A stretch of 63,185 bases of DNA, the filler included, from Lenisia limosa (lineage: Eukaryota > Protista > Breviatea): NCBI GenBank assembly GCA_001655205.1. It is 16 parts of 16 records of this genome, joined end to end, with 100 filler letters (N's around TTAATTAATTAA, not from the genome) between each part and the next. Parts side by side here need not be neighbours in the genome. Positions count along the whole stretch, not along the records: positions 1 to 10,101 come from LPNZ01004253.1; 15 more parts are not named here. One strand, given 5' to 3'. The position numbers and the translations under genes are program-made. This document shows, one piece after another, positions 1-63,185 of this stretch. Numbering within the stretch: position 1 is the first letter of the stretch; the number at the start of each line of letters is the position of its first letter. Under the pieces are notes generated by a model that worked only from the letters and a program-made list of their open reading frames with translations, made no database searches and was not told the origin of the DNA.

Positions 1-170
1 GTATTGTATAGTATATAGTATAGTATAGTATATAGTATTGTATTGTATAGTATAGTATATAGTATAGTATTGTATAGTATAGTATATAGTATAGTATAGA
101 GTATAGTATTGTATAGAGTATAGTATTGTAAATGGTATATAATATATGATATATAATATATGGTATATAG
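1..170. repeat. (TATAG/TATTG)n low-complexity microsatellite at the contig 1 left end
   Basis: Continuous gtatagtatatagtattg units; no coding signal. Confidence 0.85.
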
Positions 171-251
171 TACAGATAAAACTTGTTGAAGTTTACAAAA
201 ACCTTAACACAATCTCCAAGTCTGAAGAGAGGGGGGTGAAGGAACTTTGTT

Positions 252-700
252 ATGTGCACCAAAATACTAAAGTTGGTGGCATTGGTGGCAGTGGCAGGTG
301 GCAGNNNNNNNNNNNNNNNNNNNNNNNNNNNNNNNNNNNNNNNNNNNNNNNNNNNNNNNNNNNNNNNNNNNNNNNNNNNNNNNNNNNNNNNNNNNNNNNN
401 NNNNNNNNNNNNNNNNNNNNNNNNNNNNNNNNNNNNNNNNNNNNNNNNNNNNNNNNNNNNNNNNNNNNNNNNNNNNNNNNNNNNNNNNNNNNNNNNNNNN
501 NNNNNNNNNNNNNNNNNNNNNNNNNNNNNNNNNNNNNNNNNNNNNNNNNNNNNNNNNNNNNNNNNNNNNNNNNNNGTGGCAGTGGCAGGTGGCAGAGAAG
601 TCATGACGTCATCAGATTTATCCATGAAGTAGTGACGAGAAGTTCGAAAAATCGCTAAGTACAAATAATGTGCACCAAAAAACTAAAGTTGGTGGCAGTG
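252..700. repeat. Direct repeat ATGTGCACCAAAA(T/A)ACTAAAGTTGGTGGCA plus a GGTGGCAGTGGCAG minisatellite around an N gap
   Basis: The same ~30-bp motif starts at about 252 and 669; GTGGCAG units flank the N run 305-575. Confidence 0.6.
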
Positions 701-953
701 ATATGGGGATGGGTTTAGAGTACCCTGAAACAGTAAATATTTAATCTTCTTGTAATTAATGGAAACTGTTGGTAGTTATTAGGGTGAAACTGAAGAAAGG
801 GAAGCCCACAGCAAAATCCGTTACTAGCCTACTCTAGGCGATGGTAGCTGCAATGTTTTAGTTGGTAGCTGGCGTACTGGCTCTGTCGGGCTTGGTTGAG
901 GAATCTAAACAATGAGTGGGAAAAAGTGGAAAGAGGAAGTGTTGACAAGGATG

Positions 954-3900
954 TTACTGGCCTACTGTGGGTTCATCTGGGTCGTTGTCGTGGTGTAGTT
1001 GGTTGGCTAACTTCATGAAGGCGACCTGAGTGGCCGGTGTCGAAGATGGACGCTGCTGCTTTTTTTTCTTCGGTTTCTCGGCGGCCTTGTCCGTTACCTT
1101 CTTGGCAGCCTTCTTAGCGGCCTTCTTGGCTGCCTTGTCGCTGGCCTTCTCGTTGGCCTTCTTGGCGGCCATCTCGTTGGCCTTCTTGGCGGCCATCTCG
1201 TTGGCCTTCTTGGCGGCCATCTCGTTAGCCTTCTTGGCGGTCATATCGTTAGCCTTCTTGGCGGCCATCTCGTTGGCCTTCTTGGCGGCCTTCGCTGCCT
1301 TTTTCTTGGCAGTATTCTTGGCTGCGCGGAGGAGACTTTCTTTTCGCGCTTCTTGTTGGGCGGCGGTTTGGTTGGCGCGGTTGGCGGCGGCAGCGGCTGC
1401 TGGCCTATTTATGCGTTCGACTTGGGCGGCGTGAGAGGCGGCGGACTTGGTTGCCTTTACCCGCTTGGCGGTTTCGTCGGCGGAAAGTTGTCTAGCCATT
1501 TTATCGGCAGCGGCAGTAAGCTGAATGCGTGTCTTAGCGGCATCGGACTTGAGGTGTACACGCTTGGGCGACTTTGCCGGCGGGGGTTTGCTTGGGGCCT
1601 GGCGTTTGGCGGGACGACCCTGTTGGCTAGAGGGGATAAGAAGGTCCTTCTCTTTGTCTTCGTCTTCTTCTTCTTCTTCTTCTTCTTCTTCTTCTTCTTC
1701 TTCTTCTTCTTCTTCTTCACCGAAGGCTTGTTCTTCTTCTTCTTCTTCTTCCAAGTCGATGGACAGATTGGAGTCGTGTTCACGGTCCATGAGGTTAAGC
1801 TTCGGTGCAACCGCGGCGGCCTTGGTGTCCATAACGTAGTGGATGGTGCCGCTTTTCGGCTGCGCGTCTTTTAGAGGGTCCAGCACCTCGACAACCTTGT
1901 ACACTGTGTTGTTGAGAAGTACGCGGCTGTTCAAAGGCAAGCCTTCTGCAAGGGTGCTGAAGTGGTAGCAGCTAAGTTGCTCCGGGGAGAGGATGGCGAG
2001 GTCGTCGTCGGTGGCGGCGGCGGATTTTGGCTGCGTGGAGAGATCTGGCGACGGCGACCGGCGTTTTTGTCGCTTGCCGGTGGTCTTGGCGGCCTTGGCG
2101 GTGGCGGCGGAGGCAAGGTATTCCTCCTCCGAACCTGTGAGGCTGGCGTTGTCGTCGGCTTCGTTGCTAGCGGATAACGCAAAAGCCGACTCGGCAAGAG
2201 GGGTAATTCCCTGCGCGACGTCATTGCGGCCGTACTCTGCCCAGCCGGGAGGTGGCAGTGGGCCTTCTCGGCCTAGGAGGTAGTTGGCGTACTCCTTAGT
2301 CGGGCTTCCGTCGCCGGCAAAAATTGCGTGGACCGTGATGTGGCCGAGGTTGGCGATGAGGCCGTCGCAGAACAGTGGAACGACGAGGGATATGTCACCT
2401 CGATGGCGAGTCGTAGGGCAACCACCGTCGTGGCATGAAAACACGTCGGCGTTAATCTGGAGGATCGCCTCCTGGCGGCCGTTGTCGGAGCGGCGACGCG
2501 GTCCTTGCAGCACAATGTTCCGAAGGACGTTGTGTTGAACGCAAATGCGTGAGTTGGCGGCGTCAGTTATAGCCGTCCGTGTAGCACCAGCCGCCAATCC
2601 GGCAGACATCATCGGACGGCCGTACCTGGCAAAGGTAACCACCGTGGAGGAGTCGTCCGTGTTGGCTTCCAGCATGCCTTTGGCGTCCATGGCGAAGGCG
2701 AGGGCGTGGAGGCCGAGGGCGGCTTCTAGGGGGGAATTCCAGGCAGGAGCGTAGTCCTGGTCGGAAACGTCGTAGTGGGAGAAGTCGTGGTCAGACGGTA
2801 GGCGGGGAGGGGCGGCTGTGAAGGCCCACGGAAGGCTGTCGGAGTTGAAATGGAAGTTGTCCGGCAGTTCCAACCGGGGCAGGGAGAAGATATTGACAGT
2901 GTCCTGGGGTTTGTCGGACCAGCCTCGGCAGGCAGCGTCAAACCAACGGCTGACGACGCCCTTGCTGCGTTTCAAATCGTGGCGGCGAATTGCCATCCAG
3001 AACCTTGTAAGATTGACGGCAGCTGCGTCGACGAGGCGGGNNNNNNNNNNNNNNNNNNNNNNNNNNNNNNNNNNNNNNNNNNNNNNNNNNNNNNNNNNNN
3101 GTCGACCAGAAGACGGCGTCCCAGTCCATGACCAAAGGGTCACTGTCGGCCTGCTTGCCTGTCGGCTTCTTGTACACGTCCATGCAGGTGGCGGTGGCGG
3201 CGGTAATAACGGAGTTGAACAGGGCTTGGGCGGCAGTCTGGGGTGTCCACGACCCTGATATCGCCGGGAAGTTGAGGGCTCCAGTGTTCCAGCCGAGGGG
3301 GTTGCCGACGGCGGCGGTAAGCAGGACCTGGGACTGGTTGTTGCTGACAGCGAGGCTGTTGACAATGGCCTTAACGACGGCAGTGGCGTGTTCTCGTTCG
3401 TTCACTAGGAGTTCGTGGAAGAAGGACAGCAGGTCCTTGGGGAGGGACGACTTGGCACCGGCGAAGGGAGCGATCGCAGCGATGGCGGCAACGACGGCGG
3501 GAGTGAGGACGGCGACGTTGGAGGCGTAGCGGCCTTCTGCCTTAATAAGAACAGTCGCGTACGCCATCGCCACCAGGCAACTTGTTTTGGTTACCACCAC
3601 CTTGCGGTCGACAAGGCCTTGAAGGAACTCGTCGTGTAGGTCGGCGTTGTAGGCCGGGCTGGCGCGAAGCAGACCTGGCACCGCGTCAGGGCAGATAAAG
3701 ATTCGGTCGTCGTATAGGAGGTTCGTGTACTGAGCCCGGCCCCATCGCCGCTTCAGCGAGCCAGACCAAACCGCCGGCGTTTGGTTGGCAATCTTGCCGC
3801 ATTCCCGAAGCCAACGGCCGAGGAAGCTTCCAGGTAAGCTGCTGCAGTCTTCATTGCGCAGCCTCTTCGAGGCCAGTGCGACGGCGCATGGTGATCGCGG

Positions 3901-4810
3901 CGTCAATACGGTTCCGTTCGAAATGGCAGCCAGGAGGGCGGTGCGCGTCACTCCCTTGGGCCTCTTGGTGGTGTCGTCACTGCGGGAGGCCCTCTCACGG
4001 TAGGAGACACTTAGCGCCTTAGCTTCTTCAGCGGTGTCGGTTGCGTACGTCGCGACGTTAACCTTGAAGGCCTGTCGTTCTTTAATAGACAGGCCTGTCA
4101 GATACGGGAACATGGAGTTGATACTGTCGCGATGAACCTCCGCCACCTGCTCGTCGCTGAAGTAGCCGGCTGCAATGAGGAGGAGGTATGTAATATGCTG
4201 GCCGTTGAGGATGCCCACACGCTTGTGTAGAAGGCCGTCATGTGTGATGTCGAGGTCGTCGGCGTCGTCATGTGGCCGCCTGATCACGCCAAGGGCAATG
4301 TCGGGCGTACGTCGTGATGACCCACCAATAAGACGTACTGCCCTCACTAGGCTGAACTCCCGGTGGTTTACCAGGGCCGTGACCCCACTGGTCCAAGCCC
4401 TGTGCAAGTCACTGATTGTGACCGGGCCAGTCATTCCGACAGCACCTGTCACTTCCGCCTGCGGGTCGTTACCGGCCTCCGCCGTTCTCAGGTCTGTTCG
4501 CCCGGTGAATGTGGCCGCCGCCCCGTTGTTGTCAATGTTGATAATCACAGCGCCTCCAAGGTCGGGGTCTTCATGTACCGCTGAGTCGTCATGTGTCGTC
4601 AACATCAGCTTAGTTGTTAAGGCCGCTGCCGACAGCTCTTCTTCGACAACCTCCGGCACCTGGCTGTCGGCGTCTTCAATCACACTCTTCCACAACTGCA
4701 CATCGGCCTCGCTAGGTTCGCCGACCGCTACCTACACCAGCGTAAGAGATAACCCACCAACACAAACAAAACGGTACACCTCAGATTTGTTGCAAACAGT
4801 CGCTTACCAT
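954..4810 (-). CDS. Large unknown protein (~1260 aa) with an acidic tract and a histone-H1-like Lys/Ala-rich C-terminus; possible Bro-N-like DNA-binding segments
   Basis: Track ORFs 2938-4701 and 954-3365 are best read as one gene, broken by the N gap 3041-3100 whose length shifts the frame. The ATG at 4810-4808 is followed by a GTAAGC...TAG intron (4807-4732) and an in-frame exon from 4731 (VAVGEPSEADVQLWK...). There is a poly-Glu tract and (AKKANEMA)n repeats. Probable extra 3' exons lie at 904-833 and 765-715, via GTAGGC donors at 965 and 832. Confidence 0.7.
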
Positions 4811-4869
4811 AGTAGAATTCCGTTGTCAACCGCGATTGCTACTTGACGCGATCGTGGCTGAGATGCTGG

Positions 4870-5290
4870 ACGACAATCTCGCCTAAAGAGGTAAGCACCA
4901 AAGTTGGGGAAGGAAATAATTGAGGGCTACCTCCGCGGATTCCGCGGAGGTTTTAAAATTTCCAAAAAAAACGAAAAGACTGTCAAGTGCTTACAGGGTC
5001 TTGGCTGTGAAGTTGCTTGCAGTTGCCTGATACTGAACGACAATCTCACCTAAAGAGGTAAGCACCAAAGTTGGGGAAGGAAATAATTGAGGGCCACCTC
5101 CGCGGATTCCGCGGAGGTTTTAAAATTTCCAAAAAAAACGAAAAGACTGTCAAGTGCTTACAGGATCTTGGCGGTGAAGTTGCTTGCAGTTGCCTGATAC
5201 TGAACGACAATCTCACCTAAAGAGGTAAGCAACAAAGTTGGGGAAGGAAATAATTGAGGGCCACCTCCGCGGATTCCGCGGAGGTTTTTT
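4870..5290 (-). repeat. 167-bp tandem repeat = 55-nt micro-exon + 112-nt intron containing a 23-bp palindrome
   Basis: ACCTCCGCGGA-T-TCCGCGGAGGT occurs at 4929-4951, 5096-5118 and 5263-5285 (period 167). On the minus strand each unit has CTTTAG| exon |GTAAGC (exons 5216-5162 and 5049-4995). Confidence 0.9.
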
Positions 5291-5645
5291 TTTTTTTGTG
5301 GAAAATAAAAAAAAACTTCACGAGTGAACACATACCTTGGAACACACGAAGTCGTAAAAAGGGGGGTGATAATTGTTTTTTTTTTTTTAAATAGTNNNNN
5401 NNNNNNNNNNNNNNNNNNNNNNNNNNNNNNNNNNNNNNNNNNNNNNNNNNNNNNNNNNNNNNNNNNNNNNNNNNNNNNNNNNNNNNNNNNNNNNNNNNNN
5501 NNNNNNNNNNNNNNNNNNNNNNNNNNNNNNNNNNNNNNNNNNNNNNNNNNNNNNNNNNNNNNNNNNNNNNNNNNNNNNNNNNNNNNNNNNNNNNNNNNNN
5601 NNNNNNNNNNNNNNNNNNNNNNNNNNNNNNNNNNNNNNNNNNNNN

Positions 5646-5766
5646 AGCCGACGGCCCTTTTTTAGCCGATGGCCGACTCCGCGGAGGTGACCTGAACCAT
5701 TGTGTGGTTGGCTACAAACAAAAGGGCCGTCGGCTATCACGCCCTGAACTGAACTGAACTGAACTG
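5646..5766. other. Central hairpin (perfect 16-bp inverted repeat) followed by (GAACT)n
   Basis: AGCCGACGGCCCTTTT (5646-5661) is the reverse complement of AAAAGGGCCGTCGGCT (5720-5735). The loop contains a half-site CTCCGCGGAGGT. CTGAA repeats run from about 5745 to 5766. Confidence 0.8.
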
Positions 5767-5844
5767 GTGTCACCCAATTAACTATTTAAGCTTCTATTTT
5801 TGAAAAAAATATCATCAAAATAGCACGGCTCCTCAAGAACCAAG

Positions 5845-6105
5845 GTATGCTCGGCTTCCGTTTTCGTTATTGTTTCCGCGTAGGTGGCCCTCATATCTTT
5901 TTCCATCTTTGTTGCTTACCTCTTCAGGCGACATTGTCCTTCAGCAACAAGCAACTGCAAGCAACCATAGCCAAGACCACTGTAAGCACTGACAGTCTTT
6001 TCGTTTTTTTTTTTGGAATTTTGAAACCTCCGCGGAATCCGCGGAGGTGGCCCTCATATCTTTTTCCATCTTTGTTGCTTACCTCTTCAGGCGACATTGT
6101 CCTTC
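5845..6105 (+). repeat. Inverted, diverged copy of the leader repeat (163-bp period; 54-nt micro-exon + 109-nt intron with palindrome)
   Basis: TTCAG|GCGACATTGTCC occurs at 5927 and 6090. The exon 5928-5981 is followed by GTAAGC. The palindrome ACCTCCGCGGA-A-TCCGCGGAGGT is at 6026-6048. It is homologous to the reverse complement of 4870-5290. Confidence 0.85.
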
Positions 6106-6180
6106 GACTATAGTGCTAACGGTGTCCCTCCTAAGGGTGTGACTGAAACCTTTGTGAGTTTTTAACTGGTCCACGCTGCG

Positions 6181-9100
6181 ATGCAAGCTAATGACAATGT
6201 GGAGGAGGTTTGTTGGGGTGCTGGATCCTTTTAACTGCTGCAGCCGGTTGTGGCTTAAGTGTGATTTGTATGACTGAGACTTATGTTGTGTAGGTCACTG
6301 TCAAGATCCGTGTGGAGGAAGGCGGAGAAATTAGAATCCTTCCAGCCCTCAGGGATCTAATGGTTGCGCTTGACCTTCGTGTGACACAAGCAGGGTACGT
6401 AGTTCGCCAAGTGAGCAAGGACTGTGTGCCAAGCGACGTTGTTACCCGGCAAGGTGACCCAATACACATTACTGAGTTTGCACTACTGGTGCGAACGAGT
6501 CCAACTATCGTTCCAGAGCTGGAAAGCATCTTTCGGCGTGTATGTGAGGGATTAAGAAGTCTTTTTGTTTTCTGTAGTTGTTTTTCTCTTCTTTGACAAT
6601 TTGATTGTTTGTTTTGTTCCCGTTAACCTGTGTTTAGTCTCCAAGTATCCTAGAGAAGGACCTACCAACCTTCGTCGCTGGTGACGACGATCTCTATATT
6701 GAAGTACGGACCGACCTAGTACGGTTTTATGACGTTGACTACAGCTTTCAAGTTCAGGGTCCCGTGCCGACAGATTTTACTACAATGCCTGCCAGGCGTT
6801 ATCATACCCGGTATCCGGCTACGGAAGAGGAGGCCGCCGTCTTTGCGTCCAGATACCCGAGGCATGCCGGCCTCGAGGTACGACAACCCCAGACCAGTGC
6901 CCTCGACCATGTCTTGTCGACTCAGGGCTTGGTCGGAGCCGGGGCAGAAGATGTGTCAGTCATACTTGGCTTTGCGATGACACCATACGACGTCCGCCTG
7001 CAGCTCGCCGAGGATTCTGGAAACCGAAGCTACGCAGCGACTGGAATCGTGTATATCTATGGCGTGGCAGGCAGTGGGAAGAGTTTGCTGTTCAACCTTG
7101 TGGTTAGCGGTGTGTCGGATGAGGCGGTGGCCACTTTCCCTGGGGCGGACCGTAACTTCCCGCTAAGTGAGCTTTACGACGCACAGCATGGGCTGATTTA
7201 CCTCGCCAACAGCGATCTCAGTTCAGACCCGTCCGTTCACGCCGGACTCGACGTCGTTAAGAAGCTCGTTTTGAGCGAAGCCGTCTCGGTGGCCAAGAAG
7301 AACCGCCATTCCAAACGAGTAACCAATAAGAAGTTCTCGCTCCTGTTAACCGCCAACTTTCGAATGCCAGCGACTCCGACCGACCGTGACGCCACCGACC
7401 GTCGTCTTATCGTTATTCCCTTCCACACGAAGATCAATCCAGCCCACCTTGACGCAACCGTGGAGGGATGCCTCCAGCGCTGTGCTGGCGACGTGTTTGT
7501 GCACTGCGTGCGCGCGTATCACACCCGCATGGCCATGTACGAGGCTGGTGGCGTTGCCAGCCCCAACTGGGCCCATCACCTCTCATCCGATCACACCGCC
7601 GCCAGCAATAGCACAAATGCCGCCCTCGCGGACCTGGTACACGTCGCTAACGGAACAACAATGACGGTCAAGCGCCGAGCCGCCCTAGTGCGCGGTGTGT
7701 GTGCCATTAATCTTGATGAGGCAGCGCCATGCCTCAGTCGCGCCGCCGTGGTCAACGCGGTCACGTCTACCGTCTCCGAGGCCCGCGTCGGTGACAACGA
7801 CAATCCTGGTGACGGCGACCTCATCCGTGCGATTCCTACCGACCTTGCCTCGAAGTTTCGCCTAACGAGCGACGTCCTCAATGAAGCCTTCCGTCCTTAT
7901 CCAGTGGAACGTCTTAGTGTTCGGCGCAACAACTGTAGACGACTTCGCCTGCAGGTGGTTGACGACCCTGTTGCGGGACTCAAGCGCAGCCTCGCAGACC
8001 TTGCTGCCGACCTTGACGAGGACGACGACGGACGTCAGGAGGGCGCTGAAGGCATTCGGCCAGCCGCCTTTGTGCCCGGGCCTCAACCCGACGTCTTCCG
8101 GGCCACTGTGTCCAGGGAGAAGCTCGCCAACCTGATCCGCCGAGTCCGTATTTCTCATGTAGATACGGAAGGCAACCCAGTTGACGCCCCTTCCCCTGTA
8201 GCAGGTCGCCCCCGCCGTCGACCCTCCGGTCGTGGCACTATTAATGCGCCCATCGATATTGTCGACGAAAATTTGGACTATGGTAACTTGTCGCCCATGC
8301 ACAGTCCGCAGCTGAGACCATGTCTACCACTGGAGGAAGTGGGTGACCTCGACCTTCTTGAGTTCGCTGCCGAAGGCCCCCAAGTTCCAGAAGTTCCTGT
8401 TGAAGGCCCGCAAGTTCCAGAAGTTCCCGATGAAGGCCCGCAAGTTCCCGAAGACCACGTTGAAGGCCCGCAAGTTCCCGAAGTTCCCGTTGAAGGCCCC
8501 CTAGTTCCAGAAGTTCCTCGTGTTGCCGCCCCGCGCCCAGTCAAGGTCAACCGTCCTTCGATGCCGCCCCAACGAACGGTATCTACTAAAGATCGCCCCA
8601 GCCCTGAGTTCCCGTCGCCAAACTCCTTCCCGCGGACAGTCTACTTTGGAAAAGAACCAAACTTACAGAAGTTCCTCAAGCGTCCCAGGTTCGAGCCCGG
8701 AATATCCAGAACCGGGATAGTTGAGGGCGTGTATAAGCCCTTCAGAGGCCCAGCAAACTATATCGTGAAGTATGCTCAGCTCGACGACGGCCGCCGTCTA
8801 CTTGACAGTGAGGGAATTATGGCCCGTATGCCGACATGCCCTTCTTGCAGCTGGACGTTATCACCTCGCCCTTTCCGTGACTTCCCCAATTGGCACTGTG
8901 TCTACTGTCACGGGTCACCTAAGGTCAACTTCCCTGACTGGCCTGTCCTCACAGGCGACAACGATCCTGATTGCTCAGACACTCCAGCGATTAAAGACCA
9001 GCTCAGCCTTGCTCAGAAGTTCCTCCGTAGTATGGAGCTACGACTTGCGGGCCTTAGGGCGATCCAGTACCACTGGAGGGCCGTAACGCCTGGTACCGTA

Positions 9101-9784
9101 CCAAACGCCGCCCGCATGGCCGCAGCTGCTGTAGGTTTCTACTGCTTGATGTATACACTCTATATTTATACATCCATATTGTATTATACGTTGTGATAAA
9201 TTTGTTTATTTTCAATGATTTTTCAAGGCCGCCGCCGTCAAGCAGGACACTGTACAGCCCCGCCTGCCTCTACCAAACCTCGACATTCCTCCGAGTCCAA
9301 CTGACACGCTTGTAAGCGTACTTGGTGTTTTTATGTTTTTTTGATGGTGTCTCACTGTCGTGTTGATCCTTGTTCAGAGGTCACTCAGTCCCGAAATTTC
9401 GCCCTTTTCGTCACCAGTTGATAATGAAACAACACCACCGCTCACGGAATTAAATTCGGTATGTCTTTCATGATGTATTGGTCTGGTCTCCTTTATATGC
9501 TGAATGGTTTAGTCTCCTTTATATGCTGAACTCTCTTTGATGACTTCTTTTCAGACCGACAACGATCGTCGCCGGAATGTGGCGGTTACCCCTACTGCCC
9601 TTTGTGTATGCAAGGTCGAAACCTTACAAAGCATTCTCTTTTGTTTTGTGCCTTTTTCGCCACGGCTAATTTTTTTCAGTTTGACAGTGACAGTAACAGT
9701 GACGACGACTTTAACTCCCCGGTGTCCGTTTCACAGTGCAGCCAACGGAAGATCCCGAATTCTGCCGTCTCCGCTGAGTTTTAG
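6181..9784 (+). CDS. D5/P4-family SF3 (AAA+) DNA helicase-like protein, ~1030 aa, with a C-terminal C4 zinc ribbon; no primase domain visible
   Basis: Walker A IYIYGVAGSGKS (7061-7084), a divergent Walker B LIYLANSD, motif C FSLLLTAN (about 7340-7357) and arginine finger DRRLIVIPF (7397-7423) occur in the D5/P4 order and spacing. CPSC-x16-CVYC lies at 8837-8908. Inferred exons are 6181-6207, 6294-6539, 6638-9130, 9228-9311, 9378-9458, 9555-9605 and 9680-9784, all joined in frame by GT-AG introns. The start codon is uncertain (6181 or 6360). Confidence 0.8.
8372..8521 (+). repeat. Five 30-bp coding repeats (EGPQVPEVPV)
   Basis: GAAGGCCC recurs at 8372, 8402, 8432, 8462 and 8492 within the helicase ORF. 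Confidence 0.9.
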
Positions 9785-10101
9785 CTATGTTTACTATATT
9801 ATGAATTTCTTATACCTCTACCGGCATGGTCTCACACAGCTTGATGGCCATATGTGGATTACTATTTCCTCAAAGCTGTTATTTCAGTGCTTTTAACAAC
9901 TTGGGATATAGATCCACAGGTGTTAGAGAGAGTTTGCAGTGGTTTACAAGAGAGCGCGACCTGGAAGAACAAGGTTTACCACTAGATCATGTTTGAAAAT
10001 ACCTGATTCCAGCCCTATCTAAACACCCTGCCAGGCAATTAAAAGGCATTTCAGACTTTTTATTTTTACTTTACTGGCTTCCTACCCCCTTTTGAAGGCG
10101 A

Positions 10102-10201
10102 NNNNNNNNNNNNNNNNNNNNNNNNNNNNNNNNNNNNNNNNNNNNTTAATTAATTAANNNNNNNNNNNNNNNNNNNNNNNNNNNNNNNNNNNNNNNNNNN
10201 N
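10102..10201. other. Artificial contig-joining spacer (44 N + TTAATTAATTAA + 44 N), first of 15
   Basis: The identical six-frame-stop linker core starts at 10146, 11785, 17088, 18490, 19928, 23635, 24749, 28144, 29423, 35819, 40556, 51938, 57605, 58754 and 61732. Confidence 0.97.
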
Positions 10202-10379
10202 ATATTGGTGTGATAGCCATATAGTATCGCAGGGCATACCACTTCGTTCTTTCCTTTTGTCCCAAAAAGACCGAATCTCTCAAATCCTCGAGAAATATCG
10301 ATATTTAAACGGTTTTTTTGGGACCGTAGGGAACCCCTGGTGTATACTCTTCGGTTTTTTTATCGTTTTACCATTCCAG

Positions 10380-11121
10380 TGCGGAAGGCAGAGCTCTGAA
10401 GGCTCTTGAGGATGAGGCTGAGGACCTGAGCATGGGTATGGGGGGGGGGGGGGNNNNNNNNNNNNNNNNNNNNNNNNNNNNNNNNNNNNNNNNNNNNNNN
10501 NNNNNNNNNNNNNNNNNNNNNNNNNNNNNNNNNNNNNNNNNNNNNNNNNNNNNNNNNNNNNNNNNNNNNNNNNNNNNNNNNNNNNNNNNNNNNNNNNNNN
10601 NNNNNNNNNNNNNNNNNNAGGGCAACTTTTGGTGATCTTTATGATCGTATCCTAGTTTCAATATAGACTTTACTCTCTATGATACTATCCTATCCTAGTT
10701 TCAATAGGCTGTACTGCAAACAAAAGGTGTAGTGAGGATGGAGGCCCCCTCTTCGCCTCAATTCTTCCACCATAATAGTATATCACCTATGACAAGGGCT
10801 TCACTTCGGTTCGAAAAAACCCTGTAAATATCGATAGCTTTCGAGGATTTATCGAAATACTCTGTCTATATATTCCAACCGATTTATTACCATCCAGGAA
10901 AAGAGGCAGTGCGACAGGCGGCCACAGCTCCTGTAACTGGCGGCGTAGATTCTTTGTCCTCCGTAACGACAAGCTCCTGTACTACCAGAAGAAGCCCACG
11001 GCAGATAATGAAAGTAGCCTGTTTAGAGGGTCGATCAATTTGAGAAAGTGCAAGCTCGGAGAGGTTAGTTTTTTTGCACAAGAGAAGTAATGGCCTGGAC
11101 TTTTTTTTTTGTTGTTTTTTT

Positions 11122-11168
<47 letters not shown>

Positions 11169-11553
11169 CAACCGTCATCTGTTGCTAGCCAAAAAAGCTG
11201 ATTTTGAGCTTTTTACATCAATTTTCCAACTTCATCGAAACTTCTCATTTTACTACCCCCCCCCCCCNNNNNNNNNNNNNNNNNNNNNNNNNNNNNNNNN
11301 NNNNNNNNNNNNNNNNNNNNNNNNNNNNNNNNNNNNNNNNNNNNNNNNNNNNNNNNNNNNNNNNNNNNNNNNNNNNNNNNNNNNGTTTTTTCTCTCGTTA
11401 TTATCCCCCTCCCCCTCGTGTGTTGCCTGACAGATTTGATTTTAGCCTTCTTTTTTCACCGCCCAGACAAGCACTATCTTCTGTCGGCCGAAACGCCCAG
11501 TGACCTTGAGGCCTGGATAAAGGCGTCCGGCCTGCCCAGGGCTGAAATGGAAG
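10380..11553 (+). CDS. PH-domain protein (internal fragment)
   Basis: Exon 10898-11013 reads KRGSATGGHSSCNWRRRFFVLRNDKLLYYQKKP and exon 11467-11553 reads KHYLLSAETPSDLEAWIKA. These match PH strands 1-3 and the terminal helix with its conserved Trp. Confidence 0.75.
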
Positions 11554-11572
11554 GTGAGGGAGCGGGAATATA

Positions 11573-11649
11573 CAGTAACCGGGATAAGTCTTGACCGATT
11601 TGCTCTACAATTTCCAGACAAAATAGGTCGAGACTTATCCCGTTCACTG
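11573..11649. mobile_element. Tc1/mariner-like MITE (family B)
   Basis: TIR CAGT(A/G)ACCGGGATAAGTCTTGACCGATTT; left flank is TA; sits in an intron. Confidence 0.65.
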
Positions 11650-11863
11650 CACGCACACACACACACACACACACATACGCATATTAGTATATACATATGC
11701 ATATCATATATAATATCTCATTTTTATTTAATCCATGTTGNNNNNNNNNNNNNNNNNNNNNNNNNNNNNNNNNNNNNNNNNNNNTTAATTAATTAANNNN
11801 NNNNNNNNNNNNNNNNNNNNNNNNNNNNNNNNNNNNNNNNCTCTCCTCCCCCAATTCATCCAG

Positions 11864-12369
11864 CCTTTCTGCTCCAAATTGAGGGAACTCTCTGAGGACG
11901 CCAAGGACACCGCTTTCAGGCATGGGGGGTAGAGATTTTGCTTTCAAGTAAGAGCCATACTTTACCCATTCCCCCATTCCCCCTGACCATTCAGGGGCCT
12001 GTGCACGCTCATCCAAATCAACCCAATGGGCGCAATGCAGCACTTCAACCACATCTGTGACGCCATCGTGAACTTCCACAACCCGGCTGCGGACCTCAAA
12101 AACGCCTTCATGCAGATTCTCCACGGATATAAGGTACCAGGCTGCCCTCGTTTATTTCTCAAATTTAGCCAACAGAATTAATTGGCTGAATTAATCATCT
12201 CTTATAAGCGTGATGATGTGGACGATTCGGCCAGATACAGCCTTGTTTCATTTATCTACGCATTCCCTTACCCCGGCAGACCAGTATGGGGGCCCAGTGG
12301 CCGGCTTACGCCCAGTCCCAGATCTCTCCAGGTGTGATGCAGCTCCTTCAGCAGCTCTACCAGCTCTAA
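11864..12369 (+). CDS. TNPO1: Transportin-1 / importin beta-2, C-terminal exons
   Basis: The spliced product FCSKLRELSEDAKDTAFRGLCTLIQINPMGAMQHFNHICDAIVNFHNPAADLKNAFMQILHGYKDQYGAQW...LYQL* matches the transportin C-terminus (EKDSAFRGIC...NP...FCDA...ILHGFK). Confidence 0.8.
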
Positions 12370-12573
12370 TTCTGTTTCATAGGTGTCTTGTTTCATGGTG
12401 TTGTTTTGTTTGTTTCTTTGGTGTGTGTGGTGGTCAATGTTTGTTATAATGGATTCATAGTGTATGTGTTTTGAGTGAAGGGTGCCTGTGGTAGTTGATC
12501 TGTGGTATATAAACTAGTCCCGCTAGTCACAGAAAGACAACAACATAGGGCTCAACTAAGCAAAAAAGCTTCA

Positions 12574-12702
12574 AGTCATTACGAGTTCAAAATCAAGTGC
12601 ACCTCATATTGCTCTTAAAGTCATCTACGAATTCAAAAACATGTGCACCTCATATTGCTTTTTAAGTCATATACGATTTCAAAAACAAGCGCACCTCATA
12701 TT
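12574..12702. repeat. ~45-bp minisatellite, 3 copies
   Basis: AAGTCAT...GCACCTCATATT recurs at about 12574, 12618 and 12664. Confidence 0.75.
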
Positions 12703-13373
12703 TAGACAAGCCAAAAATGACAACAACTTCACATACACGTGCTCCTGTTAATATGAGGTGTGGATTATATCTACTTATCTAGAGCGAAATAAATACACTG
12801 ATAAATCATAAATATTTTATGAAAACATAACACTATATAGCTATGCATATTTTTGATTATACTATCAGAGTAAGTATTACAGTTAAAATTCATACTTTTA
12901 CATTTAGTTTTGGTGAATGCTAAAATGGGTATCCTTGAGGATTCCAAAAAGAAGGGTAGCATAGCAAATAAGCTGACGATCCCTGACTCTCTTAGTAAAA
13001 AGCGAAAAGAGTGTAAGTTAGAAGCGTCAACACTATGTCAATGAAAATTAAAAGGATTGACTCTACTTAAAAATAACTTCTTGTACCCAGATAAAAATAC
13101 TGATAATTACCTTTCTTTTCTTTTTATTAAAGAAGGGTTTTGATTGCTCTATTTCAAAAGCTTGTATGAAAATAAAGGTTGATTCTTATTTATAGTATTT
13201 TTTTTGCTATCACTTAGAAAATAATTGCCTTTGACTAACTCAAATTGTAAACCTTAAATTCCGTGAATTGTCTCGCTTCCGATCGGAAGCAGTTCAGTTC
13301 ATTTCCTTTTCTTTCAATAAATTTTTTTAAAAAAAACTTGTTTTCCTTGATTTATTAAGTGATACCTGTAAAG

Positions 13374-14183
13374 ATGAAGTTCTTCCTTGCCCTTTTGGTC
13401 GCCCTTTTTTTCAGCGCCGTCATGGCCGAAGTTGATGAGACTGCCGTTGTTGAGCTCTCTACTGACAACTTTGATGTGAGAAATAATCAGAATGATCCAT
13501 TTGTTTGACCTTTGAAGGATTCCTGTTTTTATTTTTTTGGGTGACGTTTTTTTAGGAGATCATCGGTGGTGAACTCCCCGTTATGGTCAAGTTCTTCGCT
13601 CCCTGGTGGTATGTAGGACTTTTTTTTTCTGATATCATATTTTCTATTTTGTCGATATCTTTCTCATCTTCTTAGCGGTCACTGCAAGCGCGCTGCCGCC
13701 CCTTACGCCGAGGCTGCTGCCAAGGTTGAAAGCCAGGCTATCCTTGCCAACGTTGACTGGTATGATTCGATTTGAATCTTCTTTCTTCCCCCTCTTCTCC
13801 TTCTCTCTTCTCTCAAATACTGAATCACACCTGACAGCAAACGGTTGGGACAGGATTAACTTTCTAATTCTCTCTGTTTCCCTGTTACCTTTTCTGTCAA
13901 AATGTCTGATTGTTTTTCAGCACTGGTGATGCCCGTCCTCTCTGCACCCGCATGGGTATCCGTGGCTACCCTACCATCAAGGTTTTCCACAACAACATGG
14001 CTTACGACTTCCGCGGAAAGCGCACTGCTGAAGACTTCGAGGTATGTTCCAGCCCCTCTCATCACTCCCTTCTCTCATGAAGCAACTCTGAAGCTTTGTG
14101 TGTGACTTTGGTTCTCGTTGTAATGCACTTAGGCTTTCGTCACCGAGGGTTACAAGACCGCTGAAGGCAAGGACTTCGAGTAG
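13374..14183 (+). CDS. Secreted single-thioredoxin-domain protein disulfide isomerase (complete, 5 exons)
   Basis: Signal peptide MKFFLALLVALFFSAVMA; VKFFAPWC|GHCK active site split by an intron; GIRGYPTIK; ends ...EGKDFE* at TAG 14181-14183. Confidence 0.9.
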
Positions 14184-14734
14184 ACCTTTTTTTCTAATTT
14201 AATAGATTCTTGATTAAGTTATAATAATGGTGTTTGTATTTTGATTTTGTTTGAGTGTCAATTTGAATAGAGTAGCTGGGAAGTGAATTACATAATATGC
14301 GCGGTTGTTGTTGATGAGAAGTGAGAAGGGAATATGAGCTGAACTGAGAGATCAGTAGATTCCGAACTCTCCATAAACTGGNNNNNNNNNNNNNNNNNNN
14401 NNNNNNNNNNNNNNNNNNNNNNNNNNNNNNNNNNNNNNNNNNNNNNNNNNNNNNNNNNNNNNNNNNNNNNNNNNNNNNNNNNNNNNNNNNNNNNNNNNNN
14501 NNNNNNNNNNNNNNNNGTTCTTTGTCACGGTGTACCTCCTGCTTAAACAAACACAATCCATTGTCTATCTAGTCACATACTTTCGCCCTTTCCCCGACAA
14601 AGATCACCCCCTCCCCCTCCATTTGTTTTCCAATCTATCACCCTCAACAGTCCAAGCAAACAGAGATATCACAAGGACTAGCTTGGTAGCTGGATAAAGA
14701 GCCCCATGTAGGCCTTGTGCTATGTTGCATTGGA

Positions 14735-16742
14735 ATGCAAGACCCCGACTCCTCCTCTCTCACCGCGGCTGATTGTGACATCTCGTCATGCTCCTCAGGA
14801 AGTGCTGGTGGGGGGGGGGGGGGNNNNNNNNNNNNNNNNNNNNNNNNNNNNNNNNNNNNNNNNNNNNNNNNNNNNNNNNNNNNNNNNNNNNNNNNNNNNN
14901 NNACCCGACAAGAGGAGTATTATTATTTTTTGGATATTTCTGCCATTGAGGAATATGGGTGTTTTTCCAGACGGAAAAGGGGGGAATGAGCTAGGTGGTG
15001 CTGAATACACAATGCTCCTCCTGGGTTAGTGGGGGATTATCCACAAAGTTGAAAAACTACTCTTTATAGCTTTGTTGAGTGGGGAGTGGGGTTCTTTGTT
15101 TCTCGCCAAATTTCCGATTTATCGGGTGTCTTTGGACCTTGTAAATTGCGGGATTTTGGGAGGTACTTATAATTTTCTATTTTTTGTGAGCTTATTTATG
15201 ATGAACCCATGATATTCTTGTAATATAAAGTAAATTCCTATCTCAAGTCATCTCCACTATCATATGAATTGCCCAATATTTCTCTCCTCTTTCCTAGACC
15301 TCCCATCCTCACCCGCACAATGAATGAAGACCAGCCCGCTCACGAGTTGACAAGCCATGGTTTATGTTGTTGTATTGATTTGATTGATTTTCTCACCCAC
15401 ATGAGCAGACATGCCCCAAGCCAGCCCCATGTCCAAAGATGATCTGAGGCCCGGCCCCCCACGTTACATTTCTCCGGTGGGGGAATTCAGCCCCCCCCCC
15501 CCAAACAAAAAAGACNNNNNNNNNNNNNNNNNNNNNNNNNNNNNNNNNNNNNNNNNNNNNNNNNNNNNNNNNNNNNNNNNNNNNNNNNNNNNNNNNNNNN
15601 NNNNNNNNNNNNNNNNNNNNNNNNNNNNNNNNNNNNNNNNNNNNNNNNNNNNNNNNNNNNNNNNNNNNNNNNTTTGTTTGTTTTGTTGTTTTCAACCCTT
15701 ATGTATTGTCAGCCAACTGAGTTGATTTTGCTATTTTTTTGTTTCATACCTTTACCCCCCTTTAGTCCAACAATGACCGAGCCTCCATGCAGCCGTCCAC
15801 CCTGACCCGGGCTATTGTGGACGTGTGTACACACTTCGCCCCTCAATGCCGTTGGGGGGGGGGGGCTATGAGTGCGAGAGAACATATATGACCTGGTTTT
15901 ACTTTTCATTTCTCCATCCTATGTTTTGTGCTTTTTAAAGCCCAAGAATCACAAGATACAATAACAATTATTTGACACTGTGTGAATGTATTGTATTAAT
16001 GCAATCTAAGGATACAAAAATAGTACATAGCAGTATCATCAACAAATCACCTACTTCTCTGCTGCTCATAGATAAACATACCCATTTTACTCTTGCCAAT
16101 GGGCAAAAAGATAGGGAAGCCCCGCGATAAATAATATATCTAACATTTTAGTGACCCTCACCCACATGACACAAGAAGAATTCCTTGCACTCCATGCTTC
16201 CCTTGCCCCCCACTTTGCCCAAACCACCCCCCATGTTGTGCATCTGTGGTGGAAGGATGCGCAGAGCAGTCTCGTCCATGCTGTTGTTGATGACCAAGCT
16301 TTGGCCCCTTTAGTGGTTTCTTTCATAGTCAATTTTCTGGCGTTCCTAGAACAAAGCGCAGGTGAGGTAATATTAAGACTTCTCCGAGAAGTCTTGATCT
16401 TTTTTGGAGTGGAATATGACCTAGCTTGCTTCTCAACTTCTCTTGTCCACCCTCAACAGTCTTTTTCACTCCTTAGCTGCCCTTGTCCCCTCCCCTAAGA
16501 AGCTCTCTAAACGAACCAGTTCATCTGTCCCGTCATTATCCAGAATACGAAGTAAGTGCATGAACTGCAACATTTTTGGGTTTGTGACTCCAGTTTATTT
16601 TGCATTTTAAGAACAGAAAACAATAAAAAAGCAGGTCGTGCCCTTGGTCAATGCATTTATTTCTCATCTCTCACCCATTCAGACAGTTGCCCTCCAATGG
16701 AAATCGTAACAGAGGAAATGTCAGACAATGGAAGCGGTGGGG
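14735..16742 (+). CDS. Hypothetical multi-exon protein (fragment)
   Basis: A series of GT-AG-bounded open exons, e.g. about 15766-15853 SNNDRASMQPSTLTRAIVDVCTHF and about 16151-16340 TLTHMTQEEFLALHASLAPHF; no family recognised. Confidence 0.45.
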
Positions 16743-17149
16743 GGTAACTTGGACTTTTTACTCATAGCTTTCTTTGTTGGGATGTGGTGCTATCAAATTG
16801 TTTTATATTCCTTTTACCGAACCTTACGTGTTTTGTATTTTTATGCATTTTTATTTTCAAGTCCCCTATTCGTCCAAATAATAAATATGATATGATGACA
16901 TGTTGTGTTTTGACACTCTGAACAACCTTCCGTTGTTATTCACATTTTCCGCATACTTTGCCAACAGAGCTGGTTTTGGTGTGTTCCATAAATTGCCAAT
17001 TACCCCTACCCCTGATTATTTCGCTTCCCCCCCCCCCCCCTTTNNNNNNNNNNNNNNNNNNNNNNNNNNNNNNNNNNNNNNNNNNNNTTAATTAATTAAN
17101 NNNNNNNNNNNNNNNNNNNNNNNNNNNNNNNNNNNNNNNNNNNTTGTAC

Positions 17150-18390
17150 TCGAAAGCGGGGGGCTTGACAGCGGTGATGTGTCCAATGGCGGAGACTTGC
17201 ATCGTTTGGCATTCTGGGGGTCGAGGGATGGGGGAAGGGCACTTGATCCTTACCATCTTCCAAACACCTGTTTACCAGCCTTTTTTAAGAGCAAGATAAA
17301 AGAAAGTCGGTGAAGCCTACAATTATGACTGGAACCAATTTAGAACAGGTCTCCCTCCAATTTACAAATTTAGAACTGATCCCTTCGGCTCCCTGCGCAA
17401 AACCGCACCTCCCGCCACCGCAGAGGATATTGAGGCCTTGTCATCGAGCTTTGGTGGCTCGGATTCCAGGAGGGGGTCTACAGCTTCCATTTCCCCCAGG
17501 TATGGTTTTTTTTGTTGTTGTTGTTGTTTTTTATTATTATTTATAAACCTTCCTGTCATTCCATCCCTTCTCACCCCCCCCCCTCCCCAGAAGCACATCA
17601 GGCAGTCAAACCTCTCTCATGCGGTCGCACTCCCACGGCTTCGACAACCCCTACAGCGTATCGCACACAAGATCGACATCCGAAAGCCTGGTATGCCCGG
17701 CTCTTATTGTCATGAGTGTAATGTGTTCCTATTGTGATGTTCTTGTGTTGTGTGTTTCATGTGTTTGATTATGTCTTTCATGTGTTTGATTATGGCTTTT
17801 ATGTGTTTGTCTATGCCTTTTATGTGTTTGACTATGGCTTTCAAGTGTTTGATTATGGCTTTTATGTTTTTTGACTGTGTCTGTCATGTGTTTGATTATG
17901 TGTTTGTTATTATTGCTTAATGTTGGTGGTGTGATGTGTGATTGATGTGTGTGATCTGCTTGATTATGTATGTAATGTGTCTTGTTGAAGACGCTATTAA
18001 ATACGACAACATTTTGAAGCACCTCGACCGATTCAATCAGCCTCTAGTTTTACCCCCCCCCCCCCNNNNNNNNNNNNNNNNNNNNNNNNNNNNNNNNNNN
18101 NNNNNNNNNNNNNNNNNNNNNNNNNNNNNNNNNNNNNNNNNNNNNNNNNNNNNNNNNNNNNNNNNNNNNNNNNNNNNNNNNNNNNNNNNNNNNNNNNNNN
18201 NNNNNNNNNNNNNTTGCCGGGTTCCGATTCCGACCCGGACCTGAGCATCATTGATATCCGTATTCTTCCCGAAGATCGGCCGAAGTTGATTGCCACAGAT
18301 TTGGAACTGCCAAATGAGCCGCCGGAATCGGTTTTGGTCAAGAATGGCGTTCACAACCACTCGCCTAAGAGCGAAGACCGACTTGTGGTA
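17150..18390 (+). CDS. Hypothetical Ser-rich multi-exon protein (fragment)
   Basis: Exons encode TDPFGSLRKTAPPATAEDIEAL, STSGSQTSLMRSHSHGFDNPYS and LPGSDSDPDLSIIDIRILPEDRPKLI, with canonical splice sites. Confidence 0.45.
17745..17960. repeat. Degenerate ~21-bp intronic minisatellite (TGTGTTTGATTATG...)
   Basis: About 8-10 imperfect tandem units are visible. Confidence 0.7.
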
Positions 18391-18560
18391 TGTGGGTTTC
18401 GAACCGAAGTGTAACCCTATATCTGGGGGTACTTTTTTTTTTGGTNNNNNNNNNNNNNNNNNNNNNNNNNNNNNNNNNNNNNNNNNNNNTTAATTAATTA
18501 ANNNNNNNNNNNNNNNNNNNNNNNNNNNNNNNNNNNNNNNNNNNNCCCCCCCCCCCCCAG

Positions 18561-19555
18561 ATTATTAATGTTGACATTCTGCGTAATTTGCCGCGAGAGT
18601 TGGCCATCAAGGTGGAGGGCGGGGGCATACTCTGGTTTAGGGCTTCCCTGTGGTCCATAAAGAGACGGAATTTTTCGATAAATTCTCGATAAATATCGAT
18701 AGTTTACTGGTCTTTTTCGGACCGCAGGGAAGCCCTAGTTAGTGGGCTATCAAAGTGGGTAAGTCAACTAAACCCGAGTTGGCAAAATGCTAACCCCGCA
18801 GATTATATCGCAGCTCCCAGTCAAGCAGATTATTCGCCTCTCAATGGTGGGTTGTACAAACCATGTCTATTGATATCTACTCCATATTTTTATTTTGTGA
18901 TAGATCCTCAATAAATACAAATCATCATAATACCTGAGTGAAGCCCTGCATATGGTGTGCATATTGGATATGATGTATTAAATATGCTATGTTATTGACG
19001 TTTTCTGTGGGTGCTTTCTGTGTATAGTCAACCGCTGGATCTGTAATCCTAATTTCAAGAGAGACTTTACTGCAAAAAATAAAATAGTATTATATATTGG
19101 ATATGATACATAGTGTTGACATTTTCAGACTTCGAAGTTCTACCATGACCTCTGCTCAACCTCCGAAATTTGGAACAACGTGGCAGTGAAGTGGGGGGGG
19201 GGGGGGNNNNNNNNNNNNNNNNNNNNNNNNNNNNNNNNNNNNNNNNNNNNNNNNNNNNNNNNNNNNNNNNNNGGCTATGAATACCAAAGAAGAATATTTT
19301 GAAGGAGAGTATTTACGTAAAGGTACTAATCACGATCCGAATAACCTAAATCTCCAAATAATAATATAAAAAACAACAAGTAGCAACAGACATAACTTGT
19401 GAGTGTTTCACTTCGGTCAGAAAAAAGACTGAATTTCTTGATAAATCTTCAATAAATATTGATATTTTGCCGACCTTTTCTTTATTCGCTTTCAGACTAG
19501 CTACTCCGCATTTTGGTCTGAGAGACCCTGAAGAGGACCCCTTCCAAGCTGTAAA
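18561..19555 (+). CDS. F-box protein (fragment)
   Basis: Exons 18561-18611, 18802-18846 and 19129-19179 splice to IINVDILRNLPRELAIK|IISQLPVKQIIRLSM|TSKFYHDLCSTSEIWNN, a typical F-box motif. Confidence 0.75.
18638..18737. mobile_element. ~100-bp hAT-like MITE (family A)
   Basis: TAGGGCTTCCCT...AGGGAAGCCCTA termini; inside an F-box gene intron; no clear TSD. Confidence 0.75.
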
Positions 19556-20044
19556 GAGAATGGTGAGGGGGAAGGAGAAGGGGATCAATGTGCTTTGTTT
19601 ATATTCCCTCCCGTTTTACTCTGTTGAGATTATTATCATGACATGGTCCCGTTAGTCATATTCACATGCTTGTTTTATGACCTTTTTCTCATCTCTAGGA
19701 TTAATGATTCGCATTATGTTTTTATTTTACTACATACTATCATATACTACCTCACACTTTTCAGACCTCCAAGATTGTCAGAATAAATATACTTGCTTCA
19801 GGTTTTATTTACTGTTGGGATTATCAAAGGTTCACATACCTTTTTCACCCCCAAGATGATTATTGATTCTCATTGGAAGAAGCNNNNNNNNNNNNNNNNN
19901 NNNNNNNNNNNNNNNNNNNNNNNNNNNTTAATTAATTAANNNNNNNNNNNNNNNNNNNNNNNNNNNNNNNNNNNNNNNNNNNNTAGCAATGATAAATAAA
20001 AAACAAGGTTATATCTGTCCACACCATCAGAGATATTCAATTAT

Positions 20045-23000
20045 TGTACAATATTAATTCACCCAATCATTTGTCTTATAACTCTGTGCACAGCTTTCTG
20101 CGTGCCTACCCAGCATGCGTAATACTACAATATACCTAGAGCTTTACTTCGGTTCGAAAAAAGACTGAATTTCTCGATAAATCTTCGAAAACTATCGATA
20201 TTTTANNNNNNNNNNNNNNNNNNNNNNNNNNNNNNNNNNNNNNNNNNNNNNNNNNNNNNNNNNNNNNNNNNNNNNNNNNNNNNNNNNNNNNNNNNNNNNN
20301 NNAATTTATGAAACAAAAACAATAAAACCCAAATCAACTCTGTTGGCTGACAACAAAGGGTTGAATACAACAAAACAAACAAAGCCCGGGCCAGTCGCGG
20401 TAAAACGAAGAAAATTTCGACGAAAAATATTGCCGTAAACTAAACAATAACCCAATGATCTGAAACTTCAAACAAGCTAAAAACATAAAACAGGAGAAAA
20501 ACGTAAGAAATTTCAATGAAAAATATTGACGTTAAACACTATTGTTGATAAAAAAACTGGCATAACGCTTTTTGATAACAAAGTATTTTTTTAAAAAGAA
20601 ATTTTAGAGTAAAACAACACAAGCATACTCGAGGGGGTCGCCCAGAATGAAATGCTCCGGCCAGATCCGGGCCGTCATCATATGGAGGAAGGAAGCAAAA
20701 TCGGCCAGCACATCACCATCAACCTAGCAAAGATTATTTTGTTGCTGTAATGTTGGGGTTGATTCCGTTATAATTTGGGAATTAAAAGTTAAAATGGTAT
20801 CATTAGTATATCAAAGATATTTGAAATGATGTATGTTTTTAAAATTGAAGAATGCAAGCTGATATATTATTTGCATTGTTATTGGGAAAATATGTATTAA
20901 GTTTCATAACACTATGTAACAGAGAGTAAAATCATGATAGTTAGTTGTATCAAGCGTCACCAACACGTATTAGAGTAGAAACCAATTTTGCCAAACCTTC
21001 ATGAAGACTTTGGCTTGAGAAAATTCCGTCAGAATTGTTTTGTACACTCCAGACGCCTGAGGGAGGGGGGGGGGTAAAATTGGAAAATTTTTGAACAAAA
21101 AGCCAAAATCATGATAANNNNNNNNNNNNNNNNNNNNNNNNNNNNNNNNNNNNNNNNNNNNNNNNNNNNNNNNNNNNNNNATCAAAACAAACTTCTGCAT
21201 CAACGCATCCCATCACTCCAGCGTACGTTAAGGTATCTTTTGAGAGAAACATTAAATAATATCAGGGGTGTACATAAGCTTTGCACCTGTACTACATCGC
21301 CATGGGCTCCATGTCACCCCCACATCCCTTAGATAATTCTTCAAGATACAGTGACCGGGATAAGTCTTGACCGATTTTCCTGGGGAAATCACTTAGCAAA
21401 TCGGTCAAAACTTATCCCGGCCATTGTATAGTATATCACCCGTCCCCGGTGTAAATAATCCTAAAACAACAACTCACCCCCTCTCCTCACCTTATATACA
21501 AGGAAGTCATTCGATTCCGGTGTTTGGACCCGCATTATATCGCCATGAGTCTCCATCTCGAGACTGAGCCGATTCTGCTCATCCCGACACTTATCCGTGC
21601 TGGGGCCTGAAATATAAGTGAGGCTTGACACGCTAGTTACAAAACAAAGAATGAGGTCTCGATAAATCCTCGATAACTATCAATATGATACTGGTCTTGT
21701 TTTTTGGGGGGAGAAGTGAAGCCCCAAATATTAGGCTAATTTAAAATATCAATATATTGAAAAGTGGGAAAGGGCCTCCTACGACGTTCCGAAAAAACCA
21801 GGTAAAATATCGATATATATATAGTATATACATAATTATAATATATCGAGGATTTATCGAGAAATTCATATTTTATTGGAACCAGAGGGAAGCACTTGTA
21901 AGGTATCCAAAAAAGTTCTAAAATAGTTTTTGTATTTTAAAAAAAAACACAGGCCAAAAAGGCCAAGATTGTACACAAACCTTTCATGCATAGGGCTGAT
22001 ACGCCGACAACAAAGATGTAATTGTAGCACTCCCTGGTTTGGTGTTATAAAGTAGAAAAGATAGTGAATTACAATGAGGAGATGAGAAGAGTTATGGATA
22101 TTATTAATAAATACTATGTGGGGGTACATTTATCTTAAAACATGATATTCGTGGTGTGCCCAATATAACAGCACACGTGGGGTGGGGGGTATTTGCATTA
22201 CTATAGTATATAATATTTCAACAAACATGGGGCGTGCAAATATTCCCTTATATGATATGCACACTAAACAGGATAAGTCTGACTGATTTTCCTTGGGAAA
22301 TCACATACTATTACTATATGCATATATAAATATGCATATCGATATATACATGTATATAATAGTATATGATACATAACAAATCGGTCAAGCAAGACTTATT
22401 CAGGTCAGTGAATACTGAGTAAATATGTGGGAAAATGACCCAAAAGGGACACAATGTTTCATTGCTTCCAATATTCCAGCATACGTGGGGTGTGTGACGG
22501 AGAGCACAGTGTCTCTCATCGTCTGACGATTAACTAATTCGTGGGGCTGCGAGGGGATACCTTTGGGATTATTGGGTGATTGGGGTTGTTTTTAGTGCTC
22601 CGTGCAATTAATTGACAAATTATTTTCAAAATTTGAAGTCGGACATATTAAAACGAGAACCCCATTTCATACACTTTAATTTCTTATTTTTTCAACTAAT
22701 TTCTTCAACAAATTATTTGCACGGAGCCCTAGTAATTGTGCTACTTTGACAGTATTCGCCACAGGCATAGCCCTCTCCCCACTCGAAATTGCTTCAATTA
22801 CGCGCCCCCTAACAAACTGTCTATATTCCCCTTTCTCTCTTCTTATTCCTCTGTATACTTCACAATTGCTTCAAAATACGAAACTACTTAACCCCCAGCT
22901 AACCGACGGCAAGAAAACACGCACGCCTCCTTTCCCGTCGGTTAGCATCGCGCCACGGACTCGCGCCAAGCCTCTTCATGTCATCAACAAGACTGGCAGT

Positions 23001-23500
23001 GGAATGGGCGATCTTGCTATCGCGCTGCTTCCGATCGGCAATGTCCCACAAGACCCAAGGGCTCCGAGCCTCTTCCGGAGTAAACCTAAACGAAGGAAAT
23101 TTATGAAACAAAAAAGACCCAAAATCAAATATGTTGGCTTGACATTGGTGGGGTAAAGGGGGTAATGCGGAGTAAAATGAACAAATGGGAATCTTGGAGA
23201 GTGGCATTAAATGGTGCATCCCTATGATTCCATAAAGACCGATTTTCTCTGAATCCTCGATAAAGTTGTAAAAGCATACCTTGAAACTGCCTTGGACATT
23301 TTGTACTTAATGAATGTGGGCGTCACACGAGGTACTGGGTCTTTTCGTAGTGAAATTGCCTTGTCAGTGTAGCGATATTCTAAACGTGTGTTATAAAGCT
23401 ACGTACGTTGTTCCCCTTAAACATAATAGTGCCCCCCACTAACCAGAGTAAGTGGTGTTGAGACGTGAGAAGATATCTTGCGTGGGGCATGAGAGCACTG
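20045..23500 (-). CDS. GT31-family beta-1,3-galactosyltransferase-like protein (fragment)
   Basis: Exons 21606-21491 (LEMETHGDIMRVQTPESNDFLVYK), 21056-20997 (...FSQAKVFMK) and 20723-20629 (VDGDVLADF...) rebuild E..(Y/H)GDI and the KxDxD motif; an upstream exon contains FVVG. Confidence 0.7.
21349..21426. mobile_element. Tc1/mariner-like MITE (family B)
   Basis: CAGTGACCGGGATAAGTCTTGACCGATTT...AAATCGGTCAAAACTTATCCCGGCCATTG, flanked by TA on both sides. Confidence 0.8.
22593..22731. mobile_element. ~140-bp MITE (family D), TIR TAG(G/T)GCTCCGTGCAA
   Basis: Inverted termini TAGTGCTCCGTGCAA / TTGCACGGAGCCCTA; related sequence at about 35110-35200, 46220-46320 and 47372-47488. Confidence 0.55.
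23086..23150 (-). repeat. Family C intronic repeat ending at a 3' splice site
   Basis: The minus strand reads ...GATTTTGGGTCTTTTTTGTTTCATAAATTTCCTTCGTTTAG| directly into the exon FTPEEARSPW. Confidence 0.7.
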
Positions 23501-24854
23501 GAGGGGGGGGATAAAACGAAAGAAATTTCGATGAACGATAATTGTGGGAAAGGTTATAATCACGGATGTAAATATGGAGAGCCTGGGGGANNNNNNNNNN
23601 NNNNNNNNNNNNNNNNNNNNNNNNNNNNNNNNNNTTAATTAATTAANNNNNNNNNNNNNNNNNNNNNNNNNNNNNNNNNNNNNNNNNNNNCTTCCACAAA
23701 ACCTGAACAGCCCCACTGGTGCCTTGGCTCAAGAATCCGATGCATGACATAGTATGATATATCCCTCCCTATTCTTCATATAGTTTGATTTTGTATCACT
23801 GTATTGAAAAAGACTCGGCCGATAAGATATTCTGGACGGAAATGTCTGCTCGTTCTCTTTTATACGTATAGTGTATCATTAGGTTATTTTTAGGTTATTT
23901 TTTGTTAATTATTTGTGTATATATATCCATATGTATTTTAATTCCGTGATTTGAAGTTCGTGTCCCTCCAAAATGATGGGATGTGGTGTTGCAGAAGCGA
24001 TTGGTTGGGGCTTTGTTCGTTTTGTTGTTCCCAACCCTCGTGTGTTGCAAGCCAACAGAGTTGATTTTGGACCCTTTTTGTGTCACTTGTGGATTCTTCC
24101 TCTTCTGGTGTTCCTTTCCTTCTATTCACCCCTCCCCTCTCTCGCTAGTGTATCTTTAACTTGTCCAAATTACCACAAATATTCTTTTAAATTCACGCTG
24201 TAGGGGCAGGAAGCGTATTTTACGTCAACTAAGCTATTCACTATCAATAGAAATTCTATCATGATTGTGCTGTTGTGTGATCAAAAAGGAGTATTTAATT
24301 GAGACACTCAAGAACGAGGTGACACCCAGAGCTATAAGGCAGACTCCGATTTGTAACTCATAAAAAGAGTACATGGTTCATTTCCCACATATCATAGGTG
24401 ACGATTAAAAAGGCAAGCTTTGTGATTGATATTTTGGATCAACGAGTGGATCACTATTAGCTGACACATAAGTAATTAACTACTATAGAAGTTGCCTTTT
24501 TAATCGTCTACCTATGATATGTGGGAAATGAAACCGTGCCCGATTCGAATACATCTTCTTCACGTGATTCAGCTGTTACAAATCTAAAGAGGTACGCAAC
24601 ACGTGGTCTAGCTGTTAGTCCGACTTCAATCCACTCTAATTCGCAATATGATTCCACCACGAATTCTTTTGAAGCCAATTCAAGTACAACCATTCCAGAA
24701 GAAANNNNNNNNNNNNNNNNNNNNNNNNNNNNNNNNNNNNNNNNNNNNTTAATTAATTAANNNNNNNNNNNNNNNNNNNNNNNNNNNNNNNNNNNNNNNN
24801 NNNNGAATACAACTGCTATATACTCCCATATACTTAATTTTTGCTCCCGATCTC

Positions 24855-26140
24855 ACCTGTGAGCGAAAGTCCAACCGATGGCTTGGGGACTACTGAGGGG
24901 GGTGCAGCTATGGGGGCAGGCTGGACGAACTTCTAAAAATGTTATTTCGTCTGAATATTTCCGAAAGAAACTGAAGTATAACGATAAATGAGAAGGCGTA
25001 CATACTACAATATACTGTGCAGTTGCCTTATTTAAGCTATGTAATTGACGTGAACTAACACTGCATATAAATGATAAGCAAAGAAGCTTAAACCAAATTC
25101 AGTTTCACAATGGTTTTTTTTTTTTNNNNNNNNNNNNNNNNNNNNNNNNNNNNNNNNNNNNNNNNNNNNNNNNNNNNNNNNNNNNNNNNNNNNNNNNNNN
25201 NNNNNNNNNNNNNNNNNNNNNNNNNNNNNNNNNNNNNNNNNNNNNNNNNNNNNNNNNNNNNNNNNNNNNNNNNNNNNNNNNNNNNNNNNNNNNNNNNNNN
25301 NNNNNNNNNNNNNNNNNNNNNNNNNNNNNNNNNNNNNNNNNNNNNNNNNNNNNNNNNNNNNNNNNNNTGACAGCCCTCCTTACCATCTCTGAATTGATGT
25401 GGCCATGGCTGAGGCTGGTATAATGGAGGCAACCGTGATACGTGTATATTCTCCATCTTTGAGGTCTGGGGGTGGGACATGAAAATTAGAAAAGCAAAAA
25501 AAAATAAAATAATAATAATAATAACCATTGCCAAATTAATTAGCATTAATCCCCCAACCCTTCTTCTCGTCATGGCTCATGCTCTTAATTTTGAGCCCTT
25601 CAGCAGTCTTGAGGACCACGGTGTAGGTGGTTTTACATCCAAAAGGAGTGGTGGCTGCAACCGCTGCAAGTTCTCTGGTACAGGTCACAGCAAGGACAAT
25701 ATATAAATGAGCAATCACATTCGATCTAGTTTGAACTGAAGAAAATCCTCCAATAGCTTGGGCAAATATCAACATTGATGGAATTGCATAAATTTAAAGT
25801 GTGAGTTCGTATGTCCCTGACATATTATGAACTTTGTGAACACTTTTATACTATTCATTGATTTATTATATTCGTGCTTTACTTTAATCTCAATGTGTAT
25901 TTTTAAGAAAAAAAAGAAACGAAAAAAGGCGCGTAAGAGCATATTGGTGCTAATAGATAGAAGATCTTCGAAATATGAGGGCATCCAAGCATACCTTTCC
26001 GCTTCTACGAAAGACACTTTAGCAATAAGAGCCAGACTGCGTGGTGTAATCTAGATGTCAGAATGTGGGGGGAAGAAGGTCGATCCTACCACACTGCCAT
26101 CATCGAGAAGTTTCTTGATCACTGAATTTACACCATTCAT
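24855..26140 (-). CDS. DNA polymerase delta subunit 3 (POLD3/Cdc27)-like N-terminal winged-helix protein (5' fragment)
   Basis: The spliced product is MNGVNSVIKKLLDDGSV|ITPRSLALIAKVSFVEAE(R)ELAAVAATTPFGCKTTYTVVLKTAEGLKIKSMSHDEKK|DLKDGEYTRITVASII. It resembles POLD3 VTYKWLS..L.V..N.AK..L / VTYLVSG / HVYSIQ, followed by a low-complexity tail. The similarity was judged by eye only. Confidence 0.45.
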
Positions 26141-26451
26141 CTTCGTTTGTTTCTGTTTTTTAGCCAATAATTAAGCACAGTTGAGGCAAAAGGTGAAGAA
26201 AGGGCAAGAAGGCAAAAAACTAGTAACACTTGAAAACCAACGCCAATATCCGACGCGTACGCAATTTTTGTACCTCCAAAATTTCGAAAACCCAAATACA
26301 AATCCTCTCTTTGTAGTAACATTTTTGCAAGAAGAACACAACAATATTGAAAAAAAATCTTAAGCTCAATTTCATTTTTAAGTTTGTCAAAGCTATCCAC
26401 TTGCCAAGCTCGTAACTCCATTGAATCACCGTACAACCGCATTATCTCATT

Positions 26452-28075
26452 ATGCCCGACGACCGTACACCACTGAACCCCCAAAACCAATTGGCCCCTG
26501 TTCCAGAATACTCTCCCAGTCCTCCTCCTAGCGATGTACCAACTCCAAATGTTAATTATCAAGATATGACGCCCTATCCGGACATGTATCCGACCGAGAA
26601 GATTATGTCTCCTCCGTCCAACCAGCAAGGCGCCCCTCCTAACTACTATCCATTGATGCCTGGTGCTCCTGAAGGTGGCTTTGCTCAGACTGCCCCTCCT
26701 CCCGCCTACGCACCCATCGGCGAAGGCCATGTTCCTCTTGAGGTTGGTTTCTTGAGTAGTCATTTTGAGATATTTGATCAGTAGAAGAATTTTTGTGATT
26801 AGCCCTTTTGGTCCATTAGTTTTCCCGAGAAATTCCATAGCTGGTGTCCCTCTCGGTTATGGTGTTATACTGACCAAAACTATTGTATGGATAACCACAT
26901 GTGATATATTGAAACCTATAATATGCGACATCTGACATCTCATTTAGGTTCGCGTCAAGACACAGCCCCATGCTCGTGAAATCTTCAAGGCCGCACCCGG
27001 TAGTTCGGGCAAGCTTGAAGACTGTGGCCTTCCCACGCTCCAGGTTTGTGTGATGATACAGTTACACAGTTTTTATTTTCTTGGTCACTACAATTATGAA
27101 AAGGCAGCATTAGCTATTCCATTATCGCTAAACATCTTAGGCTGTGTCTCCCAAGGTTGCTGCTCTTGCTGAGGTGGGGTCTCTGGAATCTTCTGACTTA
27201 GTCTGTTTTCGTTTAGGCTCACAAACAGTACAGTTGACCCCAATAGTCATTATATTATCACCTCTTGATCAATATCATGATGTGCCCATTTTAGTCATGG
27301 TGTCACCATTTTAGTCATGATGTCACCATTTTAGCCATGATGTCACCATTTTAGCCATGATGTCACCATTTTAGTCAGGTGCACTTGGCCNNNNNNNNNN
27401 NNNNNNNNNNNNNNNNNNNNNNNNNNNNNNNNNNNNNNNNNNNNNNNNNNNNNNNNNNNNNNNNNNNNNNNNNNNNNTCTCTACCCTATCATCAATGATC
27501 TCACTGTAGGAGGGCTGGGTATTGTGTTGTGGTGGACATAATCGCTATCCTTATATCTGATGAATGGTTTTGTCAGACTCCCCCTGGTTTGGTATTGACT
27601 ATTCAATATTGGTGGGTAAGATAATTATGTCAATCATCTTCAAGCGCTTTTTATTGTTATTATTCTTTTTTTATGGCAACAGCCACGTTGATAGAAGAAT
27701 ACCCTCACGTTATAGGAGCGAAACGTAGAGCTGATGGTCAACATGACCGACTTCAGCGACATTGCCCTTCAAATGACCTCCCGCACCCGGCTCTACATCC
27801 ATTATGATGGACACTATCTGTGTCATTTCGAACCGGCAAGCTCAAACAGGTTGGTATGGGGTAGGGGGATGCTAACCAATACTCTATTACCCATTTTGCT
27901 ACATATTGATAGATTTTCATGTCCTACTCTGGAATTTGGAGCATTTCTGAACGATTAGTATATTATACGCCAATAATCATCAACGAAATTTCCGTCGTTC
28001 ACCTCTTCCCCAGATGGCTGACACGGTCCATGTTCCTTGACTTGCGTACTGGTGTCGTCCGTAAGAAGTGGAAGG
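26452..28075 (+). CDS. Hypothetical protein with a Pro/Tyr-rich N-terminus (5' fragment)
   Basis: ORF 26452-26742 followed by spliced exons VRVKTQPHAREIFK..., AVSPKVAALAE, NVELMVNMTDFSDIALQMTSRTRLYIHYDG and WLTRSMFLDLRTG. Confidence 0.55.
27280..27380. repeat. 20-bp intronic tandem repeat (ATGATGTCACCATTTTAG(T/C)C) x~5
   Basis: Directly visible tandem units. Confidence 0.85.
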
Positions 28076-28489
28076 TTTGCTCCTAATGGGGTGCAGCGTN
28101 NNNNNNNNNNNNNNNNNNNNNNNNNNNNNNNNNNNNNNNNNNNTTAATTAATTAANNNNNNNNNNNNNNNNNNNNNNNNNNNNNNNNNNNNNNNNNNNNA
28201 GGTGGTGGTGGTAATTATAGTGATAGAGGGGAGGAGGGGGGGGGGTCCCCAGAATCAACTCTTACGGTCCCAAAAGAGGCTGAATTTCCTGATAAATCCT
28301 CAATAAATATCGATATTTTGACGGTTGCAGGGAAGCCCTATCCATAATAATATGCAATTAACCATCAAACCAATGGATGATATCATATCCCCCGAACTAA
28401 TATAACCTCCATATTTCCTTTCCCCGAACTAATATAACCTCCATATTTCCGTTCCCCCGAACTAATAGAAGGCGAAGACATATCCAAAC

Positions 28490-29150
28490 TTGGCCGCTGT
28501 CTTGGGTCAGCAGAGGGGTCAATAATGCCGAGGACAGGGGGGTTGGAGGGAGGCTTTGGCCCCTCCTCTGGTTCAGGCTCCATAATCTGGACAGATTAAG
28601 ACATGAACAGTAAAACAGTGTAAATGTAAAATGTTTAGAAATAAAACAAAGATGTAAGGCAGTGATCAATATCTGTGGTAGGACTATCAATATCTTTTAC
28701 AAGAGGTCATAGTGCATACCTGCGATCTTAGAGCGTTTTGTGTGACAGGCTTCAGAATGTCCAATTTAGGGTTCAGCAGGGCTTGGACCTAGGGGGGGGG
28801 GGGGAGTAAAATTGAAAAATTTATGAAACAAAAAAAATGCCCAAAATCAATAACGTTGGCTGACAACACACAAGGGATGATGATAACANNNNNNNNNNNN
28901 NNNNNNNNNNNNNNNNNNNNNNNNNNNNNNNNNNNNNNNNNNNNNNNNNNNNNNNNNNNNNNNNNNNNNNNNNNNNNNNNNNNNNNCAAAATAAACTCTA
29001 TGGGCGAAACATTTGAGTAAAACACACGAGTTTTAAAAACAAGAAATAATACCGACCTCTCTATTCAAGCGGCTGAAAGCGGCTGAGGAGGAGCATTGGG
29101 AGAGGTTCACCGTTTGATCGTTCAAAAGTTCCGTGTTGGTGTTAACCACC
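28490..29150 (-). CDS. Hypothetical protein (internal exons)
   Basis: Exons VVNTNTELLNDQTVNLSQCSS, VQALLNPKLDILKPVTQNALRSQ and IMEPEPEEGPKPPSNPPVLGIIDP have canonical GT-AG boundaries. Confidence 0.4.
28789..28888 (-). repeat. Family C intronic repeat ending at a 3' splice site
   Basis: The minus strand reads ...TGTCAGCCAACGTTATTGATTTTGGGCATTTTTTTTGTTTCATAAATTTTTCAATTTTACTC(C)nTAG| into the exon VQALLNPK. Confidence 0.75.
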
Positions 29151-29725
29151 TTTTGAATAAATGGTAAACTGAAGCAATATAATTTTGTGCTGGAAGATGG
29201 TAGTGACTGAAGCAATATGATATTGTTTGTGATAGGAATGTTAGCCCATAGATATGATCATATGACCGACTTTCGAGTCAAAATGATTAATGAAGATACC
29301 AGGGTTCACCCCGAGTGTATCAGAGTATCATTGAGACTTATAGGTCCATTATCAGTACGAGGAGATATGCTCAGTACGNNNNNNNNNNNNNNNNNNNNNN
29401 NNNNNNNNNNNNNNNNNNNNNNTTAATTAATTAANNNNNNNNNNNNNNNNNNNNNNNNNNNNNNNNNNNNNNNNNNNNAGAAACCCTCAAACAAATAAAA
29501 ATAGAGTGGGGAGGTTTAACTTTTGGTGGTGATATTGTGTGTAATAATGTGGGGACAGGGCTTAACTTCGGTTCGAAAAAACCCAGGAAAATATCGATAG
29601 TTTTCGAGGATTTCTCGAGAAATTCAGTCTTTTTCGAACCGTAGAAGAACACGTCCCCCCCCCCCCCNNNNNNNNNNNNNNNNNNNNNNNNNNNNNNNNN
29701 NNNNNNNNNNNNNNNNNNNNNNNNG

Positions 29726-32064
29726 ATACACTGCTAGTTTCGGGTTGTTGTAGAGGGAGCAGAGATGCACTCCATTGTTACCCTGAAATATAAACAAAAT
29801 TATTCGAAAAAGAAAACACTTTGGTAAGATTAGAATATTTTTTAAACATAATAAACCCAAAATCAACTCCGTTGGTGCCACACACTACGGTTGAGGGGAG
29901 AGGAGATGGGAACGTTGATCGTTAGCTATTAATTCATTTACATAAAATGCGACAAATGATAGAATTATATATTTTTTAAAACAATGCCACAGAAGAAATA
30001 ATAATTGATGAAAAAAAAAATAACACCGAGAATACTCCCCCTCCCAACGTTCTTATCAACAACATCGATTTTCGCCTTAAGAGTAGTCAGCATCATAGCG
30101 CATTCGAGCGCCCCTGTCACACAACAGACAAGGAAGGGGGTTTTACCCTGAGGGTTAGGGATGGGAGTAAAATTGAAAAATATATGAAACAAAAAAGCAT
30201 AATAAAACAAGTAAAACCCCAAATCAACTCTATTGGCTGACAATAACAACAAGATAAATAAATCAGTCACTTCGCGCAGCACCACATCCCGTCACTTCAG
30301 AAATGAGGTACATGCGGGTATGTATAATACAATACAATGAGGGGGTGATACGATAAGACAGGATAAGGCGCGGGGGGAGGGGGGGAGTAAAACAAAAGGA
30401 AATTCGATAAGAATATTGGCGAAAAGGTACTAATCACGAACCGATAAAAATGCTATGGGATGTTATGGAGGCTTAGGTAAGGTGTGTCAATGGAAGATCC
30501 TTCTGTTTACTTCATTAATATCTTTAAACAATTAAGTGCTTGGAGACCCAAGCCTTCCCTACGGTCCAAAAAGGTCTGAATTTCTCGATAAATATCGATA
30601 TCTGACCGGTCTTTTCCGACCGTAGGGAAGTCCTAAGGTGAGTGTTATGGGTTCATTTCACAAAGACTATAGCCAGGCCCCACCTCAAAATCGCGACTCT
30701 CCAAATTGGCTTTCTGTACTACCAGCTCCGCTGCAGTGCAAATCTGGTCGTAGGCACACGCCCAGTGCATGAGAGAGTATTCACCCTGAGGGAGTAAAAC
30801 ACTTTTAGTTGAATTAATTGGCAAAAAAAAACAAAATCACCTCAGTTAAATATGGAAAATATATGGAGGGGGGTAGCAGTGAAAAGAACAATTTATGAAA
30901 CAAAACAAAAAACATCAACAACAAAACAACTCCATCATCATAAACATGCCCCCCACATCATCTTCATTTGGACTTAAACCTTTCCTAATAAACTTCTTAA
31001 GTGAACGGCCATAGCCGCGCGCTGCTGCAAACGCCTCAACCGTTGTGCACTACGGGATCAAATTTGTATAAATTTACACATGTATATGATAAGCTGTAAA
31101 CTCAGGGGATCACTCTATAAAACTATTAATAGCTATGAATACTGTCTTTTTAAAACCCGCTCAGAAAGCTGTAAACCGGCTATACTGTTCAATGGCACAA
31201 AAAATAGCTATTGAGGACATTACTATTAATTATTGCTACTAGCAAACATTGTCTTTTCAAAAACCACTAAATCAAATCATTTTACAATAATAAAAAAGGA
31301 CATAAAACAACCGTAAAAACACGGGGTCATTCTATGAAACAATGCTATTGAAAGGACATAAAACAACCAGCAGCCCACGGGGTCATTCTGGCGGAACTGG
31401 TCTCTAAAAACCGGGAGTTGTGCACGGGCCAAATGGAGGAAGCCAGCAATCTCGATGTTCACATTGAAGAGCGCCTGGTCTATTGCTAGCGTGGACTGTG
31501 AGGGGAGGGGGGTATGAAATAAACAAAAAAAAAAGCCCTAAATCAACTCTGTTGACTGAAAACACACAAGGGTTGATTTTGGTTCCTATCATTATCTCAC
31601 ATACCCACCCACCCACACACACTGACACACACCCACCCAAATTATCCACACCTCACATTTTCATCCAACTCATTGATGTCTCTCTCCTTGATATAGTGAA
31701 TGGCGGCGGCTATGTCGCCCTTTCGTGCAGCCTCGTGCAGCGGGAACTGTGGGGTCCTGAAAGAAGGGGTAAAATCGGAAAATTTATCAAAAAGTAAAAA
31801 TCAATGTAAAATTGGAAAATTAATGAATCAAAAAAGCCCAAATCAGCTCTGTTGACTGACAACACACGAGGGNNNNNNNNNNNNNNNNNNNNNNNNNNNN
31901 NNNNNNNNNNNNNNNNNNNNNNNNNNNNNNNNNNNNNNNNNNNNNNNNNNNNNNNNNNNNNNNNNNNNNNNNNNNNNNNNNACCTGAAGGCTCTAGGTTC
32001 CCATTCCTTGCACCAGACCCACATTTTGCCTTCTCCAACACAGAAGAAGGTCAGGCACACCCCA
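29726..32064 (-). CDS. Ankyrin-repeat protein (fragment)
   Basis: Exons encode FPLHEAARKGDIAAAIHYIKERDINELDEN, GEYSLMHWACAYDQICTAAELVVQKANLESRDFE, GKTPFLVCCVTGALECAMMLTTLKAKIDVVDKN and GNNGVHLCSLYNNPKLAVY. Confidence 0.8.
30148..30300 (-). repeat. Family C intronic repeat (near full length) ending at a 3' splice site
   Basis: Runs from GTGACGGGATGTGGTGCTGC through GTCAGCCAATAGAGTTGATTTGGGG to TTTTACTCCCATCCCTAACCCTCAG|, the acceptor of the ankyrin exon GKTPF. Confidence 0.75.
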
Positions 32065-32322
32065 CTGAAGTGAAGATCCGCTACTTCATTAACTCTGAAC
32101 GTGTTTTTGTAACACTGTCTGAATATCTAAATATAACAGTTTAATAGATCTTTATAAGCACTAATTATCGTTGGAAGAGGCTTTTTCAAAAAATGCAAAC
32201 TTTTTGAAATCAGTGAATTCACGCCAATTATTGCGCTACGCGTGGCCTTTTAATGAAATATAGATGTTCCTTCCAGCCTTTCTACACTCTTAATTATAAT
32301 AAAATATTAGATAGATCTATCT

Positions 32323-34050
32323 AATGGAGGCGGAAGAAGCAACATCAAGCCCCCAGCAGCGTCAACAGCCAAACACCATCCAAGCTCTTGACACAATCGA
32401 TTTGGTAGGGCTTCTTTTAAGAACAACAAAGCTGGATGTAGCAATTAACTTGCAATTATCTAAAAGCAAAGAGAAATCCAAATAATGCAGTCGACTAGAA
32501 ATAAACCTCCTGAAGGTTTTCACTGTTCGAGAAAACTGTTCATTTTCATATTATTTGTAGATATGCCTACTAATCCTCAATACAACTACATTTATAGTTT
32601 CAAAACAACTAAGACCTAAATATTACTTAAGTTGAAAAGCCTGTGGTAGCAGTTAGCACGGAGAACATTTTCAATGTAAATATTATTTTTTTAGCACATA
32701 GTTTCAATTTAAACTAATATAAAAGCACAGCGTTTCACAGTAAACTGAGTTAATCATTCAGCGCATTTTTTCAATGCTGTAGGATGCAGTAGATGATTAA
32801 TATATTCATATACTATGCACAATACATATAAACTAATCCTTTACTCTGGTATTTCAACTAATACCACAACATTATCACAACAGTTTCAATGGCGCTAATC
32901 TTCCAGCCCACTTTTGTCAATGCCTGATGTTCATATCATGTACATATCATGTACATTTTAGTAACATTTCAGCACCTTCGTGTTAAAACACTTCCGGGTA
33001 TTATGTTCTCTATTCCTTCGGAATATTATGGCAATATTCATGTATCTGATGTATAGTACAAAAATATCATAGTATTAGTACTGTGTGTATGGTCCGAAAA
33101 AGACCATGAAAATATCGTTATTGGTATGCCTAACACTTCAGCGCATCGTATCAATATTAGATGAGGCAGCCGCATTGTCTGATATCCTTGGTAGCAACCC
33201 CATAGACACAGACGCTCTGATGAACGCGGCTAAGGGTGTCAAAGACAGTCTTAATGTGGGGATGGTGATTTATTGCTGGTGTTTTTTTAACGGGGGAGGT
33301 GGAAAGTAAGTCATATTTTATAAAAAATTACTCCGCCATCCTCCCTCCTTCATTTCACAATTTAGTACTACCCCCGCCCCCTCACTCGTATTTGTTATTT
33401 TTTTATTTATATTGTTTTTTTTTGTTTGTTTGGAGTTTCAGATTATTCGGTTCGTGATTGGAACCTTTACGCCACTATTCTTAATCGAAATATTCTTCTT
33501 TTTACTGAGTGATGTGATGCAGTACTGCAGCGACTGGCCTGAGCTTTGTTTGTTTTGTGATCAACCTTGTGTGTTTTCAGCCAAAAGTTGTTTTTGGGCT
33601 TTTTTTTTGTTTCATGAATTTCCTTCGTTTCACCCCCCCCCCCTTGCTTTCTTTCATTCNNNNNNNNNNNNNNNNNNNNNNNNNNNNNNNNNNNNNNNNN
33701 NNNNNNNNNNNNNNNNNNNNNNNNNNNNNNNNNNNNNNNNNNNNNNNNNNNNNNNNNNNNNNNNNNNNNNNNNNNNNNNNNNNNNNNNNNNNNNNNNNNN
33801 NNNNNNNNNNNNNNNNNNNNNNNNNNNNNNNNNNNNNNNNNNNNNNNNNAAAAAAACAAGAGAAATAATTTAAATCTAGCAAAACAGATAAATTCGTAGG
33901 GATAACATCAACAATTTACCATGCTTTCGCGGCCACGTGGAGAGTTTGGTGATTTTAGTGGCATGATTTCACTGATTTTAGCCAATCGAGTGATCACACA
34001 ATGCTACACCGATATGAAGAACGCTGTTGAAGAATCTGTAGAATCTGTAG
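32323..34050 (+). CDS. Hypothetical multi-exon protein
   Basis: MEAEEATSSPQQRQQPNTIQALDTIDL|...|RIVSILDEAAALSDILGSNPIDTDALMNAAKGVKDSLNVGM| plus further short exons. Confidence 0.45.
33510..33659 (+). repeat. Family C intronic repeat, sense orientation
   Basis: GTGATGTGATGCAGTACTGCAGCGACTGGCC...TCAACCTTGTGTGTTTTCAGCCAAAAGTTG...GTTTCATGAATTTCC...(C)n, followed by an N gap. Confidence 0.7.
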
Positions 34051-34466
34051 GGAGGGGGGGGTAAAATGGCTTTTTTGTTATTCCTCTTTTGGCTTTGGGT
34101 TCGCCCCGCCTATTCAACTGTTTGGGGTTTTGTTTCGATTTTGTTCCCAATCAAAAACAGTATTGTCAGTGCGCTTTTTTTGTTTTCCTGTTATCAACCA
34201 TTATTATTTTTGTTTCATAAATTTTCCAATTTTAGTTGATTTTGGGCTTTTTTTTTGTTTCATAAAGGATCCAATCCCCCCATCTCTTTTACTGCTTATT
34301 ATTTTTTGTTTGGAGTTTGATTATGTTACGCCAATTCTTCATCTTCATTTTACCCCCCCTCCCAGAGACCCTTAAGTGATGAACTTCCGATAAAATCTGA
34401 GCATTGAAGTCTATCTGAGCTGATATGAAGCCTGTAAATGTGCAGGAAACCGATGTGATCTCTGAT

Positions 34467-35700
34467 CTAGTTTTCGCGTGATTGATAATGAATTGTGTTC
34501 TTTTTGAGGAATTGGTTGACCTTTGATTTGAATTTATCCGAGCCGGTTTCTGGGTTGGCCACTAAGGTCAATAATGGTGCAGTACTCCACCGCTTATAAA
34601 CGTGATGAAAATCTAACAAATGGAATGCCTGACAAAATAGCCCATACGATATCAATGGCATTGACCATTAGAAAACAGGATTCCATATCCTACATTATAT
34701 AATGTAGATAATAACAGTAGCATAATGTAAACTCTTATCATTGAGGGGGGATATAACAGTATAATATTGTTCTTCATCTGTCAAGCTATACAACACCATT
34801 ATGCAGCTCTTAATGGGGCACATTTTCCAAATTCCTCATACTTTCCATTTATTTTCCATCACAACTTAGCTTGTGTTTTGTTTATTCCCAACAGTTTTTT
34901 TTATGACTTATGCTTCCACCCCCCCCCCCCCCCCNNNNNNNNNNNNNNNNNNNNNNNNNNNNNNNNNNNNNNNNNNNNNNNNNNNNNNNNNNNNNNNNNN
35001 NNNNNNNNNNNNNNNNNNNNNNNNNNNNNNNNNNNNNNNCACGATGGTAAGGGAGACATCTGGAAGAAGTGAATAGAGGCATTTTTTTTTGTATGAGAGC
35101 AAAGAACTAATTCCGTGCAATTGAAAAAATAATTACAAAATTTGAAGTGCGACATATTGTATTATAAACTCCATTTCAGACATTTGTCAAATATTTTTAA
35201 TAAAATTAACAGCACCAATTCCTAGATACTATTGGCCGCGATAAGTCCTGACATGATTGGCTAAAGATAAAGCTCAATATCCGTGCCAGGATATATTGTT
35301 GTCAATTTGTGAACATAATGAAAAAGGTCTTTAATCTGAGTTATTACATCAAGCCCCCCTCACAAGTTTGCTCAAAATCTTCAATCAGCGTCATTTTCAT
35401 GGCTCTGCAGCCACTCCTCATCTTCCTCCTCCTCAGAATAGAGCTGCAACGGTAAACAAACAGAAATAAAACATAAAAAAAACAGTCGAAAAAAGAAAAC
35501 AACACTAAAAAACAGAAATAACATCAAGAAACAGAAAAATAAATAAATAAATATATAAATCAGGAAAATAAAGTAGGAAGATTAGCAAATAGCATTACAA
35601 AACAAAACAACAAAAAAACAAACAAAATATAATCCGAAAAAGTCACTCATCCCACTTCGTTATCTGGCTGGAGGCGTTTGCGGGGGCTAGAGCGTGAGAT
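34467..35700 (-). CDS. Hypothetical protein (3' exons)
   Basis: Terminal exon ...YKRWSTAPLLTLVANPETGSDKFKSKVNQFLKKNTIHYQSREN*, with candidate upstream exons near 35370-35450 and 35650-35690. Confidence 0.3.
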
Positions 35701-36570
35701 AATGTACACTCAATATAGTAAAACAATGAGAAATAAGTTAAATAACAAGGTTGTATCTGGCCGAAGCCATCCACNNNNNNNNNNNNNNNNNNNNNNNNNN
35801 NNNNNNNNNNNNNNNNNNTTAATTAATTAANNNNNNNNNNNNNNNNNNNNNNNNNNNNNNNNNNNNNNNNNNNNTGTGGGTGGCGGGGGGACTAGGGTTT
35901 CACTTCGGTTCAAAAAAAAAGACTGAATTTGTCGATAAATCCTCGAAAACTATTGATATTTTCCCGGAATTTTTTGAACCGAAGTGAAGCCTTAGAAGGG
36001 GGGGGGGACCCTTGTTGTTTGCCGAGTGAATGATCAAGGACCATAATTATATTGCTCTAAGTAGGGGGCTTCACTTCGGTTCGGAAAATACTGGTAAATA
36101 TCGATAGTTTTCGAGGAGTTATCGAGAAATTCAGTCTCTTTTGGAACTGAAGTGAAGTCCAAGCTCTGAGACTTCCTAGACGGTCTTTGGATTTTAGGGT
36201 GATCAGCCCTCGCAAGGGGGAGTAAAGAGACTTTGGGGATATGGTAGGGCTATTTGGCTGTGAGTTGAGGCAGAGAGGGAAGGGCTATTTTATTAGCAGG
36301 AAGAAAGGGGATACATAGTTTGATACTGGGCTTGAATTTACCTCTTTAGATGTGTGATTTGGGAGAAACAGCTGATGCCACGAGAAGAGGTTGTGAACCC
36401 TGTTCCATAGGCTCCCATGCATCTGAGGTGACTTGGTGGTGGTGCATTAGTATTAAAAATAATGGAGACAATAATGCTTGATGTAGTGCTGGAATTATGA
36501 TAGGAATGTGATGGGAATTTGGAGATTTAGTCAACTTCTTTCTTACAGTTCTCTTACTAACACTAAACAG

Positions 36571-39500
36571 GTTGGAATTTGCGATCTTTGCCCCCGAGGA
36601 ACGTACAGCATGAGCCTCGGGGCAATCAACTGCCTCAAATGTCCAGAGGTTGGATGGGCGTTCTAAGGCGGTGATGTGCTGTTGTAATATGGATGTGTAA
36701 ATACACCGTGATCAAGATGAGGTCTAACTTCTTTCATTATATTGTCACATTTGAAAGTAGGTCTTTATCATTATTAACAGCCCAACTTATTGCTTCAGAA
36801 CAGTACGACCGTTGACGAAGGAGCAACAGGGCCTGATGCCTGTGTGTGCCAGCCGGGGTTTTATGGTAGGCTAATAGTTTTGAAGCGTTATAGCGAAGTA
36901 GTCAAAGCATGATTATTAGTCTGAGTAATTGACGGACTGTAATTGGACTTCACTTCGGTTTGAAAAAGACCAGTAAATTATCGAGTTTTCGAGAAATTCA
37001 GTCTTTTTTTGAAGCGAAGCCCTAACTGTAATTGATGGAATCAGGACCGAACGCATCGGATTGCACCGCTTGTCCACCCGGGGCTCTGTGCTTACTCAAC
37101 TCAACTACTGCCATGTGCCCAATTGGAGAGTGGGCCAGTACCGTAGAGGGAATAGGGGAATGATATCATATTGCATGTTAAACCTGACTTCTACATTTAT
37201 TGTAATAAACGCATTTGATAGAATGCACTCTGCCGCAATATACCTGCTGTACTGATTGATACTCATGCTCCCAGATATGGTGTATTCCCAGCCTGTACCC
37301 CTTGTGGCATCGGATGGAGCTGTGTCGGAACTAAACTACCCGTTCTTCCGACGTATTTGGTGGAAAATGTAAGTTGCATTGGGCATCCCACCATCACTAT
37401 CTTCATCATTAAGCATCATCATTAATCATACAAACTCATCAGCATCATCATTAATCATCACAATTCACGCTGTAGGGGGGCTCTATTGCTTTGTCCGAGT
37501 GTGACCCTACGAAGTCCTTTTATACATCCCCCACTGTATGGGGAAGATATTCGAGGGGAGTTCTAATGTATTGGATTAGGAGTGTTGGGTGTTGAGAGGA
37601 AGGCGGTGTTGTAAGGCAAATGATGGTGAATTAATACTCCGATACATATCATATCAATATCTCTTATAAGCGTGANNNNNNNNNNNNNNNNNNNNNNNNN
37701 NNNNNNNNNNNNNNNNNNNNNNNNNNNNNNNNNNNNNNNNNNNNNNNNNNNNNNNNNNNNNNNNNNNNNNNNNNNNNNNNNNNNNNNNNNNNNNNNNNNN
37801 NNNNNNNNNNNNNNNNCCTCCCCAGGAAGCCACTGCAGGAGAGGCGTTTACTGCACATCTTTTCCCTAGGGATGCGAGTGGACGGCCGCTTCTGTCGTCA
37901 AAGGACTTCTGGAGACTCCATCTTGAACCGGTAGGGGTGGTATCAACAGACATATTTTCTGAAAGGAACGAATAAAATATTTCATACAATTTCCACCAGA
38001 TTCCTTTTTCTTAGCTCAGACACAACTAATCCCCTAGGAATCCGGCTGCAGCAATACTGTTACTGACCTGATCGCTCATTTTACGTATCATGATGGAGGA
38101 TTCATGGCTACTCTCACCCCTACCTCGGCTTGCAATGTGAGTTGTTTTCTTTTTGTTCATTTTCTTTCTTTTTCAGACATTCCTATTTTCCAATTCCCTT
38201 TCTGATACTGAGGGTTGTTAGTAGGGTTTCTCTACGGTCCCAAAAAAAGACGAAATTTTCGATAAATCATCGATACAATTAATATTTAAACTGTCTTTTT
38301 CGGACTCTAGGGAAGCCCTAGTTAGTTGTTAGTGACGGTTTTAACAAAATCTTGAATACATTAATAGTTTGTCAAAAGTGTTCAGGTCCTTTCTGACATT
38401 CCAGTACACCATACACGTGACTGGAATTGTCTACCCCACAACTAACGTCAATTTCACGACGGGTTTAATGGAAAATTCGTCTCGACGTGACGTTGTCACT
38501 GCCTTACCTGGTGGGGTTCTTTTTTGCTGTTGTTGCACAGTCAATCAAATTAGAGTTAAATGCGAATTATGTACAGTTTCTTCAGTTTTGCTAGTACACC
38601 CTCACGCTCCCAGAATCAATACTGACAGGACCGGGCACGGTTCAAGTCAATTATGGCAAGGTTTCCGACTACTCGTTAACAGTGGCGGATGGATACGCAA
38701 TTTTCAACACATCATTTGAGGTGGGGCGTGAGGAAGCCGCAGAATACTATCATATTCTTCAACTTATGGTGGATGGCTATGATTAGTCGATATTTCAGCT
38801 GACATTATTCCGGACATTGTGTAACCCTGCAGATGGAACTCCATATGTTTGACGAATTCTCCAATGCCATTAACACCCATTCTTTGGACATGGAGAGCAT
38901 GTTCATTCATCTATATCCCTCCTCAGGTAAGACTGGGAAATCCATAACTATATACCGGTAGATTCAAAGATTGTTCTATGTGTCTATTGTACTCCCTTTT
39001 CAGGTCATACACATCCGCACCTGACAGTCAAACCCTCACATTCAACGAGCATCTTTGCCTCAATCACTGCCACCAACTACGGAGATCTCGAAGTTTCCGT
39101 TTTTTTTGATTGTTGGGGGAGGGGGGTGAAAAGGGTATTGTCTTGTTTTATTGGGGTTTTTTTTGGGGGAAATTGGGCATCTATTGTTTGGAAACCTTCA
39201 TTTCTGATCCCTTTCAGCTGAGCCTCTTGGGTCTGTTAGCCATGTTTTTGTCGTAGCTGTTTGTGAGATCGGATCTGCGCCTTCTTCTCATGCAGGTAGG
39301 GGTGTCTTCTCATGCTGGTGGGGGCTGGTGGGGGTGTCTTTTTCCGGCAAGGGAGGGAGGGTGCACATTGTTTTTTGAGGTTTTCTGTTTCTCATTTAAT
39401 CCAGGACCCTGTGTACCCTGCCCTCCTGGGACGTTCGATTCGCGCGTCTCATTTCTACCAAGGTTAATGCACATAAAATGAGTTTACAAGAAGGGATATT

Positions 39501-40222
39501 ATTGCATTTACCACTTAACTCTTCACACCATTGTGTTGCTTCCCACAGCTGACCTCGTAGCTACACGCGACTCTGTCCCACGTGCCCGCTCTTTACCTGC
39601 AGCGACTGCCTTGAGCACCAGACATCAGCCCTGGTTGGGGAGAGGAGTTATATGAGAGATTTTATTGTATCCTTTGGCCTTGTGTATAATATATTATATC
39701 ATGTGCAGTTGTTATATACATTTTATTTGAAGTTGTACTTGCATTTCACCTTCAATTCTTCAACACCCCTGCCTCGAAATTTGCATCCATTCACTTGCGA
39801 AGGCCTCTGTCGGCCCCGCCTCATGTCAGTGTGCCAAGGGCTACTTCACTACGTCATCTGGCGGATGCGAGATTTGTCCCGAGGGCGTGTCTTGTGATAC
39901 TGGGTCTTACGACAGCCTCGTCATTAATGATGGTATGGGGGATTCGTTTACTGGTATCATAATATGGTCCAAATTCCAAAAATAAAGAAAGAAAGCGTAA
40001 CACAAGGTGGTATGATATTTCATTGATAGGATGTATCAAATTTACAGTCTTTGGTGTATCATATGAGAGAATGCCACTATTTCTAGTCTGGCTCACATTT
40101 TGTATTACCAATATTTACGCTCTCTGTTATCTTGCCCATTTTAAATATTCCTTTAGGCTGGTTTGAGGTTACCCCAGGTAAATATGCGCAGTGTTTTGTT
40201 GAGTCCCACTGCAAATCTTCAG
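36571..40222 (+). CDS. Large Cys-rich surface protein with GCC2/GCC3 (ephrin-receptor-like) repeats and filamin/Ig-like segments (internal fragment)
   Basis: Exons GICDLCPRGTYSMSLGAINCLKCPE, DACVCQPGFY, CTPCGIGWSC, EATAGEAFTAHLFPRDASG, GPCVPCPPGTF and SCQCAKGYFTTSSGGCEICPEGVSC. Confidence 0.7.
36944..37024. mobile_element. hAT-like MITE (family A) with 8-bp TSD ACTGTAAT
   Basis: TSD copies at 36936-36943 and 37025-37032. Confidence 0.8.
38222..38320. mobile_element. Family A MITE with apparent 5-bp TSD GTTAG
   Basis: TAGGG...CCCTA termini; GTTAG at 38217-38221 and 38321-38325. Confidence 0.7.
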
Positions 40223-40611
40223 GTTTGGTTTTGGCCCTATTGTTCAAAAATTTGGGAGAAATTCAAAATACAGGCTTTTTCATTTGTTAAATAATATAAT
40301 GGTAAACAAACCTGTTCCGCTAAACCCCAGAAAACTCTAGATTTTTATTTTATTCAAGTTTAACTGAAGTTAAGTGGGTGTTTTACGTAACTTCAATACA
40401 ATTTTAAAAAATATCCATAAAATTGAAAATTGAGATTATTTCAAAAACCCCTTCAAAATTTGGTGAGATACTCTATGACGACGTTGGTTGCTTGAAAGCT
40501 AGTTTTTGTGCNNNNNNNNNNNNNNNNNNNNNNNNNNNNNNNNNNNNNNNNNNNNTTAATTAATTAANNNNNNNNNNNNNNNNNNNNNNNNNNNNNNNNN
40601 NNNNNNNNNNN

Positions 40612-43600
40612 ATAAGATGGTATTACCTTGAGTATTCCAGCACAGAGCGCAGGGTCGGGCCGCCATCTAACAGCATCAGGCAGCTTGGAACCTGCTGTAA
40701 CTGCGAAGTGAAATTGTAAAATGAAAAACAAGAGGGTGAAGTTGGAAAATTTATGAAACAAAAAGGCCCCAAAATCAACTCAGTTGGCTAACACACAAGA
40801 GTTAAAACAAACAAGCCCAACTGGGGCAGTACTCTGTCCAATTATTTATTTGGAGACTTTAAGTCAAAATATAAAAACAAGTGTCTGAAATGCAGTTCTT
40901 GTTACAATATGGGTTCCACTTCAAAATTCAAAATAGATTAACCAATTAGTGATGAGTCCTAACACGAACTACCAAGAACTACCTCATCAGAAGTACACTA
41001 CGTCGTATAGTGGAATTCACATGTATTATTTGGAAATCACATAAATTTCTTGTTTTCCTAATTCTATGGGATTAAAATGGAATTTCAGACTTGTTCACAA
41101 GAATTCCAAGTTAATGCGCCGTGTACCACAAACCACCTCACTCATAGCTGACAGCCTCAAGATGGTGTTTACACTAGGATCAGCAAATGGGTCACATTTC
41201 GAAGCTTTGGATGAGGAGTTAGATGCTCTGGTACGTGAATTGAAAAAAAATAAACATCATAACCATGGGCTTCACTTCGGTTTTGAAATAAGACTGAATG
41301 TCTTGATCAAAAATTTACAGTCTTGTTCCCTACCGGAGTGAAGCCCATAACTATAATACAAATAGTCGACTGCCACCATCATACGAGTCGTCCTAAGCAA
41401 CGGTAAATCAGTGGAATATTTCCATTTCAAATGAACACAAAAAACTCTTATAATGATTTTGATTTATTGATATTCCTATTTGGAATGAAACAAGAAACTC
41501 TTGCTACCCACTTTTTTGTGTTCGTTTTCCACGTCCGACCCAGGTTCTAAATGATCAGAATTGAACTAAATGGTCTTTTTATCGAGGATTTGAGTGATCA
41601 ATATACAGTGAAGTCGTGTAACGGATATTCAGCTTAGCTTTAGCCAATCGTGTCAGGACTTATCGCGGTCAGTGTACAACAACACCCAAGAGTGATAACA
41701 TTTCTAAGTAAACTATTTAACGCTGATTCAATGCAATTAGTACTCAAAATTGATTTGACTTGTCAAAAATAGTATAGGTACACGGCTGATATCAATTTGA
41801 AATATATCACAACTTACCTCTCTTTCCATTACTATCAGGAGGGCTCAGTATGGGCTTGCTATTGAATTTCTTCACACTGAAAGATTATTCAATTAGAAGA
41901 ATATAAATGAAATTTTCTGATAACCATTTTGACTATATTATAAGGTCCTTTTCATGAATATTTCCTTATGAGACTGAAGGACACCTTTTTGTTTTTAAGA
42001 TTGAACGACCGCTCCCGAATATAAAATAATGAAATTTTTGAATCATTTTTGACTATCTTATAGAACTTTGCAAATGTCTGATAACCATGTCATTGGCAGA
42101 TGAAGAATTCAATTCGAACCTTCTTGCTGTTTGTGCTTGGGGACTGGTAAGGACAGAATGCAGAAGAGAACCTAAAAAGTGGGAACGCATTGACTCGTCA
42201 ATAAACATATCGATAAACTACTACCCTGTTTCAAAACTTACTGTCCTTTTTTTTGTTGTTCTTTGTGCCACTATTTCCAACATTCCGTACAGTGATGATG
42301 TTCTTCTTTGGTACGTTGTTGATGGCCGAACCCTCTAAACAGAATAATCACAATCATATTTTCAGCGGGTGGATTGTACATAAGGTTCAGAAATACAATA
42401 GTTTTCGAGAAATATTGAGAAATTCACTGTTTTAAAACTGAAGTGCTACGGTTAATAGACTTGAGATTCTTTTGACCCATGCAAATCCGAAAATACTTCT
42501 GGGAATCCCAAACTTTACAAGGGAATCCCATGCCGATGCGTTATTGCGATGACTTATTAGCATATGAGAATCAAACTTGTCAAAACTATTACTTCTGAAT
42601 TAAAAACAATTATTTAAATCAGTCATCTATGCCAAATAATAATGGTAGCCTAACCGAGGTCACTTGGAGTTGAGAGAAGTATATGTGAGGCAACTGTTGC
42701 TAACGACGAGGGGATGCAAGCAATGAGAAGCGAGTAAATCACCTCAGTCCTATTTGGTCATTAAAGTGAACAAAAATATTGTGACTTCCAAATGAGGTAC
42801 AATTATCTTCGAACCTTGACAACAAAGCACTTCGAATAAGATAACGGTTACGGGATAAATGAGGTTCAAGGGAAATTACAGCCTAAACTTGTCAGATCAT
42901 GTATCCATATACGATTGAAGTATGATTAGGGCTTCCTTACCCAAAAAAGACTGATTTCCTGGAAAATACTCGATAAATATCGGTATCTTGATGGTCCTTT
43001 ACAGACACAGGCTAAGTATGATGCAATTTTATTTCTTGTTATGTGTTTATTTTTCAAAAAAAGCAATAAACTCAAAGTAAAAAGCCTCCTCTATCCCACA
43101 GTCCAGCAGTCAAAAGCACGGTCAATCATTCTTAGCTGGCGCCAAGCTCTGAATCGTTAACTTGGAAGAGTATAAACTAAGCGCGCTCAAAAGATATAAC
43201 TATAGGACCAATCATTTCCCCCAAATATGTTTCATAATTATTTATGTCCAGTTATTCTGCGCAACAATTTTGATGTTTTTCGCAGAATTTTTACCCATTC
43301 GCGATTGTTGCGGCTATTTTTTTGTCCTCTAGTCAAAAGGTATTAATTTCGAATCTAAAAATACGTCTCTCACTGGTGTTCAGGTGTGATGGAGCACATT
43401 ATGATTGTGGCAGGGAATGATGATGATATGTGTGATTATGTTGACAATATAGAGCAGGGCAAGGTTGAAGAGTGGTCTATTCTCCCATTCGAAGCCCATT
43501 TACTGCACTATGCACTGCAAACCCTCTTAATACAACTTCCATACAATAAGCAAAACAGTGAGGCGACAAAATCCAACAGTGTACTTACCGCCCCTGAATT

Positions 43601-46600
43601 TCCAGCATGTAAGCTAAATGACTGACGTCACTCACAAATGTCTAAATGGGTAAATACAGCTAGATCTTTGATCCTAGTTTCTGTAGAGAATTTATTCATT
43701 ATGATCCAAGCTTTTATGGAGTTTTATATGTTTTACTTCAAAAATTGTAAGTTTGTTCATATATGAAGACTGTGTGCAGTTCATTTTTTGTGGAAATGAA
43801 AGACAAAAAGTGTCTGGAAATGGAGATCGCATTACTATTTGTCCCACTTCAAAATTCACAGTTAATGTCTAAAGCAACACTATCGTATATTGACTTGGCA
43901 TTTCACTGTTGTATTTGGGAATTAAAAAATTTCTTCGAATATCCAAGTTGTGTAAGTGTCTTTCAAAGACTGATTACCTTTGTGGGCTTTTTACCTTGAT
44001 TGACCCGTCTAACATCCGATGTGATACTTTCCCACTTCAAAGCCTCATCTGCCAGAGCGCTATTTGAATAAAAGAGAAAATGTAAAGAATGTTACAAATT
44101 TCAAAAATATTTTCTTAATTAATTGCGCGGAGTACTATTATGTATGATGTATGCTATCAAAAAACAAGATAATGCAACAGAAGCCCACTTTAGAGCTTCA
44201 CTCGGCATCAATGACGCGATAAATTGCTCAACCTCTGAAAAGATCAAATTCACATTAACTCAACAAGATTTCATTTTGAAAAAATCGAAAAAATTACTGA
44301 CATCAATTACATTATACATCAACGATTCCATATTGAAATATTATATCTTACAAATCAGAAAGATATCATATTAAAATATGATATAGTATTAGCTATAATA
44401 AAAATATAATTTAATGTAATTTTTCCACACCTAATAAACAAGCATCCAAGTCAGTGAACCCTTCAGTGAGATACTGTCTTGCAGTTACCTCGGCGAAATC
44501 CATCTGTGAGTTTTTCATCTGTTGACAGGATTAGTGCTTCAGTTCTGATCGAAAAAAACCAGTAAAGTATCGATAATTTTAGAAGATTTATTGAAAAATC
44601 CAGCCGTTTATTCGAACCCAAGTGAAGAAGAAGTTGAGATAAATAATAATGACTTCGTTTCATTAACTCTTGAAGCAAGTTGAAATTGAATGTCTGAAAT
44701 TGAGATTATAAGTCACAATTAATTGGAGGAATGTCAATAGTCCACCTAAAATGCAGAAGAGGGTAAGAGAGCTCTGCTTAGTGCTTAGTATAATGTAGGG
44801 AACTACGAATTTTTACCTTTCGTACGTTTTTAATGATGCTGATAGTACCGATGAAAGACTCACGAGCATGTGTATTAACAGTGTCTTTTTGGTGGTCGTA
44901 ATCTGATTAATATCAAACCTTTATTTGGTGATTCTTGTGAAATAACAACGAAGTTCATTTTGAACAAATGTGTGATACTACCCATTTTGCATTACAAACA
45001 AACAATTGGGATATATTATGAGTGTAAACTAGACATACAGTCAATATATACATAATACATACTCTGTACATACCAGACACATGGAGCATTTGTTGAGAGA
45101 GTCCCATTTTGAACAGCGCTGTTGCTACCAAAGGAGAGTGACGCTTTGCTGATATTGTATGAGTGATAAGTAATGTCTAAAGATTGAACAAGTAAGCTAA
45201 TATTCCATCATATGATCATCAACTAGTACTTGTCGAATTGAAGGATCTAAAGAAGACCAATTCTTGATATATTGTCGAAAACAATCAATAGTTTACCTAC
45301 ATATATTTTTTTGTACCAAAGTGAAGTCTTATATTAGTTCCTACATTTCAGAAAATAGGTATACCATTCAACGGCACTTGTCCAGTTTCGTTGAATAAAG
45401 AAACAGTTACCAATTTCCAAGCCACATTGGTACTGTGCGAGATAAGAAATCTAAAATAAATGCAGATATGATATCAATATTTTATTTAACATAACTATTT
45501 ATGATATCAATATCATCAATATATTATTTAACATAATAATATATCATATGATATTATATGTTTTGTATTTATAAACACGCATATGCGTTTAGAATGTAAT
45601 TACATATCATATTGATATATGCGTTAAATGTACTCATATATTACTTATTGTGAGAAACAAGCGTACCTTAAATTCATCCAAGTTTCTGATCTTTGTTCGA
45701 GCTTTGTTGAAGAGCATTAGAGCCTCATCAATATTGCCACATTGACGCCTCCATGCAGCAGTAATAAACAGGAAAATTGGCGACGATCTGGATGCAGAGT
45801 TTAAATTGTCCAGAAGGAAAATATAATAACAAGAGGGGAAAAAAGAAACAAAGAAAATACGTACCCAAATTCCTTCATATAATTGGCAACCAGAGCTTCA
45901 CCAGCCATCCGATCATTGAAATAGAACAACTCTACCCAGAAGAATGCTACTTTAGAGAGAGTGCCTACGAGTGGTTAAATGCATAGAAAAGGTTCCGACT
46001 CATCGACTTGGGAATTCCCATAGTATTATTTGGGAATCCCAAAATTTCTTTGAATTACCATTACATGGGATTCCCATGTAAAGTATGAAAATTCCAACGT
46101 TTTCACAAAGCGCCGTAGTGGAGCTAGGTCTTACCAGCAACTGTTTCAGTTTTTGAAACGGCTTCGAGGTATGATCGTCCAACAATACAGTCTGGCTGGA
46201 TCCTGACAGTATTATGACATCGTGCAATTAATTATTTGAGACATGAATTGATAAAATTTGAAAACAAGGTTTCCAAATTGGAGATCTCATTATAATATGT
46301 CCCTCTTAGAATTTCAAAAAAATTATTTCACAATACACCGTAGCGCATCGACTAGAGTCTACCATATTTTACATCCCATAGAATTTTATGGAAATTTGAA
46401 CAAATGGGATTTCCATAAAAGGGAATCCCAAGTCGATGCGCCGTAGTGAGTACCAGAAAATAGTAATTGTTTTCCATTCACAAAATTTATCAATGTTTTA
46501 AATCGCTTCAAGAGAATAATCTGCGTGACATGTTAAACTATTTATAAAACTGACAAATGCAATATCAAAAGTAATGTAAGAATAATTGAATCTTTTTTAA

Positions 46601-48878
46601 TCAAATCTCCTCTGAGATAATTTGAACTAGTTAAAAAACAAAAAAATGGAATTACCAAAGTATTGTTAGAAAAATGAAACTTCCCTAATGAACTTACCCT
46701 ATCTGTCGCGAGACCCATCCAATTGTTCTGGGCATGAGACCACACATAAATTGTGTAATACCCTAATGTGCAATCATTAAAAGTAATTGGCATGGAACGA
46801 AACACTATTTAATTCAAATATATATATATATATATATATTATGTACATTGGCAACAAAAATGAAAAAACTAACTCTAGTTTCCTGAAAAAATATAAATAT
46901 ATAATTTAAATAGATTTTTGATGTCTATCATTGCTGAAAAATAGATTTCTGACAAAAGCATGTTTAACATACTGATAATTCCTTGTAGTTATCTTTCTTA
47001 CTCAAGTGCATCCTTATAACAAGAAATGACCTTGATTATCACAACGGACTAGGGCTTCACTTAGGATCGAAAAAAGAGTTAATTTTCTATTAATCTTCGA
47101 AAACTATCGATATTTTCCTGAGTTCTTTTCGAACAGAGGTGAAGCCCTACAACGGACTCCCCAAATATCACCCCTTGTTGAATATAGGGTGCCAGGGTCG
47201 TACCTGGCCAAACAGAAGGGATGCAATGGTTTCTTCGGGAGCGGACGGGTCCGCGAGCCAGTCAATTAAGTTGGATTTTTCGTTCTTTATTAATTTGCGA
47301 ATCTGGAATTCTTGTTAAAATTTTGGATTATTTCTTACCATCGATCATAGTAACCAGGTAATTATAACATGTAGGGCTAAGTGCAATTAATTTATTGAGG
47401 TAATTAATTGACAAAATGAAATGGGGTTCTTGTTACAGTTTGTTCATCTCAAATTTTGTAATTATTGTTTTAATTAATTGCAGCCCTATAAATTTGCCTT
47501 TTATGGCAAGGCTCACAGTTTTGGCTACTTTGGTGTATTGACCCCAGGCTTTGTTCAAATGGTAAGCTCCCCAGGAAAACTCCGATTTACAGAACTTCAG
47601 AATGGAGGTAATTAAGTCGCATTCAGCTTTCAACTGAATTGTGAGGATTGGTGATTTTGAAACTTGTGGTATGAGTATGATGCACTGACCACAATAAGTC
47701 CTGGCATGTACAGTATATTGAGCTTTCTTTAGTCAATCTTGTCAGGACTTGTCACGGCCAGTGGATCGAATAATACAATACATATTAATCTCTGAGAATC
47801 TATCAAATTGTGTTCTTAAAGTGGTTCATTTGAATTAAGAAGGTCTTATTATCAGTGGGATTCCAGCGATCTTTCACTCATACAAAAGTTATCTTGCCAA
47901 CCGTATCTATATCGACTTTGTCCCAGCCATCGTATTTTCTGCTGTTACAAAAGCTCTAGAGAAAGATTAAATTAAAGAAGAAAACACCTGAAAAAAATAG
48001 AACGAAATACAAACCTCTCAATCCACTAACCACAATATCTTTCTTAACCTTATCTACAACTCCCTCTGCTGCTGAAATCGCTTCAGGGTTAGCCCTAGCG
48101 GAGGCCTGAGCTGCAACAACCTTGATGATTTAAAATTGATATTCTTCTGATGTCACTATGAAAATGTTCATAAAGCGAGCTAAATGCTAACAATATTTTA
48201 TTTCTAAAACATATGTGTATGCATAATAGAGATGAGAAGTACAGCAGGATCAACACCATAAATTTGATAGTTAGTTGCTTACCCATGCCATGGAAAGGGC
48301 GGATCGAGGACCATATTGAGACATGGCTTGTTCCTCTGCCTTCATGGGGTTGCCTTTGATAAGTTCACTATTTAGGGAAGTGAGATATAATGTAGTAAAG
48401 GCGCAACTTCACACTTTAATTTCATATTTTGTCAATTTATTTCTTCAATAAATTATTTACAGAGTTATAATTATTAGTTATTTGTATACCAATTATAGAC
48501 AGATTGGAAGCGAATAAGATATTGATTATAGTAATTAATGCTTCACTTCTGTGCTAAAAAAAAATTGAATTTCTCGATGAATCCTGGAAAACTAATGATA
48601 TTTAACTAGTCTTTTTCGAACTCTAAGTATTATATGAATTAACCTAAATATGCCTTACAACTCTAAGAATACCAACATATTTGATAACATCTTACTTGAA
48701 TGCATTAGAAGCGGCGTCACAGTACTTATGGGACTGATATGATAAATGATTTGAGTTCAATACTGGTTGTTTGTTGATCTGTCTCAAAATAGTTATTATT
48801 GAAGTAAATTGAATTATTTTTTTAAAAAAACAAAGCATACTTTCAAATAAACTCGTGCAGTGAGTTGTGGAGACTCAT
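40612..48878 (-). CDS. TTC39/IML2-like TPR protein, spread over many short exons and long MITE-rich introns
   Basis: Exon 47633-47517 LKAECDLITSILKFCKSEFSWGAYHLNKAWGQYTK resembles the TTC39 segment ADC....IL.F..E.......L.KAW..Y.K. Downstream exons IASLLFGQ|GYYTIYVWS...GLATDR and LFITAAWRRQCGNIDEALMLFNKA follow the TTC39 order. The 3' extent is uncertain and could include a second gene. Confidence 0.5.
42927..43014. mobile_element. hAT-like MITE (family A, degenerate) with 8-bp TSD AGTATGAT
   Basis: TSD copies at 42919-42926 and 43015-43022. Confidence 0.75.
47050..47149. mobile_element. hAT-like MITE (family A) with 8-bp TSD CAACGGAC
   Basis: TAGGGCTTCAC...GTGAAGCCCTA, 100 bp; TSD at 47042-47049 and 47150-47157. 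Confidence 0.88.
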
Positions 48879-49897
48879 GAGAAATTGCGATCATCTAAGA
48901 TCGCGTAGGGGAATTCAAAGATTCTAAAAAGGTAGGCATTGATCAAAGTATAAGTAATGTAAAATTCGCACTCATGATATTTGTTTCAATTTTGATATTT
49001 TCAACCTTTTAGTGCTAATCTGAGCTTTAATTTCGGTTCCAAAAAACATGTCAAATATTGAAATTATTCGGGGATTTATCGAAAATTCAGTCTTGTTTTG
49101 GAACTGAAAGAGAAGCCCAAGGCATAAAAAGAGAGAAGCCAGACTAACCAAGCGATAATGCTACATTAATGCAGTTTCAAAGCGATAAAACGGCTCTTGC
49201 GGCTGTTGCTTTTTGAGAAACTTAAAGTGACACACCAATTATAAAACAATACAGTGCACAATTTTGTTTGATACGACAATGAAAGATACTCTATCTGTAT
49301 ATTATATGTATGTACAAGTTAGCAAAATCATAGTATTAATGAAAGGTGAAAGGATCACATTCTCAAATGTTTTCTTTTCATCGAATGAGACAGGAAATAC
49401 ACATTTTGCTCAATGCGCCTACTTACCAAATCTTATGGTTCTCTTGGTAATGTGCGGAATGAGTACTTTACTTCGACATTGAGGAAATCACGTTCTCATT
49501 ATTCCAGTCCACAAAAATTTGGTCTTCTACTACAGATAAATACAAATAAAATCACTACAAATTGACTATGCCTGCTTTCAAACTATAATGTTCAAGCGGT
49601 GTATTTATCATTTAACAAAAGTCACATACCTTATCAGGAAATGTAACACGATTTGAGATTATATCACGATGTAAGATTAGAAATGTCACTATATGGTTAA
49701 ATTTATAGTATTACAATATATACTAAATTACTAAATTGACACTACATAGCCCTTCAGGCATTTTAGAAGTGTGATCTGAACATGCAATTGCAAATGATCA
49801 TCGATCAATGCAGTATAAAAACAAAAACAATTCTTCGAATTTTTGCTAAATTTGATCGTTTGTAGTCAATTTCTAGTCTTTTTATCTACTTATAACA

Positions 49898-51635
49898 ATG
49901 TCACACTCCACTGGAATCAATTGCTCCGAGAAGCTCCTCGAGGAGTTCGCCGAGGCCAAATCTGGCAATCTTAGAGCCATCAAGGTCCAGATTGTTGAAG
50001 GTTGGTGCGTTCCTTGAATTGAGTGGAAATAATATTTGCAGAACAACTCGTTGGAGTCGAGACAAAGCCTGCTGTTGGCACTTTTGAGGAGGACTTCAGC
50101 CAAATTGAGGAGCTTTTCGATGAGAAGGTTAGACATCTTTCGGCGTAGCTGCTCTTACCTTCGCCAGGTCCCTTGCTACATGGTTTATCGTACTGATAAG
50201 CAAAGTGAGGCAGGTGGATTTGAGTTCCTCTTCATGTCCCACGTTCCCGACCACTCCGGAGTAGGCTTTGATCCACATTCGCAAGAATGTATACGCCTCT
50301 AAGGGTGGTCTCTCTTTTACTGATAACAGGGATGAGATCCTAATATTCCCAAGTTCTCTCTTTAAACTAAACACATTTTATGCTTCATTACTTCCCAGAG
50401 AACATCTTTCCCACATTCATCATTACTTTTTACATAACTGTTGCATACATAGCAACCAGATTTTTGATGCATAAAGTTCTAAGTTCAATAAACGAAATCA
50501 TACCATTTCCATTCCTCCACATTCAACATTTATAGTTTCATAATGGTTTCAATAATTCCCTCAGATCCGGAGCAAAACATTGAGAAATGATATCATTTTC
50601 CTCATAGCCTCAATAATCCTCTTAGGTCCGCCCCAAAATGCTCTACGCCGCCACTCGCGAGTCTTTCAAGGCCGCTCTCGGCAGTCAATGCTTCACTGAT
50701 GAAATGTTTGGAACTGTCAAGGTGAGCTTGGCGTTGTTTTCACTTAGGTTCGAAAAAAACTAAATTTCTCGATACATATCGATATTTTACTTGACCTTTG
50801 GATCCGAAAGTGAAGTTCACCCATAGTTGTGTGTATATTCTCAATTCCCTCCGAGGCAACACTTTAGGAAAACTGGTTTTATCTTCCTTAAAGAAAATAT
50901 ATTTATTTTCATTAGGCGGACTTCGATCTTGCCGCCTATAAAGCCCATGTCCGTCATCAGAACGCCGAAATCCCCCTTACTGAGCAGGTAAGCCCCTCCC
51001 ATACCCGCAAAAATGTGGAAATCAATTTTTCACACTANNNNNNNNNNNNNNNNNNNNNNNNNNNNNNNNNNNNNNNNNNNNNNNNNNNNNNNNNNNNNNN
51101 NNNNNNNNNNNNNNNNNNNNNNNNNNNNNNNNNNNNNNNNNNNNNNNNNNNNNNNNNNNNNNNNNNNNNNNNNNNNNNNNNNNNNNNNNNNNNNNNNNNN
51201 NTCTTGATGCTGGCGAGTTCGTGGCTAGTGATGAGGCTGGTGTCTCCAACGCCCACACCACTGGTGAGTTACCATTTTGTTAATGGATGGAGGGAAAACG
51301 ATTCTTCTTTTTCTTCTTCTTTTTTTTCTTTTCTTTTTTCTTTGATTCAGTTTGGAGGGGGAAATGATTCAGTTTGAGTTAAATAAGAATGGAGGGGGAA
51401 ATGATATCAGCATGATTTGAAAAGAATATTGATGGATACATAATATTCCCAGTTTGTTTTATTGTTCTCAGTACTCGTGTGTTTCCAGCAAACAGAGTTG
51501 ATTTCGCCCCCACCCCCCTTTTTTTTTTATTATTATTTAATTTTCTAATTGTACTCCGCAGTTCGTTTCCCAGTCTCCGATGCTGGTAGGGAGGCTCTCC
51601 GTAACATTACTGGAACCAACAATCTTGTTGCGTTG
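49898..51635 (+). CDS. TWF1: Twinfilin (ADF-H actin-monomer-binding protein), 5' portion
   Basis: MSHSTGINCSEKLLEEFAEAKSGNLRAIKVQIVE|EQLV...|VPCYMVYRTD...VPDHSG|VRPKMLYAATR...EMFGTVK|...PLTEQ|...|VRFPVSDAGREAL closely follows twinfilin (MSHQTGI; PDHSHVRQKMLYAATR; EVFGTVK). Confidence 0.92.
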
Positions 51636-52584
51636 GTATGAGGGAGTGAAATGCTGATGTAATAATGGAGTTATTATGTCAAGGTTTGATGTTTTATTTT
51701 TGTTCAGAGGTTTGCATTCTTTGGTTGGGGAATGCTGTACCATATATACTCCCTTGACTGACTTGATCAGTTGCTGGACAGGTTAGAAAAACTTTTATAA
51801 TAATAACAATAATAATAATAATAATAAAAAAAACAACCACCAGATCGGAAAGAGAGAAGCAAGAACATTATCGACTTTATTTTCCCACAATATNNNNNNN
51901 NNNNNNNNNNNNNNNNNNNNNNNNNNNNNNNNNNNNNTTAATTAATTAANNNNNNNNNNNNNNNNNNNNNNNNNNNNNNNNNNNNNNNNNNNNTTTAGTT
52001 AATTGTGCCGTAGGTAAGCGGGAGGGGTATCCAGAAGTCCACACCATGTTTTGGAGAAATTGAAGAACAATAATAATTCACCCATCATACTAGTTAACTC
52101 CTCCATGAAAGGAAAGGGGTGTATAGACACTACAAAGACCTGTAGTGTTAAAAGTTGTCTTGACATGTTAGTAGTGTTTGAAATTTGTGCTCATTGAGGG
52201 TTTTGGGATTATACACTATGTACATAAGTATTAGAAATCTCTTCTGTGACTATGTTCCTATCACTGTGTTTTTGCTTTCTAATATTATCATTATACATAT
52301 TTAAAAGGGTTCTCTACGGTACGAACAGACGTGTAAAACGTGGATATTCATCGAGGATTTATTGATAAATTTAAGAAAGATGGGACAGTAGGGAAGCTCA
52401 TAACATGTTACACCTCTCTACTCATTTGAGCTCCCACCTCTATTAGGAAGGGTATTAATAAGTTGGTTCTCCAGAGAGGTACATGCCTCTTCACTCTAAA
52501 ACATCAGTAAAAAATCATTCCTCCACGCTCAGTCCCTCCTTCTGTGCTTGACAGTTACCCCTTCCCCTCCTTCACACATACATG

Positions 52585-52662
52585 TATTGACCGGGATAAG
52601 TCTTGACCGATTTGTTGTGTTATTTTCCAAGGGAAATAGGTCAACACTTATCCCGGTCAGTG
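52585..52662. mobile_element. Tc1/mariner-like MITE (family B)
   Basis: TGACCGGGATAAGTCTTGACCGATTT...AAATAGGTCAACACTTATCCCGGTCAGTG, followed by TA. Confidence 0.7.
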
Positions 52663-52699
52663 TACATGTGCACATAACACACACAAAGCCCCCACCCCC

Positions 52700-54115
52700 T
52701 TACTGGAAAGTTCGGCGCTGAAGTTCGACGTTCACAACGTAGTAGCGCCAAATAAGTCGAACTGCGAATGTGACGGGGGGGGGGGGGNNNNNNNNNNNNN
52801 NNNNNNNNNNNNNNNNNNNNNNNNNNNNNNNNNNNNNNNNNNNNNNNNNNNNNNNNNNNNNNNNNNNNCTCTGTTGGCTAGCGAGGGTTGATAACAACAA
52901 AACAAAGGCCAGTCGCATCTACAGCACCGCATCCCATCACTCCAGCTTCTACAGCACCGCATCCCATCACTCCAGCGTAAGGGGAGGGGGGGAGGAGTAG
53001 CAATACAAACATCATATATTTCTATGATATGTAGCTATATGGTCGTATGGGGGTAGGAGGAGTCATCATAAGTTGACCCCCCCCCCTACTCATCATAAAG
53101 GTTGAAATAGTTACGGCTGCACGAAGGCACTGAAGAACTGTGGCTTTGGAAGAAAAGTAGTCCAACTTGTCGATTTCGAACTGGGAAGTGAGATGACATC
53201 AAGCGTGTTTCACCCCTCAATATCGTCACTACCTGCACATTTTGAACGCATAAGAAAGGAAAAAGAATTTGACATGGATAGTTCTCAAGGAGTTAAAGAG
53301 AAACATTGTGCTTTTTGGAAAAGATTGGGCACACCAAGACAATAAAAGAGTGGCCATACCAAGACAATAATCATCACCAAGCTGAAGAGTGCATGTTGGA
53401 AAAGAGACTTGTCTATCGCTGCCAACTGAAGACGGGTGAATAGGAAGACTTTTTATTTCATATTACGAACTTATTTTTGAAAACATGAGCAATAAAAAGG
53501 GGCATCTGACCGAAGCCGTCAACACACACCATCACGTTTATAGCACCCCACCCCCCACGGTGACATCTAGACTAGAGGGTTTGAACCAGTTGAACAAGGC
53601 TTCCAGTCCCTGGAATGTGAGATTATCCCATGATTTAGCAAACTCTTTCAAAAAGTTAAATATTATGCAGTCACACTACCAAATGCACTTTTGCTTTGTG
53701 TTCACAAGCACACCAACATGCCAATATGAATGACCCAAATGTGACGTGTTACTGGAAGATATGTATCTTGAGAGAGAAATTACATGACACAAAATCTCAA
53801 ATACATATTACATGTATACATGATATAAAATCCTGCCATTCTCCTATCAAACCCAGTAAATACGCAACAAAGACACAAACACACAATAAAGTCTTACGAA
53901 TAAAAATGTATAAATGATCGGAGTGGGGAGGGGGCCCAAACAAAATGAATTACAAACAAACATTGCGTATACACAACATTGAGTGTACATAACAGTGAGT
54001 GTACGCAACATTGAGTGTGCGTAAGGGTTTGACACCACTTCACCAACCTTGACCCCAGGCTTGTTAGTGCCCATGAAGCTGTCAATACGCGACTTCTCCA
54101 GTGGCACCGGAGGGA
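52700..54115 (-). CDS. Hypothetical protein (internal exons)
   Basis: Exons EFPPVPLEKSRIDSFMGTNKPG, GLEALFNWFKPSSLDVT, FEIDKLDYFSSKATVLQCLRAA and RLIWRYYVVNVELQRRTF have splice boundaries. Confidence 0.4.
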
Positions 54116-54516
54116 ACTCTGTCGGGTTACATATTGGTGGAATATCATACCAAAGGTTTGTTCCACATTGACAAATTTATTTTGTTCTGTTTTTTGAACA
54201 AGAGAGGGAAACAAAGGATACCTATGTATGTGCTAGTATATGAAATGTAGTTTCATAATGAAAGGCTGTTTTTGGAAAAACAGACTACAAGTCGCAAAGT
54301 ATTGATATGTGTAAAAGTGGAATGAAAAAAGAAGTGTCTGACAGAAGCTGTCCTCATTCTCCGCTATAATCATATTTCTGTCAAATGCAAATGGATGAGA
54401 TAAACCATGAATCCCCCTCCAAGCTTGGTAATTATGTGAAAACGAGAATAGAAAAGGTAGTTCAATAGGAGCATTACAATAACCTTATATAGCATGATTC
54501 ATTTGTGAACTGATCT

Positions 54517-54950
54517 CTATAACTCAAGCTGAACAACGCCCCTGTTCACCATCCAAAATTGACCCTGAAGCACCAAACTCGGTCTCAAAGCTGAACGACA
54601 CTCCTCGATGCAGTCGACCCGTCGGGGCTGGATCGTGAGATAACGGAGACAGCGCCGTCGATTATCAAACGTCTCTCTGTGCAATTGACGATGAATGTCC
54701 TTGGGCTTACTTTTTCGAGGAGGCAAGCTCCCCTGCGGTGAATGTGACATCGAATGGGCTCCACAACTTATCGACCAAGGCGGTAACAACTCAACTGCTC
54801 CCCTCTATCAAATCTTAGACTTCTTAAACAACATACCCATCACATAATTCGATTCAACGGCTTTTAGAATTGTTGCGAAATCCGGGTGTTTAAATATTTC
54901 GGTAGCTTTCGTTAAATATCGGAGTATTTCAAATAGGCAGAAATCGCTCC
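54517..54950 (-). CDS. Small spliced hypothetical protein
   Basis: Three exons with short introns splice in frame to SDFCLFEILRYLTK...NYVM|VVTALVDKLWSPFDVTFTAGELASSK|KETFDNRRRCLRYLTIQPRRVDCIEECRSALRP...LEL*. No start codon found. Confidence 0.35.
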
Positions 54951-54970
54951 TGAAAGCACCTTCGCCAAAA

Positions 54971-55720
54971 ATGAGAATTGAAGACGATTGGAATGACCAT
55001 GAAGATCAACAGCAAGACGAAAAGGACTTGCTTTGGTTCCATGACCAGTCAATTGGATTACCAACACAGCTTGATCTCGCCACCAAGTTCATCAACAGCA
55101 TGGATGACTCTCTGAAGTTTGGATATGACCCGAGCACCTTATCCGCAGAGCTTGAGGCTTATTTGGTGGAACTCTTTATGAAGTTCAATCAGGAAACTAT
55201 GATGGTCTTCCTACAGCTGTATGAGGAAAGTGATTACTATTTCAAAATGCATCTGCTTTTGGCAACTACTGCATCACCTCTTTGGCAGACATATTTGCCT
55301 TTAGCAGGCCTCTTGAATTTCTAACCAACACCCAGGTTCTACGACAATAGCAGTAATGTGTCGGCTGAAATGCGGTTCCAGTACCAAAAGGTCATTGAAC
55401 ACATCCGAAGGGAAGTGAAGGAAGGTTGGGGGGAGGGNNNNNNNNNNNNNNNNNNNNNNNNNNNNNNNNNNNNNNNNNNNNNNNNNNNNNNNNNNNNNNN
55501 NNNNNNNNNNNNNNNNNNNNNNNNNNNNNNNNNNNCCAATAAGGAGACCAGAGCTTATGTGAATGACAAAAAGGCCCTCTTATCCTTTAAGGCAATATTA
55601 TTAGCTCCACGATGGCAGAGCAACTACTCAAAATGGACAACATGGTGGGGAGGGTTCCACATTCGTTCCAAAAGACTTCGAGACTGTATCGAGTACCCGT
55701 TTATTTATGAACGGAAGTAA
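54971..55720 (+). CDS. Hypothetical protein
   Basis: A 117-aa ORF (54971-55324) and a continuing ORF (55358-55720), both with protein-like composition; the splice junction between them is unresolved. Confidence 0.4.
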
Positions 55721-56879
55721 AGCCCTGAAATAATGTGGCTTGATGTTATAACGGAAGTTAAGCCCTGAAATAATGTGGCTTGATGTTATATTTCTTCACT
55801 TTGGTAAATGAATTCAGTTCAAAATGCCAATTACCACAGCGTTCAAATATTACCTATTTGGGTTAGTGTTACATACTTACAACATCCACGATAAAATAAT
55901 GGCATGTCTTGACCGATTTTTTAAAAGGACAATCAGATTTGGATGTCGGTCATACTTACCACGTCACTATACACATTAACACCGTTTGACACAGTTTTTG
56001 GAATTGCCATGACCTTTTAGCTCCAGAACAGATATAAGTTAGGAGCTTTTCGAGCCCAGGTGAGGGGGTTCTTCTTTTGGTTCGATTCCGTTCAAAAAGT
56101 TCAAAACTACTATTCCCAGCCGGTGGTGATATTTCATTATTTTCAATTAGTATGTAAATGGCTATGAATATCCTCAAGTGTGTTTAACATTTGTAGATTT
56201 GTTATGGAAGAAAAATGCTAAAACCTGTGAGTAGGGAATATGAATTGGGTTTGTACTTTTGTGAGGAAGTAAAGGTTGTCTGTATGTTAACGACTTTTTG
56301 GTAAACATGTGAAGTCTATTCATGAAACCGAAATTGTCTTGATTTGAGCATTTTGCAGAAGATTATGGTGCAAATTTTTACTGTACAGGTTGAGCATACT
56401 GTTCTCAAAATGGGCCAAAAACGGCTTCCAACAAAGGTAGGTGCAAGGATATGTCTCAAATACATATCTTGATGGTATGGGTGACTTGTGTAATAATTCT
56501 AAAGGTTGCTCGTCATCTAACCGCGCGTTCTCCCCAACTTTCCCCCAAAAAGGTGAACAGAATGTCTTCAACATTTATCCTATTTCTCTACGCCATTTGG
56601 TTCAATCAGTTGTAAATAACAAACAAGCAAATGCTAATACCTTCCTCAGACCACCAAAATGTCCCCCTTAAAGAGAACTCCAGCCCAGCACCCCATTCCA
56701 CATGTTACTGTAGGTTAGATGATTACATCTGCGTCAGTTGAATTGTTAAGTTTCAAAATTAGTAATCTTGACATTTCACAATTCAATTGAAGTCCTTATA
56801 ATCAGCAACTTACATTATTAAGGTATCGCCTAGGGGTAGACAGGTCCACCACTACCACGACGCCCCTGCTCTGGTATGT

Positions 56880-57095
56880 TATGTCTCATGGATATGGCTC
56901 TAGTATGTCATGTCATGGATATGGTGTGGTGTGTCATGTCTCATGGATATGGCTGTGATATGTCTTACGGATATCTACTGTATGTCTGATGGATATGGCT
57001 GTGGTATGTCTGAAATGGCTGTGATATGTCTGAGATGGCTGTGATATGCCTCATGTCATGGAGATGGTTGTGGTATGTCTCATGTCTCATGGATA
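56880..57095. repeat. Degenerate minisatellite (TATGTCTCATGGATATGGCTGTG-like)
   Basis: Imperfect tandem units are visible. Confidence 0.65.
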
Positions 57096-57679
57096 TGCGA
57101 TCAAGTCATTTGCAATCAAAGTTGTTACTTCTTATGGCTGTGATTATCAACTTAGGATGGTTCTAATAGAATATAAAATAATAACATATTGGCCATATTT
57201 CAGACTGTAAAATATTCACCCATTCCTTCTTGCTTTTAACATTGTCATCCCAATTATTTCCTTCTTTTTAAGAGTTGCTCATATTTCAGTCGTCTTACCA
57301 AACTCCCATCAAAAGATCTGTGAAAATATCTCCTACAAAAAAGTCTCCTGTAAAAATATCCCCTGGCAAAAAAAGGCCTCCTGGTAAAAAGTTGCCTTCA
57401 AAATCCGCAGCCAGAACTCCCATTGTAAGTAGCATCAATTGTCCTAATTGCTTCAAAGCTCTATTGAATAACATAATAATTGTATTTCTCATATTTAGAG
57501 TAGTTTCCTTCATTTTACTCTAAATATGAGACCACCATGATTTCTTGACATTACGAAAATNNNNNNNNNNNNNNNNNNNNNNNNNNNNNNNNNNNNNNNN
57601 NNNNTTAATTAATTAANNNNNNNNNNNNNNNNNNNNNNNNNNNNNNNNNNNNNNNNNNNNTGTTTTCAAAAACAGCATC

Positions 57680-58709
57680 CAACAAGGGGGTGCGACCAGC
57701 ATCGTCCTGCATTGAAGCGTCCCCGCCACTGCCAAGTCAGAATACCGTGTGGAATTTATTAGTTGAGAACATCATATTTCAACATATCAACAGTGACCAG
57801 GGAAAGCCTTGACCGACATAGTCAGATTTCCCTTCAGAAAAATAGTCAACCTTCCATAGTCACGGTATATTATGCATAGAATGCTAGGAGACACAAATAT
57901 ATTTGTTATGGTTATACTGCACGGTTTCTGGGGGGGGGGGGAGNNNNNNNNNNNNNNNNNNNNNNNNNNNNNNNNNNNNNNNNNNNNNNNNAGGGAGAGT
58001 CACAATAGATAAATCATATCCCATCGTAGAAATAAAAAGCCCCGGCCGCCCACTTTTCAGCAAGGAAGGCGAAGATCTCGAGATGCCCCTTGCGGGCAGC
58101 GTAAGAAAGCGGTGTTCGGCCCTTGATGTCTTTCGCGTTCACTGCGGCCGTCAAGGAAGGGGTGATAAAACAAACAAAAGAAAACAAATTCATAATTCTG
58201 AGAATACTATGACTATTTTCAGAAACAGCGTTCTTTTACAATCACAATGGTAGCAAACCGTCACAATTGAACTTTGTCAGAATCTCAACGATGTTCTTGC
58301 AGCCCTCCTGGCAGGCCAAATGCAATGCGTGAATCTTGCGAGACGAGAGACTAACACGTTAACTGGTATCACTACGGCTTCCCTACAGTCCGAAGAAAGA
58401 CTGAATTTTTCGACAAATTCTCGATAAATATCGATGTTTTGCCGGTCTTTTTCGGACCGTAGGGAAGCCCAAGGTATCACAAAGAGCAACGACAATAGCT
58501 GTGTTCTAATACGGCTACAGGTAGGGCTTCATAGCGGTTCAAAAATCCCAGAATAATATCGATAGTTTTCGAGGATTTATCGACAAATTGAGTCTTTTTT
58601 TTGAACCGAAGTGAAGCCCTACTCTGAAGAGAATTGCCCCCTCCCCCCCCACGCATCCGGGAAGGCCTGGCACTCGAGGAGGAACTGGACCAATTCGGCG
58701 TTGTGCTGG
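57680..58709 (-). CDS. Ankyrin-repeat protein (fragment)
   Basis: Exons QHNAELVQFLLECQAFPDA, IHALHLACQEGCKNIVEILTK, VNAKDIKGRTPLSYAARKGHLEIFAFLAEK and GDASMQDDAGRTPL. Confidence 0.85.
58373..58472. mobile_element. hAT-like MITE (family A) with 8-bp TSD GGTATCAC
   Basis: 100 bp; TSD at 58365-58372 and 58473-58480. Confidence 0.85.
58522..58621. mobile_element. hAT-like MITE (family A), second copy in the same gene
   Basis: TAGGGCTTCA...TGAAGCCCTA, 100 bp; no TSD recognisable. Confidence 0.75.
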
Positions 58710-59124
58710 NNNNNNNNNNNNNNNNNNNNNNNNNNNNNNNNNNNNNNNNNNNNTTAATTAATTAANNNNNNNNNNNNNNNNNNNNNNNNNNNNNNNNNNN
58801 NNNNNNNNNGGGGGGGGGGGAGTATTAACCCAAAGAGATTAGGGGGATAATGATGCACCTTTAGTACTAAACGTATTTCAAATCCCAAGGTGGATGTGGG
58901 TGATTGCTAGGACTTCACTTCGGTTTGAAAAAGACCGGTAAAATGTCGATAGTTTTCAAGGATTTATCGGGAAATTGGGTCTTATATCGAACCGAAATGA
59001 CACACTAGTGTGGTGGGGGGAGGGGGTCTGGTTTAAAGGGATACTCTCTGAAAATCCCTAGGATAGGACAACATTGCTATTGCATTGTCCTCATATTTCC
59101 TAATGTACAATCTAAGTTATTCAG

Positions 59125-60056
59125 TCCTTCTACGGAGCCCCCCAAGAGTCACTATATATGCTTATAGTCATTACCCTTGCTGCCACCGCTGTTCTTATGG
59201 AATTCTTCGGCCGAGCTCTGAGAACTTGTGAGTTAGTATTTTTCATTTAAATACATGTACAGTGACCGGAATAAGTACTGCCCGATTTTCAATCACATAA
59301 TAAATTGTTCAAGACTTATCCCGGTCACTGTATATGCGTGTTGCTATTTTTTACAAGCAGTTATATTTTACAACGTCAATATTCTTCATCCTTCATTTCC
59401 CCCCATCCCCTCTCACCACCTAGACGATCTGATTTCCAACCTTGATGGTTTAAGTGACACTCTTTGGATTGGATGGGCAGTTCAGTTCCTTTTCATCGTC
59501 ATAATAATGGCTCATTTTGGCATTGGGTGGGGGGATTGTTGTTCTTCTTGTTGTTTTTCTTCTTTTTCTTCTTTGTGTTGTTGTTCTTCGTGTTGTTGTT
59601 CTTCGTGTTGTTGTTATTCTTCTTTTTTTTTATTTTTATTCTTCTTCTTCTTTGTGTTGTAATAATGGGTGAGTGTTTTGCTGCTCTTCTTCTTCTTCTT
59701 CTTCTTCTTTTTGCTGTTCTTTTGTTTCTTGTTCTTCTTTTGTTTCTTGTTCTTCTTTTGTTTCTTGTTCTTCTTTTGTTTCTTCTAGTTCTTCTTTTGT
59801 TTCTTGTTCTTCTTTTGTTTCTTGTTCTTCTTTTGTTTCTTGTTCTTNNNNNNNNNNNNNNNNNNNNNNNNNNNNNNNNNNNNNNNNNNNNNNNNNNNNN
59901 NNNNNNNNNNNNNNNNNNNNNNNNNNNNNNNNNNNNNNNNNNNNNNNNNNNNNNNNNNNNNNNNNNNNNNNNNNNNNNNNNNNNNNNNNNNNNNNNNNNN
60001 NNNNNNNNNNNNACCCCCTCCCTCCACCTCCACCACTAGATCCCGCAAACCTGTAG
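59125..60056 (+). CDS. Multi-pass membrane protein (internal or 3' exons)
   Basis: Hydrophobic exons 59125-59227 (SLYMLIVITLAATAVLMEFFGRAL) and 59424-59526 (DTLWIGWAVQFLFIVIIMAHFGIG). Confidence 0.5.
59260..59330. mobile_element. Tc1/mariner-like MITE (family B)
   Basis: CAGTGACCGGAATAAGT...ACTTATCCCGGTCACTG, flanked by TA/TA; intronic. Confidence 0.75.
59690..59847. repeat. 18-bp tandem repeat (TTCTTCTTTTGTTTCTTG)n
   Basis: About 8 units, running into an N gap. Confidence 0.85.
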
Positions 60057-60250
60057 TAACCATTTCTACCCTCTTTTCCAAATTGTACTTTTTTAAAAAA
60101 TTCGTTTTCACCCCCATTTTCTTTTGCTTTGTCGGTTTATTGTTCTCAACCCTCTGGTTTTGATAGCCAATTTTTTTGTTTTTTTGTTTCATAGAATTTC
60201 CAGATAAAAAAAAAAAAGTGTAAAAAAAAAAAAGAAGCAAGGAAGACTAC

Positions 60251-61512
60251 CTCAGTGTTGACGAGAGTCAGGACTGGGTAGGTAAATGTGTCAAAGGTGG
60301 GTCCGCAAAAGGTGTGGGAAAGATAGTGGAATCTAATTGGTTTCGTCAAATAGTAAGCTATCCACTCAACAAACGAAGCCGCCTATGAATTACCGGTCAA
60401 TGGCCAGGCGAATGTCAAGGAGAAGTAGAGATTCATGGATGTGAATGGTTGCAGAGAGGTTGCATGCATTGTCATAGACCACCATACGAATGAACAGAGA
60501 AACTGAAGTGCCGGCAAACAACGCACACAATACCAATCACAATGGATAGTGTGACTGGACGTAGGGGAATAAGCCGGGCTGGATGTGCGCAATGGGAGGG
60601 TGCGTGGCCCCAAAGGGCTCCTGAATTGCGGCAATGTGGATGTGGTTGTTTAGAAGATATTGGCAGATGAGCGGTGCGTGGGAGGGATTTCCCATGAGGC
60701 GTTTGTATTATATTTATTTAAATTTTTCGAGAATTGTCTGTCAAGAGTTGTGTCACCAGATGACAAATGTGAAGAAGCTATGTGACTTTTTTTAAAAGGA
60801 AACACTCTATGGAATTAATTAGAGCGATCGAATTAAGCTGGTCATCCGACACAAGCTCGTCAGCTGCCATGCATTGATAAGCTGCATACATATTTCTTGC
60901 GTTTCTGAGTTCCTCCACCAATCCAGGTTTGATTTGTGTTCTTTTGGGGAGAAACATCAATGCGGTTGATTTGTTTAAATCAGATGAGCTGAAGTGGGGT
61001 GAGTGAGTTTGCAATGGTAGAAATGAGCCTATAGATGCAACGAACCAAGATTGGTACTCAAATCCACTTTGTCACCACTTTCTGGAAGAGATACGCTTAC
61101 CAGTGCAGTTATCACATAAACCACACGGTTTCACATCGATTCCTGGAGGTTAGAAAACACATAATTACATAAATATTTTCCCAAACCTTTTTTGTTTTGA
61201 ATACACCTTCGGCAGAAAGACGACTGCGTCTCCTTTTACACCTCTTTGCCTTGCTAAATAAAAGAGTTACCCATTTCAACACATGCAACATTCCATATGC
61301 CTCAGTGCACAATATCGCCTTGACACTTTTTGGCTTTTGTAATATACGCTTTACCATTCTGGAGGATGGAAGGGGGTTGCGGTCCTCTGCCTCACGGGGA
61401 AAGTTCATTTGAGAGACTCCAACGCGCTGTTGTTGGAGGAAGAGGAGATAACCAGGGGCAGGGGTACGGTTGTCAACCTCAACTTTGGTCTGGATCGGTT
61501 TGCATAATTCAC
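60251..61512 (-). pseudogene. Degenerate intron-containing KDZ (Kyakuja-Dileera-Zisupton)-type transposase
   Basis: VVYDNACNL...IRLAIDR|FHYLSHTFCGPTF...YPVLTLVNTE, with a 61-nt GT-AG intron (60393-60333) inside DR|FH, matches the KDZ core pattern YDNAC...(V/I)DRFH...H..C...(I/V)N(S/T)(Q/E). GIVCVVCRH lies just upstream in another frame. An HMG-box-like segment (PAPGYLLFLQQQR) and PCGLCDNC lie further 5'. Confidence 0.6.
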
Positions 61513-61787
61513 CTATTTTATTTTCCATTCCCCTCCCTCCTCCTCCATTCCAGAACCGCATATGATATATATTCACCCCACCCCCCAAAATCAAATACCT
61601 TCTTTCTCTTTGCTCCTCCTCTCCCAGGTCTTTGTATTGTTTCAGTGTTCAGACATTCATTTGGGATGCGGTGCTGCAGAAGCGACTNNNNNNNNNNNNN
61701 NNNNNNNNNNNNNNNNNNNNNNNNNNNNNNNTTAATTAATTAANNNNNNNNNNNNNNNNNNNNNNNNNNNNNNNNNNNNNNNNNNNN

Positions 61788-62990
61788 TCCTCCGGACAGT
61801 ATCTCAGCGGTTCTTGCAGCACCTCCAGCAATCCAACTTGCCAATGTAGGCTTTTTGGACTTTGTGAATTATAGAAATAAGTTTGATTTATTTATTATTA
61901 TTATTATTTTTCGCAGCCTGCACCTCATCTTGCCCCTCTGGTCAGTATCTTACTGGCTCTTGTGGAGGCACCAGCAACAAATACTGCACTGGTATTTGGG
62001 CGATCATGTGGAGATGTTGGGGCTTCACTTCGGTTCGAAAAAAGGCTGAATTTCTCGATAATTCTCGAAAACTATCTAGTATATGTTACCAATCTTTTTG
62101 TGACCGGAGTGAATCCCTTGGAGATGTACTGTTGATAGTAGGGCTTCCCTACAGTCCAAAAAAGACCGTTTAAATATCGATATTAATCGAGGATTTATCG
62201 AGAATTCGGTCTTTTTTGGGACCGTAGGGAACCCCTAGATAGACTTGAGGAGTATTACACCAACTTTCCCAAATGCTTAGGATTCTGAGTATTTTGTTTC
62301 ATAATTTTTCCATTTACCCCCCCCCCCCCTNNNNNNNNNNNNNNNNNNNNNNNNNNNNNNNNNNNNNNNNNNNNNNNNNNNNNNNNNNNNNNNNNNNNNN
62401 NNNNNNNNNNNNNNNNNNNNNNNNNNNNNNNNNNNNNNNNNNNNNNNNNNNNNNGGGGTCTTCTTCTTCTTCTTCTTCTTTTATTTTCAAAAACGAAGGA
62501 TGCTTAAATAAGACAAGCCCAGAAATGTAACTTGAACTGAATTGCATCAATAATTTGAGGATGTAAAAACCTGAAAAAGGCACTGGGGAGTCCACAATTA
62601 CAACAACCAAAAGAAGCTCAGTTGTAAACTTTTTTTTTTGTTTCATAGATTTTCCATTGTTTAATCCCCCGCAGCTTGCACCTCATCTTGCCCCTCCGGA
62701 AAGTACCTGACCGGCACCTGCAGCACTTCCAGCAACANNNNNNNNNNTTTTATGGTATCCCAGTGTATTTATTTGCTTCCCAAGATTTTTTTAATCTCTA
62801 TTACCTTTGTTTTAATTAGAAATGTTCCTCTGCTCATCTTTCTACCCCGACCTTCACCCCATGATTTTGACCTTGTTTGTTCATACATTTTCAATTTCAC
62901 CAATTTCTCCCGCAGCCTGCACAACATCTTGCCCCTCTGGTCAGTATCTCAGCGGCACCTGCAGCGGCTCAACTAACCCGACATGCAGAG
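61788..62990 (+). CDS. Cys-rich protein built of tandem 75-nt TNFR-like repeat exons (internal fragment)
   Basis: Exons ending 61845, 61917-61991, 62675-(gap) and 62916-62990 encode (A)CT(S/T)SCPSG(Q/K)YL(S/T)G(S/T)C....N..C; the complete ones are 75 nt and phase 1-1. Confidence 0.8.
62018..62119. mobile_element. hAT-like MITE (family A) with 8-bp TSD GGAGATGT
   Basis: TSD at 62010-62017 and 62120-62127. Confidence 0.82.
62139..62237. mobile_element. Family A MITE with apparent 5-bp TSD GATAG
   Basis: GATAG at 62134-62138 and 62238-62242. Confidence 0.72.
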
Positions 62991-63034
62991 GTGGGGTAGC
63001 GTCTTTTTGGTATTATCTTTATAAATTGGCTGAT

Positions 63035-63185
63035 GTGATGGGATGCGGTTTTGCAGAAGATGCCTTCCTAGGCCTTGTTTTGTTTTTGTTTTCGCCCAGA
63101 GCCATCAGAGCTGATTCAGGGTTTTTTTTGTTTATTTCATAAATTTTCCATTTTTCATAAATTTCCTTCGTCTCACCCCCCCCCC
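63035..63185 (+). repeat. Family C intronic repeat, sense orientation
   Basis: GTGATGGGATGCGGTTTTGCAGAAG...GAGCTGATT...TTTCATAAATTTTCC...(C)n at the window end. Confidence 0.65.

Follow-up and report, generated by a model that had tools for sequence, protein, structure and literature searches.

A two-gene unit of about 9 kb (roughly 710-9960), present as one full copy in the window (the whole stretch of Lenisia limosa DNA analyzed here, 63,185 nucleotides including filler), may represent a new orphan family of nuclear selfish elements with two intron-bearing genes, in which a helicase would act on an origin-like centre. We assign this reading, which is based on sequence comparison, a probability of about 45%. 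A helicase gene on the plus strand and a gene for a large orphan protein on the minus strand diverge from a repeat-packed centre, with a control region of 1.5-1.9 kb between them. By position, the features of the window are:

252-715, no strand: left neighbour, a Y-type tandem array whose GGCAG-rich units have a palindrome centred on TGACGTCA, seen in the sequence and including the N run 305-575
954-4810, minus strand: orphan large-protein gene (ORFs, splice model, P0002 continuity)
1075-2030, minus strand: C-terminal tail of the orphan protein (repeat scan and alignment with L002)
3101-4731, minus strand: N-terminal conserved region of the orphan protein, about 540 residues (phmmer and four-row alignment)
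4862-5362, no strand: left arm of the centre, three direct 167-nt units (repeat scans)
5331-5340, minus strand: outward-facing 5'-splice-site-like motif on the orphan-gene side (motif scan)
5363-5874, no strand: core of the centre, its N run 5396-5645 read from L001 330-639
5840-5849, plus strand: outward-facing 5'-splice-site-like motif on the helicase-gene side (motif scan)
5875-6105, no strand: right arm, opposite in orientation to the left arm and comprising about 1.4 units of 163 nt and a palindrome at 6026-6048 (repeat scans)
6294-9784, plus strand: helicase gene (splice model without internal stops)
7001-7513, plus strand: predicted P-loop ATPase core of SF3 (D5/P4) type (profile matches and motifs)
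8372-8517, plus strand: in-frame 30-nt coding repeat, 4.9 copies, Pro/Glu/Val-rich (repeat scan); L001 has one unit more
8594-9130, plus strand: conserved C-terminal module of the helicase protein (alignment with L002)
9960-10101, no strand: right neighbour, the margin of satellite X, a tandem repeat with a 156-nt unit, seen in the sequence

The pairing of the two genes is conserved, as the original prediction had envisaged: a diverged second copy (L002) has the same gene pair, divergent layout and central repeat types, with a helicase of 943 aa (35% identity) and an orphan protein of 1212 aa (55-62%). The two long GC-rich ORF cores described as pointing away from the centre are likewise borne out by ORF and GC maps. 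ORFs lie at 954-3365 and 2938-4701 on the minus strand and at 6764-9196 on the plus strand, and GC content is 52-63% over the two genes, whereas the flanks and centre range from 17-22% (intervals containing N) to 42-48%. These cores had been taken to be free of introns; they are genuinely long, but belong to spliced genes with small exons, found at the 5' end of each gene and, in the helicase gene, at the 3' end as well.

The orphan gene starts with an ATG at 4810-4808, followed by a 76-nt GT-AG intron (4807-4732) and a main exon (4731-954; stop codon 956-954), encoding a product of about 1,235 residues. The splice model of the helicase gene has six exons (6294-6539, 6638-9130, 9228-9311, 9378-9458, 9555-9614 and 9680-9784; stop codon 9782-9784) and about 1,022 codons with a putative 5' start codon, and its five GT-AG introns (65-98 nt, 26-39% GC) maintain the frame. 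The splice acceptor position of the orphan gene, the first intron position of the helicase gene and one of the 3' introns of the latter are common to the window and L002.

The gap at 3041-3100 lies inside the orphan gene, and the flanking pieces are one base apart in frame if the gap is 60 N. P0002 (1212 aa) aligns unbroken, residues 11-544 corresponding to the upstream piece and 551-1138 to the downstream piece, indicating that about six residues are hidden in the gap and that the two minus-strand ORFs are one gene, a gap length of 2 mod 3 restoring the single frame. At the gap 5396-5645, L001, a metagenome contig identical to the window around this site (99-100% on both sides), carries 310 nt. 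Judging from these alignments, both assembly gaps are harmless.

The plus-strand product had been assigned to the D5-type SF3 helicases, and several concordant profile matches agree, all over residues 80-250 and all significant yet below curated cut-offs: TIGR01613 of NCBIfam (E = 1.9e-10; 40.1 bits against a cut-off of 108.7), PF19263 of Pfam (about E = 5e-4 [4.6e-4]; 21.2 bits against 27.6) and the PHROG primase families phrog_7601 (9e-9), phrog_1156 (3e-7) and phrog_1829 (5e-5). The core includes Walker A, an acidic Walker-B-like strand, the motif-C Asn and a conserved Arg-Arg pair; Walker A, the motif-C Asn after a hydrophobic strand and the downstream Arg region are invariant between the window and L002, whose overall identity is 35%. 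Weak tblastn matches of the helicase are only to phage P4-family primases (pairwise identity about 25%), the L002 helicase barely matches the family profiles, and the AlphaFold2 model of the core from a single sequence has a pLDDT (32.5) too low to support a fold assignment. A word-indexed protein search with the whole helicase or residues 40-300 found only the near-identical P0001; because the same search missed the known L002 paralogue, it is weak evidence for the absence of helicase relatives. These matches support placing the predicted helicase in the D5/P4 branch of SF3 as a very divergent member.

The likeness to P4/D5 primase-helicases (phage/plasmid P4, poxvirus D5, Polinton-like virus and virophage) is a match over the P-loop core. 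A linked primase is usual in the P4/D5 proteins, whereas the element helicase has no detectable primase domain (AEP or DnaG-like): Pfam, PHROG and NCBIfam primase models matched neither the N-terminal exons nor any other ORF. Unlike in the P4/D5 models, its gene has introns, and the protein has two extra regions, one long, disordered and repetitive, the other a zinc-ribbon module; the latter, in the C-terminal module, is a CxxC...CxxC zinc-ribbon-like motif (about 8834-8914) with a weak match to Zn_ribbon_TFIIB (E = 0.01).

The partner, described at the outset as an unknown giant protein, is indeed an orphan in Pfam, PHROG, NCBIfam and PDB searches. Together with its three relatives, it matches nothing in Pfam, PHROGs or NCBIfam up to E = 5, and querying solved structures (PDB) with the individual protein pieces or with a profile of either family yielded only acidic low-complexity noise. 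In phmmer searches of 1.84 billion representative proteins, the N-terminal region matches P0002 (5e-212), P0003 (3e-14) and P0004 (2e-7), and there is no other credible match to the orphan protein in this set. This region is the only part in common with the distant subfamily (P0003 and P0004), and its AlphaFold2 model from the four-row alignment has a pLDDT (31) too low to support a fold assignment. The C-terminal tail has three features: at about 1740-2030 a small module that L002 retains, at 1657-1751 a run of Glu residues, and at 1108-1290 an 8-residue Lys/Ala-rich repeat (7.6 copies of 24 nt). With a conserved core of roughly 900 residues and four homologues, from one sample, among billions of database proteins, the orphan protein offers a clean opportunity to discover a new fold or function. 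Pfam contains no model that matches this protein's small C-terminal module at E up to 10. A chromodomain-like nature of the small C-terminal modules was considered and rejected: four excised modules matched no Pfam model (chromo, Tudor or related) at E up to 10, and the two modules are also dissimilar to each other.

The centre consists of inverted, palindrome-bearing repeats, as originally predicted, and the palindromes are far beyond chance. Each left-arm unit contains one 23-nt perfect palindrome (4929-4951, 5096-5118 and 5263-5285); none of the perfect palindromes of this length at 4929, 5096, 5263 and 6026 is expected in 200 shuffles. Between the window-type and L002-type palindromes, 98% of dyad pairing is kept and 3 of 11 positions are changed on both sides, differences that are compensatory. 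In the core, short GC-rich iterons followed by T runs are spaced by about 21 nt, with an inverted copy at 5720-5735, and there are (GAACT)n pentanucleotide repeats (about 5741-5765) as well as a duplication some 270 nt long. A 90-nt dyad (5646-5735) folds at -26.8 kcal/mol (z = -6.3). The iterons are about two helical turns apart, with T runs between them and inverted palindrome arrays on either side.

Several of these elements recur in the relatives. Iterons with a common core and about 21-23 nt phasing are found in both window/L001 and L002, as are the pentanucleotide repeats of the centre, and the outward splice-donor-like pair is also present in L002 in the same orientation (4389 minus, 4937 plus). 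In L004, a related short palindromic repeat containing the core motif of these iterons is arrayed at intervals of about 55 nt. The centre resembles an origin of replication combined with a bidirectional promoter; the iterons and palindromes could also be merely transcription-factor sites of a bidirectional promoter. The covarying palindromes and phased iterons form an unusually explicit cis-acting grammar, traceable across copies by sequence alone.

If the centre is an origin, the iterons and palindromes would be recognized by a protein of the element itself, either the orphan protein or the helicase through regions other than its ATPase, or by the two together. The SF3 helicase would assemble at the easily melted T-rich core and unwind it, and the host would supply priming and synthesis, so that the unit would be copied more often than its surroundings. 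Copies would settle in chromosomal repeat DNA, and the orphan protein might supply DNA or chromatin binding, or a joining step. As primase, polymerase and recombinase are all missing, replication and integration would both rest on unknown functions.

The family consists of two deep subfamilies, the distant one (L003 and L004) retaining the orphan gene and a related upstream repeat. dN/dS between the window and L002 is 0.21-0.25 for the orphan gene and about 0.3 for the helicase gene, with dS saturated; by this estimate the gene pair is under purifying selection. In L004, the orphan gene passes into about 5.9 kb of host-like DNA, which is ORF-poor and 40% GC and whose ORFs have no Pfam match. 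One copy, joined to host-like DNA, carries a single frame change; another contig contains a relic about 60 residues long. Judging from the junction of L004 with host-like DNA and from this short relic, at least some family members are chromosomal. Such a mix of diverged copies, a relic and a disrupted copy joined to host-like DNA is what selfish DNA typically shows. The relatives all derive from a single assembly (one organism or sample); no relative was confirmed in five IMG/VR scans or in both scans of JGI metagenomes, and a description of such an element was not found in the literature.

The left limit of the unit is likely near 703-716, and a similar but diverged counterpart of the Y-type array is located at L002 1-213. 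On the right, satellite X is degenerate from about 9960 and exact from 10040; L001 5146-5586 contains three further units, and 53 nt at L002 9399-9451 are 100% identical to it. Relative to these same flanking arrays, the two-gene block has opposite orientations in the window and L002. Rfam and tRNA scans of all loci gave no matches.

Polyomaviruses, papillomaviruses and circular Rep-encoding ssDNA viruses likewise have an SF3 helicase and two units diverging from a dyad/iteron region beside A/T-rich DNA. Unlike theirs, the element helicase belongs to the D5/P4 branch, and searches at E up to 0.1 (helicase protein) and up to 10 (its N-terminal pieces) gave no match to Rep, E1, large-T or NS1 models. 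The element has no recognized HUH or origin-binding domain and no capsid match, is 2-4 times larger, has host-style splicing and has at least one chromosomal relative. Dictyostelium Ddp2-type plasmids and the yeast 2-micron circle are compact, with one or two large genes and large inverted repeats tied to replication or maintenance. The element may resemble them in compactness, large inverted repeats and a possible multi-copy state, but neither of its proteins nor any relative matches a tyrosine recombinase as in 2-micron, no circular contig was found, and copies are flanked by satellites or host-like DNA.

A wider reading, which we hold only tentatively, is that the unit is the first member of an unrecognized class: a minimal eukaryotic nuclear selfish replicon with an SF3 helicase and an iteron/palindrome origin, moving between amplified (possibly extrachromosomal) and chromosomal states, for which the orphan protein would provide a new maintenance, joining or packaging function. 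Of the predicted new class of virus/plasmid-like element, what stands is that no known transposon, plasmid or virus class fits; the new class itself is only a possibility. If true, a minimal, host-spliced, helicase-only replicon would join the short list of eukaryotic selfish DNA types, and D5/P4-type helicases could anchor an element without their usual capsid, polymerase or integrase partners, which bears on the movement of viral replication modules among viruses, plasmids and transposons.

Among the rival explanations, a DNA transposon (cut-and-paste or replicative) is unlikely. The orphan protein would be an unrecognized transposase or recombinase, the helicase an accessory and the centre a promoter only, with ends beyond the 3' ends of the genes. 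The diverged copies, the relic and the copy with one frame change, all in one genome, would fit, as would the copy abutting host-like DNA and the flipped block orientation, which is expected for insertion either way; a few acidic residues are also invariant in the alignment of the four orphan-family sequences. However, transposase, integrase and recombinase models match none of the four members at E up to 5, outer flanks (window, L002 and L004) share no terminal inverted repeats or terminal motifs above shuffled controls, target duplications and conserved ends were not found in the window and relatives, and the strongest conserved cis-elements are central rather than terminal. Helitrons combine a Rep HUH protein with an SF1 Pif1-like helicase, whereas all model matches of the element helicase are to SF3 and none is to HUH.

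GC content far above that of the surrounding DNA and a location in satellite arrays, not among genes, argue against a domesticated host gene family of viral ancestry, in which ordinary nuclear genes would have a common bidirectional promoter and few duplications. Spliceosomal introns and purifying selection in both genes are consistent with such a family, as is the similar coverage of L002, L004 and L005 (24.5-28.6). Retention of the iteron-plus-palindrome grammar with compensatory change, the relics and disrupted copy, and the absence of an orthologue in any other organism of the searched libraries make this explanation rather improbable.

D5/P4-type helicases are common in giant viruses, Polinton-like viruses and virophages, and the contigs are short and end in repeats, so that the unit might be a fragment of a larger endogenous virus of these kinds with its other genes off the contig, as the original prediction allowed. 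This is very improbable: two copies whose proteins are 35-62% identical have precisely this pair of genes and no others between non-coding arrays, and L004 passes from the orphan gene to ORF-poor DNA. The polymerase, primase, integrase, transposase, capsid and packaging ATPase noted at the outset as absent were not found with Pfam, PHROGs or NCBIfam either, and 50 kb of loci contain no capsid, polymerase, packaging ATPase or integrase. Polintons, Polinton-like viruses and virophages are eukaryotic, integrating and often have a D5-like helicase, but the window and L002-L005 lack a protein-primed polymerase, a retroviral-type integrase, a jelly-roll capsid pair, a packaging ATPase and a protease; unlike an endogenous giant-virus fragment, the element is flanked by tandem arrays or ORF-poor 40%-GC DNA with no viral core genes.

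MuDR/Mutator elements, whose hallmarks are a MULE DDE transposase, terminal inverted repeats of about 200 nt and a 9-bp target duplication, have two genes and long inverted repeats in common with the element, but the element has no MULE transposase, its repeats are central, and its genes diverge and end in flanking DNA. The centre had also been proposed to be the joint of two head-to-tail copies, or a circle, of such a TIR element with inward-reading genes, and although it is built of inverted arms of 160-230 nt with the genes starting just outside, this is highly doubtful because each gene is followed at its 3' end by satellite or host-like DNA rather than by the 3' end of its partner and no contig has overlapping ends or a circular overlap, while no other transposase is found and the conserved iterons of the core would be superfluous for a bare end-to-end joint.

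Compared with the coverage of the three loci above, two contig names give figures of 500 and 148, which may reflect repeats or different organisms in a metagenome.

The element is a GC-rich block (52–63% GC) spanning approximately 710–9960 of the window, and the DNA on both sides of it is AT-rich or repetitive. An orphan large-protein gene (left) and a candidate D5/P4-type SF3 helicase gene (right) diverge from a repeat-packed centre. ORF, GC and shuffle tests bear out the layout described in the original prediction, i.e., two long GC-rich ORFs pointing away from inverted, palindrome-bearing repeats.

Features of the element and its flanks (positions along the window unless a contig is named; L002 is a contig with a diverged second copy of the gene pair and L001 a near-identical metagenome contig)
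252–715, no strand: tandem array, units rich in GGCAG, palindrome centred on TGACGTCA; left flank, adjoining the orphan gene
L002 1–213, no strand: diverged array of the same kind, adjoining the helicase gene
954–3365 and 2938–4701, minus strand: overlapping ORFs, two frames of a single gene with an N run (3041–3100) between
ATG 4810–4808, 76-nt GT-AG intron, single exon to stop 956–954, minus strand: orphan gene, predicted product approximately 1,235 residues
4862–5362, no strand: three direct 167-nt units, left arm
5875–6105, no strand: approximately 1.4 units inverted relative to the left arm, right arm
6294–6539, 6638–9130, 9228–9311, 9378–9458, 9555–9614, 9680–9784, plus strand: exons of the helicase gene, predicted six-exon splice model
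6764–9196, plus strand: 810-codon ORF, core of the helicase gene
9960–10101, no strand: 156-nt tandem satellite, right flank; degenerate from approximately 9960 and continued in L001 5146–5586

When the N run is taken as 60 N, the left-gene frames on either side differ by one base. P0002, a 1212-residue relative of the orphan protein, aligns unbroken over this gap, its residues 11–544 corresponding to the upstream piece and 551–1138 to the downstream piece; because the alignment is uninterrupted, the left gene is continuous across 3041–3100. By this comparison, the N run is an assembly gap and no break in the gene, and it must hide about six residues and have a true length of 2 modulo 3.

Searches of the orphan protein and its relatives against Pfam, PHROG, NCBIfam and PDB sequences returned only acidic low-complexity noise and no true match. 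A full HMMER search of 1.84 billion representative proteins, with the 533 N-terminal residues as query, gave P0002 as the top match (E = 5e-212, 63% identity), followed by the distant-subfamily orphan proteins P0003 (E = 3e-14, 26% identity) and P0004 (E = 2e-7, 26% identity); the fourth credible match is a 71-residue fragment. A fifth match, a crystallin-repeat protein, was rejected as spurious. Within the C-terminal third are a poly-Glu run, a Lys/Ala-rich repeat and a small module that is also conserved in L002. AlphaFold2 with a four-row alignment yielded a low-confidence model (pLDDT 31).

For the right gene, joining the predicted exons gives 1,022 codons counted from 6294 with no internal stops. 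The five introns are of the GT-AG type, 65–98 nt long and 26–39% GC; the first intron position and the intron after the long exon are common to the window and L002. Over residues 80–250, the long ORF matches TIGR01613 (phage/plasmid primase, P4 family, C-terminal domain; E = 1.9e-10), phrog_7601 (E = 9e-9), phrog_1156 and phrog_1829 (both annotated as DNA primase; E = 3e-7 and 5e-5, respectively) and PF19263 (E = 4.6e-4), and tblastn matches are only to P4-family primases, from phages and one plasmid, at approximately 25% identity. The initial assignment to D5-type SF3 helicases thus gains from concordant P4/D5 profile and tblastn matches, but is held back by the profile scores, every one of which is below its curated cut-off. 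The Walker A motif, the motif-C Asn and an Arg-Arg pair are identical in the window and L002 proteins. In profile searches, models of Rep, E1, large-T and NS1 had no match to the helicase protein, and a primase domain was not found. The ATPase core is followed by a disordered stretch containing a Pro/Glu/Val repeat and by a conserved module at the C terminus, which carries a CxxC...CxxC motif.

All known relatives come from a single MGnify-processed assembly, ERZ3820729, which also includes the window's own sequence. The original prediction had proposed looking for conserved gene pairing elsewhere, and the same divergent pair is indeed present in L002 (9,453 nt), where the whole unit recurs and the centre between the two diverging genes is about 1.2 kb long. 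The L002 helicase (943 residues) is 35% identical to that of the window, and the L002 orphan protein (1212 residues) 55–62% identical. Between these two copies, dN/dS is 0.21–0.25 for the orphan gene and about 0.3, with saturated dS, for the helicase gene.

A distant orphan subfamily (B) occurs in contigs L003 and L004, whose orphan proteins have 68% identity to one another and 23–26% to that of the window, with a dN/dS of 0.40 between them; the L004 copy carries one frame change. Both contigs end within upstream repeats of the orphan gene, which bears on the helicase partner of subfamily B. Past the end of the L003 homology, the next approximately 5.9 kb of L004 are host-like, poor in ORFs and 40% GC, and include no helicase. 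An isolated relic of the orphan gene (approximately 60 residues, 39–56% identity to subfamily A) lies at 1553–1735 of a further contig, L005, amid unrelated 40%-GC DNA. The host-like parts of L004 (7790–7941) and L005 (6984–7132) have in common a stretch of approximately 150 nt with 74% identity. This is probably a repeat dispersed in the host, as would agree with one genome for both contigs. Upstream of the subfamily-B orphan genes are long homopolymer runs of T, C and G (L003 1–60 and 240–260; L004 300–335 and 410–425), and these genes also have a short conserved first coding exon opening with a basic stretch.

Scans of IMG/VR and JGI metagenome contigs found no relatives. A word-indexed protein search with the helicase returned only P0001, a protein near-identical to the query; it says little on the absence of relatives because it missed the known L002 paralogue. 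The coverage values in contig names, 500 and 148 versus 24.5–28.6 elsewhere, hint at extra copies, but are unsafe as copy evidence because of the repeats in the contigs and the metagenomic nature of the assembly.

In L002, the 53 nt at the contig end adjoining the orphan gene (9399–9451) are 100% identical to the first 53 nt of the 156-nt satellite, on the same strands, although the window and L002 elements differ by 40–65% in protein. As the array types swap sides relative to the genes, the gene pair of L002 has the opposite orientation to that of the window when both are set against these two flank types, which may most simply be read as insertion into satellite DNA in either direction. At the outer ends, no inverted repeat or common motif was found in the window, L002 and L004 flanks. 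Outside the element, the left end of the window (1–172) is a microsatellite of the (GTATA)n type, in which higher-order periods of 12, 17 and 27 nt are present.

The centres of window/L001 and L002 cannot be aligned as wholes, but have a grammar of elements in common. Each arm unit contains one perfect 23-nt palindrome with 11-nt arms (four in the window versus none expected from 200 shuffles), and its fold as single-stranded DNA is approximately -13 kcal/mol (z = -5.8). Arrays of perfect 23-nt palindromes are present in both lineages with identical outer five base pairs and different inner stems: three of 11 pair positions are changed on both sides and 98% of cells are still paired, which, with two lineages only, amounts to three compensatory events. 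This covariation would be compatible with a dimeric binding site as well as with a hairpin. In both centres there are also five or six iterons, which are short, GC-rich and spaced at 21–23 nt; they have a common core and each is followed by a T run, and pentanucleotide repeats in inverted orientation bracket the iteron block. Upstream of the L004 orphan gene are five copies, at approximately 55-nt spacing, of a short palindromic repeat that is related and has this core motif.

A pair of identical 10-nt splice-donor-like motifs points outward to each gene in the window (5331–5340, minus; 5840–5849, plus) and in L002 (4389, minus; 4937, plus). This conserved pair suggests leader exons starting in the core. 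Separately, the arm units read outward have a pyrimidine run plus CAG and, approximately 56 nt further, GTAAGC, resembling a 3' splice site, mini-exon and donor; on this reading, the palindromes may lie in first introns, between repeated mini-exons.

The facts, all from the sequence of one organism, are in keeping with a selfish family of nuclear DNA elements: a conserved, selected two-gene unit of foreign-looking composition with host-type introns, several diverged, disrupted and relic copies, residence in repeat DNA and an origin-like control region. In the most probable, though tentative, working model, to which a probability of roughly 45% is given, element proteins would bind the iterons and palindromes of the centre, the SF3 helicase would open the T-rich core, and the host replisome would then copy the unit; the orphan protein might serve in DNA or chromatin binding, or in a joining step. 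A transposon, with the orphan protein as an unrecognised transposase, is an unlikely alternative, and a domesticated host gene family is somewhat less likely again. Very improbable are the two other readings in the original prediction, a remnant of a larger virus, of which only a fragment would be present, and a MuDR-like junction: the comparison of the window and L002 copies and the L004 flank disfavour both.

In its way of working, the proposed selfish replicon is closest to small nuclear replicons that have their origin in the intergenic region between two divergent genes, one of them for an SF3 helicase. It differs from these in the branch of its helicase and in having no capsid, and neither an HUH nor an origin-binding domain is recognised in it. 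The closest kin of its helicase are the P4/D5 primase-helicases, from which it differs in being without a primase. No gene that defines Polintons, Polinton-like viruses, virophages, Helitrons or Mutator elements is in the element. It may also resemble the nuclear plasmids of Dictyostelium and yeast.

L001 (ERZ3820729 NODE_3217) is 100% identical to window 5646–10101, with the sole exception of one additional unit of an in-frame 30-nt coding repeat (window 8372–8517; ORF product of 820 versus 810 residues), which reflects either copy-to-copy variation or assembly collapse. Over window 5067–5395 identity is 99%, and the start of L001 can be placed in the 167-nt array in two registers with nearly the same fit, so that the number of units is not reliably assembled. 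The window gap at 5396–5645 corresponds to 310 nt in L001, and the gap-filling sequence (L001 200–660) has a direct duplication of approximately 270 nt in the core, with an extra palindrome, outward donor-like motif and iteron set. An 88-codon plus-strand ORF (window 5847–6113), which begins within the donor-like motif and crosses the right-arm repeats, is probably incidental to the repeat sequence.

Follow-up and report, generated by a model that had tools for sequence, protein, structure and literature searches.

The divergent gene pair

The window, i.e. the whole 63,185-nt stretch of Lenisia limosa DNA analysed here, contains two genes that read outward from a repeat-rich region. On the minus strand, the main coding exon of an orphan gene encoding ~1,230 aa occupies positions 954-4731. 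Its two ORFs (2938-4701 and 954-3365) belong to a single reading frame, the apparent frame change arising from an N gap (3041-3100) that hides ~6 codons; the alignment with P0002, a protein recovered by a homology search with the 803-aa ORF of this gene, passes straight through the gap. The C-terminal part of the protein carries KKANEMAA-type repeats and a run of Glu. Pfam recognised no domain in the protein, whose only relatives (P0002, P0003 and P0004) all come from the same assembly.

On the plus strand, coding exons at 6294-6539 and 6638-9196 flank an intron (6540-6637), with further small exons extending to ~9770; the gene includes a 30-bp repeat array (8372-8517) and a Cys-rich C-terminal motif. 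From profile matches over Walker A, Walker B, motif C and the arginine finger, its product is assigned to the D5/P4-type SF3 helicases. It matches the PHROG families phrog_7601 (E = 1.5e-9), phrog_1156, annotated as ‘DNA primase’ (E = 8.8e-8), and phrog_1829 (E = 1.2e-5), and it aligns with the full Pfam DUF5906 model (1-114, E = 1.5e-4) at 22.8 bits, below the 27.6-bit cut-off. Walker A (GVAGSGKS) and the LLLTAN and DRRLIVIPF motifs are kept in a diverged sister element, L004, as is the position of intron 6540-6637. Searches of PDB sequences, by single query and by profile, and of IMG/VR with the helicase alignment returned no match. No primase domain lies ahead of the helicase, neither protein has a recognisable DNA-binding domain, and Pfam revealed no transposase, integrase or polymerase domain in them. 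AlphaFold models reached a pLDDT of 30.9 for the helicase core, modelled from a two-sequence alignment, and of ~31 for the N-terminal 760 aa of the orphan protein. For both genes, the relatives found in the searched databases come solely from the same assembly, and the family has no relatives outside this one organism among ~15 billion predicted proteins. The first-pass annotation had placed two unrelated genes under a shared, inverted and duplicated leader and promoter, and this description holds, with the SF3 helicase on the plus strand and the orphan protein on the minus strand.

Mirrored leaders and their palindromes

Upstream of the orphan gene, an intron directly 3′ of the start codon is predicted at 4732-4807 (minus strand; GTAAGCG...CTCTTAC...GTGTAG). 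The TAG of its 3′ splice site closes the ORF, and the conserved N-terminal residues VAVGEPSEADVQLW.. of the protein have no ATG of their own. The preceding 75-nt exon (4808-4882), the last of the leader, ends exactly on the ATG (4810-4808), as had been proposed, and the same arrangement recurs in L004, where an exon ends ATG|GT at 5230-5232 and the next exon starts as in the window. The first ~20 nt of exon 4808-4882 are common to the micro-exons further upstream. The left leader array (4883-5335, minus strand) comprises introns at 4883-4994 and 5050-5161, a first intron at 5217-5335 and two micro-exons (4995-5049 and 5162-5216), with one palindrome per intron (4929-4951, 5096-5118 and 5263-5285). 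Beyond it lies the proximal left promoter module (5336-5395, minus strand), with a TATTTAA box (5393-5387) and, after it, a short first exon whose final CCAAG reaches 5336; TATA to exon end measures 58 nt.

The right side mirrors this design on the plus strand. A TATTTAA box (5783-5789) precedes the interval 5790-5844, which ends in CCAAG at 5844; with a start placed ~30 nt past the TATA box, the first exon itself would measure ~30-35 nt. The right leader array (5845-6090) consists of an intron (5845-5927) containing a degenerate palindrome half (5875-5885), a 54-nt micro-exon (5928-5981) and a second intron (5982-6090) containing a full palindrome (6026-6048). The next exon (6091-6207) holds the likely helicase start, ATG 6181, which is the first ATG of the spliced right leader model, and would be followed by an intron at 6208-6293. 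An intron at 6154-6293 had been suggested earlier, after which the first in-frame ATG is at 6360. Similarity to L004 does not stop at ATG 6360 but continues upstream of it, which makes translation from ATG 6181, with 6207|6208 as the 5′ splice site, the more likely model; its product, MQANDNVEEVTVKIRV.., aligns with MDDTAIKVTV.. of L004. Note that the right frame stays open through the leader under the 6154-6293 intron model, without an ATG.

The coordinates in the original description of the mirrored 163-167-bp repeats are correct to the base. Tandem Repeats Finder returned a 167-bp unit present 2.6 times at 4862-5288 (97% matches; left units 96-99% alike), of which 163-bp inverted copies lie at 5875-6105, and the repeat search recovered a 68-nt direct repeat (5875-5942/6038-6105, 99%). 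The repeat search also gave inverted arms of 50-73 nt, 80-93% complementary, between 4864-5287 and 5875-6105. The micro-exons measure 55 and 55 nt on the left and 54 nt on the right. Between the two arms, the introns are 85-86% identical and the micro-exons 79-82%, and a 33-nt block surrounding the palindrome is 100% identical.

This palindrome, ACCTCCGCGGAWTCCGCGGAGGT, is a perfect 23-bp dyad present four times in the window (4929, 5096, 5263 and 6026), with half-sites at 5875-5885 and 5677-5688. Its placement in the introns had been noted before and is borne out, with chance expectation at none: 0/200 dinucleotide-preserving shuffles gave a match, with 3 mismatches tolerated. The motif is absent from the related loci L004, L005 and L006, a palindrome scan of IMG/VR gave no match, and an Rfam scan of all loci gave none. 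Only two matches were found in JGI metagenomes (L002 and L003); these are GC-rich bacterial contigs, in which the 23-mer forms a hairpin 3′ of a gene resembling the acetolactate-synthase small subunit, and we consider them chance matches unrelated to the element.

Splice-like signals are present at each of the micro-exon and intron borders proposed initially, i.e. GTAAGC or GTATG at the 5′ end, and a 3′ end in YAG with CTTAC ~10 nt ahead of it. The leader signals GTAAGC/CTTAC/YAG are those of the coding introns, whose positions protein homology confirms, the spacers between the homologous stretches containing stops. First exons on both sides end CCAAG|GTATG, as originally reported, within CCAAGGTATG at 5331-5340 (minus) and 5840-5849 (plus), and the distance from TATA to 5′ splice site is 54-62 nt in 6/6 modules from the window, L004 and L001, an independent contig of the same organism. 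The leaders had been described as non-coding, and they do look so: ATGs are present in the first introns and absent from the leader exons, save for the terminal ATG 4810-4808. Leader splicing is predicted from these signals, this geometry, the lack of ATGs and conservation; the transcription start sites and every leader intron given here are likewise predictions. Coding micro-exons were considered and rejected, the left ones being 55 nt long, which is not a multiple of 3, and none containing an ATG.

The centre and the assembly gap

Between the two promoter modules, the window has an assembly gap (5396-5645) and a centre that is probably untranscribed (5646-5789). L001 matches 5067-5395 at 99.1% and 5646-10101 at 100%, and fills the gap with its positions 330-639 (310 bp). 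As it runs through the gap, both sides are continuous; the true gap length is ~310 bp rather than 250, and the missing stretch is non-coding and leaves the reading frames unaffected. In it, the left TATA/first-exon module recurs as a second, distal copy, together with a fifth palindrome, (CTGAA)-type repeats and four iterons made of GCCGACGG and a T-run, spaced by 21-25 bp. On the other side, the centre holds a 16-nt perfect inverted repeat (5646-5661/5720-5735) built of GCCGACGG iterons, the palindrome half-site 5677-5688 and (CTGAA)4.6 (5744-5766). The iterons are oppositely oriented on either side of the centre, with A/T tracts between them.

A gap in the middle of such a structure raises the question of whether the mirrored arrays come from mis-joined or collapsed short-read repeats, all the more as L001 ends within the left array and its unit there mixes both window variants. 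This is very improbable: an independent contig that crosses the gap shows 100% identity over the right arm and the adjoining 4.4 kb, and the same mirrored design is found gap-free in the diverged L004. The mirrored structure is thus real. The L001 unit adjoining the first intron differs at 3 positions, each time being as in the other window unit, so that the number and order of the left-array units, taken from short-read assemblies, are provisional.

Sister elements and the nature of the palindromes

Several diverged versions of the element exist, some of them multi-copy, and all in a single organism. L004 is 34% identical to the window in the helicase and 59-63% in the orphan protein. As in the window, its two genes diverge from mirrored TATA/first-exon modules, and its inverted promoter/first-exon arms measure 233 nt (94% complementary). 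CCAAG|GTATG again marks either side, GCCGACGG-type iterons recur every 21-23 bp, and (CTGAA)n repeats are present. It also carries eight 23-bp palindromes, ACCTCTGGGGCWGCCCCAGAGGT, with the same outer ACCTC...GAGGT as in the window. Compared with the window palindrome, this one differs at positions 6, 8 and 11 and at the mirror positions 18, 16 and 13, with the dyad symmetry staying perfect, so that the six changed inner bases form three compensating pairs. In a third subfamily, L006, five copies of a TGAGGG-N7-CCCTCA dyad flanked by A/T runs lie upstream of the ATG exon.

The L004 palindromes are multiplied as 44-bp repeats within a single intron, with no repeated micro-exon. The exon-plus-intron repeat, from which the first-pass annotation built the leaders, is not what is conserved, since L004 does without it and the window introns are conserved at least as well as the micro-exons. 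Because L004 keeps compensated palindromes but no repeated micro-exons, selection seems to have acted on the palindromes, which would most likely be DNA sites bound by a dimeric protein in promoter and/or origin control; the micro-exons appear to be a by-product, tolerated as the palindromes multiplied. The earlier suggestion that the palindromes are protein-binding sites that co-regulate the two genes gains plausibility from the compensated 23-bp palindrome of L004.

Dyad symmetry kept by compensatory change is expected just as much of an RNA or DNA hairpin as of a protein site, and the change between subfamilies would fit a conserved RNA stem. The palindromes, together with pairing between the 5′ splice site (GUAAGCAC) and the branch region (GUGCUUAC), could fold the leader introns, gate their splicing and thereby co-regulate both genes. 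For the unit introns, the predicted folding energies are -33.5 and -29.3 kcal/mol (z = -4.25 and -3.64; 0/200 shuffles as stable), against z = 0.75 and -0.38 for two coding introns of the same genes. However, a low folding z-score is a trivial outcome of containing a 23-bp palindrome, and the terminal stem is largely automatic, GTAAG being the reverse complement of the CTTAC branch motif; moreover, this stem is missing in the first introns. Only one central base stands outside the perfect symmetry, as would suit a dimer on duplex DNA better than a hairpin, which needs a loop of at least 3 nt. Finally, the L004 palindromes at 4565-4660 lie between both TATA boxes, outside either inferred transcript, and a role at the DNA level is therefore favoured. 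We regard the RNA device as rather unlikely.

If the sites act as DNA, their partner could be encoded by the host, the palindromes serving as an enhancer for host transcription factors with no role in replication or maintenance. Repeated sites near two promoters would suit such an enhancer, as would element proteins with no detectable DNA-binding domain and a CRE-like TGACGTCA that also occurs in the flanks. The window octamer TCCGCGGA, for example, equals the Pdr1/Pdr3 zinc-cluster element of yeast, and may be such a site. Yet three subfamilies in the same host each have their own dyad, with length and outer bases kept, which looks like co-evolution with a subfamily-specific partner and makes the host-factor enhancer unlikely.

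The arrays had also been viewed as sub-terminal repeats of a terminal inverted repeat (TIR), which would here represent the joined ends of a circularised or head-to-tail concatenated copy with genes reading inward from the termini. Inverted arms with internal tandem repeats do resemble sub-terminal arrays, a 156-bp-repeat 3′-flank motif adjoins the window and L004 elements at the same base with the gene pair flipped between them, contigs end in repeats, and one subfamily is at high coverage. But the repeats lie between the 5′ ends of outward-reading genes, and the centre has TATA modules of fixed geometry that face outward in 6 instances. In addition, the Pfam searches found no transposase, integrase or polymerase domain, and no inverted repeat of at least 16 nt links the outer flanks. 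Contig coverage within the one assembly takes values of 500, 148, 25 and 24.6, which indicates copy-number differences between subfamilies; L004 and L006 are at single-copy coverage, and L006 runs on into 6 kb of host-like, 40%-GC DNA, the ORFs of which have no Pfam matches. L006 thus looks integrated, and a terminal structure is improbable.

A candidate bidirectional control region

We propose, with a probability of about one half, that 4808-6207 together with the ~310 bp in the gap forms the bidirectional control region of a two-gene nuclear element, with the palindromes as candidate dimer sites and the repeats as the means of multiplying them. This reading builds on direct results, namely the repeats, their symmetry, their conservation and covariation in the sister element and the gene identities, to which it adds predicted start sites, splicing, protein binding and any origin function. 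Two TATA-type promoters would stand back to back in the centre, each followed by a first exon of ~25-35 nt ending CCAAG|GTATG, one driving the D5/P4-type SF3 helicase gene and the other the ~1,230-aa orphan gene, with phased GCCGACGG and A/T-tract iterons and (CTGAA)n repeats between them. The ACCTC-N6-N-N6′-GAGGT dyads on both sides, mostly within 5′-leader introns, would be duplex-DNA sites for a dimeric protein, with one specificity per subfamily. Through them, this protein would regulate transcription in both directions and perhaps also replication or maintenance, much as happens at the repeats in origins and enhancers of small DNA viruses and episomes. The 167/163-bp repeat would be the route by which the window subfamily multiplied its sites: because these sit in an intron, a duplication across the exon border must keep the splice signals in each copy, and would thus leave ATG-free micro-exons and an undisturbed translation. 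A bolder version, which we put forward only tentatively, is an undescribed nuclear replicon or virus-like element with two intron-bearing genes (the primase-less D5-type helicase and the orphan 1,230-aa protein), whose origin, partition and operator dyads would lie in leader introns and whose site multiplication would set copy number and expression.

A literature search found no comparable architecture. The control regions of polyomaviruses and papillomaviruses, where origin palindromes and repeat enhancers separate divergent early and late genes, come close in several respects, with an SF3 helicase gene leading away from a compact region in which perfect palindromes lie beside A/T tracts, tandem repeats, two divergent promoters and spliced non-coding leaders (predicted here). 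In mouse polyomavirus, a short non-coding leader exon is repeated in tandem in the late mRNAs; there the copies arise from leader-to-leader splicing, whereas the leader repeats of the present element are encoded in the DNA. The element further differs in that its helicase falls in the D5/P4 clade, not with large-T/E1, and in its cassette of ~9-10 kb; no match to solved large-T or E1 chains was found in the PDB and no capsid domain in the orphan protein by Pfam. The best functional analogy for the 23-bp sites is the family of repeats of EBV oriP, bound by EBNA1, and the papillomavirus E2 sites (ACCGN4CGGT), where many replicon-specific dyads likewise lie near promoters and, putatively in the element, an origin. 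Unlike these, the element has its sites within leader introns on both sides, and no EBNA1- or E2-like protein was detected. Should this reading be correct, a cis-acting site and its presumed binding protein would have diverged together within a single genome, giving at least two and perhaps three specificities.

The helicase core also resembles the D5/P4 primase-helicases of giant viruses, polinton-like viruses, virophages and phage satellites, matching DUF5906 and the PHROG ‘DNA primase’ over Walker A, motif C and the arginine finger; in contrast to the viral genes, it has spliceosomal introns and lacks a primase domain. Measured against polinton-like viruses and virophages, for which a double jelly-roll capsid, a penton and a packaging ATPase in a 14-40 kb element are the yardstick, it has two genes in ~9 kb, and Pfam gave no jelly-roll capsid, penton, packaging ATPase or polymerase; a highly diverged capsid may be present. 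As a plasmid, a virus relic or a new type of transposon, it would extend the catalogue of eukaryotic mobile DNA with SF3 helicases. Iteron plasmid origins share with it repeats of the GCCGACGG kind every 21-25 bp (~two helical turns) with A/T tracts between them, but the element is eukaryotic and nuclear and has no Rep of the iteron-plasmid type.

As to the micro-exons, a tandem duplication that broke within exon 1 and exon 2 was rejected as their origin, the similarity being no better than in shuffled controls. Homology with the second leader exon of L004 is suggestive only, from two short collinear matches of 9 and 8 nt that 56 and 187 of 2000 shuffles, respectively, score equally well. The units recall introner- or MITE-derived introns in their short introns, dyad content, terminal complementarity and own splice signals, but the copies found are local tandem duplicates in one control region, whereas introners form introns of unrelated genes as many dispersed, near-identical copies, and no target-site duplications were seen. 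Amplification of a regulatory site would here be a simple route to new non-coding exons, the duplication carrying the splice signals along.

Mirrored leaders on both sides of the gap

The sequence of the window looks eukaryotic; its coding blocks have 55–62% GC, its spacers are AT-rich with long homopolymer runs, and its short introns end GTAAG/GTATG...YAG. Between the orphan gene (minus strand, left) and the helicase gene (plus strand, right), the first-pass annotation had described mirrored leaders made of an exon+intron repeat with 23-bp palindromes (4808–6110). Its repeat, palindrome and boundary coordinates proved exact: a 167-bp unit is repeated in tandem 2.6 times at 4862–5288 (matches 97%), inverted copies lie at 5875–6105 with a 68-nt direct repeat at 99%, and CCAAG|GTATG marks both inner ends, one on each strand. 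With these boundaries, the left leader introns measure 119, 112, 112 and 76 nt and the right ones 83 and 109 nt, each with a CTTAC-type branch motif ~10 nt 5′ of the 3′ AG, and the micro-exons 55, 55 and 54 nt. The perfect palindrome ACCTCCGCGGA(T/A)TCCGCGGAGGT occurs four times in the window, and 0 of 200 shuffles matched it with ≤ 3 mismatches permitted. Between the two arms, introns are 85–86% and micro-exons 79–82% identical, and a 33-nt block enclosing the palindrome is 100% identical. The analysis confirms the observation and partly supports the interpretation put on it. The exact 23-mer is also present at L002 2280–2302 and L003 220–242, two GC-rich bacterial metagenome contigs in which it is a hairpin in the spacer separating two ORFs; we consider this a coincidence rather than a sign of relatedness, the motif by itself being no identifier of the element.

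The two halves are separated by an N gap (5396–5645), and an assembly artefact as the source of the mirroring is less likely: contig L001, part of an ENA assembly that evidently derives from the same organism, runs across the gap, so its two sides are continuous, and is 100% identical to the window over 5646–10101 and 99.1% over 5067–5395. It was found via P0001, the sole database relative of the right-hand ORF, which it encodes. The hidden stretch, ~310 bp and non-coding, contains four GCCGACGG+T-run repeats spaced by 21–25 bp, a fifth palindrome and the left TATA/first-exon module in a second, tandem copy. Note that in L001 the unit beside the first intron combines variants from both units of the window, so the exact left unit number is insecure.

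Palindromes in the diverged subfamilies

The sister element L004 (9.4 kb) keeps the divergent gene pair (helicase 34% identical, orphan protein 59–63%) and has a cleaner version of the window's centre, with inverted arms of 233 nt that are 94% complementary. Each arm carries (CTGAA)n, a TATA box and CCAAG|GTATG 57 nt after the TATA; six GTCCGTCGGCT+A-run iterons, at 21–23 bp, face 2 or 3 on the opposite side. The mirrored leader design is thus real and conserved, which argues that it is functional.

L004 contains eight 23-bp palindromes, ACCTCTGGGGC(A/T)GCCCCAGAGGT, with the same length and outer five bases as those of the window; the inner differences are at positions 6, 8 and 11 and at those mirroring them (18, 16 and 13), amounting to three compensatory double changes fixed in all copies. 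On either side the palindromes are placed in 44-bp tandem repeats within one intron, the first; further ones lie between the two TATA boxes, and the repeated micro-exon is absent. The exon+intron repeat, present in the window as claimed, is therefore not what has been conserved and multiplied; by this comparison that item is the palindrome. The micro-exons are most plausibly passengers, and the exon+intron repeat is a lineage-specific by-product: a duplication multiplying an intron-borne site across an exon border would be viable only if each copy keeps its splice signals and adds no upstream ATG, as observed in the window.

L006 (26% identical) represents a third subfamily at greater distance; five TGAGGG-N7-CCCTCA dyads lie there between A/T runs, immediately 5′ of a 3′ splice site and the ATG exon. 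Within one SPAdes assembly, k-mer coverage is 500 for L001, 25 for L004, 148 for the further member L005 and 24.6 for L006, so subfamily copy number differs ~20-fold. L006 runs on into ~6 kb of DNA at 40% GC, presumably host background, in which no genes could be recognised. As far as sequence searches reach, the family is without relatives outside one organism.

We favour the palindromes as double-stranded-DNA sites for a dimeric, subfamily-specific protein, which would control divergent transcription and perhaps replication or maintenance. This reading is suggested by a symmetry perfect up to one central base, the co-variation between subfamilies, the L004 sites outside the inferred transcripts, the adjoining A/T tracts and phased iterons, and the neighbouring replication-type helicase. 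The main rival is that they act as an RNA hairpin. The unit introns are much more stably folded than their shuffled versions (z about −4), which is not the case for coding introns; however, this score is near-automatic given the palindrome content and the complementarity of GTAAG to the CTTAC branch motif. For sites that change with the subfamily, an enhancer bound by a host factor is a less likely explanation.

On the features tested, the element fits neither a TIR transposon, as had been suggested as an alternative, nor a polinton-like virus, and a terminal-repeat junction is a less likely reading of the centre. The closest functional analogy would be with small DNA viruses and episomes, whose control regions combine origin palindromes, repeat enhancers and divergent genes including an SF3 helicase. 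The element is not a member of those families: the window helicase is from another clade, there is no recognisable capsid, and the episomal state is only putative. The finding worth following is that of subfamily-specific dyad sites in the mirrored two-promoter region of an orphan helicase element.

Predicted leader splicing and start codons

Splicing of the leader introns is predicted from signals, geometry, homology and ATG absence. The distance from TATA to 5′ splice site is 54–62 nt in six promoter modules of two diverged elements, and leader introns share the splice signals of coding introns, one of which has its position confirmed in both elements by protein homology on either side (IFRR|SPSILEKDL versus ILRK|TQRTLDADL). 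ATGs are present in the first introns and absent from the spliced leaders, in keeping with the non-coding nature first proposed for them. In the window, the conserved N-terminal segment of the orphan protein lacks its own ATG, and the TAG of the 3′ splice site closes its ORF; joined to the exon said to end on the ATG, it reads MVAVGEPSEAD.., and the same ATG|GT exon end in L004 gives MVMIGDPSAAD...

On the right, homology with L004 extends past ATG 6360 in the 5′ direction as far as the exon start (6294). This makes ATG 6181, followed by the 5′ splice site 6207|6208, the more likely helicase start, in place of the previously annotated intron 6154–6293. With that earlier intron, the frame is open and ATG-free from 5825 via the first exon, the 54-nt micro-exon and 6091–6153 into the helicase CDS (5825–6539, plus strand). 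Non-AUG initiation fits the L004 homology less well than ATG 6181 with the different 5′ splice site.

The two genes and the outer flanks

The plus-strand protein (> 900 aa) has a D5/P4-type SF3 helicase core. Pfam DUF5906 matches over its full length with a score below cut-off, and the helicase portions of PHROG families described as DNA primase are matched with E-values of 1e-8 to 1e-9; no primase domain was found N-terminal to the core. Both helicases (window and L004) contain the motif CPxCxWTLxPRP...NWxCxxC (window 8700–8800, residues ~733–758 of 6638–9193), with a weak Zn-ribbon Pfam hit; the motif may form a module that binds zinc and possibly DNA. An in-frame 30-bp repeat in the helicase gene (EGPQVPEVPV-type decapeptide, ×4.9; window 8372–8517, L001 3355–3570) differs in copy number, giving ORFs of 810 aa in the window and 820 aa in L001/P0001 that are otherwise 100% identical.

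The two minus-strand ORFs form one ~1,230-aa gene, since alignment with the paralogue P0002 indicates that the internal gap 3041–3100 hides only ~6 codons. The 60 N exceed the true gap, and the frame shift between ORFs 2938–4701 and 954–3365 is an artefact of its estimated length. No Pfam domain was found in the orphan protein, and HMMER, run exhaustively against 1.8 billion representatives, gave five matches, two marginal and three credible (P0002, P0003, P0004), the latter all tracing to the same assembly. Structure predictions of both proteins gave no usable model (pLDDT 31 each). The C-terminal part of the orphan protein (1075–1290, 1657–1751) has a 24-nt repeat (×7.6) encoding AAKKANEM-type Lys/Ala units and a long Glu run (TCT ×31 on the plus strand), the latter also in L004, i.e. 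a histone-H1-like basic tail beside an acidic tract.

A ~156-bp repeat starting AAAGGCATTTCAGAC (window 10037–10101, L001 5090–5586, L004 9395–9453) abuts the 3′ flank of the window element and of L004 at the same base, with 98% identity. It follows the helicase gene in the window and the orphan gene in L004, the gene pair being flipped relative to the flank. Possible explanations of the repeat are a preferred target of insertion, a backbone common to the two elements or a terminal repeat that has been homogenised. In their outer flanks, both elements also carry tandem units of TGGCAG-type short repeats with a CRE-like palindrome, TGACGTCA (window 285–304 and 576–615; L004 1–215 and 9058–9080), and CTGCCA(C/G) in reverse orientation at the opposite flank; the pair is a possible short terminal inverted motif, too short for significance. 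At the left edge of the piece (1–172) lies an AT-rich satellite of GTATA/GTATAGTATAGTATATA units, with ~18% GC compared to 60% in the genes.
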